Below are positions 1-64,000 of a stretch of DNA of 64,000 nucleotides, piece by piece. The stretch lies in contig OZ234493.1 in assembly GCA_965153455.1 (NCBI GenBank), positions 36,694,213-36,758,212 on the forward strand, written 5' to 3'. Both the position numbers and the translations under genes were made by a program. This stretch comes from Sphagnum compactum. Taxonomy: Eukaryota. Under the pieces are notes generated by a model, which saw only the letters and a program-made list of their open reading frames with translations, was not told the origin of the DNA and ran no database searches. How positions within the stretch are numbered: the first letter of the stretch is position 1; the number at the start of each line of letters is the position of its first letter.

Positions 1-905
1 AAATAGTCCATAGTGCTAAAACCTTTATTGCATAGGCATGTGTACTCCCCTGATATGTCTCCTGGTGTGCGGCCATTGAGGATGAATAGCCCAGCAATTC
101 TGCAGAGATCTAGGAACTCACGATGCCAGCCAGCCGTGACAGTGTCGCGGTTCTGGCGCTCCAGCATATCGTTGGGCAGGGTGTCCTCAATGGCCTGTGG
201 CACCAGTAGCACATCTGTTAGTTGACTGCAATCAATGAAGTCAGTGTTTGTGCCTGTCCTTGCATTGAAATCCCCAGCAAGAAGCACACCGCCTAAGCTC
301 ATGGCTTCTCCAACCTCTTGGCATATGTGTTCAAACAGGCTGCTGTCTGCATATGGCGAGCCTTGTGGAGCAGCATATACTATGCACAGGAACAAAGGCC
401 TTTTGAAAGCATTGCCCAAGCGCAGCCAAATCCTAGTCCCATCCCTTGCAGTCTTCCAAACAGCAGTACTATTTGCCCATGGTTCCCTGACTAGTACTGC
501 AATGCCTCACTGTGCTTTCGAACGACACCCTGTGTAGTCACAGGCCTGGTGACATCAAAACAACAGAACCCCGGTAAGACCGGGAATGTATCGCCCGGAA
601 AGTGATGTGTTTCTATCAAAGCAACAACGTCAACATGTTGAAATAGGTCAAGCAGATGTTCATGTGTTTCTAGCTTTGTGATAGCGGCCCCATGGATGTT
701 CCACAAGCACACGCGCAAGTCTCTCTGGCCCCCGCCCCCCTATACAGTAGGAGAGTTTACGACTTTGTGGTTGATGTAGAGATCGGCCCCACGCCAGTAG
801 ACCCATTCGCCAGCCTCTTTGGCCTCCTTAAAGGTGGCCCAAGCAGCTCGCTTCTGGGCCTGCTAAGCGAGAGTCAGGTCCTCGTCGAGCCCAAGCTGAA
901 TAACA
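1..905 (-). mobile_element. Degenerate LINE (non-LTR retrotransposon): ORF1 C-terminus plus N-terminal AP-endonuclease domain of ORF2, running off the window start
   Basis: Minus strand 905->740 reads IQLGLDEDLTLA*QAQKRAAWATFKEAKEAGEWVYWRGADLYIN (LINE ORF1-like end). 718->1 reads LRVCLWNIHG..VVALIETH..(1-nt frameshift near 505)..GIAVLV..LCIVYAAP..LLAGDFNARTG..ILNGRTPGD..YT..STMDYF, which are the APE motifs. Confidence 0.85.
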
Positions 906-1828
906 CCTTAACCTAACTCACCCCTTCAAATGTAAATAAGTCAAAGATCTGGTACTGGTTAATTCGGAAGTTGACAAAAAAAAAAACAAAAGACTCCACC
1001 CCAAAGGGTCTTTCAATCCATTAAAATTTACTAACCACACCCACTACGTATTTGAAGAATCAAATACTTGCACAACACTAGTCTTTAGGGTTTAAATCAT
1101 TAAATAGGTCTTGATTTAAATTAAACCCATGTATGGGGACCAATTCTAAAAATTGAGAAAAAAAAGATTTGAAGCGTTGCATTGGAATTATACTACATTG
1201 CACGTTGTAACCCTATTTTACCCCAAATAAAATTCATGTGTGGGGTTGAACTAAGGCTTGCTTTAGATTGGGAGTCGCTAAAAAAACTTGGGGCCAACTT
1301 TTAACATTTTTGGCTTGTTGTTTGGCCCCAAGTTACTAATAAATGCTAGAACATTGACGTCAAGATATTAATAAATGCACGAACATTGGCCCCAAGGGTT
1401 GCAAATTCTAAACCCTACACCCAAATTCAATGGTATCCTTTTTTCAGCCTTGGGCCCAATACAATTCCATAAAGTTCAGAATTTATTAGTAACTTGGGGC
1501 AGATTGAAAAGATTTCTTCTCTTTCCGTCTTGGCTCCTAGTCTAAAGCCCTTGTGGCTCATTTCAACTTTTGCACCAATAGGAATGGTTGATTTGAGTTG
1601 AACCTTGGCCCTAAACCCTAAACCCTTCACTCCTCATGTGGTGGGCCTAAGGTTGAACATTTCCAAATATGTGCCATGGGATGAGGGCATAGGTAGGGTT
1701 TAGGGTTTATGCGGATCATTTCAATGATAATGAAATGCCTTCGAGTCTAGTTCATCAATAGCCTCTTTCTTTCACTCCTTGAGTTGTTTTTGTTGGCTTC
1801 AAAAGCACAACAAAAAAGAGGTGCAAAC

Positions 1829-2573
1829 CAGTGTTGGGTGGTTACCCAGTTTGATGAGTTAGAACCACCAGTTCTAGTTAGGGAAAAACCAAATCCTAAT
1901 GGGGTCTGATTTTGGATCCAGTTTCAGACTGGAAATTGGGTTTAGAACTGGACCCAGTTGTGCAATCCGAACTGGAACTGGAACTGGAATTTTTGAAAAG
2001 AAAATTGGGAAATAAATAAGAATAGAACCAGGGTCTAACTGGAAGTTAATGGTTGGTTTTGGACTGGGTTACCCAGAACTAGACCAGAACCAGGTCTGAT
2101 TTCCAGAAATGGAACCGGAACCTGAATTAATTGTTTTCGAGAATTGATCGCAGGAACCTGAATTAATTGTTTCCAAGAATGGAACCCAGAGTTCCATTTT
2201 TCTGTGGAACTGGAACCAACACAGTTGCATTCTTTTTAAAGAACTAGAACCAGACGTCCTTCATAAAGGTCAGCCCAACAATATTTTTTTTACTGGTGAA
2301 ATTTCATTGAAAAACGATATTAAAAATTAAAAGCTCAGAAAAGAAGCAATTTTGGAGGTTTTTAGTCACTTGAAGTGAGAAAAAAAGGGTAAAAATTGCT
2401 AGATTTATATCACTTGGTTTTCATTGTGTAATAAAAAATATAGGAGGAGGATGATTAAATATTTGTACTTTTATTTCTGGTTTATAGCCATGTTTGGCTA
2501 AATCTTCTTAGAGATGATCACCACTTTGGCTACAAACAAAAGTTCCTGAAAAAATCACTGCCACCCAACACTG
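1829..2573. mobile_element. Non-autonomous hAT-type element (MITE)
   Basis: Perfect 13-bp TIR CAGTGTTGGGTGG (1829-1841) / CCACCCAACACTG (2561-2573). Perfect 8-bp TSD GTGCAAAC (1821-1828, 2574-2581). Internal GGAACT/GGAACC subterminal repeats. Confidence 0.9.
2279..2560 (+). mobile_element. Short dispersed repeat, probably a nested hAT-type MITE; related copies at ~36015-36290 and ~57380-57619 (reverse)
   Basis: Shared blocks (ttttggaggttttt, aagtgagaaaaaa, ggtttatagcca..tttggctaaatct) seen in all copies. Ends are caatattttt / aaaaaatcactg. Flanks cagcccaa / ccacccaa match 6/8. Confidence 0.55.
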
Positions 2574-4282
2574 GTGCAAACATGAATGAATGAAGTGAAT
2601 TGAACTCACAAATGACCACAAAATAGTGGTGGGGATTAGCACTTTAAAGAGATGTAACCCTGGAAAAAATGAAAGATTATGGTACATAATGGCCAATTAC
2701 CAAAATACCCCATAGTGCACCACAAGTCAATGCTCCACTAAACATGACTAAGATACGTGTTTGAAATTTGAACCCTCCACAAAAAAACTGGTTACCATTG
2801 TGAAACAGGCCTTGGTGTAGAACCCATTACTGCCTAACGGAATAACGGTTCACGTAACCAGGCTTGCTCCATTTTTGGGTGGAATGGGCATTACCATAGT
2901 ACATTTTGTAGGCGGAAATTCTACTTGCCTTGATTGTGGCTTCCTTCTTAGTGTCTTCCTAAGAGCATCTCCACCAATGTTCAGTATGTGGCTCTGCACT
3001 GGAAATCTTGGATGAGGTTCATGAGTAAATCCAGTGGAAGACTGCTGGGACCCTGGAAAAGACCAGTGTTGGCCGGTTATCAACCCAGATCCAGTTGTGG
3101 GTAAGAAATAACCTACCTGCCGGATCTGGATATTTTTAATATCCAGATTAAAACCTACCCGGTTGGTATTACTTTCACAAAAAGTAATACCCTAGCTATA
3201 TGTTGGCCGGGACATGTAAGAAGTACCTAGGTCGGTTATTTGTTTGACATTCAACCATTTAGGGCACCAAAAAGTAAAAAGAAAGAACCTTAAAAACTTT
3301 GTGCACCCTAAAATCTTTGCACGGCACCTATCTCTTTCATTGCTTTTGACAATGGCTTTCTTTCAGTCGAGACAACAGATTGATCCCTTCAAGGCTTTCT
3401 CTCATCAATCTGCTGTTAACTTCATTTTCTTATGAATATCTCCCATTCAATCTGTCACCATCTTCATTGTGAGTGTTGATTGCAAAAGGACAAAGTTGGA
3501 GCTTGGAGCGTTGGAGGGTAGGAGCTACATGGGGTTTTGCTCGCCTTCAATGCATTCTCAAGTTCTCAACAATTCAATTGAATTTTGGTGTGTGTTGTGT
3601 GTTTGAACCTATTTTTTCTCAATCTGCATTTAGATTTGATCGCCTTGAATGCATTCTCAAAAATCGATTCAACTTCTAGTGCATGTACATATATTTCTTG
3701 ATCAACTTTTGGTTCATGTTCATATACTATTTGTAGTTTGATTATCCAGTTTTCCAACAGTGAGTTCAATTCCTTTGTTTAATTATGCTCTGAAGTGGTT
3801 TGCAAGTTGCTTGATTATCTCTAGTGAAGCTCCAATCCTCTTGTCTAGGGTTTAGGCCTTTAGTGGGTTGAATTTATAATAGATTCAGTGAAGCTCTCTT
3901 AATCCCTTGTCTTTAGACTTTAGGTTTTAAAGGTAATGTTAGTTCAAGGTAGAGACTAGAGCTGTTGAAGCTCCATTCTCCATTCCTTCTATTTAGGGTT
4001 TAGTTTTTGAAGTGGGTTGAATTCAAGGCCAAACATTGAAGTTCCATTATGCATTCCTTGTTTGATTATCCTTTTTGTGGACTGTAACCTGTTGACAATT
4101 TTCAGTGAAGTTTTGGATAATTCATCTATTTAAATATGTTTTTTTGCTGGGTTGAGTGAGGAGTAGAAATAATGAAATTGATCCTCTCCTTCTTTTCAAT
4201 TTTGTTTTGTAGTGACTTGAGTTTGAAGCCCAAACAATGGTGGTCTAATCCATCTTTCTAATTCTGCTCCCAAGTGAATTAA

Positions 4283-5316
4283 TGTCGCAACCCTAGCTTT
4301 GGGCTCGCGACCAAGGCAAAGGGAATTGCAAGGGTGCGGGTCAAGAGGAAGCCCGGGAGTTAAGCCAAGAGAAAGCCCGGGAGTTGAGCTAAGAGGATGC
4401 CCGAGAGTTAAGGCAAGAGGAAGCCCGAGAGTCGCGTCACATACTCCCGGGAGTGTTAGAAAGTGTGAGGGAGTATGAGGGAGTGAACCCTCACACTCCC
4501 AAGGCAACTCCCACTTGGGGAGATGGAGTCCCTGTGGACTCCCGAAACTTCAGAGAGCGATTGCAGGGGTCAAACCTCAATGTCTTGTGACGTTCTTTAT
4601 ATCATTGGAAAGCTCTTGGAGCGTAGATGTCTAAAATGGGCTCGCATGGCTCATTTGAATCTCTGAAACACAAGTTATGACCAAAAGAAGGGTCGGGAGT
4701 CGAACTGCCAGTTTGACTCCCGACCACTAAAAGTCGGGAATCGACCCGATTTACTTAGCTGCAGGGGGCGTGCCACATATCGTTGAAAAGCTCTTGACAA
4801 GAGCTACAACTTTGCTTCAGACCGCATTGCGATCCAAGGTCTGCTCGCAAAGTTATGGGGCTTCAAAGTCGCGGGAGTCCCATTTGGCGCAATTTCGGGA
4901 CTCCCACACGGGAGTCCCATTTGGCGCGATTTCGGGACTCCCACGCGGGAGTCCCGGGAAAAATAGCCATTTGGATGTAGCCTCCGTGGAGAGCTGCAGA
5001 GTATACTATAAGGGGGAAGGTGGTGGCTTCCCCCAAGTCCGGGCCGTGGTGAGTCTTGTGTGTCCGTGTTGCCCGTGGCTCGTCCTAGCACCAAAGGTGC
5101 TCCAATTATGCACTAACCACTTTGTGTGGGTTGTGTGCAGGCTCGTGTGAGTGAATAAGCTTGTCAATTCTTCCTAGTCCCATCCCGGAGCTCCAACACG
5201 CCCCTCTACCCCTCCAAGTGTTGTGAGCTAGGGAGCGGCTCCAAGTTCTAACTCCTTCCGCATTGCCGCATACTTGGACCCTCAAGTGGGTCTACAAGGA
5301 ACTTGGGAGCGCGTCA
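4283..5316. mobile_element. Solo LTR (1034 bp)
   Basis: Begins TGT at 4283 and ends CA at 5316. Perfect 5-bp TSD ATTAA (4278-4282, 5317-5321). Sharp GC/CpG-rich block in AT-rich DNA with internal short tandem duplications. Confidence 0.85.
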
Positions 5317-7303
5317 ATTAAGGTCAGAAGTTAGAACATTCCTTGTTTAGAAGTTAATTTAGACCTTTCCTTTAACCTTTATTCTTGTGGTTCTTTGTGT
5401 CCTTAACATGCCAAGTTCTCATTTAAATTAAAAGTTTCAATTTGAACAATTTTTGCTCTAAATTCAACCCACTTAAGAACAAAATCAAATAGAACATAAT
5501 TAAACAAAAGGATTGGGGCAAAAGACAAGATTATGTGATTCCAAAACAAGAACACAAGAATTAAGAACAAGAACGCAAGATGTGCAAGACAAACATGAAA
5601 ACGAATCTTTATTATGGTAACATATACAAACATGAACATGAAAAGAACATGATAAGGCAATGGTGCAAGATTATGCTTAAGACTTGTATTGAACAAACTA
5701 AAGGAAATGAAGGGTCATCCTCCTATTCATACCCCTTTGGGGACCTAGCTCAAGGAAACTTCCAAGGAAGCTTCTATGTGCGCATCAAGTAAGGAAGCTT
5801 CTTAAAAAAACTTCGTAATTGAGAGTTGACTATGAATTAAGTGAAATTGAATTGGGAATTAATTAGGAGTTAACTCGGAGTTAATTAAGAGTTAATTGGG
5901 AGTTAACTTGGACTTAACTAGGAATTAATTAAGACTTAACTAGAAGTTAATTATGACTTAATTGGGTCTTATCTATGATTTAATTAAAAATTAACTAGGA
6001 CTTAACTTAAAATTAATTAAAAAATAACTAAAATTTAACAAGGAGTTATGGATGAACATTATGGATGAATTCCATCCATTGGAAGATTATGTCTAATGTT
6101 CACATTTTTTACATGTTGTTAAATTATGATGATAATGTTTTTGGTCTTGATGATTTGGAATTAGGTTCATTTGAGGATGCAGGCCCGTTAGTAGTTGTTT
6201 AAGTTTCAACATTTAATGCGCCATCTAGTTTTGGTTTTGAAAGCATTGTAACCCCGAACATTTTGGATCTAGAAGTGGAGGCTAATGGGAGTTGCTGAAG
6301 ATTCAATTAACTTTCCAACAAAAGGCATGGGTTCCTCATAGTAGGTTTCTTTTCCCTTGGCATTTTTTCATAGTCAATGATTGTAGTAAGTTGGATCCTA
6401 AATGACTTTAAACCATGCGATGTGTCATTTGTCATTTTGTTTCACAAACCTATAACTCTAGTAGTACCACTAAAAAGAGGAAAGGTTTCATTACCTATAA
6501 CCAATAACATGGCACAACATCTATGAAAAAACATATTTTGTCTAAACATCTAGTTGTTTGGTGACGTTGGAAAACTGTTAATTTTAACACTTGTTGCACA
6601 AGAAAACTATCAAGAAAAGGGCAAGCAAAAATCTATTGTTGGCTATGGGGTCATCATAGAACATTTTGGCAGTGTTAGTTCTTACAAGAAGGATGATTTA
6701 CAACAAAAAAATTTCATGGAAGATTTGTTGTTTTTTGTTGCCAAAGGCTATATGTTTATTTCTATTGTGGAAAGTTAGTGGTTGAGGCATCTAGTCTTGC
6801 ACTAAAATTTCCAAAATTGTGTTTCTTAATTGGAAACAAATGGTGCAACACACCATCCCTTCCTTGGTGGCCAAAACCATGGACCATTATGTCATGCTAA
6901 CTTTGGATTCTTGTGTGACAACAATTGTTTTCTAATTTGTGGATGTCCAAATCTAGACATGATACCTTTGTGCTTGTGATTAATTTCATTAATCCACAGT
7001 GGGTACCTTGCCATGTAACAATGGGATTGTTTGAAGCCACTAATACAACTGGAATTGCCACGGTAGCACAAGTGAAGGACCCATTTTCTCCTTATTCCTT
7101 TTTTGATAAGTTGATTGCATATGTGAAGGACAAAAGTGGCAATCTATCCACCCTCACATGAGCTCTCAGTTTTGTGGTCACATGTGTCCCTTTGGGATTT
7201 GCAACTCCTTAGCAAGGGAGTTGTTTTGGCTAGGCTTTTAGCAAAGCATGCCAATATGTTTATAATGATGCAAATGTTTGCCTAGGCTTTTGGGAGGTCA
7301 GTT

Positions 7304-10021
7304 CACTACTACCAAAGTGGGGTGTAATTTACTAGCTTAAATCACTATGGGACCTTAAAAGTGAAATAACTTTATTGCATTTTACTGATTTCACCTAGTG
7401 AAAGTTATTTCATTATAATATCACTATGTAGACATTATGTTTCATTTCTAGTTAACATAATTCACTATTACAATTTACTATAGCAAATAGGTTTAAATAT
7501 GTTTCTATGTTTTTTTAAATATTCTATCTATGTTACTTTATGATATACCCTATATTATTTTAAGCTAGTTTAGTTATTATAACTTATATTTTATGTTATT
7601 ATAGGCTATTATAAATTATTTTATCCTAAGCGTAATAATTTTAAAATAATCTAAAACAAAATATAATGACCTAAGGTAAAAATTACTTAGAATAGAAAAT
7701 AATAACCTATGAAAAATAATTTTAAATACCCTACAATATAATAACTACTAATAGCCTATGATATTATAACATAGAATATCAAACAATAATTTATAATATA
7801 ATAATCACCAATAGTTGTAATATAACATATAATAACCAACAATAACTTATAATATAATAACCATTAATAACCATTAATAAAATAACCATCAATAACCACC
7901 AATAAAATAACCACCAATGGCTTACAACGGAATAATCACTAATAGCCATTAATAGAATAACCACCAATAGCCATTAATAGAATAGCCACCAACAGCCATT
8001 AATAACATAACCACCAATAGCCATTAATAAAATAGCCACCAATAGCCATTAATAAATTAATCACGAATAGCCATTAATAGAATAACCACCAATAGTCATT
8101 AATAGATTAATCACGAATAGCCATTAATAGAATAGCCACCAATAGCCATTAATAGATTAATCACGAATAGCCATTAATAGAGTAACCACCAATAGCCATT
8201 AATAGATTAATCACGAATAGCCATTAATAGAGTAACCACCAATAGCCATTAATACATTAATCATGAATAGCCATAAATAAAATAGTCACCAATAGCCATT
8301 AATAGAATAGCCACCAGTAGCCATGAATAGAATAGCAACCAGTAGCCATGAATAGAATAGCCACCAGTAGTCATTAATAAAATAGCCACCAATAGCCATT
8401 AATAGAATAGCCACCAGTAGTCATTAATAAAATAGCCACCAGTAGCCATTAATAGAATAACCACCAGTAGCCATTAATAAAATAGCCACCAGTAACCATT
8501 CATATAATAGCCACCAATAACCACTAATAGCCACCAATAGAATAAATACTAATGGCCATTAATAAAATAACCACCAATAAGTCTTAATAGAATAACCACT
8601 AAAAAACATTAATAGCCACAAATAAAATAGGTACCAATAGCCATTAATAACCACCAATAGCACTAATAAAATAACAACCAATAACCATATATTATAATTG
8701 CTTAGGATTGCCAAAAATAATCTAAGGTGAAATAATTTATAATAAACAAAAATAACTTAAGGTGAAATAATTTTCAATAACCAAAAGTAACTTATAATAG
8801 CTACAAGTAGACTAAATTGAAATAATTTATAATAGCCAAAAATAACATAGAATAGATAAAAGAACTTACAATAGCTAAAAATAGCCTAAGATGAAATAAG
8901 TTAAAATAGCCAAAAGTAATTTATAATAACTGCAAGTAGTCTAAATTGAAATAATCTACAATAGCCAAAAAAACATAGAATAGCCAAAAAAATTTATAAT
9001 AGCTAAAAATAACCTAAGGTGAAATAAGTTAAAATAGCCAAAAATAACTTAAAATAACCAAAAGTAGCCTAGGGTGAAATAGCCAAAAATAACCAAAAGT
9101 AATTGAGAATAGCCATAAATAGTCGTAAATAATGTAGGGTGAAATAATTTAAATTAATGAAAAATAGTCATATAATAATTGAAAGTAGTTTAACATAGGT
9201 AGTATTATTATATTAACAAAAAAAAAATCCATTTACTAAATTTTTTTTTTCAAAGGAATGGTCATTGAAATGTTATTGAATAATGATATTCAACTTTTTT
9301 TTTTGTTCAAATGATAAAACTTTCAAAAGGAAATAAATGTAATTATGTACATTATTGATTTAAAAAAAAAAGTAAACTCGAATCATTTCATTTGAACAAA
9401 ATCTTAATAAAATATGAATTTTCAAAGTTTATGTTTTTGTAATGTTTAAAATGAAGTATTTGATAAATAGAATGTAATGAAATAAATTATCACAACAAGT
9501 GGGGTGGTTTGATGGTAAAAATGTTTGCCCTCATTCCAAAGGTCAAGGGATCAAACCTCATGGGTGGTGTTGTGTGTGGTCAACAATGGTATGTTGACCA
9601 AATATTCTCTTATCAAAATTTTAGATTAGGTGCCTAGGTTGATTACGTGGCCTACCTACCTACCTAGGTTAGGTTTTTAACCTAGGTTAGGTTTTTAACC
9701 TAGCGTAGGTAGTGACACGTGTCAATAAATAATAGGCTTTAAAAATCATGAAATTATCAATAATATTACATATTAAATAATTAAAATTTAATTAATTTCC
9801 ATACTGGTTAGTTAATTAACTAGCAAGTGAATGGTTTGATAAATTTGTATTTCACTTGAGAGTAAGCTTGTTTCACTAGGTACTAGTGAAACAAGTCATT
9901 GTCCGTAGCAACTGGTCCCCGTTCACTATGGGGTTGAACAATTTCACTAGGTAAAAATGTCCAAATTCACTCAAAAATCTAGTGAAATCCATAGTGAACT
10001 AGGACGCATTTCCTAGTAGTG
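7304..10021. mobile_element. Non-autonomous CACTA (En/Spm) element, 2718 bp
   Basis: Starts CACTACTA (7304) and ends TAGTAGTG (10021). 3-bp TSD GTT (7301-7303, 10022-10024). Subterminal CACTA/TAGTG repeats; no ORF. Confidence 0.92.
7850..8690 (+). repeat. Tandem array of ~25-bp units inside the CACTA element
   Basis: Units AATAGCCATTAATAGAATAGCCACC and variant AATAGCCATTAATAGATTAATCACG repeated head to tail. Confidence 0.9.
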
Positions 10022-11029
10022 GTTTGAAGGCCACACAATTTGCCTTGCAAAAAACAATTATGTGGACTAAGAAATCTGGCAAGGATGCAATGAATGGAAG
10101 TGGGCTTGCATTGATGCAAGGTTTAGCCATCGGAAACAAAAAACTCCAATGAAGACCAAGTTTGCTAGTAAGGTTATTCTCTTCCAAGAAACCTTAGAAT
10201 ATTGAGATGCCATTAATTTGTGCTATGGCAGGTAGGAGATTCTAGAGTTTCAGGGTTGTGTGCTGGTGCACAAACATGGGTAGTTAACAAAGCAGTATGT
10301 GAAACTATGTTTCCTGTTGTGAAATAATGTATCTTCAATCAAACTCGAGGTTACTAATTTATCTCTGACGCCCTAAATGTTTGCATGTAAAATGAGATTC
10401 AACAATTTGAAACCACCTATTCAAATTTTGTGAAGGGGGATTTTGAGTTTGAATTGAAAGCATTTCACATGCGTATAATGGGAGAAGTTTTACTTGTCTT
10501 GGCTTCACTTTTAGCCTCTTCATCTACTTATAGTTTGAGCAAGGCTCACAACATGTTGGCATTAATGTTGGACCCGCGATTTAAGTTTTTGGACATGGTG
10601 AAAACATTTGTAAAATGAGCCAAAATAATTCAAATGGTGGTAGAATACAATACCAAGGTTTTGATTCCACTATTGCTAGTTGTTTTTCGATTCCAGAATC
10701 TTAGAATTGAGACCTTTTTTGAATTAGCCACAATTAATGATGATGACTCAATTGTGGGTAATGACCTCTAACGAATACACCATACATGGGTTGTTGAAGA
10801 ATGAACTGACTTTATTCTATCACTTGCATGTGAAGCCTAAGGATTGTGCATTGTCCCTCATTTGGTGGCAATTGCATGAAACACGGGTTTCCAAATGTTT
10901 CATTTGTGGCATGGCAAATCCTTGGGATTCCTAGGTCCTAGATTGAGATCAAGCAAATTTTCAACATAGTTGGAGTTTTGACAAGACATATATTGTTGGA
11001 AATAATTTTTTGAAAATTATAAGATATTG

Positions 11030-11350
11030 CCCTTGCATGCTCCAAATAGGCTTGCTTCAATTGGAACTCATTTGATGCCTACTCTAAAGGGATTTGTGGT
11101 CGGGAGTCAAATTTCCAGTTTGACTCCCAGCCTTTCTTTTGATCATAACTTATTCATTTCAACTATAAATAAACAATCAAAAGGCACTTTAGTTAACTAC
11201 ATTTTAAGACATTTCTAATGGTATTTTGGGGGCCCAAATTGATGTTCGTTTGCCTTTTCAAATAAAGTTATGAATATTCAAGATTCCCACACGAATGCAA
11301 CTCCTAAAATGGGTGATGCACCCCCACTTGTGTGAGCATGTTTCATTTCC
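11030..11350 (-). mobile_element. Degenerate fragment of the same LTR family as 4283-5316, reverse orientation
   Basis: gtggtcgggagtcaaatttccagtttgactcccagcctttcttttgatcataact is the reverse complement of ~4672-4727. Confidence 0.65.
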
Positions 11351-11493
11351 AAACATGGATAAGAAGAATTAGAGGATCTCTCTCCATAGAGATGGGAATA
11401 AGGGGGTGAAGCTTCCATATATACATGTTTAAGGTTGTGGGAGGATTTTAAATACAAAATCCATATGTGGACCCAACGTAAAGAGTTTCATTT

Positions 11494-11878
11494 TTATGCA
11501 CATGTTGATTGTCAATCTTGTATCATCTCAATTCCACTTTTGCAAAGTATTATGAATATGAATATGAATCATTTGATGCACATGTTGATTGTTAAGCTTG
11601 TATCATCTCAATTCTACTTTTGCAAGTATTGTGAATATGAATATGAATCATTTGATGCACATGTTGATTGTTAAGCTTGTATCATCTCAATTCTACTTTT
11701 GCAAGTATTGTGAATATGAATATCAATCATTTGATGCACATGTTGATTGTTAAGCTTGTATCATCTCAATTCTACTTTTGCAAGTGTTGTGAATATGAAT
11801 ATGAATCATTTGATGCACATGTTGATTGTTAAGCTTGTATCATCTCAATTCTACTTTTGCAAGTATTGTGAATATGAA
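11494..11878. repeat. 79-bp tandem repeat, ~4.9 copies
   Basis: atttgatgcacatgttgattg recurs at 11571, 11650, 11729 and 11808. Confidence 0.95.
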
Positions 11879-13444
11879 ATCTGCTCGTAAAGCACTCGAA
11901 GAAAATTTGTTGTGTATGTGGAGGGCACTTTATATTCATGAATTTCTTTCCTAGAAATTGGGAGGGATATTATGCCTACTCCTCAAGGGTTTATTTGGGT
12001 TCATTCACAGTTGGGGTTTCAAAAGGGGAAAAAGGATTTAAGGATTTCTTAAAGTTACTTTTTATGAATAATATTTACATGAAACAAATTTAAGTGAGGA
12101 AAATTAAATAGTTCAATATAAGATAATTCATATGTTAATTGTGATTTTTTACATTCATACATAATTATATATGAATATTTTGGTTTAATACTAGACACGA
12201 ATAAAAATTCAAAAATTTTCAAAATGAGTTTCAATGGACAAGTGAACATGTTTTTTGGCAAGATTATTACTTGCACATGTGACCTGCATTTAAAATTAGA
12301 TATTTTGAACCCATTGATGATTTTAAAAATGAGTCTTTTGCCTTGTAACTCTTTTTTTCAAAATTTCAAAACTTTGAAGTTTTTGTATGATTTGATTTTT
12401 CATCAAATTCATCCAATGAACATGTATTTTCATAGAAAGGGGCATATTTTTGTTGTACAAAAAGTTTGAAATAAATTGTATGACTTTATGCATTCCTTTT
12501 GATTCTTGTTTAAAAAAATGAAATTGCGAAATTTTTTAGACTCCCGCAAATCCAACTCTAATTCGTGCCTAGGATTACAAGTAAAATCCAAAAGCATACT
12601 TGGGGTCAAACAAATGGCTTGTGTTTACGGTCTTCATGATGCTGCTTTATGCATTCAATTGTGCACCAAACTCGACTTGACTTGCCTTTCGTAATTTTCA
12701 TCGCCACAAGCTGAATCTCCTTTACCCATATTGTCATTTCTATCCATGGTTCAAGGATAAACAAATGATTTTACATCTTAAGTTCTAAAACAAAACAAAT
12801 ACTTTGTTTTTGTTTTTGTTTTTTTGTTTTGTTTTTATTAAACCTTCATCAACAAAAATTAAATTCCATAACACAAAGAATATAGACTCATTTCCTGGCA
12901 ACGGAACCAAAAGATGTAAATCACAAGCGGGTTTAGGACCAAAACTATGTATGTTTATTACATAGCTATGGAAATCTATGTTTTTGTTTGCATAAATGTT
13001 TTTTCACCTTTCTATTGCCTATATATAACTAGTATGCCACACCATTTTCCTACCATGGATTTCACATAAACTATACCAAAACTTTTCAAAACTAAAATCT
13101 CAATTCCCTTCACAATTCTATTCCATGAAACTTTACATTCATACAACAACTTATTTTTATCAAGTGAAGGTGTTTCATTTGAAACGTGGAAAAGGACCTA
13201 TTAACAATTCAATGTTAGAATTGTCAAGAGATGGGATATTATTCAAGAGAATGTCCAAACTTGCCGACCTTGTCTACCAGAGAAAACGTGGGTTCTTCTA
13301 CTTGAAGGTTTTCTGCAGAAAAGAAGGGCAAAACTTAAATACATTTAATTGAATTGATGAGTGAAGGGCGAGAAAAAACTTTGATGGGTTTAAGAAGGAA
13401 CTTCAAAATTCCTGAGAATGTGATGATGTCATGGCCCAAACTAA

Positions 13445-14820
13445 ATGACAAGTGGAAGACATTATTCATTTTGCGTCAGAAGGTTCAAGGAGATGGTGAG
13501 AGCCCCAAAAGAGAAGCAAAAAAGTCGAAGGCGAAGGTTTGGATTCCAAGACTTTCCAATTTTTAGAGATTCTGGTCCTTATTCGGTGGTGAAGGATGTG
13601 GGATCACAAAAGGCAAACATCACCGTTAGACAGTTGGTGGCAATGGTGTCGTTAGCAAGAAAGGAATTAAGGAAGGGGTTATCAACACCTACAGTCCCAA
13701 AGGTACGCACACCTTTGAATGCCATAGTAGTTGAACATGAATGTGATCCAATCATTGATGTGCAATGTAATGGATCAGTGTTGTGCGGAGTGTTGGTGGA
13801 CGGAGGGGTAAGAGTCAATGTGATGATAATTTCTGCAATGAAGTGCTTAGGGCTGAGAATTGATAGACTAGCCTTAGTAACCTTAAAAATGGCTAACAAA
13901 CGAGTTGTTAGACTAGAAGGAATAATTAATAGTGTTGTAGTCATTGTAATGAAGGTTTCCACCATTGTGGATTTCCATGTGGTATTAGAGGAAGATGAAG
14001 CTTACCCAATGATATTAGGTAAGCGTTGGTTAACAAAGTCACATGCAAGGAACCATTGGGGTGAAGGATACATGACCATTGGAATTCATCTTAGCCGACA
14101 GAAAGTTCCATTTACCAACTTTTGTGAAGAGCTCCGGAGGAACGAGTGAGTATGATGATGAATTAGAAACAAACCACAGCTCTAGCTTTGAAGGGATTTA
14201 CACAGATAATTCCAGTGAAGAAGAAGTAGGGTTATATGCTTTGGAAGTAATCCTCAATGTTTGAGCTTTGTTTGAGGCGGATCAAAAGGTTCGAGGGGAT
14301 GATGACCAATCAACTCCACGTGTGTTGACAAAGGAGAAATTGTGGAATGAATGAGTAAGATTCAATTAGGACCCAACTTTCGCCCTTAGGAAAGAAAGCA
14401 ATATGGAAATTTACTGCGTAAATATATCCATTTGTTTGCTTTTAGTTACAAGGACTTTAGGGAAATCACTATGGAACAACACAAAATTGAATTGTTACCA
14501 AATGCCAAACTGATCAGGACTAAGCAAGGGAGGTGGAATCCAAAGTACATTGCAATGGTGAAGGAGGAATTTGATAAATTGTTGAAGGCAGGGTTCATTA
14601 GACCTGTGGAGACAATCGAATGGGTTTCTCTTATGGTATTGCCATTAAAGAAAAACGGCAAGTTAAAGGTATGTGTTAATTACAAAGCTTTAAACAAAGT
14701 AATTAAGAAAGACCGATACCCTTTGCCATTTTGTGAAGAAATTGTGGAAGAAGTAGCAAGGTACGAGATGTACACATTCGGAGATGGGTACAGGGGCTAC
14801 CACCAAATGAAAATTCTTTT
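13445..14820 (+). pseudogene. Ty3/Gypsy pol relic: aspartic protease and N-terminal half of reverse transcriptase
   Basis: Protease-like VLVDGG..VNVM..ILGK.WL in ORF 13445-14149. RT motifs HKIEL, VKEE.DKLLKAGFIRP, KKNGKLKVCVNYKALNK, DRYPLP and GYHQ in ORF 14432-14851. Truncated before YxDD. Confidence 0.9.
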
Positions 14821-16019
14821 GGCCTCATGTGCTCTTACACTCCACACTTAGTCACAAACCTGATGTTAGGGTTGTGACACCAGATTTTATGTACATAAAT
14901 GTTTGTGATTGGGGTGAAGCCATGTGTTTGCAAGAGATGACACCATCATTGTATGGGTTTGCCAAGGAGCAAGATGCCACCAATGCAAGGAAAGTGTGTT
15001 GGTGGGTGGCCCTAAAATTAGGTTTTGTTTATAGTGAATCAAGAATTGAAATTCCCTTCAACAAATGACCAAGTAACACCAAACAACTTTGAGGTTTAAA
15101 GCATATTTGGTGGGCAAGCTAGCAAATGTCATATAAAGTGAAGATTACAATGCAAAAGATTTTGTGGACAATTCAATGAAGATGTCATTTGCGAAAATGA
15201 TCCATGACATGCATGAGCCAAATCCAGAGCCACAAAGAATTGTTCAACACATCGTGCACACATTGATGAAGCCTCCATACAATTGGACTGCACTTGACAA
15301 ATGTTATCGAAGGTAGCCATAGATAGTTTGTAGTTATCAAATGCAACCATAAATAGTTTGTAGTTGCTATAGATGAAATTTGGTGTAATTTGCATCATCT
15401 TTCAAAAATGACATGTTTTGGACTTGTGGATTTTATAAAACCTAATTTTGTCAAGGAATCATGTTGTCATGTGCAATCATATTTGAGATTTGTGAATCTA
15501 TTTTCTTTACACATTTGAAATTTGTGAATCTATGTTTTATAATGATGATATCTTTCTTGTAAACATAAGATACAATTATCACTTATAATCTTACACAAGT
15601 ATTATCCATTTGTCATCTATATTTTTCGATTATGGGTGATTGGACCTTCCATTGATAATGTCCTTCAATAAATGTTCTTATACAATTAATAAAAATCAAA
15701 TAATGAAAAAGAATCAATGGAAACCCATTTGAAGCAATATTTCTTAATGCAAATACAAGCCATTCATTTTTTTGACTTATTTTTTGGTTTCCATTTTTAT
15801 TTTCAATTGTGGGGATTTATATTGTACCCAAACTACATTATACATTTTTTTTGTTGAAATTTTTTTTGAAAGTAAAAAAGGTATTTTAACTCTCTAATAT
15901 TTTTGGAACAAAAATGAATTTGAAACAACCAAAAACCATTGGACGAAAACACTCAAACAATCCTTGTTTTCCATTGCCAAAAGGGTCATTGTCTAATGAT
16001 CAATCATATTGGCAGCCAA

Positions 16020-16390
16020 ATAGAATGGTGACGCAAAATGGTTTTTGATGATGGAAAAGTTGGCAATAAAAAATTCAACAATAGAAAATGTGGTGACCAA
16101 AAATTTTATGATCAAAAGTTGGCAATTAAAAGCTGAAAACTAAAAATTGTGGTGACTAAAAGTTGTGGCGATTAAAAACATGGTAATTGGAAAACTGGTG
16201 ATCAAAACCTTTGATGATTGAAATTTTGGCAATCAAATTCATGTGGTGACCCAAAATGTAGTGACCAAATTTTTATGGTGACCAAAAACCTAGCAACCAA
16301 ATACCTGTGGTGACTGAAATTTTGGCGATTAGATTCTTATGGTGGTCAAAACACATTTCAGTCACCACAAGGTTTACAACAACCAAAATG
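16020..16390. repeat. Degenerate ~20-bp repeat array (gtggtgaccaaaa-like), probably TE subterminal
   Basis: Recurrent gtggtgac/tggcaat..aaaa motifs. Confidence 0.55.
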
Positions 16391-18384
16391 GCTCTAGTTT
16401 TGATTGCTTGTAAACTTGCCTTGGGCAGCCCAAAATGCCATTTGATTTAGGTTGACCCAAGTTGACCCTATATTGACATGATGCAGGGCTTGCGTCTGCA
16501 TCCAGATGCATCTATTGCGTCGTGGCGGGCACACAGACATGATGACAACCCTACATTCTATGGACATTTTGTAGAACTACATGATCCAACACTTGAACTA
16601 CATTGCATATTGTGCATCCCATGGATGTCCTTGTACCTAAGGTTTTCAACCCAAATTCAACTTTCAACCCAAGTTCAAAGCATTTGATTGACATTTCATA
16701 ACACTTTCAAATGTTTTAGATTCTTCCTACTCTTTGTATAAAGGTTTGAATTGGGTTTCTCCCATTTACCTTCAAACCTTTTTTACCTATCTTGCAACCT
16801 TCATAGTTTTTTTAGATCACAAAAATTCTTTCATGTTTACAATTTTTGAATCTCAAGGTGCAATTTATTTAAAAAATCTTTGCTTTTGTTTGGATTATGT
16901 GATTTTCCATTTTGGGAAATATATTTCCAACTACACTATGTATGTCACCATTCACTACTTGTGTTCTTGAGGTATGGTTCAAGCTTCACAAAAATTTCAT
17001 TATCATCCACAACTTTGAATTTTCCAACCATAAGTCCCCATAGAGTAATCCAATTTGAAGGAGCCAAGTTTAGACGCTTGAACCATTCCTTCAGTTTACC
17101 ATTCAGGTTCAAATTGGTTAATTGAATAAGTTGTCAACATTGAGATCATGCACATCTACTATTATCTCTAGATTTTCACGCCACTCTTGCATACCTTCAT
17201 GTTCTTTTCCAAAAAATAGTTAGTCTAATTTCTTACTTCCACTTTATGATGTATTATTTTAACTAACAACTCTCCACTAGGCTCACAATTTTCTTTCATA
17301 CAAAACCTCAGCAATTGCCATGGATCTCCATGTTGGAATTTCATTTGGTTCATGTGTCAGACCTAACACATCATCTTGGCTTTCCTTCCTATTGATTTAG
17401 TGTGCAAAATCCAATCTCCCAGATTAAAACTTGTTTCCAAAGTTGGTTGTAAAACCACATATTTCCAAAGATGTGTCCCACACCAATTACTATTTAGATG
17501 TCATCAACACATGGAACAAAATCTTCTTGCTTGTAAATCCTGACTATACGTTTAGGTGAATGGGTGCCTAAATGTGAAGCAATGTTTAATCAAAATTCCC
17601 TAGGTGTTTTTTGTCCTTTGCCTTCATTATCAACATTGATCCAAATTGTAACTTTTCTATAAAAACCATTACGCACAATGCTAACCACCACATCTCCTAC
17701 TTGTGAATCATCAAAGTCAAAGCTAAAGTAGTCAAGATTCACAAATCCGATAATGTACAAGATCAACACTTCGTATTTTAGTCACCTTTGAAAGCTCTCA
17801 CTATTAAATCATTCTATTGTAACTCATGAACTTATCTTGTAATTTCATGTCTCACCTTACATAAACTATTTCTAACCTATCCTTTATCTAATAAGAAAAA
17901 ACGCCAAATTTAGCTTTGATCTCAAAATGGAGGGTGTTGAAGCTCTTTTCACCTAAACCCAACAACTCATCTTGAGTTCTTTTTTCTAAACTTAACTTTC
18001 GATCTTTAAACGTAACTACTTCACTCAAAGTGGTTGTCCATATTGTTTGTCCAACACTCTTTGCAAGATGTGTTAAAAGTCCTAAATCACATCGAGCCAT
18101 AACCATCACCTATCCAAGATTTATTAACCCTCTCAATTTTATCGCCTCAACTTTTACCTTTGTCTCTCTATACTTACATTAGGCCCCATTTCCTTTTTCT
18201 TTACTAGTGCCACCAAGATTATACCCACTTTTTGACCTTCAACTCCTAGTCATTCTCTCAGCAGCTCTCAACTTTGATCCCATCTATTCAAGACACCATG
18301 ATAAGATGGCATTTGTATCTATAGAATTGCAACAAAAGAAAATCACAAAAGCATGCCATCTCACACAAAATTTTGATAAAAAAG

Positions 18385-18409
18385 ACACACACACACACAC
18401 ACACACACA
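18385..18409. repeat. (CA)n microsatellite
   Basis: Direct reading of the sequence. Confidence 0.9.
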
Positions 18410-18899
18410 TATTTCCTGACTTTTGCCAAAAACTCAAAATTTCAAAACAAGTACATTGAAGCTCTCTACATCCTATCCATGTTGACATGAGCCATTCCTT
18501 TACTTCACTCCACAACCCAAGGTTCATAGTGTGCCAACCCCTACTCTCGCACACAAAAAGATTGTCTACTGTCCTCATATTGTCCTTCTTAGTTCCTTCT
18601 TTTCCGTTGATTCCTTATTCAGATCCATGGTTAAGGAAATCCTAGGAGCCTTCTTTAGAAGCTTCCATGATCCATGTAAAACCTTCCTCAATAAGCCTCT
18701 TCAAAAATTAATTACCTTCATAACTCAGTATAGGTATCAAAATTAATCAGCAATCTTGATGACCCTTCTTGATTACTCACCTATGCCATCAAAATTTGAG
18801 AAACAATAGTGTTGAGTAACCTAATTCAGTGTTACATGTGTACCACCCCCCTTGTTGAGTCATTTCTGCCCCTCACAATAGAAACTCATTCAAGTTTCA

Positions 18900-20000
18900 C
18901 ACTGGGATAAACCTAAGCTCTAACGCTAAAATTGGGATATTTCTTCCCGAGTGCTCCCATACATGTCCATCAAAAATGTTGTAAGATACATTCTCCCTTC
19001 TTCATTAGTTTGTTGAGAGTCCACACTATGAAGGATATGTCTTACAAACTGATATGGACCCTCCCAGGACGATTCCAAACCCTTCTTTCTAAGCTTCAGA
19101 ATCTTCACCCGTGTCTCTTGGGGCAGCAGGCTAGCAAACAGTTGTTTCTTTTTCCTTACTGCATATAATTTCTTTTGTCTCTTCTGTGCCTCAAACCACT
19201 TTTTTTTTCAGAATTGAAGCATGCATATGTTCCATGACCATTTGTTGCATTATCTAGGTTGCAAATTGGTCACCTCCCTCTTCATGCTCCAACACCTTGG
19301 TCATCTTTTATATCGAATTATATATCTTCGAGGCAGCCCATTTTTCCCATCAAAATCATGTATGTTGAAAATTTTATGCTGGATTGAATGCTGCATTGGT
19401 ATCCAACAAAACTTTGGGCAATGGATGGTTCTAGTTTCACTTATTTTGGGGCTGTGGCCATGGTTCCCAATCTGTGCTACAAGGTTTGAATTATATGCTT
19501 TACCATTGCATTGCAGATGGGTAGGAGTTGTGTGTTGGTGTTCAATCCCATATGCCTGACAAAAATAAACAAAACTTCGGGCAATGCATGGTTCTAGTTT
19601 CACTCATATTTATGGCTGTGGCCATGGTTACCAATCTGTGCTTCAAGGTTTGAATTATATGCTTTACCATTGTATTGCAGATGGGTAGGAGTTGTGTGTT
19701 GGTGTTCCCATATGCCTGACAAAAATCTATGAATTCCCCTTCCTGTTTGCTTCCATTGTTGGTGGCATAATGTAGCGCCCCAAACCTACATATGCTCACT
19801 CTTGAAAATTTTTGCACCAGATAAAGCTCCATGGTCCCAAATTGCTTTAGCTTGAACCCATTTAGAGGTGCAGTCCAAGGCCACTAACCTATATTTTTTT
19901 GCCACTCTTAATCTCTGGTAGAGGATATGCTGAAGGGCACTAACCCACATACTTTTTGCCACTCTTAATCTCTGGTAGAGGACCTGCTGCATCCAACACA
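18900..20000 (-). pseudogene. LTR-retrotransposon integrase relic with internal duplications
   Basis: KYRLVALDCTSKWVQAKA, TNNGSKQEGEF.DFCQAYGIEHQHTTP...QCNG, and the C-terminal SWEGPY (GPY/F) motif. Duplicated ~160-bp and ~60-bp blocks. Confidence 0.8.
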
Positions 20001-20838
20001 ACCCTAAAGAAAAATCGGCAAACTAGTATGCTGTGTAATTTTTCTTCTACCCATTTCTATTCTCTGCCTTCTCCATCATCTGCAGTTCCCTGCATGCCCT
20101 AACCACCTTTTCACAGTGTTGAATCTATTGTCCCAATTTTATTAGCATTAATTATTCAACAATTCAATGGCAAATATTCAAAATTTTCTACCTTTCGATG
20201 AATGATGTACATGCAAAATATTTCATAAATAATTAGCAGCTTAAAAGTTTTAAAACAGTGATGAGAAGATTCATTTTTAGGTCACTTCGTTGTTGAAAAC
20301 CACTCTGTACTACAAACTTCTATGTGTGAACAGAGTTTTTAAGGTACGTAACTGTCAATAAGCAATTTTATAAGAACAAACTGAAATTAGTTTTGAAATG
20401 AGCATTAAAAAAATCATGTGAAAAAGATCATACTGCAGTACAATTAATTGGCAAAGGTTGCCAGCTCTCATATTAATGTACACATTAATTTGGTGTATGT
20501 AATTTTCTGACTTACACAAAATAGGGAACATTGTTTAGTGTACACATGGTGCAAAATCCAACAAATGGATTTTACACCCTAGTGTGAAATTTGTATGGGG
20601 CAACTCTAAAAATTCAATAGTTGCAAAGTCTAACGATGAATGTCATCATTGGAGTCATGCTACCCACTGCTGTTGTTGCAGCGCATGAAATTACTAAACC
20701 GCTAGAGGGTAAGTAAATTCACTAAAAAAACTCCATCCCAATATAACCACCCTGTTCAAGGACGACAAATTAAGGTCCAGTTGATCATCAATTCTGGTTG
20801 AGAAAGGAGGATGCGCACATCACTATGATGTGCACTGG

Positions 20839-23800
20839 CTAAATAGGATGCATTACAACATGCGTCATATGGTACACGTCCACACTCCTCACAGTAACAG
20901 GAGTTGTGCCATTGTTGAAGAGATAGAGGTTTGCAAGGTTGTCAACTGCCACTCTTGGATATACCCTTGAAGTGATTGCCATCCGCCCACCTTGCACAAA
21001 GCTTTCCACTATTGAACGGTCAACCTGGAGGGAAATGAAGAACAGGTCCTGTTAGCAGCCATGGAAAAGAGAAGAGAGCAAGAGTATTTAAAATTCAAAG
21101 GAATCTTGCAATACTGAAATACACCCGAAAGAATTTTTTTTCAGAAGGTAGATATTCTCATCATGGCTGCAAGCATTTGTTTACTTCTGAGAGAGGGAAT
21201 TGAGGGAGGGGTGAGAAGCTCACAAGTACACGGACTGACAGAAAATCCTCTGTGGGCAGAACTATCACATGACTGCCATAGACTGTGGTGTCAATGCCTT
21301 GTAGCAAGGATGATCTGCACAATACAAATTGCAACCAATCAGGTTTCCTTCCTTTCTCTCCATATTCTGTATATTTCCTGCAGGATTGCAGTATGTTTCA
21401 TTGTCATAGACTTCAAGAAGAACAGGAGATTGTGGCCATAAAAGATGAAGTGAGTATTTTCTTTGGAACTGAAATATTACCTGCTCTGGTCACTGCAAAA
21501 TCTTGTGGTCCATTGACCGTCATTTGTATGCGCAAGATAGAAAAAGAGAGCGGTTTGTTCCTGGAAATCATTGTCTGTTAAGACAAGCAAACCAAAAGGT
21601 CCCAGGACACCACGATGTGCAGATCCACCTTGACTGCAATCGAAATTGTCATCGAAGCTGGCTTCCTCTACAACACCCACAGCTGATATATTTGGGTACT
21701 CAAAAACTACCTCGACATCCAACTGCACATCAACCCATTCAATCAACAAAACAATGAGTGTCAGACTCTTGAAAACTTGAAGATTTTGATGGATGTTTTA
21801 AAAAGTTACTTATAATAAGCCTCTTTGAATTCCTGAAGAAAAATCATTTTACTGCAAAAGAAAATACTGAGATGAGATGTAAGAGAAAGTCCTTTCAATT
21901 CTGGGATTTTTTGTCCTCTCACCTGACCACCTGCAGCACTTTCCACTTCCACAACAGCACCTGCATCAAGCTGCAAATCTGTCATTGACAGCTTTGCCCC
22001 CCTCAGTGCATCTACTTCCTCAATTGGCCACTGTATGAGGCTAACATCCGTCTTACTGTCTAGGGTAACAGTCCTTGGAATTCCCTGCAGAAATTGCAAA
22101 CACAGAAGAATTGGTGAGAAACAAAATCCTCAAGACTCAGTGAGAAAGAAAATCCTCAAAACTTATCAGTGAGAAAACTCTCAAGAAGCAGTGAGAAATG
22201 CTCAAGAATCAGTAAGAGATGCTAAAAATTTCCTGAAGAACCAGTGAAAAATCCTCAAGACTATCAGTGACAAAACAATAAAAATCAGTGAGAAATGATC
22301 AAAATTCCTCAAGAATATATCGGTGAGAAGTGCTAATACACCCTCAAAAATCAGTGAGAGATGCTAAAAGATCCTCAAGAATCCGTGAGGAATGATGCTA
22401 AGGAATAACATCGAGATACTACACAATTTCTTCAAGTCCATAACAGACAGTTGGGAGGGGAGGCCAATCCTTACCAGAACGGAGGACCATCCCTTGGCGA
22501 TGTCCATGGCTTCAGTGTCCGATTCGTTCACCCAGGCCCAGACAACATGTCTGTTCTTGACGGGATCATAGAGCGACTTGGAGGCGTAGTACTTGCCGTA
22601 GTCGTAGCGGAATCCAGACCCGACATCGCGCTTGGGATCATCGGGAATAAACTTCTGAGCAACTTCATCATATGTGCCAATCGTATAGTAGTCGTGCTTG
22701 TCGGCGACCATGCTTGTTTTGAAGACGTATTTCTGAGTGCCCGACGAGACCGTAGAAGGCGTGTCGTAATCTACGGGGAAGAAATCCACGCACTCCCACA
22801 TCCCCGATTCAGGCAACGTGTGCAACAGAGTGTCTTGCAACTCCCATTTAATCAGATCTTTGCTCTTGTACTGCAACGCCCTGCCACTACTCCCTACAAC
22901 TGCACCCACTGTGAACACCCAGCTGCCATCTTTCAGTCGCCACGCAGTTGTTGGATCCCTCATGTCCTGCTCGCCCACATCTTTAGGATGTTTCACTATC
23001 GGATTCTGCTTCACTTTGACCCACTTCCTGAGAAGAGGATCCTCGGGGTCAGCCGGCACTGCCATGTTTTGCGTCTGCTCGTTCCAGTGACCAGTCTCAT
23101 TGGAACCCCCTGTCACACAACAACTAAATATATTCAGTCTCAAAATCTCTCCCCTCTCACGCAAACACAATTTTTGCTGGTAAGATCACTGTAGTAGTTG
23201 ACATCTCGCAAGGATCTCGTGGGATTTGCGTGTGTGATACAACAGAATTTGCTACGATTGCAAAGAACTCAAGCAGAGAAGAAAAGCCCCCCAGGTGGTG
23301 GGCTCAAACAGAGTTGTGCAGGAATCTATGACCAATCCATAGAATATTTTCTTGAAGGAAAACGAAGGGTGGGTGTCCACTGTCATAGAGAAACATGTTG
23401 CTACTACTGCATATGCCGCTCCTCCAGAGTCCTTACCTGTGTAGAGAATGAAGGGGACGTCATCCGGGCCGATAGTAGCTGAGCCTGACCATACTCCCAT
23501 GTCGTCATACCACTGATCAGGCTCCAAAGCATTTTCCAAGTAGAGCCAGTGAATCAGATCTGTGGAGACAGCATGACCCCAAGCGATGTGGCCCCACACT
23601 GCTGCATCAGGATTGTACTGGTAGAACAAATGGTAGTATCCCTTGTAGTACATGGGAGCTGCAAACAGAAAAAAACACACAAGCTCGGTTACTTCACTCG
23701 AGAAAATTCCTCAAAACAGCTGTTCGCTGGTGCTGCAACGATACTTTTATGCTCGAACAAGGTTCTTCCACTGATGGGTCTCTTCTAGATTTTGAAGGAA

Positions 23801-24485
23801 GAATTGCAACTGAATCTCTGAAAATTCAAAACAAAGAAACCCAAGAAAATTCTTCCAGAGGAATATGGGTGCTTACCATTCGGATCTACAGATCAAGCCA
23901 TCAGAAGTCCAACCGCGCCACACATGCCACAGCAAACAAGAACCCATTTCATCAGTTTTTTCAATCCAGAGAGAAACTCGCTACAAATCGTTTCCAGTTG
24001 ATCAAGCACATGTATGGCATCATCGTCTCTCTCTCTCTCTCTCTCCCCAGACTCAAGGTGCGGAAAACACAGGGGATCCCAAGGTCATGGGAAGGGGGGA
24101 CCAATTCTTTTGGCTTACCGTTCATCCAATTCTTGGCAGGCTGGTAGTGGTACGAAGTCCTGTGCGGCTGCTGCAGAGCCTCCTCACCCCGGAGATTCAC
24201 AGAGCTGAGAGGGGAATTGAAGGAAAACGTCCCAGGCACTGCGCCCTTCGTCACCAGCGCCTCAATGCGCGGGTACAGACTCACTGCCCCGTACAACGCC
24301 GCTAGGAAACAACAGATTGTTATGAAAACCGTCGACGCAATTCGCAACGCTCTTCTCTCCCGATTTGTTACTGCTGCTTCTGGCGATTCCGCTAATCCCA
24401 CGTAATAATCACCACTCCCTCCGGCAACTCTATCCAAAAGGCCGCTCTCAAGATCAGCAATCTGTGTCTTCTCCTCGGATCCCAT
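20839..24485 (-). CDS. GH32 acid beta-fructofuranosidase family protein (vacuolar invertase-like / possible fructan-active enzyme), 8 exons, 637 aa
   Basis: Exons 24485-24119, 23885-23877, 23658-23437, 23109-22475, 22084-21923, 21722-21481, 21314-21224 and 21024-20839. All introns are GT-AG with consistent phases; total 1914 nt with no internal stop. Motifs: HYQP, WMNDPNA, WGHAVS, WSGS, RDP, WECVD, YASKS, and a C-terminal VDRSIVESF beta-sandwich. Confidence 0.96.
22110..22395. repeat. Degenerate ~20-25-bp minisatellite in intron 4 of the GH32 gene
   Basis: About a dozen variants of aaatcctcaaga.tcagtgaga. Confidence 0.75.
23877..23885 (-). other. 9-nt micro-exon (ATCCGAATG) completing NDPN of the GH32 catalytic motif
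   Basis: tgtag|ATCCGAATG|gtaagc on the minus strand. It joins exon 1 (..AAC G) and exon 3 (CT CCC ATG) to give W-M-N-D-P-N-A-P-M. Confidence 0.93.
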
Positions 24486-24749
24486 CTTCTCCGCACTCAA
24501 CAACAGCTTCGAGTTCGCAACTCCCAATCTCGAGGGGAAAAAAACAGAATAAAAAATCTGCTCTCTGAACCCAACAAGTCTCTCTCCCCAATCCTGAAAC
24601 AGCAGAATCAATCCAGCGCTCAACCAGAAGACACACCAAATTGAACGACCAAAGCCCGCGCAAAATTTCCCCCCACAAAAATCCCAAAATAGAACCAAAA
24701 CACAACAGAACTCCCTGTCCTCTCTCCTCTCCTCAGCGAACACAGTCAC

Positions 24750-25260
24750 GAAAGCAAAAACGCAAAAGCAATGGAGAAGACAATTAGCAGAGAGGAAAGC
24801 CGCCGCAAATGCGTAATAGTGTAACAGAGGCGTCAGCAGCAGCAGCGCAGACGTCTAACAAGGAGAGACTGAAGACCGAGAGGAGGAAGAAGAAGAATTG
24901 GGAGACTTGTTTGAGAAACTGCACTGACTTGGCTTCCTTTTAAAGCTAATCCTAATTGCTGTGTTTGTGTGGGGACACCATCCACGCACACATAAAACTA
25001 AAGGTCCCACTCCAGTGAGCGAGTTCAGGAACGGCCTTCCCTTCCTTCGACTGCCGTGCCGCCGGAGCTCACGTAGGAACCGACGAAGCAGCTCGTCAGG
25101 AACGTCGCCCCTCAGAAGGGACTAAGAAAGAAGAAGAAGAAGAAGAAGTCCCGCCTGCCGGTCGCTCAGCCCCAGCTTCTTACCCGTCGGTCAAAAAACC
25201 TACTTCTTGCACGTCAGAACTGTTGCCCATAATATCCAAAGTTTGACCGCTGGACTCTGG
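24750..25260 (-). promoter_or_regulatory. Probable 5' UTR/proximal promoter of the GH32 gene
   Basis: CpG-retaining region directly upstream of the CDS, with (CTT)n tracts on the sense strand and ACGT cores near 25070 and 25210. TSS not determinable. Confidence 0.45.
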
Positions 25261-25339
25261 AGGTGTCGAATGGTAAATTAGTTTTACCAACTAGAAAAAA
25301 TAAAAATAAAAATCTTGTACATACAAAGTATGGCCAGTG

Positions 25340-25540
25340 TAAACCAGGGTCCAGCACCCACACTGGATTCTGGTACTTTCCCCTCTAGGGAGTGAGGCCT
25401 TTTAGTGGCTATATTTAAGCTAGGAAATTTTTCAATTTGGACTCTGAGATCTTTGGTTTAGTCTTTGGCTGGTTAGAAGCAACCTTAGAACATTCAGGAA
25501 TTTTCGACCGTGGTATCAATGTGGGTGCCGGTTCACCCAA
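25340..25540. mobile_element. MITE of the GGGTGAACCAGCACC-terminus family
   Basis: Inverted ends ccagcacccacact / atgtgggtgccggttcaccc. The internal gtgaggcc..ttagtggc..tatatttaa block is the reverse complement of copies at ~35700 and ~56830. Confidence 0.6.
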
Positions 25541-26250
25541 GGCGTTTGCTGTGGATGCTGCCTAAATCTGATGATGTAAATTTGGCAATCTTTGTAGTGT
25601 AATAATTTGTAGTGTAATAAAAAAATACAATAAGAATGAAAAGAGGCTGAGAGAAAATAAGGACCTATTTACTTATTATGGGACTCTAGCTCAAATCTTT
25701 GAGAAATGTTTATTAAAAAACTAGATATGAGAATGGCAATGTAGGGACTTCAAAGTTGATTTGAAATCTTGAAGGGACTCATTTGGGGAGGTGGTGGTTT
25801 TGAGATTTGTGTTTTTTGTGTGTTGGGTCTAAAGAAAGAATGGATTGATTGATGGTTATTTTCTGAATTTGAATCCAACATGACTTTAAGATGTTTCTAA
25901 GGATCTTTAAGTAGTTTGTGCTCAATAGGAAAACTCTTCAAGTCAAATGGTTAGCTAGGTCATATTTCTAAGATCTTAGAAAGACACACATGGTCATACA
26001 TTGGGATCCTTATACTTTTTGGAAGAGAAGCACAAGAAGTTGTCATTTGGTCGGTCGGTCGGTCAGTCACACATTAGCTTTGACCTTACAGTTTATGGGC
26101 GACTAATCAAAGATCATATTTCAAGTTTTTCAAAACTTCGGGCCCAAAGGTAGCGTTAAGGGGTTCAGATTTCCATGCCATGAGGGAGCACCCTGAACAA
26201 TTCAAGTTTCCAAGTTTTGGCATCTCACAAATTTTCACACACAGGCGTCA

Positions 26251-26666
26251 ACTGTTAATTCAAGTCTTTGTGCACATAATATGCTCACTTTTGATCACTT
26301 TGTTGTGAAAACTTGAAAACCAAGCTTAACTATTTTATTAAGATTTAAAACTTGGAAAGAATTTTCACTAGAAAAACTAATCGTTATTTGCGTTCAGATA
26401 CTGTAATTTTTTAATGTGGGTAAATGAACCAGTGGGGTTTGGGGAGGTAAGACGCGACTGTTAATTCAAGTCTTTGTGCACATAACATGCTCACTTTTGA
26501 TCACTTTGTTGTGGAAACTTGAAAACCAAGCTTAACCATTTTATCGAGATTTACTTGTAAAACATGGACACAATTTTCAGTAGTAATAATAACCGTTATT
26601 TTTGTTCAGATACTGTAAATTTTTTTAAATGTGGGTAAATGAACCAGCAGGGTTTGGGGAGGTAAG
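26251..26666. repeat. Direct tandem duplication, period ~206 bp
   Basis: actgttaattcaagtctttgtgcacataa at 26251 and 26457; both units end ggggtttggggaggtaag. Confidence 0.9.
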
Positions 26667-27480
26667 TACTCCAGAGCCCAAACCCATAGGTTTATTATTT
26701 AACCTAATTTGAATTTATTCACCAATGCCCCACTTCCTCCCTCGTACTTGGAAAAAAAATTCCTCAACCCTCGAAATCATGAGCCTCAACAAAAAATTGC
26801 GGTGGGTAAAGTTAGGTTAGAAAATTTTCTACTAAAAAAAGCCAAGTGTCGGCGTAACTGTCTACTGCACCGCTTGCGGAGGAATTTAAGGCAGTTGGCG
26901 GTTGGAATTATGAGGGTCGGAACAGTCAAAAGTCTCGGGTGACCCGGACATCACCATCCAGCGTTCACTCGGGCTGGAGAAGTCATCCCTTGTTGGATAA
27001 GACCAGTGACGTGGAAGGGCGGCAGTGGTGGGGGCAGTGGGTGAAGGAGTAAATCCGCCGTGTGGCTACACCTATTTAGGCTTATGGCGTAGATTGCCTT
27101 TCAACTTAGCCCGAAGTTTTGGCGGGTCCCACCCTGCGTACATGTCACCCCCTGGTTGTTGTAGGCTCTTTTTTTTGCCAGGAAACTTTTGTAATAATAC
27201 GTGTTGGTAAAAAAGTAAAATAATAAACAAAAAGGTAACTTCTGTTGAGGTTCGCGATGTGTTACTATGAACTAACTGCACGTTCATATTCTGGTAACTT
27301 CATGGAATATCCCCTATTTAAACTGTAACCTGTGGCTGGTTTGAGTTTTGAACTTTGGCCTCAAGACACAAGACTAAGGAACAGAGAGCCACCTTAATTT
27401 AGTCTTAGGAACGGACATTTACCATGGTCAGAATTAACCTGAAAAATTTCAGGATTTTAACCATGGTAGGGTTTAGGGTT

Positions 27481-27971
27481 CCGACATTAAATTAACCGTG
27501 GGTCTTAAATGCCAGCAGTACAAAAGTACTGCTGCATTCGTTTTTTCACTGTCTGCCCTTAGCCCAATTCAAATTTTCCCAAACATATATGGGTGATGCC
27601 CAAACACATTTGGGCCCATGATTGCGCACAGATGTAATACTTCTGTGTGTCCATAATACACCCAGAATGTGCATAACTCAGGGGCCAATTTTTTTCTAGG
27701 CAGCAACAATATGTGTGCGGGCTTCATCAGACACATTCTTACTCAGGCAACTTGATGATGCCCAAACACATTTGGTCCCATGATTATGCACATATGTAAT
27801 ACTTCTTTGTGTCCATTACAAGCCCAGAATGTGCATAATTCAGGGACCGAAATTTTTCTGGGCAGCAACAATATGTGTCCGGGCTTCATTAGACATATTT
27901 TAATTGGGCAACTGGGCAGGCATGAGAAAATAAATGCATGCATTTAAGACCCACAGCTGATTTAATGTCGA
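27481..27971. mobile_element. MITE-like element with ~30-bp TIR and internal ~162-bp duplication
   Basis: cgacattaaattaaccgtgggtcttaaatgc versus gcatttaagacccacagctgatttaatgtcg. tgatgcccaaacacatttgg occurs at 27594 and 27756. TSD unclear. Confidence 0.65.
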
Positions 27972-28868
27972 GGTAGTGTTAGTGTTCACGGAAAATGTTA
28001 ATTCGGCCAAAGGAAACAAATGCAGTCAGTACAAAAGTACTGCGACGATTTTTTCCTTCAGTCTGCCCATTTGTCCCATCCATATTTTCTCAAGTGGCAC
28101 CCAGGCATGTTTTGCACTTGTAACCTCACTTTTGTACTGACTGCATTCATTTCACATTCACCCTAGTTCACCCATGATGGTAAAGTATATATAGCAATTA
28201 CTTTGACCTTGAATTGCAGTCCAACATTAGATCAGAAACCAAGTGTAGGGGAGAAAAGCTCAAGTGTTGCAGGGTCATGTTAGAATAGTAAAGTTTTGTA
28301 GTGTAGTTTGGGGACCTGACCCTCAAATTCCTTACAATCCACAGTGCACTTCCACTCAAACAAAGAAAAGGAAGGAAAATATTATATTCCCTCCCTTGTT
28401 CTCACTAGCGGTGGAGTTAGACAAGTGAGAATTTTTTTGCCATTAACATATTAGATACTAAATTAAGTGAAATATAAAATGAGCCCATGAAGTTTAGGAA
28501 TTATGAGTAGGTACCCTACACCTTTTTCTTTCTTTCCATCTAATATGCTTACAACAAGTGTGGCTCATCCCCCTATTAGCTCTGCACCTTACCAAACTTT
28601 CAACTGTCAAATAGCAATTATAGAGGATGAGAGGGGCTACCCCAGTGGCTAAGGCGTGTGGCCATACCAGTCAGCTGCCCTGGTGGTTAGGGTTGAGGCT
28701 CTGTCACAAGAGTTATCAATAAAAAATATTAAAAACATATGTAACGAACTCACAGTTCTGAGCGACACCTGGTGAAACATTCCTCAAAATGAGGTATCAA
28801 GTGTAAACGACGCCATTCTGTTCCAGATCCTCTCCAACAAAGCTCAGTTGGTTATTGAGGTTAACAGG

Positions 28869-29242
28869 GCAGGGTGCTAAACACCCCCTAACGAGCTCTT
28901 TCCGGCGCCGGTTTCGGGCCTGACAGTGCAGCCCTGCGGAGAACTGCGTTGTTCCGCCGCAGGGTTTGACTTTTTGACTATAGGAGTTATTAAATAGAAA
29001 AGAAATCGTACTTTCCGCAGCGCCTGAATCTATGCCAGTGGTTAGTACCAAGTTCTAGCAGAGCAGAAAAGTAAATTCGTGCGGAACTTCAATGCTGTCG
29101 ACTATTGTTTTGCTGAATAAAAGAACGTATAGAACCGTGCTGCGTGGTTTTATGCAAAACGATGAAGGGCCGAAAAACATGTGCAAGAAAACAAGAAAAA
29201 CATGCTCTGGACAGAGCTCGTTAGGGGTGTTTAGCGCCCCGC
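28869..29242. mobile_element. Mutator-like MITE
   Basis: ~30-bp TIR gcagggtgctaaacacccc(c)taacgagctct / agagctcgttaggggtgtttagcgccccgc. 9-bp TSD gTTAACAGG (28860-28868) / aTTAACAGG (29243-29251). Confidence 0.85.
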
Positions 29243-32200
29243 ATTAACAGGTGTTGAGCACTACATGGTTTTCATTGCATTCACAAAAAAAGTGCACGTA
29301 CTAGTATGAACCACACAAAAAGACATGAGATATCATACTTGGCCATTGAGTTTGACACGTGTCGAGCGCTATAGGGTGGGATTTATTGTATTGGCAAAAG
29401 AGGTGCACCTAGTGGTACGAACCACAAAAGGATACTTGACCATTGAGTTTGACACGTGTCGAGCACTATAGGGTGGTTTTATTGTGTAATATGATTACAT
29501 GCCAAAATGCATTTAATTTAAAAATTAAAAAACCAAAACCAAAACAGAAACAAACAAAAACTAGGCGATTGGCTGATGACAATTCCACTTATTCTAAGGC
29601 CTGGTTTGCACATTAGGTACTTATAACATGGTTACTGCTTGTAGAAGCAATCCCAAACTGCATGAATCAAATACAGTAATTTACTCGTATAGCAACGATC
29701 CGTCACTAATGACAAAATATTGTGTGGTTTTCCATAACCCCAAAGGAAAGGCTTTTCTAGTCATGAATGAATGGGATGATGGTGTTTATTTTACATCCTT
29801 AGTTGGGTTAGTCATATTAACAAAACTACTGGCAATATTGTCCATAAGAAAAGAAATTATTGCCTCTATATGAACCCTGACCAAAATTATACATGTTTAA
29901 CTTATTAGATGAAGAAGTTGGAAGCAAGGTGTCCCATCTGACCCCAAATGCTATATATATTTTAAAATTACATGCAATTAGAGTCAGTTTGGATGAGGTT
30001 TTAATTGGCGTTTAAACTTTCACGCTTGCTCCCCAATACCTGGGATAATGAAATTGGGTTTGCTTGGGTGCTACCCTAAAGCACTTGGACAAATATATCC
30101 TAAATATACTTAGAGGGCACCTTGTTTCTTGAGTAACCCTCGTAGCAAAGAGGAGCCATATTATGGCCTTATCGTAGGCCCCTTATGTTGGGAATGCCCT
30201 CACCCATGTGCCTTGCCCAACACATAACCTGTTACTACAAGAACCTTGAAGTGCAGATTACCCAAAATCCCCAAACAGGATTTTTCAGGTCCTCGCTTAC
30301 TGGATAATGGGGGCCAAATCCTAGCTTCCTCAGGTGGCACTGCATACTTAGGTCAACAGTATTTAGGATGTGATCCTGAGATAGTGGAAATTCATGAATA
30401 CTTATTGGGTTTATCAACGAAGGTTAGTCCATTATTTGTTAAAATGCTCCATCTCTCAATAAACACACCGGTCCTCACTTTTGTAATTACATGTTAAGCT
30501 TTCTTACACAAATGTTCAACCTTTTGGTTTTTCTTAACCAATAAGAGTAATTACACATGGTTTTTGCTCCATTGGATTTCATGATACCCTTCTGCACTTT
30601 GGAGTGCCACCCAAGTTGCAAGGTCCAAGTGCAATCCCCACTGGCCAACCTACTTAAACCAACCCAAAACAAAATTCAATTCTTTGTTAAATTGTGCCCA
30701 TATATGAAACTTGGGTCGAAATGACACAACTTGATCTTTCACCATTCATGTTCAAATTACATGAAACTTTGTGGAAATACCTTGAGGGGAAGGTGGGAGG
30801 ACGTCGGGAAGTTGGCCACATGGAATACAAACATTCTTCTTCTTATGGTGAGGGCTTATCCAGTGTAAAGTGACCAAGAATGTTGCCTAAAACACTTTTG
30901 GTCCACAAAGCTTTATTGAATCCATGTCAAGCTTCTAGGAATGCAAGCTCTTTGGACTGGATTTAGTTGGATGGACTTTTTGGGTACATAAGTCTAAACA
31001 TGCTTTTTCAGTTCCACCTCATTATCTTTTAACCAATGATATTAAATTAATTAGCAGTTTAACACTATAGGATGGGTTTTGTTTGGATTTTTTTTAAAAT
31101 TGTTTCTTCCCAAATTAACAAACCTTTGAAAATTATTTTGCACTTCTTTCGGAAAGTGCTTGAAACAAGTTGGTGAAGTTTTGTAAATTTCCTCAATTTT
31201 GTTTAATTTGCGTGCTTTTTGCAAAACACTTGTGACATGCGCACTTCATATTGTCATCAAGCATGCATATTTCACTCATGCACATGTCACTGACTGGCGG
31301 CACTCTGCTCTTTTGTAGGACTTATCCAAACGCAGACCCACCTGCAAATTTTGTTAACGCACAGGGCAGGAAAGCGACGTAGAACTTGAGCACCGAGAAG
31401 AGGACGACGAGGGGAAAAAAATCACCAACGCAAAAGAGAGTTAGCAGCTGTCACCATGGTATCTACGTGTCAAGTTTCAACTCCAAACTTGCCACACATT
31501 ACATGTACATGTGTCACCATATGGATACAACAATGACACGAGGGCTGAACAACAGCATTATGTGGAATATGTACTGTTGTTATTTCACGGATGATAGCCA
31601 TAATGCAACCGTGGCAAGCCTAGCAAGTAAATGGATGATAACCATAATGCAACTGTGGCAAGCCTAGTAAGTAAATGACGTGGTTTGCATTTTTAAGCCT
31701 CCTTAAACCCTTAATCTCATATTCAATTTGGCCATATGTATATTTGAATGACTCTGATTATGGCACGTGAAGGTGGCTTATCATTTTGGGCATGAAAATT
31801 CTATTTCCAAAATGGTTTGTCCCCATTTTCAACGTGGACTAATGCCCCCATTATAAATTGGGAGTGATCCAGACATTTGGTTATTTTCTACACATGTAAA
31901 TGCATGTCAATGAACGTTTGACATGTGGCAAAAAAAGGGTTACCACTTACAAGTCAGTTAGAAATACATTTTCCAAAATGTCCACGTAAAGGTGACACAC
32001 TTATACTAAGCCAATGACCTAGCCCTAGACCAAGCCAATTCTAAACAAAATTCTATACAACCAATGAGGTGGGACAGCGGGGAGGCGGCAGAGAGGCAGC
32101 ATGCACCCAAGAGCCCCAGGTTTTTCCCAGTGTAGGGCGGGTATGTAATTCTTTTGATTATAGTGGGGTCCAGGTTTCAGATTTTTTTTAATTTTAAATC

Positions 32201-33539
32201 CACAACAGGTCCGGGTCTATGGAAAGAAATTTCAAATAACAGGTTGGGTCCAGGTTTTAAAATGTAAGTGAGCAAGGGGTGCAAGGCCGGTCCGAGGGTT
32301 TAATGCATTTGAAGGCGGGCACACAATCTCGGGTCTTTATCAAAAGCCCTGCCCAATATCCTAGTGAGTTCTTTAAATTATTCTGGTTCTTTGACAAAAA
32401 AACCTCACTATCACTCTTGAGTTTTACCCAGTTCGTAGAAATGAAATATTCATTTTTTTTTACTTTCACAAAACGTATTGACATTTAGAGTTTAGGGTTC
32501 ATGGATTATGAAACTGCAATCCAAAGTTCAAAGAAAGAATTTTATTAACAAAGAGTTTTGGAAAGGCATAACATTGTCTTTTTCTATATTTTTAAATTCT
32601 AAACCTAATTATAAGAACTCATCCTAATGTCCAACCAACATGCATGGATGAAAATGATTGTTTGTTTTTGTTAGATATGGTTTTTTGTATGAAACTATTC
32701 CATGTTCTTTTCATTTAACATGCTCCAAAGACCAAAAGTTTGATCCAACTGACCTCAAAGATTAACACCTTCATTCAGTCCCTCAAAGACATTTTACACA
32801 TACTAACTTTCAAAGACAAACACAACCTATAACCCTAAATGACGTAAACAAATAAATAGATAGACAATAAACCTTCAAAGACAAATATAAATAGACATCT
32901 AAATAATAGACATATATTATACATATACCTTCAAAGACAAATAGACAAACAAGTGATCAACAAATACCTGACCTTCAAAATAAACAAATAGTAGATATCA
33001 AACCTAAAAAGATAAATAGCTAGCCGGCTATGCATACACATTGCATATAGACTATGAAAAATTAATCTAAGCAAAATGCAAACTCAAAATGTCACAAACA
33101 TACATACTTTAAAAAGGCAAACACAAAGTAACCTTGAAAAACACAAAGAACAAACAACCCTTCAAAACAATTCAGAGTTCAAAAATTCTAAACTCTACAA
33201 ACCAACACAAATGAACCTCAAAGACCATGAGTCTAGAATCTTCAAATTGTCCATGTTTCACATTGAAACACAATGAAATTTGAAGACCTTAAAATCTAGA
33301 AACATGGAAAAACTTTCTACTAACACATGTAATCAATTCATCATTTTCATATTCAGCTAGTCTTCACTTGTAAGGGAGGACTTTTAGCAACTACAAATCC
33401 CCATTTGCATATTCTTCATGCTCCACTTCATCCACGAATTCAACATCCAACTCGTCTATCAAGTTAAATTTTGTTCCACAAACAGCTACCAAATCAAATG
33501 GTTTTACACAACCAACATGAGGATTAGATGGCTAATTCT

Positions 33540-34020
33540 TATGGACGACTTGTCCAAATTGTCAGTTTGAAATCGACATCTTTTGAGTGTTGTGAGGACT
33601 CCAGCAATGGAAAAGATTTTTTTAGTCTCAATCTAGCTAGCTAGGATTCCCAAAATATGTCTTGAAAGTGCAACCACTATTGGAAACTTTTGTTCTTCTG
33701 TCCGACACCATGTCAAAGCACATGAACAATTTTCTACATCAATAAGATATTGACAGAACAAACCAAATTTTTAGCATACAATGTCCTTATAGGTATCTAC
33801 AGTTGTGGTGGTTTGTTGGAATAGATCCTAAAAATCCACAAGAGGCAGACTCATCCAAATAATCCCCTCTATTTGGCAGCAAACCTTTGTAAGCCTCCAA
33901 TAGTAGAGTTAACAAATTGTTCGTCGTAATCTGCCACTAGAATGGCAATAGCTTCATGATCCAAATAAGTAGTCACCAAATGCATACCTTTGTACTTAGA
34001 ATCTAACATAAGCCCGCAAG
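33540..34020 (-). pseudogene. hAT transposase C-terminal relic (element roughly 32130-34560)
   Basis: Minus strand LMLDSKYK..., ALTWCRTEEQKFPIVVALSRHILGILAS*IETKKIFSIAG..RCR...NLDK, the hAT dimerisation domain. Flanks are rich in gggtcc/gggtatg subterminal motifs. Confidence 0.75.
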
Positions 34021-35556
34021 CTTTATAGAATGCAAGCAAGAAGGTTGAGAAGCTTACCTTTTTCTGTGTTGTCGACTATGAGTTCCATAGCTTTTACTTT
34101 TTGCTGCTAGGAAACTCATAAACTCACATTGATGATTGTAAGACCTTGAGCAATCAACAAGATGGTGCTGCAACATCCACCATGCAACGTTCAAAAGTGC
34201 CAAGTTGCAAAAGCGCTTGTTAAAAATGATGAGACACAAAATTTGACAGACCACAAATGAATGAACAAATATGGAGATGCAAAATGAAACACAAAACTAA
34301 TCTGACCTGAAATATTAAGTACATAACAACTTTTTAAACGCTAACCCTAAATTATACCACCATTGGGTGTACGACTACAAAGGTACTCGGGCATTTGGTA
34401 AATACCCTTTCCTTTATTTACCTCATGGGTTGAGTATGGGTATATATAAAGATTATATCTCAACGATGGGTATGAGGCGAAGGTGGGTATGTTAACATAG
34501 ATTATTCTAGGGTATGAGGTGGGGGGTGGGTTTTCGAGAAGTTCACATCCGCCAACTCTAACTATTTATACGTGGGTTGATACCCAGCGAGGGTTCGGAG
34601 ATTTTTCTGGTACCTGCCCCCATACTGGTTTTTCCCTTGGGGAGGAGTTGGGAGTTTGGATTTTGGTGTTCTCAATGTGTTCCATATGGTTCCCAAAAAG
34701 GGAAAGACTTCGATTACAAAATATTGGGAATCTCCAATGTGTGATTTTGAATAGCAACTCTGGTGATGAGCCAATCAAAGAGGCCATCACCCAAACCCCA
34801 AATTTGAACTTTGGGTGTTCCCACAAAACTCCATTAACATGAATCACAGGCATTTCTTTCCTTTTTACAAATTTTTCAAATATTTGAATACCATTTTGTT
34901 TTTATGTGAGTTCTTTCCATGGATGATGTAGGTTGAAAATTATCCAGAGACTTGCATTTTGGAGTTGATTGTCACTGTGCTAGGTGCAGATTAATTGGAA
35001 ACTCCCTAATGTTAGATATTTCACTTACTCAAGGGGGTGGGAAAGTGCTTGCAGATTTAGGAGGAAAGAAAGGGGGAAAGACCCAATATTGCCCCTGTCT
35101 GTCCCCATTGGCTGGATTCATGCACGATGTACTCTGACAAAACTGTATGGACATTGCCACATGCCCACAGAAAGGGAATTTTTTTGCTGATTCCAGAGAA
35201 AGTTTGATTGGGGGACTCTATAACGTCCTGCTCTAATAATATTAGAGCACCTATTCTTCCTCTTTTTCATCAACTTTATATGAGCAATGGCCACACAAGA
35301 TTTGGATAACACAGGTATAAATGAAAATTTGGCTGACCCCACAAAAGGTTTGGATAACTTAGGAATAAATGAAATTTTGTCTTTTCCTAAAGGGATGTCA
35401 ATGAAATGGTGTACACATGGCATAAATTTATTGTGACCCCTCAATGGCTTTCTTTTTTACTTTATCCGAAACTTATGGCTACAGTTTCATAGAAGAAGAA
35501 TCCGATATGATCCATCGAAAACCTACCGACCTAGAAGGAGTTTGGTTTCACCTCCT

Positions 35557-35947
35557 TGGGTAAACCAGCACCTACGCTGGTACCATGGTAACAACTAACA
35601 ACCCCAAATTTCATTTCAATTGCTTCTAAATATTGTAAACATCCGGAGCTTAGACTAAATCAGGGTCTTTGAGTCCAGATTTAACATAGCTTGGGTTTAA
35701 TATGGCCACTAAGAGGCCTCACTCAAGGCCTTGGGTGAACCAGCACCTAGGGTCGTACCATGGTAAAAATATCAAAATCCATTTAAATTATTTTTAAATA
35801 CCACAAATATCCCATGTTTAGACTAAATCAGGGTCTCTCAATTCAAATCTAACTTTTCTTGGGCTTAATATGGCCTCGAAGAGGCCTCAGTCTAAAAGGT
35901 AGAGGTACCAACTACCAACTAGGGTGCTGGTTCACCCTGGCCTCACT
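35557..35947. mobile_element. Two nested/tandem MITEs of the GGGTGAACCAGCACC family
   Basis: gggtaaaccagcacc (35558), gggtgaaccagcacc (35733) and gggtgctggttcaccc (35922-35937). 9-bp direct repeat GGCCTCACT at 35715-35723 and 35939-35947. Confidence 0.7.
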
Positions 35948-37476
35948 TCACTGGGATAGAAAGTTGACCATATTATGAACTTGGCACCAGAATATGTAAT
36001 ATGCCTGTGTTCAACACAGCCTTTTTTTAAATTGGCCAAATTTCGTCAAAAGATGAAATCAAAAATCAAAAAAGTTGAAAATGAAATGATTTTGGAGGTT
36101 TTAAATCTCCAAAAGTGAGAAAAAAGTTTAAATCGCAATACTTTAATATTGGGTTTTTTATTTTTAGCCAGAAGTACAAAAGGATGATGAAGGAATTGTA
36201 TTTCATATATGGTTTATAGCCAAATTTGGCTAAATCTCCTAAGGATGGTTGCCAGTTTTTTTACATCTTCCTATGGATGATCACTATTTTGACTTTTTTT
36301 TTTAAAAATTACGTCCAATCCCCTGCTTTTTGGAGAATTAAAAAAATACCCCAAAAATTCCTTTTGGGGGTCACAACCCAAAAACAAAATCACACTTTGG
36401 CAACATTTAGGGGACAAAAAAACCACTCCAGTGGAAGTCGAATGGATGAGCAGTCATCGCTAAAGTTGTTAGTAGGTTGTAATCATTGTCCAAGAAGATG
36501 CTGAGGCAAACGCGCCATTCTTTTATAGGTTGTATTGGGGTGTTACTATTTAACACCCATTTTTGAGGTACTTGTGTTTTAGGCAGGTTTTCTCTTCCTT
36601 TTTGAACGTATTCAATAGGTTCATCCAAACGTGAGCATCCAAGATGTTTTTTTTTTGTGGGGGAGGAGTACACAATTTGACAGAATCCATTAGAGAGAGA
36701 GAGAGAGATTTACACACAACACACCAACACAAACGCTTCTTTTTAATGGAGTGGGCAACAAAGTGTCCTTTTCTTTGAGGAAAAGCAAGAGTCCAATGTC
36801 AAAGAATGCTCAAGTCCATGAGTCATAACAACAGGGGCCACATCAATTTTCTATTTACCTTTTGGCCCCAAGCATGGTTCTTCTGACTACGTACCCCCAC
36901 AGGAGTACTGATTGAACTGTAATGTGCTAGGTACGGTTGATTTTCTTCTTTTTCTGAGGACGATTTTTTCCTTCATCTTATGTACTTTCATTTTTCCTTG
37001 ATCTTTGGTACATCGTACTATGCATGCATAGCATATGGCTTGTTTATTTCCTATAGGGAGATGATTTGATTATATGTATTATGAACCTTACCACATTGTC
37101 TGCACCCTATGATACTGTACTAACCACAACTGATGTTTGGAACAAAACAATTCTAAAAGGTTTAGCTGAATTAAATTAAAAATTTGATATCTGTTGAATT
37201 TTTTTTTTTTTAAACTGTCCCAATCATTAGGTTCCTATTATAAATACACAAGACAAAGTGTATTTTTCATATGTAAAGCATTGTCATATTTGTTTTTGTC
37301 TATATTTTGGTCCTTCATTGGGTCCTAAAAATACTATTCATTGATGTTGTAATGATGTCGCATAACAATAACTCACACCATTCGAAAGATACTCTCAAAC
37401 TTGTCAGAATATTTTCTATCGAGTGGAAGTTATTCATCAACCTACCCCTTCTCACTTTCAATATGTCCTTCATTGT

Positions 37477-37716
37477 CCCTGGCATTGCAACATTGTCCTT
37501 AAACGTAGAAAAAGGGTCTATCGACAGCAGACCCTTCTAGATTTTTGACCACTCCTGGTCCCTGGCATTGCAACATTGTCCTTAAACGTAGAAAAAGGGT
37601 CTATCGACAGCAGACCCTTCTAGATTTTTGATCACTCCTGGGCCAATCTCAGATTCGAAAGAGTCCCCTAGATTTTCAACCACTCCTGGGCCAATCTCAA
37701 ATTCGAAAGAGTCTCC
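37477..37716. repeat. Overlapping tandem duplications (83-bp x2, then ~49-bp x2)
   Basis: ggcattgcaacattgtccttaaacg at 37481 and 37564; cactcctgggccaatctca.attcgaaagagtc occurs twice. Confidence 0.9.
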
Positions 37717-39849
37717 TGATAGACCTTTCTCCTATACTTATTCATCAAATGTTGATATTCTGAAAAAATCAATTTGAAACTGTAGAACCTTGCTTTTTTA
37801 AATAAATAATTAGTCGACAAAGAAGTGCCAATTGTCAATCAGTGTACAGTAGTATCACCACATCTCCTTGCAGGGGTGTTTCATTAGGAAGAGAGTGGTA
37901 TTGAATTTTTAGTCCTTACGTTTGTCAGTCTGGTTGCTTGATTGCATAGATTTTGTGACAGAAGGGAGCTCATCAATGACAGTGGAATTTTCAATATTTG
38001 GGCCGGAGGATCTAGACAAAGAGAATGAAAATGGAAATATCAACACATAGAACAATTGTCTTTTCTTTTTGGTCTTTATATTATTATACGTTAAATTTAA
38101 ATTCTACAATAAGCGTAAATGTCCCCTCTTCACCTTGGTCAGGGTGAACTGTCTCCTAAACCGGTACCTTCCCATTCTTGATCAGTGAGGCCTCTTAGTG
38201 GCAATCCTCGACCTGCAACTCAGAGACTCTTATTTTGATATTTCTACTGCCGAGAAGCAACACAAACGATTTTGGGGCTTTCATATTTAACCCGCGAAAA
38301 TATAAAAATTTGTACTTGGAGACCCTCACTTAGTCTTAGGATGGGATACCCTACTACCTTATAAGCTTCAACACTAATTATCTTATTTTCAGAAATGCTG
38401 AAATTTCTCATATTTTTCAAATAAAAAATGTGTGAAAGAAAACATTGGATAGCTTCAAGGATACTTTATTTGTCCAAATGAAATTTTCAGTATTAATTGA
38501 TTGTATGACAGACATGTGTCAAAGCTGCCAAGGTAATATGGTATTCATAATGTTTAGAACCAACCCCAAAAAATTGGGGTTTTTTCCTAATGTTGACCAT
38601 ATACTGAAAATTTTAATTATCAACATGCATAAATGTTAGATATGCATAATGCATATCCTGATTTCGGCCCTTTTCCCATATTTGGTGATATAGGTAATTG
38701 ATAGACCTAGGTCCTATCAATATCCTTATGTGTATATACATATCTGCTGTCATTGACAACTTGCAACATGCATATGTGTTGCTAAAATTTTATGGAATCT
38801 TGGATATGTATATCCTACCCTATGCATATTCTTTATTTAGTGTTTACGGAGTCCGGACATGCACATGTATATGCATATATGAATTAAGATTTAGGGATAC
38901 CCAAGTTTTTCCATTATGATTTACTAGGGTTTACGATTTCTAAGGATTCTCACTTAGGAGTTACAAACAAGCTTTCTATCACAAAGCACTTTGTTGAAAA
39001 GGATTTTGACTAGTGTTGTGTAGGTATATAGGGTGCAACCTAGTTATATAATATTGATATGAATATTGGTATTGAAAAACATATTAGTTGAATATGACTT
39101 CAGGTTTCATTAGCCTTATACTAATACAAAACTAGTATGAAAGTTTTTTTTCAATGCTCAATACCAAAATTTGGCAAGTATGAAAAAAAAATCAAATATG
39201 AAGACTAGTTAGTATGTTCAAAAGTTAATACCTACACAACATTTGTCTAAACTTTCACAAGAGGTTGAAACCTCTACACCATGGATGCAAAAAGACAATG
39301 TCATCGTTCTTGAGAATGTCAATGGGGTTGACGGACCACTTGCAATTGAAGATGTGGCCTCAAACATGACATGGGTAGCATTTTGGATGTAGAAAACATG
39401 TTTTTGGAACATGATAGCTTGATGAAAATTGAAGGATTGTAACTTGCAATTCTATACGACCTTAAATTGCAATTTGGAAACCACACATTTAAACTTTAAT
39501 TTGTTATTATTTTTTTTGTTATGAATAAAAGGTTCCTTGTAAACCTTGTAAAACTTTAAAATGTTACAACTTATTGTTTGTAAGTAAGAACAAGCATTTA
39601 ATAATGTCAAGTGTCCCAAGATCAAATTTGAAGAAATGGCTTAATAAGTATAATAAGATTAATAGGATTACTCTTATGAAAACGCATGTTGATTGTGTGC
39701 ACCTCAAGTTATCTACTTAGGGAAAGTTGTAGTTCATCCAATAGGCAACTAATTGCATATTTTGAGTCCACAAACCTTTGTAAAAAAACAAGGCAAAACA
39801 AGCATTTCTCACATATCTATTTCTCTACATTTGCAAGAGTTCGAAAGTG

Positions 39850-40350
39850 TTTTTCATTTTAAAAAAACATTTAGCTAAGAAAGTTGTGTTATGTCTATGC
39901 CCTTGAGTTTTGTTTCTTTATAAATGAATTGCTTCTTACAATGGTAAAAAATCATGGACTTTTAGGTACTCCCAAAGCTTGCATTTGCAATTATTGTTCC
40001 TATAAGTTTTGATCTTTAGATGTCTAAAAGTAATGTGAATTCATTTACTTTGGTGATAAACTTATTGAGTGGATGTTTGACCCCTCTGCATGTTATTATG
40101 GGTTTATTTGAAGTCAATGAAACAATTGGGCATAACATGACTATGCAACAAATGGGTCATTGTTTTCAAGATTTGAGTTGATTTGCGTTGTGTGATTGCA
40201 TTAGTGAAAAAAAATGTTTAGCATGATAGCCATGGCATCAACATTGCATCCATCATTGATTATAAACTTCTCAGGCTTTTCAAGGTTTATAAAAGTATTT
40301 GTTTTTGTCATGTGATGTATAGGGCATGCTAATAACTACATATGATGAAA
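39850..40350 (+). pseudogene. Highly degenerate hAT transposase fragment
   Basis: SFDL*MSK..NSFTLVINLL...HVIMGLFEVNET, homologous to NLWMSK..TFVLVINF...HVTMGLFEATNT at ~6930-7050. Confidence 0.7.
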
Positions 40351-41649
40351 ATGTTTCTAGAATTCAAGAGTCACAAACAAAAACACAATTTTTATAGGTC
40401 TAACAAATTTTTTCTTCTTATTTAAAAGAAAAGTAAAATGGGACAATGGCCCCCCTCCCCTAGTCCCCTCCCAACAAATTTTTTCTGTTAAAATTTAAAC
40501 ACAATCATTAATTCTTTTTATTTTTTTCATTTAAGAAAAATGAAAGTGAGGAAAAGTTTTGGAATCCCCTTGCAAAATTGCTGCCTGTTAATTTTTCTAA
40601 CTTATTTATTAAGAAAAAATTGGAGGACTTTTTGGTGGCTCCCCCCACAAAATTGCTACCCCTCAAAACTTAAACATCACTAGAAGGAAAAAAATGTCTT
40701 TCCTTAAATTACTACTCTTTAAACCCTAAACACCATAATAAGAAAAGGATCATGTTTTTTTTCCCTAATCATGTTTTTGATGTTCTTCAAGTTATTGAAG
40801 CTTGTTACATTAGAGTTGTTTGTGTATAATGTAATTTGGGTGCGTCCACAATAGTAAGAGCCATGGGATGTGTAACTAATGCTTAGTTTTTGATGTTTTT
40901 TGTTTCAAAAGTTATACTAATGTTGGAGGTTTTTAATTTGTGTACATGACAATGATCTCATCTACTATGGAAAAAATGTGTTATAATTTGAAATGAAATT
41001 AATAAAGATAGAACATTCAAAAGCACTCATTAACATTGTAGCCATTTTTATTTTTAGTGAGATTCTTTAAACATGACATATTTTGAAGGAGGTTTTTAAA
41101 ACAAATATTCTCATAATAATATATTGCAACATTTTATTAAGTTAGATTTGATTTTTTCCAATGTTCAAATGAAAGATTTCTAAAATTTTTAGGAATATTA
41201 TGTGCAAGTAATCACTCAAATGGGCAAACACAACTCCTATTAGTGTGAAAGCACCATTTGTTGTTAAATGTTTTTCACATTTTTGTTGACCATGGATCAT
41301 AGAAATTACTCACAATCACAAGGGCGGAATCAAAAATTCCAAAAGATGTTTAAGTTGCCTCTTCCAACCATGTACCAATGTCTAATTGTAGTACATTTCA
41401 ACCAATAGGAAGGAATTCTCAACCTTCACACATAAGGATCCCTTGTAATGAAAAACACGTATAATGTTTTGGAGTGCATGCCCCTATTTTGTTCCCACAA
41501 TGTTCAAATTTTGTGGACAAAATAAGAAAAATCAAGGAAATCAAGGAGGAAGAATTCAGCTAACCTACATAAAAAAAGAGGAGTCAACCAACCAATGTGA
41601 ATGGCAAAGGAAAGAAACCAAGGGTGGCTACCAAGAAGGAAGATTTCTT

Positions 41650-42410
41650 TTTCAAAATCTGATGAAGAAAAAAACAATGGTGCGAAGTGGAAAAATCTTG
41701 AGGTGGACACTTTGATTGCGATTCATGGAGAAATGGATGCAAAGTTTTCCAATAGTGCCAAAGGCAAGGTATGTTTCTGATTTTTTTGTGATTTAACAAA
41801 AGTACAATTACAATTGAGTCCATTTATTTTTTTCCCCATTTTCTATTTCCAAGTTTTAAGTTTTTTTTTCCTCCAACCAATCCCAAAGAAAGCATATCAA
41901 ATTTGTTGCTATAATTTGATAAATGATTCTTGATGTTTTGTTTGATTTCTGTCATAGGTCAAAATTCATGGATCAAACTGAAGTTCACATGATTCTTGTA
42001 GTTCATGGCGTCAACTGTTCTTGGCTTTCTTGCAAGAAAAAATACAAAACCATTTTCACAGTATATAAAGATGAAAAGAGAGTGCATGAAATTTTAGGAC
42101 AAGGTAGGTTGCTTCAATATAAATGGTTTCATCAAATGGATATTGGTATAGATTAAAGGCAAGTGTTAAAAATTAAATTCCCACAAGTTCCACAAAAAAG
42201 GATGAGATCAATTTGTCTTTTGAAAAACCTAGTAAATTGATAGCAAAACCTCACAAGCAAAACAAGAAAACAAGCTTAACAAAGATCGACAAATTGGAAG
42301 GATTCTTGGAGCAAGTCATCACCAATCTCAAAAAGTTAATGGCAACCTTTCAAGCAACTTCAACTTTATTGAAGAACATGCATGAAAATATGGCAGCATT
42401 TGTATAGAAG
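41650..42410 (+). pseudogene. PIF/Harbinger Myb/SANT-like (trihelix) ORF relic
   Basis: KWKNLEVDTLIAIHGEMD, an apparent intron (gtatg at 41769 to ag at ~41957), then SWLSCKKKYKTIFTVYKDEKR...KWFHQMD and a coiled-coil-like tail. Confidence 0.6.
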
Positions 42411-44149
42411 TTAAGACTTTTTACTCATTCATGCTTTTAATTTTAGCATCAATTTCAGAATTTAAAAAAAAACAAAGTAGATTGGTATATCAATTGTAAC
42501 TCCAAGGTGCTTTGGCCAAAACTATATGTCGATTTGTCACTTCATGTGATAAATCTTCATCTACTTCATCTTTTTTAATCAAGAATGTTTGAACATTTGT
42601 ATATTCACATCCTTTTACATGAGACAAGCTATTGCATGAGCTTAAAGCCTAAGCCCAAAGCCTAAAGTTGGAACTTGGGATGGTAAAATGTTTTTTCCTT
42701 TATGCACATGCAAACAAACCCCAAGAATTTATCCACCAAATGAATGTTGAACTAATAAACCTAGAATTAAACATGGGGATGAATGTAAGCAACATCTTCA
42801 TCACGGATGAATGATTTTTCATTCATCTAATGTATGGATGAAAAAAATTAATTACATTTAGGACATGTTTTTAATAAATAGAATTTCCATCAGAATTATG
42901 GATGAATATTTTAATTTACCATTAAATTTTTATGAATTTTCTTTTGTTTCCATAGTTTCAATTAACTTGAGTTTCATGAAACATAATATAGTTATATATG
43001 ATATAACATTTGTTGAATAACATAATGTAAATTTTATTACAGATGTATTTCATGGCTATCATTTAAAATGTCATTATTTTAAAAATCTCTTAACTATATT
43101 ACCATTATTATGTAACATTCACCCCATGGTCATTGTTGTTTTTTAAATAAATATTTAAAAATAGAAGTTTTTTTCCTGGGCAAACTAACATGTAGTGTTG
43201 TTGATGACACTAGGTTCTTTCCTCCCCCTCCTTCAAAGGTGCCACAACTTCTTTCAAACCTACTTATAATTGTCATTAGCAACAATGGGGTTTTTTTTTT
43301 CATTATTCGTCAAGGGTGCCATGACTTTCTTCAAATTTAACAACAATTAGTTTGAATGTTTTGAATATTTTTAGATTACATAATGTCATTAGTAATAGTG
43401 GGTTTTTGAAATAAACTAAAATTCAGTTTTAGGCACCTTAATTAAATTTTTTCAAACAACTTACTATCATAAATGACAATGGGGTTTTTTAATAATTATT
43501 TATTTTCAAGGCACCCAATTTTCCACAAAATAAACATATAATGTTGTTGACAACAATTGGGTGGGGACACTCATTTCATGACAATATTTTTTGAATTGCT
43601 TCACATTGTTCATGAAAATGATTTTTTCAACAAAAAATTCTAAATCATTTTGGTCCCACCGTCATATTTGCCCCTACTATCACAATTTCATTCTCCATCA
43701 TTATTAAATGACATTCAAGTTTGAGATATTAATATTTGGACAACAAATGAGGATGGATAAATAATTTTGAATTTACTTATCTTCCAGTCATGGATGAAAT
43801 TCATCCAATAATTTATTTATTCAATCCAAATTATAAACAAAATTAATCCATGAAAAATAACATTCATTCATATGAAATCATTCATCTATGTACATATTCA
43901 TCCATGTAGGTGGATTAAAATCACATTAAACTTTTAAGTTCCTATCTCAAAGCTCCAAGCTTAAGCTTCACTTTCATGCACAAGCCATCGTCCTTCTACA
44001 TTTAAAATTGCCATATGTAGGCATGATTCAATCATGCCCTTAACTTTTGTGAACATCACTTTCACCATGTATTCCAATTCACCTCTCTCAATTCACCTTG
44101 AGTTAATCAATTTTGTAACTCTTTCTTAATCTTTTCAATTCAACTCCTA

Positions 44150-45140
44150 TCAAAAGCATCCTTTAACAAAAACACATATATTATGCAAAATTATGCACGT
44201 AGAAACAACATCGGGGATAGAACACAATGAACAATCCATATGTTTCATGATTATCTTCCACCTCCACTTTAATATTGTCAAATGTTCATTCAACAAACAT
44301 TTGTGTTAATGATTGAATAAAATTCCAATTTGCTTTGTATTCTTCCAATGTTAAATAACATGTTCCGTTGAATGGACAATAAATCCATGTCCTCACCAAA
44401 TATACTACACCAATCAACTTGCATGGTAGAAACTTGCCTTGAATACACATCTCCCCAACTTTTGTAAGTTGGAAAACTATCCAATCATGCATGCTACCAA
44501 CCCAACCAAATTCATAATCCCACAACACACATTTTGTATCAACAATTCCTTGTAATAGTGTAGAATGAAATGACTTCCTACAATAGTAGTCTTCTCCTGT
44601 TATGAAAGGTGCTAAAATGGGATGTGTGAAATTCCATGTAAAGTTTCAAATTCTTTTGACAAAACCCTAAATTGATACTCACTTGAACATTGCATAAACA
44701 ATTTTCAAAGATGCAACCTTATCATGTGACAAAACTTTCTCACAATCACTGAAATAGAACCTTTGGTTACTCCAAATAGATCGCCCACTAGTTGTAAACC
44801 ATTCCCACTTCCTAACAATATTAAGAACATTGCAACCCTATTTTTCATCGAAATTGGATTTTTGATAGATGTATGTTGTTTTCCAAATAAGGACCCAACT
44901 TTTCACAAAAGTATCGAAATGTATTATGAGAAACTTTAATCCTTTTCTTGAACATGTTTTTAGTGCAAGAACCAAGCAAAAATTGATCTATAAATCCACT
45001 TTGCTTTTCACAAGCCCAAACAATTTGTTTTTTCCTCCACATGAATTCACAAATGACTACAAACTTTGCATATTTCTCCATTTCATACCCTAAAATTAGA
45101 GATGCAATGAAGAAGTATGCATTTCTTACCCTATGCATGT
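44150..45140 (-). pseudogene. PIF/Harbinger DDE transposase relic
   Basis: FKKRIKVSHNTFRYFCEKLGPYL, GWVGSMHDWIVF, LIG..Y.VRTWIYCPF, NFIQSLTQMFVE, and a terminal C.ILHN.C motif. Confidence 0.8.
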
Positions 45141-48100
45141 GTAGTCATCACAACAAGTATTCGTATTTTTCTCTATCAATGGCATGTGATTGTTAATGAA
45201 AGGTACAAACCATGAGGAAGGGAAAAAAAAAACCAAAAAGAAAATGAGAGAGAAAAAGAAGATATAGGAGATGAATAAAAAGTTAGGACAACCACATTTC
45301 CAAACTTTTTTTAATCAAAACACTTCTTATTAAAAAATGCATGTGATCCAAATTGGGTTTACGCTGTGAAGAAAGGCCCTTGAGGCATGGCCCATGGGTC
45401 TTCCCAAGGTCTCACCCAAAAAAGTGAGGTACCATGAGGTTCTGTAGGCCATGGCCCTTGACCTCTAGTGCAAACAGCCCCTTACTGGTATCCGGGGGTG
45501 AGCCTTGAAATGTGATATCCGGCCAACATTCATTTTGACGATTGTACCAGCGTACATGCTGGTTCACCCTAACCCTACAGTAGGATACGTGCCAGTTTTC
45601 GAATCTAACCAATGGAAGCCAGTTTGCAATCAGGAGAGATCTGACTGGCTCATTTTTTGTTGCACCATTATCTAGTCTTCAAACATCCCAATTTTCTTAT
45701 TCTTTTGTTAATTTTGGGCCTATTTTTTGGGGCTTCCCCTTGTGGGTTTCCTCCTCAAACATCCCAATTTTATTCTTTCTCTATGGTCACAATATTATCT
45801 AGTCTTTGGTGTCAAACATATCCCGACGAGCTAAGTTGGACTTATGTGTCCAAACTCACATGGACCACAACTTGTAACATCCAATAGTTTACATAAGCAC
45901 GGAGTACCAAGCTCGAACAAGACAAAGAAAGCCCAAAGAAAATGTAACTAAGAACTAGGCAACTGAAAAACAGCAATTGCAACTAAAAAACTGTGCACCC
46001 ATTTGATTCGTTAGTAACCGACCTGATGTAACTTATCTACTAACTACATCTGGCTGTGAATTAGAAGATAGACCTTTGTGGCTTATTGGCTGGTCACTGA
46101 ATCACTGATCCAATCTTGCTATGGCCTACCTATTGTCTTTTTGTGTTAGCTTTTCATAACAACCTTTCCATGAGTGTATCTATTGTTAGTGGTATCAATT
46201 AGTTGTGGGGACGAATACAGATTGTGCCATTATGATTTTTATTTTTATTTTATGGGCCTCTTTTAATTGGCTGTAAACCGAAAAAATATTCACACTATCA
46301 GCATTCCCAAAAAAGAGTACCCTCCTCAAAATAGCCTTTCATTTGGTTAAGCTATTTAATTTATGAGGGTAAATAAGTGAGCAAAAGATGGGATAAAGTG
46401 TGCCGCTATGGGGAACAGATTGGGCAACACATGGAAGGCATCATTGGGAACCTTGTGGGAACACCAGAATGCAAAAAGATCTCAAGAACAATAAACAATC
46501 CCAACAAACTTTGCGGGTGACAGTGCATTGTGATGTTTATGGACTCTATGTCAACACTAAAATTGACCTAAACATTTCTGCAACTGAACATATTGCAACC
46601 AGAGGTGGAGATGGACACATTACTAACAGTAGCCTTGTTTCAAGGAACAGTGTCAAAATTCATTTGATCTACTATTGAGCACTAAAATGATGAAACCCTG
46701 CCAATCATAAATAAATCACCAAAAAAGGGGGGAATATAAAGAACAAAAGGGATGGACCCATGTCCAAGAAGACAAAAGAACCACCTAAGAAGGCTAACCA
46801 CAAAGGGAACATCAAGTTCCTGAACACCCTCCTGTCGGAAGAAGCATATCAAATAAGGAAAGGAGAGGAACATTGGGGAGGGGGGGAGTTGCACCCAATT
46901 TTTCTTTTTTTTAGTTGTTTTTTGAAAGAGTCACTTTGATTAGCCCATCACAATTTTCTTTTGAAACATTGTGCACTCCCCAAAATAAAAGCACAAAGGT
47001 GCTTACCTTTGCATTTTCCCTTTTTTCAATGAGAACTTTTGGGAATTATTTTGTGCTGAACATCAGTCATAGGTAGCGTATATTCCAGCCACATAGAATC
47101 CAGCCACATAGAAACCATCAGCTGGGTCTGGATTGGGCCCCCTTCAACGGTTTCTTAGAATCAGTCCAGTCTCCTTGTCCTTCTTTATACCCTTAATTTT
47201 CCAAAAGGTAACTGTGATCAGAATTTCACAACAACAACGACAATGTGGAGTGCGACATTGTCGTGCGACAGCATTCCCATGATCTTGGAGGGAAGAAATT
47301 GGCCTCATTTTCTCATGGAATGAGACAAGAAAAATTAGGTGAGTATGTTGTTTCATCAGGATGAGCCTGCTTAAGTAAACCCAGTCATAAGTAACTATGG
47401 CAGCGTCGAAGCAGAGCATCCCACTCCCCCCCCCCAACCCCCCAAACCTGACTCATTCATGTATGTGCAAACATTTAAGGACTCCTTCTTCACTGCTTAG
47501 CCAGACCATGCTTGGGCCCTCCATAAACCATAATGGTCTATTTTAATATTTTTTGCCCAGCATTTATAGATCACCCTCTTTCATCATGGTCACTTAGAGA
47601 GAGGAAATCATTTTTTGAAGTCAAGTTGTTAAGGTAGCCTAAACTTACTTTACCTTAGGGTGAGTTTTGTCATTAATTAATTTTTAAAATATTGAAACGG
47701 GGAAAAAACGAAACAAGGTGTTGAAAACCATCATAATTATCACAGGCTACAACCTGAATAATTTCACCCCTCGTATGACAATATCATTGTAGATCATGAA
47801 AAATCAATAACATCAATTTTATAGAAACGATAAATCGTCTTATCCATCTGGAAACTGAACTTAGGTTATGGTATGTCTTATCACCTGTTTCCTTGACCTC
47901 TTTTTGGGTCCTACAAATTCTTAAGATCACGGATGGCAAATCTTCCAAGTTAGGTTGCATGAAACACAGTTACCTTCATAGCAGCATTTGAAGGTTCTTC
48001 ATTTTTAACAATAGGAATGTGATTGGCACTTACAGTACAATTTAGCTTTCTTACCCTATATGTGGGCATTTAAACTTTTTGATGTGATGTGATTTGAAAT

Positions 48101-49241
48101 TGATTGCTTACCAAGCAATAGTTGTTGTACGTCTTGGATTGTTACTAACAGAACAGTAAAAAATCACCGCACTTATTTACTTTGGCCTCTTGTTGATCCA
48201 TCTATTATGCTAGTCCAAGTGAACTTTAGCTACCCCACTTTAAATTATTTGATTGGTGTATTAACCCATAATTGACATTTGACCAACTCTACACAGAGGG
48301 GGGGGGGGGGTGGTTGATTTACATTATTGTAACCACTCCACATTCATGAAAAAGTCAATTTAGAGAAAAGTCGAATCCTTTGAGTTGTAGTGAACTCGAA
48401 GCGAAAACTTTGACCTAAGGAAAAATTTTGGTATCTTGGTGGTAGGCCAGTGGTAATAAAATTGAAAATCTTCTAAATTCTTAGATTTCAATTAAATCCA
48501 AATGTTTAGTAGCACCTCAAAAAGGGTTGTTTTAATTCAATGTTATGTAAAACCATACATGTTCGAAATGAAAAAACCAAGTTTCTACTGTTCCTATTGG
48601 TTCCTTATTGGATCTTCACAATGAGCTGTATGTGCCATCTCTAGCATTGCAACAAACCTCTATTGCTACAAACTTATGACATCATTGATGGTAATGATGC
48701 AATTGACCATGGATTCAACGATTCAATGTTCAGGTACAGTGAGGAATTGGAGTGATCAGAGGAGAGTAAGGCTTAATCCTTGAATCCAGAGTAGTAGAGT
48801 AATAGAAGCCATGAGTGAGTAGTTCAAGAGCAGTGAAGCATAGGGAGAGAGCACATTGTCTAGATTCCGAAGATGCTAAGAAATGGAGCAACAAAATTGT
48901 GCTGAGGAAGACAAATTTTAGTAGTAGGAGAAGTTGATATGTGTCACTTGATGCTGTGAGGATGATCCCAAAAAAAAGCCACGAGCTACCACCACAAAAA
49001 AAATTATATTACATGTGTGAATCATAAATGTTCATGTTGGATAACTTCGACAAAAACGTACGGATGGTGATTGTGTGTGAATCATGCTACTCAAAATGAT
49101 GAGTTGTGAGGTGATACGTAGTATTATAAAACCGGCTAATTGAGTGCTAGTGGCCCTGATAGAAAAGGATGGCATATGACAGGTTTGGGGGCCAATTTTG
49201 GGTCTGGGTCTGGTTTTTACAAAGGCCAACTCTCCAGTTTG

Positions 49242-49444
49242 GGTCCAACCAAGTACAACATGCTTGGTTTGAAGTTTGGGTCCAAATCGGCAAGCATTGA
49301 ACATGCGAAACGAATTAAATGTGGCAAATGGGTTCGGGTCCAACCAAGTACATGCTTGGTTTGAAGTTTGGGTCCAAATCGGCAAGCATTAAACATGCGA
49401 AACGAATTAAATGTGGTAAATGGGTTCAGGTCCAACCAAGTACA
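49242..49444. repeat. ~92-95-bp tandem repeat, ~2.2 copies
   Basis: ggtccaaccaagtac at 49242, 49337 and 49429. Confidence 0.9.
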
Positions 49445-50122
49445 ATCAATAACATTATGCCACCTACTAATCTTTTTAAACACTCATCCTTTTCATGAAT
49501 TAAGCTTCATATCATTTGAAAGCTCTTCCCTTAGAATATAATGTTTTGTCCCAATTTAATAATACCTTTCCACACTTTGACCAATGAGTGGAAGGATAAG
49601 AAGTTGATGCCAGAAAAAACATTTAACCCAAAAATGTTTTTCTCTTAATTTATTTTAAGTCTCTAAACACAAAGTTGAGCATGCAGTTCATGTGGAAGCA
49701 TCATGAGTCAAAAGCTGCCAAGATAAGATCAGAAATTCTTAGTTTTTTTTGTTTATAAGACAGATTCGGATAAGGATACAGGCAACAGCATCAATCTTAC
49801 CAGAGGGTGAAGTCACAGCTAGCACCCGGCCTCTTGGCTTGTTGTGTAGAGAGCTTTCTTGTTTGCTTTTGCACTTTGGAACATAAATAGAAGGTACAGC
49901 CCAAGTTCTATTGGTGGAATGAACTCTGGTTTCAGAGAATCCACCAATGGGTGACTTGTTCTGATCCAATACCCCCTGGAATCTTGTTTGTTAAAGAGTC
50001 TGCCTTCTCATAGGTCCAATGATCAAATCCTCAACAACTGAAACGACAGCAGCACTTTCACCTCCCGTCGCCCACGTCTTTTCTGTTTCCCTTTGTCTTT
50101 GACAGTGTTTTTGCTTTCTTCC

Positions 50123-50503
50123 GGTCACAGTGACCTAGCACCCACCCGCGCACCATGAAGGATGGATGCTGAGTGGTCAGGAAACAGTTTTCTGTTCGGT
50201 TCCAGCTCGGTAGCTAAACATGGTGGTTGGCTCAGTTGCTTTTTTTACTACCTACCCACTAACAACCCATAAGCAGGTTGTTAGAAGTTAGGTAGTATAA
50301 ACAGCCCTTACATATGTATAAACCATCTACTTACCTAGTAGTTGCCTATTTTCTTACCTATCTACCTATATGTGAGACATATTTCTTACAGAATTAGTTA
50401 CCAAGGTGAAACCAAATATTAACTCAGTCGAGGTTCATCCACAACTGAGTAATAACGGACATCCAGTGGAGGGTGCACTGGTGGGTGCTGGTTCACTGTG
50501 CCC
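50123..50503. mobile_element. Mutator-like MITE
   Basis: ~32-bp imperfect TIR ggtcacagtgacctagcacccacccgcgcacc / ggtgcactggtgggtgctggttcactgtgccc. Perfect 9-bp TSD CTTTCTTCC (50114-50122, 50504-50512). Confidence 0.9.
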
Positions 50504-53500
50504 CTTTCTTCCAGGGTCAATTTTTTGGGTTTTCGGTGCTCTACCAAATTGACCTGCTTCTCCCTGGTGTTTTAAAACTAGCCAATTAGTTGAATAGTGT
50601 GCAAGTTCCAGATTCTTCTTCTAATGAAAGTACTTACCATCTTTTCCCAACAACAGTGTTGATATTCATCCAGCGCCACCACTTCCCTGGCCCTTCCAAA
50701 TCCTTCCATATTGTGAACTTTTTTTCCTTCCATTTTTTTTTGACACAAATGAAAAAGAACTAATTTGTTTCATCAATAAAGCTGCACAGCTAGTGTTGGG
50801 TCCCCCACCCCACCCCCCCCCCCCCCCTCTTGGAGAACTTGAGAGGTGGGTACATGGATTTTTTGTGTGAAAGTATTTCGGCTTTGTTGGGGCCTCCCTA
50901 GGAACTGGTATTATTGAAAGAACAAAATCAAAGAAACATGCACCTTTTCTTAACGTTAAAGAGGTGGGGTTGGACCAGATCATTGAGAAAATTAGACCCT
51001 GTCTCCACAATTCAGGCCCTTATCAGTTGCAAAGGCCAAAAATGATGAGGAACAAAGTGAGAAATAGAAAGTCTCCTCAGCCAATAAGGAGAGCTAGTAT
51101 GAGTTCAAAAAGTTTATGCTTTTCAGGATAAGGGGGTTTCATTTTTGGTGATGGGTGCACGACCAACATTTTCAACCTCCTACCTATTTGGGGCGCAGGG
51201 GAGGCAGCATTGCAAACATATTGATAACAAGCCAGTTAGAGCTAACTGAATTGGAGGAACTAGAGTTTTTTTGAATAATTTCTTGTTGTGATGGTTGCAT
51301 AGACCAATTCAAAGTTTGCATTTTTATCTTTACCATTGAGAATGTGGAAATGTTGGCTTTTTCTCAAATTTTATCAATGTTGACAACACGTTTTTGTTCA
51401 ACCATCCTTGTTTGGTAAGTTGTTCCACCCACTTCTTTCCATGTGATTCGTACATGTTCATGCATCTTGAATGGTTTTTTAAACCATTTTGTAAATGTAT
51501 CATGTGTCTTGCATTGTGACTAGCGACATAGTATCTTAAATATTGTAGATAGTTATGCATATGATCAAAGTAAAATTGTGAGGTTTTGAAAATATTCAAA
51601 TTTGAGAAGTGTAGATAGATACTTTGCTTGCCATTTATCACAATGGATCCATAATATTCGACCAATTGGTTAATAATACTTTTGGACGTGGAAAATATGT
51701 TGAGTGATGTTTATGATAGAGAAAAAAATCAGTCTATCATGCATTGAACAACTCATTAAACTCATAGTTGCAAATCAATGTGGTTGGTATTTATGCTTAC
51801 AAATAAGGCCAAAATTAAATATATGATTGCAATCACAATAACCGAAGCCACTACCTAGTGACAAGGTCAAAGTCATTACCACGGACTATAATGTACAATG
51901 GGCTTCTTTAGGTGGTCATAACAATTCCAAGAGGCAATTGCCTTGAAACAAAAAGTCCTATTGCATGCTCACTTTGGATGACATCATTGAAGAGTTCAAC
52001 ATTTTCATGGAGTTTAACCATGGTATTAATAAACCCAATTGTTCAAGCACTTAGTATTTATCTTTAAAAAAATTTGAAAACATTTTACTACGTGGTAGGG
52101 TGAAAATGCACAATCAATTAAAAAACTTTTGATCCTTGTTAGCCTAAATGGAAATAAAATTAATGCATTTAACTTTAAAATATTATTTATTTCAATGATC
52201 AATATGAACATTTTAAAAATTATAATAATGATATTATTAAGTTTCATGTTCATATAAATAGCTTCTTAAATTTTTTAATAAATACAAGTAGATGAAATAG
52301 TGGATTTTTCTACTTTTACAAGTAATGTTTAAATAGAATGTATTTCATGAAAATTCAACTTTTTCATATTATGGTCATAATATATCAAACTTGGGTACAT
52401 TCAAGCTAAAAAAAAGGTCAAGAGTGCCCCTTTAGTGACTACTTAACTAATTGTTTATTCTAAAATATTTCCAAAGATATCCTAGGAATGTTTCATTTGT
52501 AAATTGAGAAAAAACATTAGAATTTTCTTATGTCCCAAAAAGATGTTGCATTATACTATTATATAAATATGTGTTTAAAGAATATCTTCAAAAATATTTC
52601 ATTTTTTAAAGGAATTATTTAAGAGTCCATTAAACAAATAGAAAAACTATAATTACAATGTTTTAGGAATGTTTTTGAATCTTTTATCTTCATTATATTC
52701 ATTCTAAATTATTTCACATGTTTTCATAATACTTGAAACATTTTTTGTGAACAATTTTTTAAAATTACAACATTAATACAATTCTAAAATAAAAACATGA
52801 TAAACCAAGTGTCGATTACATGTCTATTGTCTCTTTTTAGTTTGAATCTACCCACTTATAAGGTAAAATCATTTTTGAACATTGTATTCGACAACTAATT
52901 TCAAAAATATTTGTTACCTACTTGTATGATTATAAAGGGTTTTCAAACTTTATATTGGAAGACATGCTGGTTTGACAATGATTGAAAAGGTTTCGACTTT
53001 AATTTCTTGCATTTGTGTTAAACAACATGTGATTACATAAAAACTTGTTGAAAATAACATTTTTTTGTGTAATTGACTATCTTTTCACTAAATGTGAATT
53101 TCTTCAAATAAACACAAAACCATTAATCATCTTATTGCCAATTTACAAACCTATGAAAATGATCCAAAAACAAAAACAAAATGAATTCAACTTCCCAAAA
53201 TGTTAGAGTGGTTGTAAGAGTTAGTAAGGTGTTGGATTTTTAAATAAATGAATAATAATTTTGGTCAAGACAAAATATTAAGCAAAAGCTTGGAACTATT
53301 TGGCTCCATGTTTATAATAAAAGTTGATCATATTATAACAATCATTTGCCATAGAGATATTTCACAAGAGAAGACATCAAAGAATGGTGCAAAGGTTTTA
53401 TGCTTGTGGTTACATGGTGGGTATGTTGAGAGATCAAAGTGTAAAAAGTTCAATCCAATCGCCCAATGTTTTGTTGGAGATGGGTAAGTGAATACATAAG

Positions 53501-53949
53501 GTCAATCTAAATTTGTATTGGCAAAGTTATCTTGAATTTGAATTATGTAAATATATAACATTTATTTTTTAATGTAATGTTCTAATTTTAATATATTCAA
53601 ATTGTTGTGATGTTAATACAAGTGCACAATTTCAATATTACAAAATGTGGATGTAGTTCTTTGGTCCTTGTTCAATGGACTACTGTATCCTTTGTCCCCC
53701 ATTCAATGGGGACCAATGGATTCGCTCAAAATCCAATGAAATCACATAGTGAACATGGACACATTTTGTTGTAATGTTTGTCATGCATTACAAGATTGGC
53801 ACCCAACATTGTTACAACAAACAAAATCATACACATGAAAACATGCACAAACAAATGAAAAGAACTCACTTGCACATTGAAGGAACATGATGGTTGTTTT
53901 GTGATTCAATTGTGTGTTTTTAAAACAGAAGAAACATTAATTACAAGGT

Positions 53950-56301
53950 TTAAATGTGTTGAAGTGCATGTGCCAACATGGTTGCATTTGAAAAGGGCAT
54001 GTGTGTTCATCGACATGTCATTCAAAATGGTTTGGAATTACATGCCCTTGTGGGGAGTAGATTGGTGGACATGTATGCAAAATGTAGGAACCTTGAAGAT
54101 GTTTGGAAATGTCAACAAGATGCCATCTCAAGATGTGGTGACATGGAGCACCATGATATTGCGACTTGTGAAATGTGGGCAAAGGTAGAAAACACTACAA
54201 TTATTTCGACAAATGCAACAAGAAGGTAAAAACATAGTAAAGGAGCCACCCAAGCAAGTGGACACTCTTTAATACAATTTTATATGTTTGAAGGATCACA
54301 AATGAAGCATAATAGTTTGGATTGTCATAAATTTTTTTGGAATATTTTTCATTAATTGTAAATTTTACATGCTAAAAGTTTGACACAAATCAAAAATGTT
54401 TTGCATATCCAAAACATTCAAACCTTGAGAGTGGATAATTTTTATTTTTTTTCAAACAACCTTTTTTTTACCAAATGTGAACCATCCTCTCTAGAAATTG
54501 GAAAGGATTTTAACATTGATAATTAGAAAGGCAAAAGGATTTGAACTAATGAAAATTGCTTTCATAACCGATTTGAGCACATTTGGCTCAAAAGTGCTTT
54601 TGACCCTGAAAATTATGAATTTTGAAAATGTGTTTTTAACAAAAGTTGTTCATGTTTATATGATAGAGGGCATGAATGCATAATATAGATGATATAAAAT
54701 TAATTTTTAATCAATATATATTTATATCTAAAATGTAGTGTTAAAGGGGGTACCCAAAATACAAATTATAAAATTATAAACCAAAACATAAAGAACACAT
54801 GTCATGTGCAGTCCTTGGAAAAAGACTTTTACCTTGGCGCCCTTGGCTCCTTCACCCAAGAAGGTATGTGGCTAAATTCTAATTTGTTTTGGAGTGTTGA
54901 ATGCATGTGCTAATGTGGTTACGCTTGAAAAAAGCACCCCATTCATCACCAAATCATTCAAAGTGATTTGGGATCATATGTCTTTGTGGGGAATAGTTTG
55001 ATGGACATGTATGCAAAATGTGGGAGCATGGAGGATGCTTGTGTGTGTTCAACAAGATGCCATCTCGAGATGCGGTCAATTGGATTGCCATGATAGTGGG
55101 AATTGTGAAATGGGGTCAAGGGTAAAAAATCATTGCAAACTTTTTCGACAAATTCTAGAAGGAGTGTGGTGAAATATCATTATTTTTGTGAAGGTGTTGA
55201 TTGCATGTGCCAATATTGTTGCCCTTGAAAAGGGCAAGTGTGCTCATGTGCAAATTGTTGAAAGTGGATGGGATCCATATGCCTTTGTGGGGAGTAGTTT
55301 GGTGGACATGTATGCAAAATGTGGGAGAACGGAGGATGCCCATGCTCCCACATGGTGTTCAACAAGATGCCATCTTGAAGTGTGGTCACTTGGATGCCAT
55401 ACTTGGAAGATGTGCCATGCATGGGCATGGTAAGAAAGATTTTAGACATTTTGGACAGATGTGTGAAGAAGGTGTATAACAAGATGATACCACTTTGTTT
55501 TGTCGTCTCTCAGCTTGTAGCCATTCAGGTTTGGTGGATGAAGGGATGCACAATTGTGTTTCCATGAGCACAATTTACATGATTTTTGCAAAATTGGAAC
55601 ATGAGACCTACATCGTTGACCTTTCTTGGCCATGGTGGCCATTAACATGAGGTAGAACTTTTTATCATGACAATGCTTTGTAAAGTCTTTGCATGGAAGA
55701 CTTTGCTCCATGTCTGCAAAATTCATGGTAAGTGGAGATAGGAGAATGTGTTGCAAAACGGGTTCTAGAACTGGAGCCCAGAAATTCTACAAATTATGTG
55801 ATGTTATCAAGCATTTATGCTGCTATTGGCAATAGGCACCTCTATGAAAATGTTGAATAGCAAAAGAAGGCAAAAGGTATGAAAAAACAGTTGGGTCACA
55901 CCTGAATCGAAGTGAATAATGAAGTGCATACATTTGTAGTACACGATCAAGACCACCCCCAAATGATTAAAATTCATGCAAAATTGTAGAGATTGTCAAG
56001 GCTCATTCATGATGTGGGGTTTGTGCCTTCAACAAAATTTGTTTTGAATGATGTGAAAGAAGAAGAAAAGGTGTTTTTCTTTTTTGTGTCACCATAGTGA
56101 GCTACTGGTTATTGCATTTGGGCTCATCAACACATCTTCTGTACTCCTCTCCAAATAAGAAAGAATCTGCAAGTTTGTGAAGATTGTCACACTTCCACAA
56201 AGTTACTTTCAAAAGTAGTTGGGAAAGCAATCATGATGAGGGATGTGAATCAAATCCATAGCATTGCAGATGGTGTTTGTTCTTGCATGGACTATTAGTG
56301 A
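53950..56301 (+). pseudogene. PLS-class DYW-type PPR pseudogene
   Basis: Three GS.LVDMYAKC PPR motifs, ACSHSGLVDEG, E/E+ (LELEP.NSTNYVMLSSIYAA; T*IEVNNEVHTF) and DYW (HSE; RKNLQVCEDCH; DGVCSCMDY*). Many stops and frameshifts. Confidence 0.92.
54229..54856. mobile_element. Mutator-like insertion interrupting the PPR pseudogene
   Basis: 10-bp direct repeat CAAGAAGGTA (54219-54228, 54857-54866). Imperfect inverted ends agtaaaggagcc / ggctccttcacc. Removing it restores QQEGM. Confidence 0.8.
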
Positions 56302-56875
56302 TGCCAGTAGTCTCTCTTGTCAACCACTATCTCAACCTCGTTTTCTTTACGGTACAACATCTAGTGGTATTGTAACATGGTCAAAGTGCAACACTGTTAT
56401 AAGTTGTGGTACCACTGGAAAGGTGGCCATCATGGAGCCTCCCATTAGTTTTGGTTTCATGCTCTGCCATTTGTAGGACTTAGGTCTGGTGCCTCTTTGG
56501 TCTTATGTATGTACAGGAGTTGTTTTGGAAATGCAAGGGCGGTTGAGACTAATAAGATTGATGCCCAGTTTTAACACTTTTTCTTTTGCAGCTAGAACCA
56601 CTGTTTCTTCAAGGATCTGGGAAGTGGCCTTGGTGGCTACTGTGCACCTCAGCTGGCAGATCAAGTGGGTAAAAAGTTAGAACAGCCTTTGGATGATCCA
56701 ACACCTACACTGGTAGGCTGGTCCAATGATAAAAACAACAATTTTTTTCTGGTTGCTCTACAGGTTATGCATATACAGGGCTGATCTGAAATCAGGGTCT
56801 CTGAGTTAAAATTTAACATTTTCCGGGTTAAATATAGCCACTAAGAGGCTCCCCTCAGGGAGATGAAGGCACCAT

Positions 56876-57619
56876 CAGTGTTTCCAAATGAATTTTGTTT
56901 TGTAGCTTAAGTGGAATCATCTATCTATGAAGGAAAGTAGTCTGTTTTGTTTTGTTTTGTATTATTTTGTAGTGATGAGATCCACCAAACCGGGATGCTT
57001 CAGATCATGTTCTTGCTGTCTTTGGAGAGCTCTTCACAAGAAGGGGGGCTTGGTTCCATGACGTTTGGACTTGTGGTGCAAAAGTTCTTGAATATTGAAT
57101 GATTTTTTCACTGAAAATTAGATTAAATCGTAGCTGAAATTTTAGGAGGAATTAGAAAGTGCCTTTGGTGTTGTTGGAAAGATCTTGATGAGCAGGGTTT
57201 CATGGAATTTATTTGGTAAGATTTGGATTCAGAATGTGGGAGATATTGATTTTTAAGTGATTTCTGCCGTTAAAAATTCAAATAAATTCCAAAAAACCAA
57301 GTTTTGGAAGGAAAAATCAGTTGAGGACGTGGTAACACTTGGGCCAACGGCACAGGCCACACTAGTTTATATAAAGATGAGGGAAAAATGGCGATCATCA
57401 CAAGAAAGATTCAGCTAGATCTGGCTATATGAAGTACAAATGTTTCATCAACCTTCTATGTTTATGGCTACATACTGAAAACCGTTTTCTCTGTCTAGCG
57501 ATATTTCCTCTTTTTTTCTCACTTCTGGCTACTAAACCTCTCCTAAATCACTTCACTTTTGAATTTTTGAATCTTTTATTTCGCTGTTGGCTGAAATTTT
57601 GCCAATAAAAGAAAGTATG
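56876..57619. mobile_element. hAT-type MITE, itself carrying a Helitron-like insert (~56941-57365)
   Basis: 8-bp TSD GGCACCAT (56868-56875, 57620-57627); starts CAGTGTTT. The inner segment starts TC and ends CTAG|T just after a ggcc..ggcc hairpin. Confidence 0.65.
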
Positions 57620-58785
57620 GGCACCATCTAAGGTGATGGTTCACCCTAGCCTACAAAAGCACATTCCAGGACACATGTACAGGTGGCTGGCTCCACGCAC
57701 AAAGCAGTGTTACAATATATGGGCCTCCCACAAGGCAGCTTGGCGATGCCATGACACCTGTACATGGCTATACACACAAAATAATTTTACAATATATGGC
57801 CCTCCCATGAGGCAGCCTCTTCTCTAGACACGGGGCTTTGGCAAAGCAAAAAAGTCAAGTTTGGTGTTTAATGGCCACCATACCCAGAAGATGCAAGATT
57901 TTGCCAATCAAACATGCACCAACCAGAACCCAACTTTTGTTTTCGCATGATGCCAGGCAATGAATTAGCTGGTATCTGAGAAGTGTTATGAGGTTTTAAC
58001 TCGTCAAATTTGAGGATGTCCAAAAACTACCTAATGTTCAATTTGTAACAATATATGCTTTAACAACGCAAGGTGCAAAGTTTGACTTTATGGAATCTTT
58101 GAATTCCAAGGAGGAGCGTCAAACAAATTTACAATCCTTGATCACTTTATCAATTTATGAACATAATGTGAAAAAATTATAAGGTCCATGTATTCTTAGG
58201 AGGTAAATCTAAGTAATATTTCATGTAAACTAGGAAAAAGATATATGCATGCAATTCAGAATGTATTCATATAATCAAAGGATGAAAAAAGTGGAAGAAT
58301 TGACTTTCAACAATATGTTGATCATATCAAATAAATGACAAGCTAGATTATTAGTTTCGTTGTGAAATGTCCAAATTGGCTTCCACAAATTTCATTTAAT
58401 TTTTGTTGTTAGTGTGAGAATTCTAATTTAACTAATGAAATACACTAAATAAAATACTAAAACTTGGGCACAATTTGTAAAATATTAAAAAGTAACTAAA
58501 AGGCATTAGTACACAGGATTTCAAACCTCGAAATGCATGCAACACATTTATTTAGCCAGACAAATACATTCCCAGTATCAATTTCTTTACCAAAATGTAG
58601 TATTTATCAATGTTGGCAGGCTCAAGGTCCTAGGTTAATTCTTTGCACGATTCTTAAGTAGGAAGACTTACAGAAAATTATAGAAATTGTTTTCACAATT
58701 ACACTAGATGTTCTATCAAACAAAGGGAGAGTTCAAAGCTGAAGGTGCTCGTGGAAATCAAAAACTGAAAAACATAAGCACAGAC

Positions 58786-59562
58786 CAGTGTTGTGCGTGT
58801 AAATGTCAATAGCCTTATATATGGTGTGTAAGTCCAGTGTAAATGTAAATCATTTACACTTACATGTCCAAGAATTTTACATTTACACTTATCCTGTTGC
58901 AGTGTATATAAATTTTTTTACACTTACACAAGGCCAGTGTACATATTTGTCAAATACACTTACATGATCTTGTGTAAATGTTTTGAGGCATGTAAGCGTA
59001 AGTGTAAATATTAAAATTATTTGCAAAGTCACCCTGTCTTTGGGCCTCCTTTCTCCCCAAACCCTTCTTGCAGTATCCATAAATTAAGGAAATTTTATTA
59101 AATCTAGGAATGAAATGCTGAAAATCAGCATTTAATGCACAATGTTCAACACTAATTATAGTAGCTTTTTACAAGTAGGAGCAGTGTATATATATGCAGC
59201 AACAGTGGAGGTGCTAAAAAACAAAGGAAAGACAGGGTGAAACTCAGTTCATCACAGAATCTGAGGTCCCCCCACCCTTGAATGTTAATGTTTTTTATTT
59301 TTTTGAATCTCACCCTATTTATGATCAAACTCAGTGTTCTAGTGTTGTTTTCCTTACTTTATAGATAATTTTATTATATATCTTTAATGACCAGACCTTC
59401 TTGCAAAGTCATATTAATTAGTTGTGGGTTTTTATATTTTGGTGGTTTTTTTTGGCAATGGGCCATTTAGCTAGCTTATCTTTAAAAAAATTATGAAATC
59501 TCCCCTCCTCAAGTTACATTTACATTGTTATATATTTACATTGTTTTACATAGCCATGTAAG

Positions 59563-59619
<57 letters not shown>

Positions 59620-59719
59620 CATTTACATTGTTTTATTGGACCGTGTAAAACTATATAAATTTTTTTTCTTTACACTTACACGAAGTGTAAGTCCCAAACC
59701 ATTTACACGCACAACACTA
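58786..59719. mobile_element. hAT-type MITE
   Basis: 20-bp TIR CAGTGTTGTGCGTGTAAATG / CATTTACACGCACAACACTA. 8-bp TSD GCACAGAC / GCAAAGAC (7/8). Many GTGTA/TACAC subterminal motifs. Confidence 0.88.
59566..59617. repeat. (TA)n microsatellite
   Basis: Direct reading of the sequence. Confidence 0.95.
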
Positions 59720-62700
59720 GCAAAGACCTCATTAATGGAAATGATCCACAAGCATTGGCAAAGTGTATGTGCTCCACTTCAACCCAACAAGCATCAAACT
59801 AGAAGCCTAATAATGGCAATGTTCATAGCCAAGCCATTGTAAGTGATCATCGGTTCATGCCTCAATAGGTATCATAGGTTTTTTATTATTAGGATCTAGT
59901 GTTCATGAATTGAGTGTTAGCCACTTTGAAGAATAACTAATGATAGGAGCATTGCTCATAAACTTTAGATTTTTGTAACAAAAGTTTGCAATGAAGTCTT
60001 GCAAGTTGACCTTTAACTGTTCTTTATTGCATATGGTTTCATTGGTTCATAGTGATGTGGTAAAGGTTGGTGTAGTGCAATGCAATTTCCAATTAAAAAT
60101 TTGGAGAGAAGGAAAAAGTGGTAGATATGGTGATATGTTAATCATATTTTCCCATCCCCATTTTCATTTTTGCAATGTGAAAATGGGAATGGGAAAACAA
60201 TGTGGGATTCATGTGTGTAAGAAAGGGTTGACATGCCTTTCAAAGCAAGGCAACGTTGAGGACTCCTTGGCAAGGAAGGGCACACCGAGGCCATCTGGAG
60301 GTTGAACCTAAGGTGAGGCCAAGGAGGTCTCACCCTGATGCCATTAATGTTAGCCAAAAGCATACCTAAATAATTCAAGCCCATATTAAAAGGGGCCTAA
60401 GGCATTATGAAATCTTCATTGAATTGGCCAAGGTAAGGGCCAATGCAAAGGCATGGATGGAAAAGTGCCTTGTTAAATTAATGTTGGCCCAAGAAAGGCC
60501 TAGAGCATTGAGTTGGTGCCAAAGGTTTCGCAAAAAAGGTTAAGAGTTTGTTGCCTTTAAAGCACCAAATTAATATGCATGGCTTAAATGTCTAACGACA
60601 TCGCATGGCAAACAAATGTTGGTGTTAAGGTATGCCAAGGTCTTGGGGGTTTGCATAAAGAACAAGACCTTTGACTTTCTTCAAGAAGTTAATGTGATTT
60701 AGCTATGTGACAAGATCAAGGGGATTTCAGGCAATTAAGGACCATGGATATGTGTGGAAGTCTACATCAATTTAATTTTATATTGTTAAGATTATTACAT
60801 CACAAACTTATCATCTCACTCCTTAGTAACGAAAATTGTGCAAAATTTGTTCATTCATAATTCGTACATTTTATGCATTGAAAACACATTTGACACACAT
60901 ATTTATAAGAACATGCAAAACTTGTGTGACATTTATTCATTCATAGGTTCGTATTTCATTTATCAACACATTTGTTTGTGTGTCAAACATGTTTTCAACA
61001 TATGATGTTCATATGTAAAATGTATAAACCTATGAATGAACAAACTTCACACGATTTTCATTATTAATTTGTCAAATGTTAAATTTAAAGTCTCATATTC
61101 TAGCTTGTGTTGGCTAAAGAATGTGTTAAATTAATGATTATACGTTGTGGGATGTGTAGGCTAAGTAGTTTAAAGAGCGTTGTGCTTTGAGTATCAAATA
61201 AATGGGGTAGGAGCTTGGAAAAAAAAGGCATGTAAATTAATATCAAAGCTAATCTTTTAGAAAGGTGGTGAAAGGTGTGGATAGGAAGCATCAAACAAGC
61301 CATGTCTAGATGAAATCACATTATGGGGGGGCCAAGATTGTTGTCACATTTTATTGTTTTTTAAAGTACCCATGTGTGAATTTTAATCATGTCATTATTA
61401 AGAAGAATTTTTATAATGTTTTTGCATATTATGGTAGGTCATAACACAAAGAAGTCAATTGCCCAAAAAACAAGATTTTTTATTCCATATGATGTGATGT
61501 TATAATATATTCATCACAAACTTCATGGACCACGATTTGGCAATAATAGTCATCCGAAATCTATTTTTCATATGTTTGTATGGAATAAACATACATGTCA
61601 TTCATTTGATTTATATTGTTTGAACATTAATGTTGTGTGCATTGTTTAGACATGAATGTTATATGCACATTCGCATTGTTTAAACAAAGATGTTGTATGA
61701 ATTATTTGTGTTGTTTACACACGAAAGTCGTGCACATGACTTTTGTGTTCAAATAATGCATGACATTTGTGTTTAAACGATATGGACCTATGAAATAACA
61801 TATTTGCATGGATTTGGAGTGAACCCATGAAACCTGTAAATTTGTGATGTTGGCACAAAAAAATAAAATGCCACAACATACAAAAAATGCAAATATATTC
61901 AAAAAATGATTGAAATGATTTTCATCTTTATGAAATTTATAATGTCTATCAAACAATGTTGTGCTTCAATAGGATTGGAATAGGATTATGAACATGTGAA
62001 CAATTTGATAACTATCATATCATAAATGAATTGTTTTTAGGGTGATGACCATAATTATGTGGTAAATTAAAATTTTGGCAAAGAATCATTTTCAAATGGA
62101 ATATGCTAAAAAATGTGAGGTGGTTTTCTATTTCAAACATTTTTTGGTTGATTAATTCAAACCAAAAACTAATGCATGACCTAAAATAAGAAATGGGTTA
62201 TATTATATTATATACACCATAAATATATTGATTATGAATTTAATTCTTTCAATTTATTTCACTTTTTCAAATAATATTAGATGGCATTAACTTTGTGAAA
62301 ATTGAAATATAAAGCCCAAACACCAAAATTGAAACCCAAAATTCATTATGAAAAAATAGGTTTCTACAACTAAGCTTCCAATTGGGTTTTAGTTGCAATA
62401 AACCCTAAACCCTAAACCATGTGCTCACCCAAAAAGGGTAGATGAAAGTTCATTTTTATGGTCCAAATCTAGTGATTTTTCAAGAAAAAACATTTAAATG
62501 ATGTTGAAGTTCACACATTTTTCCATTTCCAAGTTCATACCACCATAATTTAAATTTTTTTTTAAACCTCTAAAAATATGGGCCTTGAAAAAATCAATTT
62601 AGATATTGAAATGGACTTTACAAATTTGATATTTTAAATTTTAAATCTTAAAATTTTTGAGAGACTTTTTCTTGCTTGATTTTTTCATCTTAAATGTTAT

Positions 62701-62983
62701 GGTATTTCAATGTGTGGTGGTAAACAATTATAAATTTAGTTTCCAACTCCATTAGAAAAAAATAATCCATAATGATAAAAACTTTTGAGATAGTTTGGAC
62801 TGTGACATTAGATGTACCATCCTTTGTAAAGTCCACCTTGATTTGAACATTTATCCTTTTGGTAAAAAAAAAATTGGGTTTGAAAGATTAGAATGTGGTT
62901 TCAAATTTTCATCTCACTTTTGCCAAATTTCTCAAATAGTTTTGAATACAATGCAACAATACTTGACTCAAAAAAAATTCTCA

Positions 62984-64000
62984 CACTACTATCAAAGTGA
63001 GGTGTAATTTATTAGCTTAAATCACTATGGGACCTTAAAAGTGAAATAACTTCATTGCATTTTACTAATTTCACCTAGTGCAAGTTATTTCATTATAATA
63101 TCACTATGTAAACATCATGTTTCATTTCTAGTTAACATAATTCACTATTACAATTTACTATAGCAAATAGGTTTATTTCTATGTTTTTTAAAATATTCTA
63201 TCTATGTTACTTTATGATATACCCTATATTATTTTAAGCTACTTTAGTTATTTAAACGTATATTTTATGTTATTATAGGCTATTATAAATTATTTTACCC
63301 TAAATTATTATATGTTATTTTACTTTAAACTATCTTAACTAATTTATTATAAGCTTTTAAATTATTTAAAATTAAATTATTCAACTAATTTTAGGCTATA
63401 CCTTAGGTTATTTATTTTAAATTAATGTATGTTATTTCAAGTTATACTTTAAATTTTTCAAAGTCATTCTACTTAATGTTATTATAAATGATTCTATCCT
63501 AAGCATAATAATTTTAAAATAATCTAAAACAAAATATAATAACCTAAAGTAAAAATAACTTAAAATAGAAAATAATAACCTATGAAAAATAATTTTAAAT
63601 ACCCTACAATATAATAACTACCGATAGCCTATGATATTATAACATAGAATATCAAACAATAATTTATAAAACAATAATCACCAATAGTTGTAATATAACA
63701 TATAATAACCAACAATAACTTACAATACAATAACCATTAATAATCATAATAAAATAGCTGTCAATAACCACCAATAAAATAACCACCAATAACCATTAAT
63801 AAAATAGCCACCAATAGCCATTAATAGATTAATCACGAATAACCATTAATAAAATAATCACAATAACCATTAATACATTAATCACGAATAACTGTTACTA
63901 GAATAGCCACCAATAGCCATTAATAGATTAATCACGAATAATCATTAATAAAATAATCACAATAACCATTAATACATTAATCACGAATAATTGTTACTAG
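62984..64000 (+). mobile_element. Second copy of the non-autonomous CACTA element (left part; runs off the window end)
   Basis: CACTACTATCAAAGTGAGGTGTAATTTA.. is near-identical to 7304 onward and leads into the same 25-bp array from ~63730. Confidence 0.92.

Follow-up and report, generated by a model that had tools for sequence, protein, structure and literature searches.

Has a plant GH32 enzyme that keeps its catalytic motifs, but in which the aspartate associated with sucrose preference is replaced, turned from sucrose to fructan? The question is raised by a gene in the 64,000-nucleotide stretch of Sphagnum compactum DNA analysed here (the window), for which an earlier note had proposed a vacuolar-type, fructan-active or otherwise non-canonical invertase. 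The Asp/(Lys,Arg) couple of hypervariable loop 1 is what holds the glucose moiety of sucrose in subsite +1 of the plant GH32 enzymes characterised so far, and by the published rule S-type enzymes carry K-X-S-h-D-X-X-(R/K) while F-type enzymes are without the couple (PMC9366321). The rule was confirmed by experiments in which a cell-wall invertase was turned into a 1-FEH, and a 6G-FFT into a 1-SST (PMC9366321). It derives from angiosperm enzymes and has exceptions: going by the loop alone, 5 of 106 characterised sequences end up in the wrong class (PMC4524927). Sphagnum is the only moss reported to store fructan, and fructans and sucrose are described as its main soluble carbohydrates. In our literature search we found no bryophyte GH32 enzyme described, nor any bryophyte enzyme that makes or degrades fructan.

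An intact, transcribed GH32 gene

The locus is an intact, transcribed GH32 gene on the minus strand. Its eight exons encode 637 amino acids, every splice site is GT-AG and the frame is open; its product is identical to the S. compactum protein as annotated, apart from a mini-exon missed in the annotation. Its features are as follows.

24119..24485, minus strand: exon 1 (ATG 24485-24483, donor GTAAGC), the N-terminal propeptide with its membrane anchor, whose 3' end holds NWMN and base 1 of the codon for Asp123; from the gene model, tblastn of orthologue P0001 and RNA depth
24276..24350, minus strand: hydrophobic segment (Kyte-Doolittle), transmembrane anchor of the propeptide, about residues 46-70
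23877..23885, minus strand: exon 2, the 9-nt mini-exon ATCCGAATG, source of the D-P-N in NDPNA and with it of the catalytic nucleophile Asp123; flanks ...tgtag and gtaagc...
23437..23658, minus strand: exon 3, APMYYKG...WGH...WSGSAT...ILYT (acceptor TTGCAG, donor GTAAGG); Pfam PF00251, E 5.6e-32
23596-23588, minus strand: WGH, in exon 3
22475..23109, minus strand: exon 4, with RDP, WECVD, hypervariable loop 1 and WAW; Pfam PF00251, E 4.8e-45
22960-22952, minus strand: RDP, with the transition-state stabiliser Asp251
22798-22784, minus strand: WECVD, upstream of the loop, with the acid/base Glu305 codon at 22795-22793
22685..22720, minus strand: hypervariable loop 1, K330 T S M V334 A335 D336 K337 H D Y Y341
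22540-22532, minus strand: W390-A391-W392 (TGG GCC TGG), W-G-W in most plant GH32
21923..22084, minus strand: exon 5, from the gene model; RNA joints 22083->22474 and 21722->21923
21481..21722, minus strand: exon 6, from the gene model; RNA joint 21314->21481 (15 reads in run X22, and contigs)
21224..21314, minus strand: exon 7, from the gene model; RNA joint 21022->21222 (cut +2; 17 reads in run X22, and contigs)
20839..21024, minus strand: exon 8 (stop TAG 20841-20839), the end of the C-terminal beta-sandwich; Pfam PF08244, E 5.4e-12

The NDPNA motif is complete only when the mini-exon is spliced in. Its joint 23658->23877 is present in all four RNA runs, run X1 has ATTCGGAT inserted between 23659 and 24119, and NWMNDPNAPMYY is read by the transcript-derived protein P0221 and the annotated P0223; the mini-exon is absent from annotations P0001 and P0224. 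RNA supports every one of the seven introns: six are seen as direct joints, and for intron 1 there are transcripts in which the mini-exon letters occur. First mates of the stranded poly-A run fall on the plus strand, as expected for minus-strand RNA, and this run is shallow across exon 4 (depth 0.7-7). With one additional codon at 24166 and identities to the window of mostly 95-99%, the RNA runs document expression of orthologues in related Sphagnum and not strictly of the window allele. Among the exonic differences listed between transcripts and window (n=22), 14 are synonymous and 8 nonsynonymous, with a synonymous share of sites of 22.5%; from these listed differences, purifying selection on the gene is strong. 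Metatranscriptome contigs about 98% identical over 22474-23019 have none of the listed differences inside 22685-22720. A tblastn search of the window revealed no GH32 copy besides this gene, and the long open reading frames adjoining at 13445-14851 match no Pfam family.

Membership in GH32 follows from the matches to PF00251, the N-terminal five-bladed propeller, and PF08244, the C-terminal beta-sandwich. For exon 4, phmmer matched the PDB chains 3ugf (E 4.7e-57), 2ac1 (2.1e-53) and 1st8 (3.9e-48), and with the AlphaFold2 model of orthologue P0223 (pLDDT 86.1, pTM 0.81) Foldseek gave TM scores of 0.91-0.94 to the same three entries; the fold, as modelled, is a five-bladed propeller followed by a beta-sandwich. 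The catalytic triad consists of the nucleophile Asp123 (NDPNA, residues 122-126), the stabiliser Asp251 (RDP, 250-252) and the acid/base Glu305 (WECVD, 304-308), and the gene model thus bears out the claim of the earlier note that all three catalytic motifs are intact. The tryptophans of NWMN, VWG and VWSGSAT are all retained as well.

The assignment to the vacuolar type, likewise made in that note, also stands. It is evidenced by the valine of WECVD, where the cell-wall-type proteins P0111, P0100, P0149 and P0154 have WECPD, and by a long propeptide with a central transmembrane segment. The N-terminal extension comprises 111 residues, and its 19-residue Kyte-Doolittle maximum of 2.15 at residue 52 is comparable to that of Amborella and Nicotiana vacuolar invertases. 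In the P0223 model a helix (42-79) lies between disordered stretches (1-40 and 80-104), and a propeptide with a membrane helix, together with a predicted pI of 4.84, fits a vacuolar enzyme. Pfam returned no family for exon 1, and the precomputed Pfam assignments of the Sphagnum proteins are without PF11837, which is present in seed-plant vacuolar invertases. In a careful tree with a midpoint root only, moss GH32 fall outside the clade of fern and seed-plant vacuolar invertases and form a clade of their own (100/98).

Hypervariable loop 1

The loop is encoded by 22720-22685 as AAA ACA AGC ATG GTC GCC GAC AAG CAC GAC TAC TAT, with the valine codon GTC at 22708-22706 and the alanine codon GCC at 22705-22703, exactly as had been read before. 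The phmmer alignment to the loop of AtcwINV1 (2ac1, 'kislddtkhdyy') is ungapped and pairs V with Asp239, A with Asp240, D with Thr241 and K with Lys242, so that Val334 stands in place of Asp239 and Lys337 retains Lys242. Both aspartate positions are therefore changed, as claimed, and the nearby Asp of ADK, which the note had considered as a possible occupant of position 239, falls on Thr241 in this sequence alignment. With equal loop length and conserved flanks, the protein reads as a natural D239V/D240A/T241D variant of the AtcwINV1 loop; AtcwINV1 itself (2AC1) differs in having W-G-W and in being an S-type invertase of the apoplast. In the P0223 model V-A-D-K forms the hairpin turn between strands 325-332 and 337-346, in a block with a pLDDT of 95. 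The change goes beyond chance or error: the loop is identical in all five full-length annotated orthologues compared (two from S. jensenii and one each from S. troendelagicum, S. magellanicum and S. compactum) and in three transcript-derived JGI proteins.

Measured against the S-type signature K-X-S-h-D-X-X-(R/K), the sequence K-T-S-M-V-A-D-K has the lysine but a valine where aspartate is needed, and being without the D/(R/K) couple it falls under the F-type. When it is compared with the signatures tabulated in PMC4524927 (Table 2), those for Cwinv, Vinv, 1-SST, 6-SFT, 6G-FFT and 1-FFT fail, and the minimal FEH pattern is the only one to fit; the loop matches neither K---N-D-E-W-H-D-Y-Y (6G-FFT) nor K-E-S-x-E (1-FFT), signatures that come from angiosperms only. 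Given the published rule and the missing couple, fructan is the predicted preferred donor over sucrose.

Loss of the aspartate alone would also suit a catalytically feeble 'defective invertase' serving as a regulator or a binding protein, as the defective invertases of tobacco and Arabidopsis are without an Asp239 homologue; the earlier note lists such proteins too. Defective invertases have however lost the tryptophan of VWG, which is kept here, and the intact catalytic residues with their surrounding motifs, the strong purifying selection and the confident AlphaFold2 model, which resembles active enzymes, all speak against this reading, which we regard as very improbable.

A more serious alternative is an ordinary vacuolar acid invertase, in which sucrose would be held by other residues, such as Lys337, Asp336 at the tip of the turn and the three tryptophans of the hydrophobic zone, and the loss of Asp239 would alter kinetics only. 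Consistent with this are the retained triad and tryptophans and the retained Lys242, and Asp336, two residues past position 239, may provide a compensating contact. To judge by its title, PDB entry 2qqu is a crystal of AtcwINV1 D239A with sucrose still bound. Acid, cell-wall-type invertase activity has moreover been reported from Sphagnum including S. compactum, and some Sphagnum member of the family must therefore cleave sucrose. Against an ordinary invertase stand the published rule with its mutagenesis and the hundreds of eudicot vacuolar invertases that all keep the couple (PMC9366321). We consider it possible but rather doubtful, and the phylogeny described below bears on it from both sides.

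The Sphagnum clade and the W-A-W motif

In a survey set of 254 GH32 proteins of at least 350 amino acids, 16 fall inside a Sphagnum-only clade that includes the query, and 238 outside. None of the 16 has the Asp/(Lys,Arg) couple, as against 207 of the 238 other plant GH32 (31 without). With the loop columns left out, the careful tree gives this clade a support of 100/99. It resolves into ten paralogue clusters at 90% identity, a count of protein clusters and not of genes per genome. The residue at position 239 is hydrophobic throughout (Val/Ile/Phe/Tyr), and the paralogues would fall into vacuolar (the query), secreted (P0003, with a signal peptide) and signal-less forms. A subclade of Physcomitrium and Ceratodon is also without the couple, with Tyr or Phe at 239, and may be the sister group of the Sphagnum clade: the two group together with a support of only 83 in a quick tree with the loop columns and 79/43 in the careful tree without them, and at such support a single loss of the couple in mosses is no more than a possibility. 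Because it extends to Physcomitrium and Ceratodon, the loss must be ancient, and taken alone it does not follow fructan storage; this qualifies the proposal of a fructan-active candidate: assignment to the F-type by the loop rule and the fructan-storing host stand in its favor, but the change marks the whole Sphagnum clade and the Physcomitrium/Ceratodon subclade as well. That couple-less relatives occur in these two mosses, for which fructan storage is not known, is a point for the ordinary invertase.

A second Sphagnum group (P0142-P0145, P0155) keeps an Asp/Arg couple and reads W-I-S-D-P-C-G. It could supply the reported invertase activity, which weakens the case for the query as an ordinary invertase. 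A Sphagnum-only origin of both groups was tried in an AU test and came out 11.5 lnL units lower (p 0.0235), a marginal rejection for a group named after the tree had been seen. All moss GH32 found lie in the one clade mentioned above (100/98), and the fructan enzymes of Sphagnum must therefore come from within it.

Couple-less relatives in non-fructan mosses would also fit a GH32 recruited to another beta-fructoside, such as a modified sucrose, a raffinose-family sugar or microbial levan. There is precedent in the recruitment of a plant GH32 to acylsucroses in wild-tomato trichomes (PMC6482016) and in the 6-FEHs of non-fructan plants, which perhaps act on bacterial levan (PMC9366321), and a hydrophobic Val/Ile/Phe/Tyr at 239 would suit a less polar group at +1. 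The vacuolar-type propeptide however speaks against an apoplastic role on levan for this paralogue, no such substrate is known in Sphagnum, and the tenfold expansion in a fructan-storing genus is better explained by fructan. We hold this option to be improbable.

The earlier note had listed NDPNA, WGH and WAW as further departures. All three are real, but only the last proved informative. DPNA, tried as a mark of transferases, occurs in Agave 1-SST but also in fern and liverwort sequences with canonical loops, and a paper on maize FEH writes NDPNG/A as the normal motif; the third position of WGH varies freely, the aligned sequences having N, D, G, R, L, K or H there. Alanine in W-x-W, in contrast, is found in 15 of the 16 clade members as against 7 of the 238 other GH32, all seven of which are without the couple, and in 0 of 203 couple-bearing sequences. 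Co-evolution of this alanine with loss of the couple was examined in 11 independent pairs, of which 2-5 changed in the same direction and none in the opposite one, a consistent direction that is not significant (median p 0.25). A search of invertase and fructan papers for a role of the W-G-W glycine found none.

Closest known enzymes and a proposed role in fructan metabolism

W-A-W, a second motif independent of the loop, is shared with a proven FEH of chicory, which counts in favor of the F-type reading and argues against an ordinary invertase. Chicory 1-FEH IIa (1ST8/2AEZ) resembles the query in its GH32 fold (TM 0.91-0.92), in a loop without the couple ('kagf--eghdwy') and in the W-A-W of 'rrvlwawvpetd', and the Sphagnum paralogues P0005, P0009 and P0010 come close to it with ...WAWVPESC; identity to the query over the fold alignment is 40-41%. 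The likeness in these two motifs is convergent. From the side of AtcwINV1, a substitution of Asp239 reportedly converts the invertase into a 1-FEH, going by the title of a 2007 study by Le Roy et al.

The best match in both sequence (E 4.7e-57) and fold (TM 0.94) is the 6-SST/6-SFT of Pachysandra terminalis (3UGF), which is also vacuolar-type and has WECVD. It differs from the query in being a transferase with sucrose as donor and an Asp at 239 ('kasideqqrdyy'), and it uses sucrose despite a Gln, not Lys/Arg, at 242 (PMC3340406). AtqVinv-1 of Agave tequilana shares the vacuolar-invertase type and a broken couple, a break flagged as surprising in the same paper (PMC3340406) and later re-read as the sign of a likely vacuolar-invertase-based 1-FEH (PMC9366321); unlike the query it is from a monocot, has Ser/Asn for Asp/Arg, and its activity is predicted only. 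A parallel with proven activity is onion Ac1-FEH, a vacuolar-invertase-derived fructan 1-exohydrolase (Oku et al. 2022, as summarised in the commentary PMC9366321). According to that commentary, the onion enzyme shares with the query a vacuolar-invertase-type lineage, a replaced Asp of the couple, an intact triad and a vacuolar destination. Asp has become Ser in the monocot, whereas in the moss it has become Val with the Lys kept; Ac1-FEH has lost most of its propeptide, while its putative paralogues Acp1-FEH1a/b keep a long one like the query. As the moss clade stands apart from the seed-plant vacuolar invertases in the tree, the onion and moss losses of the couple are independent.

With the couple broken as Val...Lys, sucrose would be a poor donor, and fructan (1-kestotriose, 6-kestotriose and longer chains) would bind with its subterminal fructose at +1. 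The fructan-storing host strengthens the idea of a fructan enzyme, and on its sequence the gene is a credible candidate for one in Sphagnum. We put even chances on an F-type enzyme whose substrates would be the endogenous fructans of Sphagnum in the vacuole. Its most likely form, though rather less than an even prospect in itself, would be a fructan exohydrolase that trims or mobilises fructans; a fructan:fructan fructosyltransferase is the other form and appears unlikely. The second Sphagnum group, with its Asp/Arg, would be the sucrose-using partner, either an invertase or an SST/SFT-type enzyme. Tentatively, and with more doubt than confidence, the two groups may even represent a complete Sphagnum fructan pathway, built from moss vacuolar-type GH32 independently of flowering plants, in which the couple-keeping group would be the sucrose-using fructosyltransferase and the couple-less W-A-W clade would comprise fructan:fructan transferases and exohydrolases.

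If this pathway exists, the gene would encode one of the first fructan enzymes to become known from a non-vascular plant. The route from vacuolar invertase to FEH was described in 2022 as monocot-only (PMC9366321); the moss enzyme would be a second and far older case and would extend this route to the base of land plants. Should the prediction hold, loss of the couple and the change of Gly to Ala in W-G-W would have been reached independently in mosses and flowering plants, an instance of convergent enzyme evolution. Should it fail and the enzyme turn out to be a good invertase, the loop rule in wide use for the annotation of plant GH32 would not be transferable to bryophytes. Sphagnum is the genus that forms peat and stores a large part of the carbon in soils, and this gene and its clade are concrete, testable candidates for the enzymes of its fructan metabolism.

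Hypervariable loop 1 and the W-x-W motif

The loop of the window's gene that corresponds to the sucrose-specificity site lies 3' of WECVD (22798-22784) at 22720-22685 of the minus strand, which reads AAA ACA AGC ATG GTC GCC GAC AAG CAC GAC TAC TAT, with GTC (Val) at 22708-22706 and GCC (Ala) at 22705-22703. When the 211-aa exon was compared with all PDB chains by phmmer, the loop aligned gap-free to 'kislddtkhdyy' of Arabidopsis cell-wall invertase 1 (AtcwINV1), pairing Val with Asp239, Ala with Asp240, Asp with Thr241 and Lys with Lys242. The earlier note had thus placed loop, codons and alignment correctly, and both Asp positions are indeed replaced. P0223, a complete orthologue 12 substitutions away from the window's protein, was modelled with AlphaFold2 (61-sequence alignment, pLDDT 86.1, pTM 0.81); the model has a disordered stretch (1-40), a helix (42-79) and a second disordered stretch (80-104), followed by the propeller and sandwich, and its Foldseek neighbours include Pachysandra 6-SST/6-SFT (TM 0.94), AtcwINV1 (0.91) and chicory 1-FEH IIa (0.91-0.92). 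Here V-A-D-K (333-336) forms a four-residue turn joining strands 325-332 and 337-346 (block pLDDT 95), with Val and Lys at turn positions i and i+3, the site of the Asp/Lys couple in invertases, and Asp336 (numbering of the window's protein) at the tip. Identical loop length and conserved flanks argue against shifting Asp336 onto position 239.

According to a commentary by Van den Ende (2022; PMC9366321), S-type enzymes, which use sucrose as donor (invertases, 1-SST), carry K-X-S-h-D-X-X-(R/K) in this loop, and in F-type enzymes, with fructan as donor (FEH, 1-FFT, 6G-FFT), there is no functional D/(R/K) couple, the stabiliser of sucrose-donor glucose; turning a cell-wall invertase into a 1-FEH and a 6G-FFT into a 1-SST confirmed the rule. 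Onion supplied the first FEH reported to descend from a vacuolar invertase, an event said to be known only in monocots (PMC9366321). The missing Asp239-X-X-Lys242 motif is used likewise in the maize FEH paper. PMC4524927 gives loop signatures per enzyme type in its Table 2 and reports that the loop alone misplaced 5 of 106 characterised sequences; the window's protein fails all of these signatures but the minimal FEH pattern.

Among the other departures listed in the earlier note, WAW proved informative and NDPNA and WGH did not: NDPNA is also present in liverworts and ferns whose loops are canonical and counts as a normal variant in the maize paper, and the WGx position varies freely among GH32 rows. 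Ala in W-x-W is present in 15 of the 16 members of the Sphagnum paralogue clade holding the window's gene versus 7 of 238 other proteins, all seven without the couple; in a 249-row set it was found in 0/203 sequences with and 22/46 without the couple. The biochemically proven chicory 1-FEH IIa shares W-A-W with this clade ('rrvlwawvpetd', with 'kagf--eghdwy' in the loop), a likeness suggestive of convergence. Across phylogenetically independent pairs, Ala and couple loss were concordant in 2-5 of 11 and opposite in none, too few events for significance in a sign test (median p 0.25). Five flowering plant proteins without functional annotation, P0061 (Apium), P0104, P0121, P0123 and P0139, have W-A-W or M-A-W along with a broken couple and may be unrecognised FEHs. 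P0061 came up among the vacuolar-type matches; hundreds of eudicot vacuolar invertases are stated all to keep the couple (PMC9366321).

Couple loss in Sphagnum and other bryophytes

Three homology searches yielded ten Sphagnum clusters at 90% identity related to the window's gene (P0001, P0003, P0005, P0006, P0008 with P0007, P0009, P0010, P0011, P0039 and P0171), all without Asp at 239, where they carry V, I, I, N, F, F, Y, L, F and I. With orthologues counted, the couple is found in 0/16 clade members versus 207/238 other plant GH32 proteins (fetched set, at least 350 aa), and its loss is a feature of the clade, beyond the window's gene.

A maximum-likelihood tree was calculated from 55 hand-picked rows with the loop columns removed, omitting most angiosperm vacuolar invertases, long fused proteins, partial sequences and near-duplicates. 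In it the mosses form one clade (100/98) of four well-supported groups.

Moss GH32 groups and their support
Group 1, Sphagnum clade of the window's gene, 100/99
Group 2, Physcomitrium/Ceratodon, Tyr or Phe at 239, 100/100
Group 3, other mosses, canonical S-L-D-D, 100/99
Group 4, second Sphagnum group, 100/100

Because the two couple-less groups, 1 and 2, pair at 79/43 only, one ancient loss and two separate losses are both possible. A single clade of both Sphagnum groups was marginally rejected (-11.5 log-likelihood units, p-AU 0.0235), with a grouping chosen after the tree was known. The second Sphagnum group (P0142, P0143, P0144, P0145, P0155) has the loop K-V-S-L-D-D-E-R-H-D-W-Y, with Q at 239 in P0155 (S-L-D-D-E-R in two of three tree rows, S-L-Q-D-D-R in P0155), N-W-I-S-D-P-C-G in place of NWMNDPNG, and W-G-F in place of W-G-W. 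These proteins could be sucrose-using transferases or invertases of Sphagnum. DPCG is the box of Agave 6G-FFT-1 and DPNA that of Agave 1-SST, and the box hints at possible transferases in both Sphagnum groups without being diagnostic.

In the liverwort Calypogeia fissa three of four GH32 proteins lack the couple (P0147, P0151, P0231; D..A, Q..E, F..W), two of them with W-S-W. Liverworts are listed among fructan-containing plants in PMC4771763, and given this listing there may be a parallel story in that group.

Gene structure and expression

The gene model, for which the closest protein in the databases served as tblastn query and the junctions were checked, comprises eight exons and 1914 coding bases for 637 aa, with an unbroken frame and GT-AG ends at every intron.

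Exons of the window's gene (tblastn and junctions)
24485-24119, minus strand, exon 1
23885-23877, minus strand, exon 2 (mini-exon, 9 nt)
23658-23437, minus strand, exon 3
23109-22475, minus strand, exon 4
22084-21923, minus strand, exon 5
21722-21481, minus strand, exon 6
21314-21224, minus strand, exon 7
21024-20839, minus strand, exon 8

A 9-nt mini-exon is typical of plant acid invertase genes; since it supplies D-P-N here, the beta-fructosidase box reads NWMNDPNAPMYY. It is absent from the public annotations of the orthologues P0001, P0217, P0218 and P0224 (NWMNAPMYY) and present in P0223 and the transcript-derived P0221. Compared with P0224, annotated from Sphagnum compactum, our model has no substitutions, the three mini-exon residues being the sole difference. 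The annotations of P0003, P0009, P0010 and P0039 also skip the mini-exon, leaving the nucleophile missing on paper (NWMNAPMYY), and that of P0144 reads through intron sequence at its position. Automatic screens would misjudge such Sphagnum proteins as inactive.

No further GH32 gene was found by tblastn across the whole window, and no Pfam match in its other long ORFs. Intron 4 contains three short degenerate tandem arrays (22114-22394, periods 21-31) and intron 1 a GA microsatellite (24017-24055) at which reads are cut; 160-nt two-copy tandem repeats lie some distance to either side of the gene (19405-19726 and 27594-27913).

Four RNA runs, the metatranscriptomes X1, X2 and X3 and the stranded poly-A run X22, were compared with 20700-24700. 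Six of seven introns appeared as direct joints with canonical ends, and intron 1 is backed by X1, which has the mini-exon letters between exons 1 and 3, and by 16 X22 reads from a slightly different allele that show a spliced ...NWMNDPN end.

Splice joints (X22 reads; further runs)
21022/21222, 17 reads; contigs of all three metatranscriptomes
21314/21481, 15 reads; contigs of all three metatranscriptomes
21722/21923, 15 reads; only X1 and X22
22083/22474, 1 read; contigs of all three metatranscriptomes
23108/23436, 4 reads; contigs of all three metatranscriptomes
23658/23877, 6 reads; contigs of all three metatranscriptomes

In X22, first mates map to the plus strand, the orientation expected of minus-strand RNA in a stranded library, and depth across exon 4 is low. 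The runs have an additional GCT at 24166, corresponding to the third Gln of the orthologues, and identity is 95-99% for most reads, so what they record is transcription of orthologues in related Sphagnum and not strictly of the window's allele. Among the 22 exonic differences listed (with 77 further differences beyond the list), synonymous changes number 14 and nonsynonymous ones 8 at 22.5% synonymous sites, indicating purifying selection. Two non-canonical joints were also seen: 23912/24119 (10 X22 reads, contigs of X1-X3) would make the second exon 36 nt long, with a stop in frame, and 22428/22985 (4 X22 reads, contigs of X2 and X3, an additional letter at the joint) would delete most of exon 4, loop included. 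Each might be an artefact, a chimera of paralogues or a minor isoform.

Predicted function

Both GH32 domains, N- and C-terminal, were matched by Pfam, and the three catalytic motifs that the earlier note held to be intact are all there in the spliced protein: Asp123 (NDPNA), Asp251 (RDP) and Glu305 (WECVD). That the protein is an inactive regulator appears the least probable account. Its vacuolar-type assignment was likewise upheld by WECVD and by the N-terminal 111 residues, with one strongly hydrophobic segment as in the propeptide of seed-plant vacuolar invertases (pI 4.84). Targeting varies among the paralogues: an internal membrane helix marks the window's protein, P0006, P0008, P0039 and P0171, a signal-peptide-like hydrophobic stretch opens P0003, and P0005, P0009, P0010 and P0011 show no hydrophobic segment ahead of the catalytic domain (maximum 0.6-0.8), which would be odd for acid GH32 proteins unless the annotated N-termini are wrong.

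Among the listings and abstract openings covered, subscription journals lying outside them, we found no paper characterising a GH32 fructan enzyme of Sphagnum, mosses or liverworts, or a bryophyte acid invertase. Sphagnum is described in papers as the one moss storing fructan. As all moss GH32 proteins found fall into one clade, the fructan enzymes of Sphagnum must, on this sampling, be among them. The best-supported reading, with about an even chance of being right, is a predicted active vacuolar F-type enzyme acting on Sphagnum fructan, exohydrolase and fructan:fructan transferase taken jointly, the former being the more likely of the two. The main rival, a still-functional invertase, is possible at a clearly lower probability and draws on reports, cited in a Sphagnum culture paper, of acid invertase activity of the cell-wall type in Sphagnum, S. 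compactum among them. The family must therefore include one or more members that cleave sucrose well; candidates are the second Sphagnum group, with its couple intact, or the signal-peptide paralogue P0003. A different beta-fructoside substrate, with a precedent in PMC6482016, is unlikely, if slightly less so than the inactive regulator. On the F-type reading, flowering plants already offer this kind of enzyme and the route to it; the novelty lies in the lineage, in its age and in its expansion within the one moss genus that stores fructan, Sphagnum.
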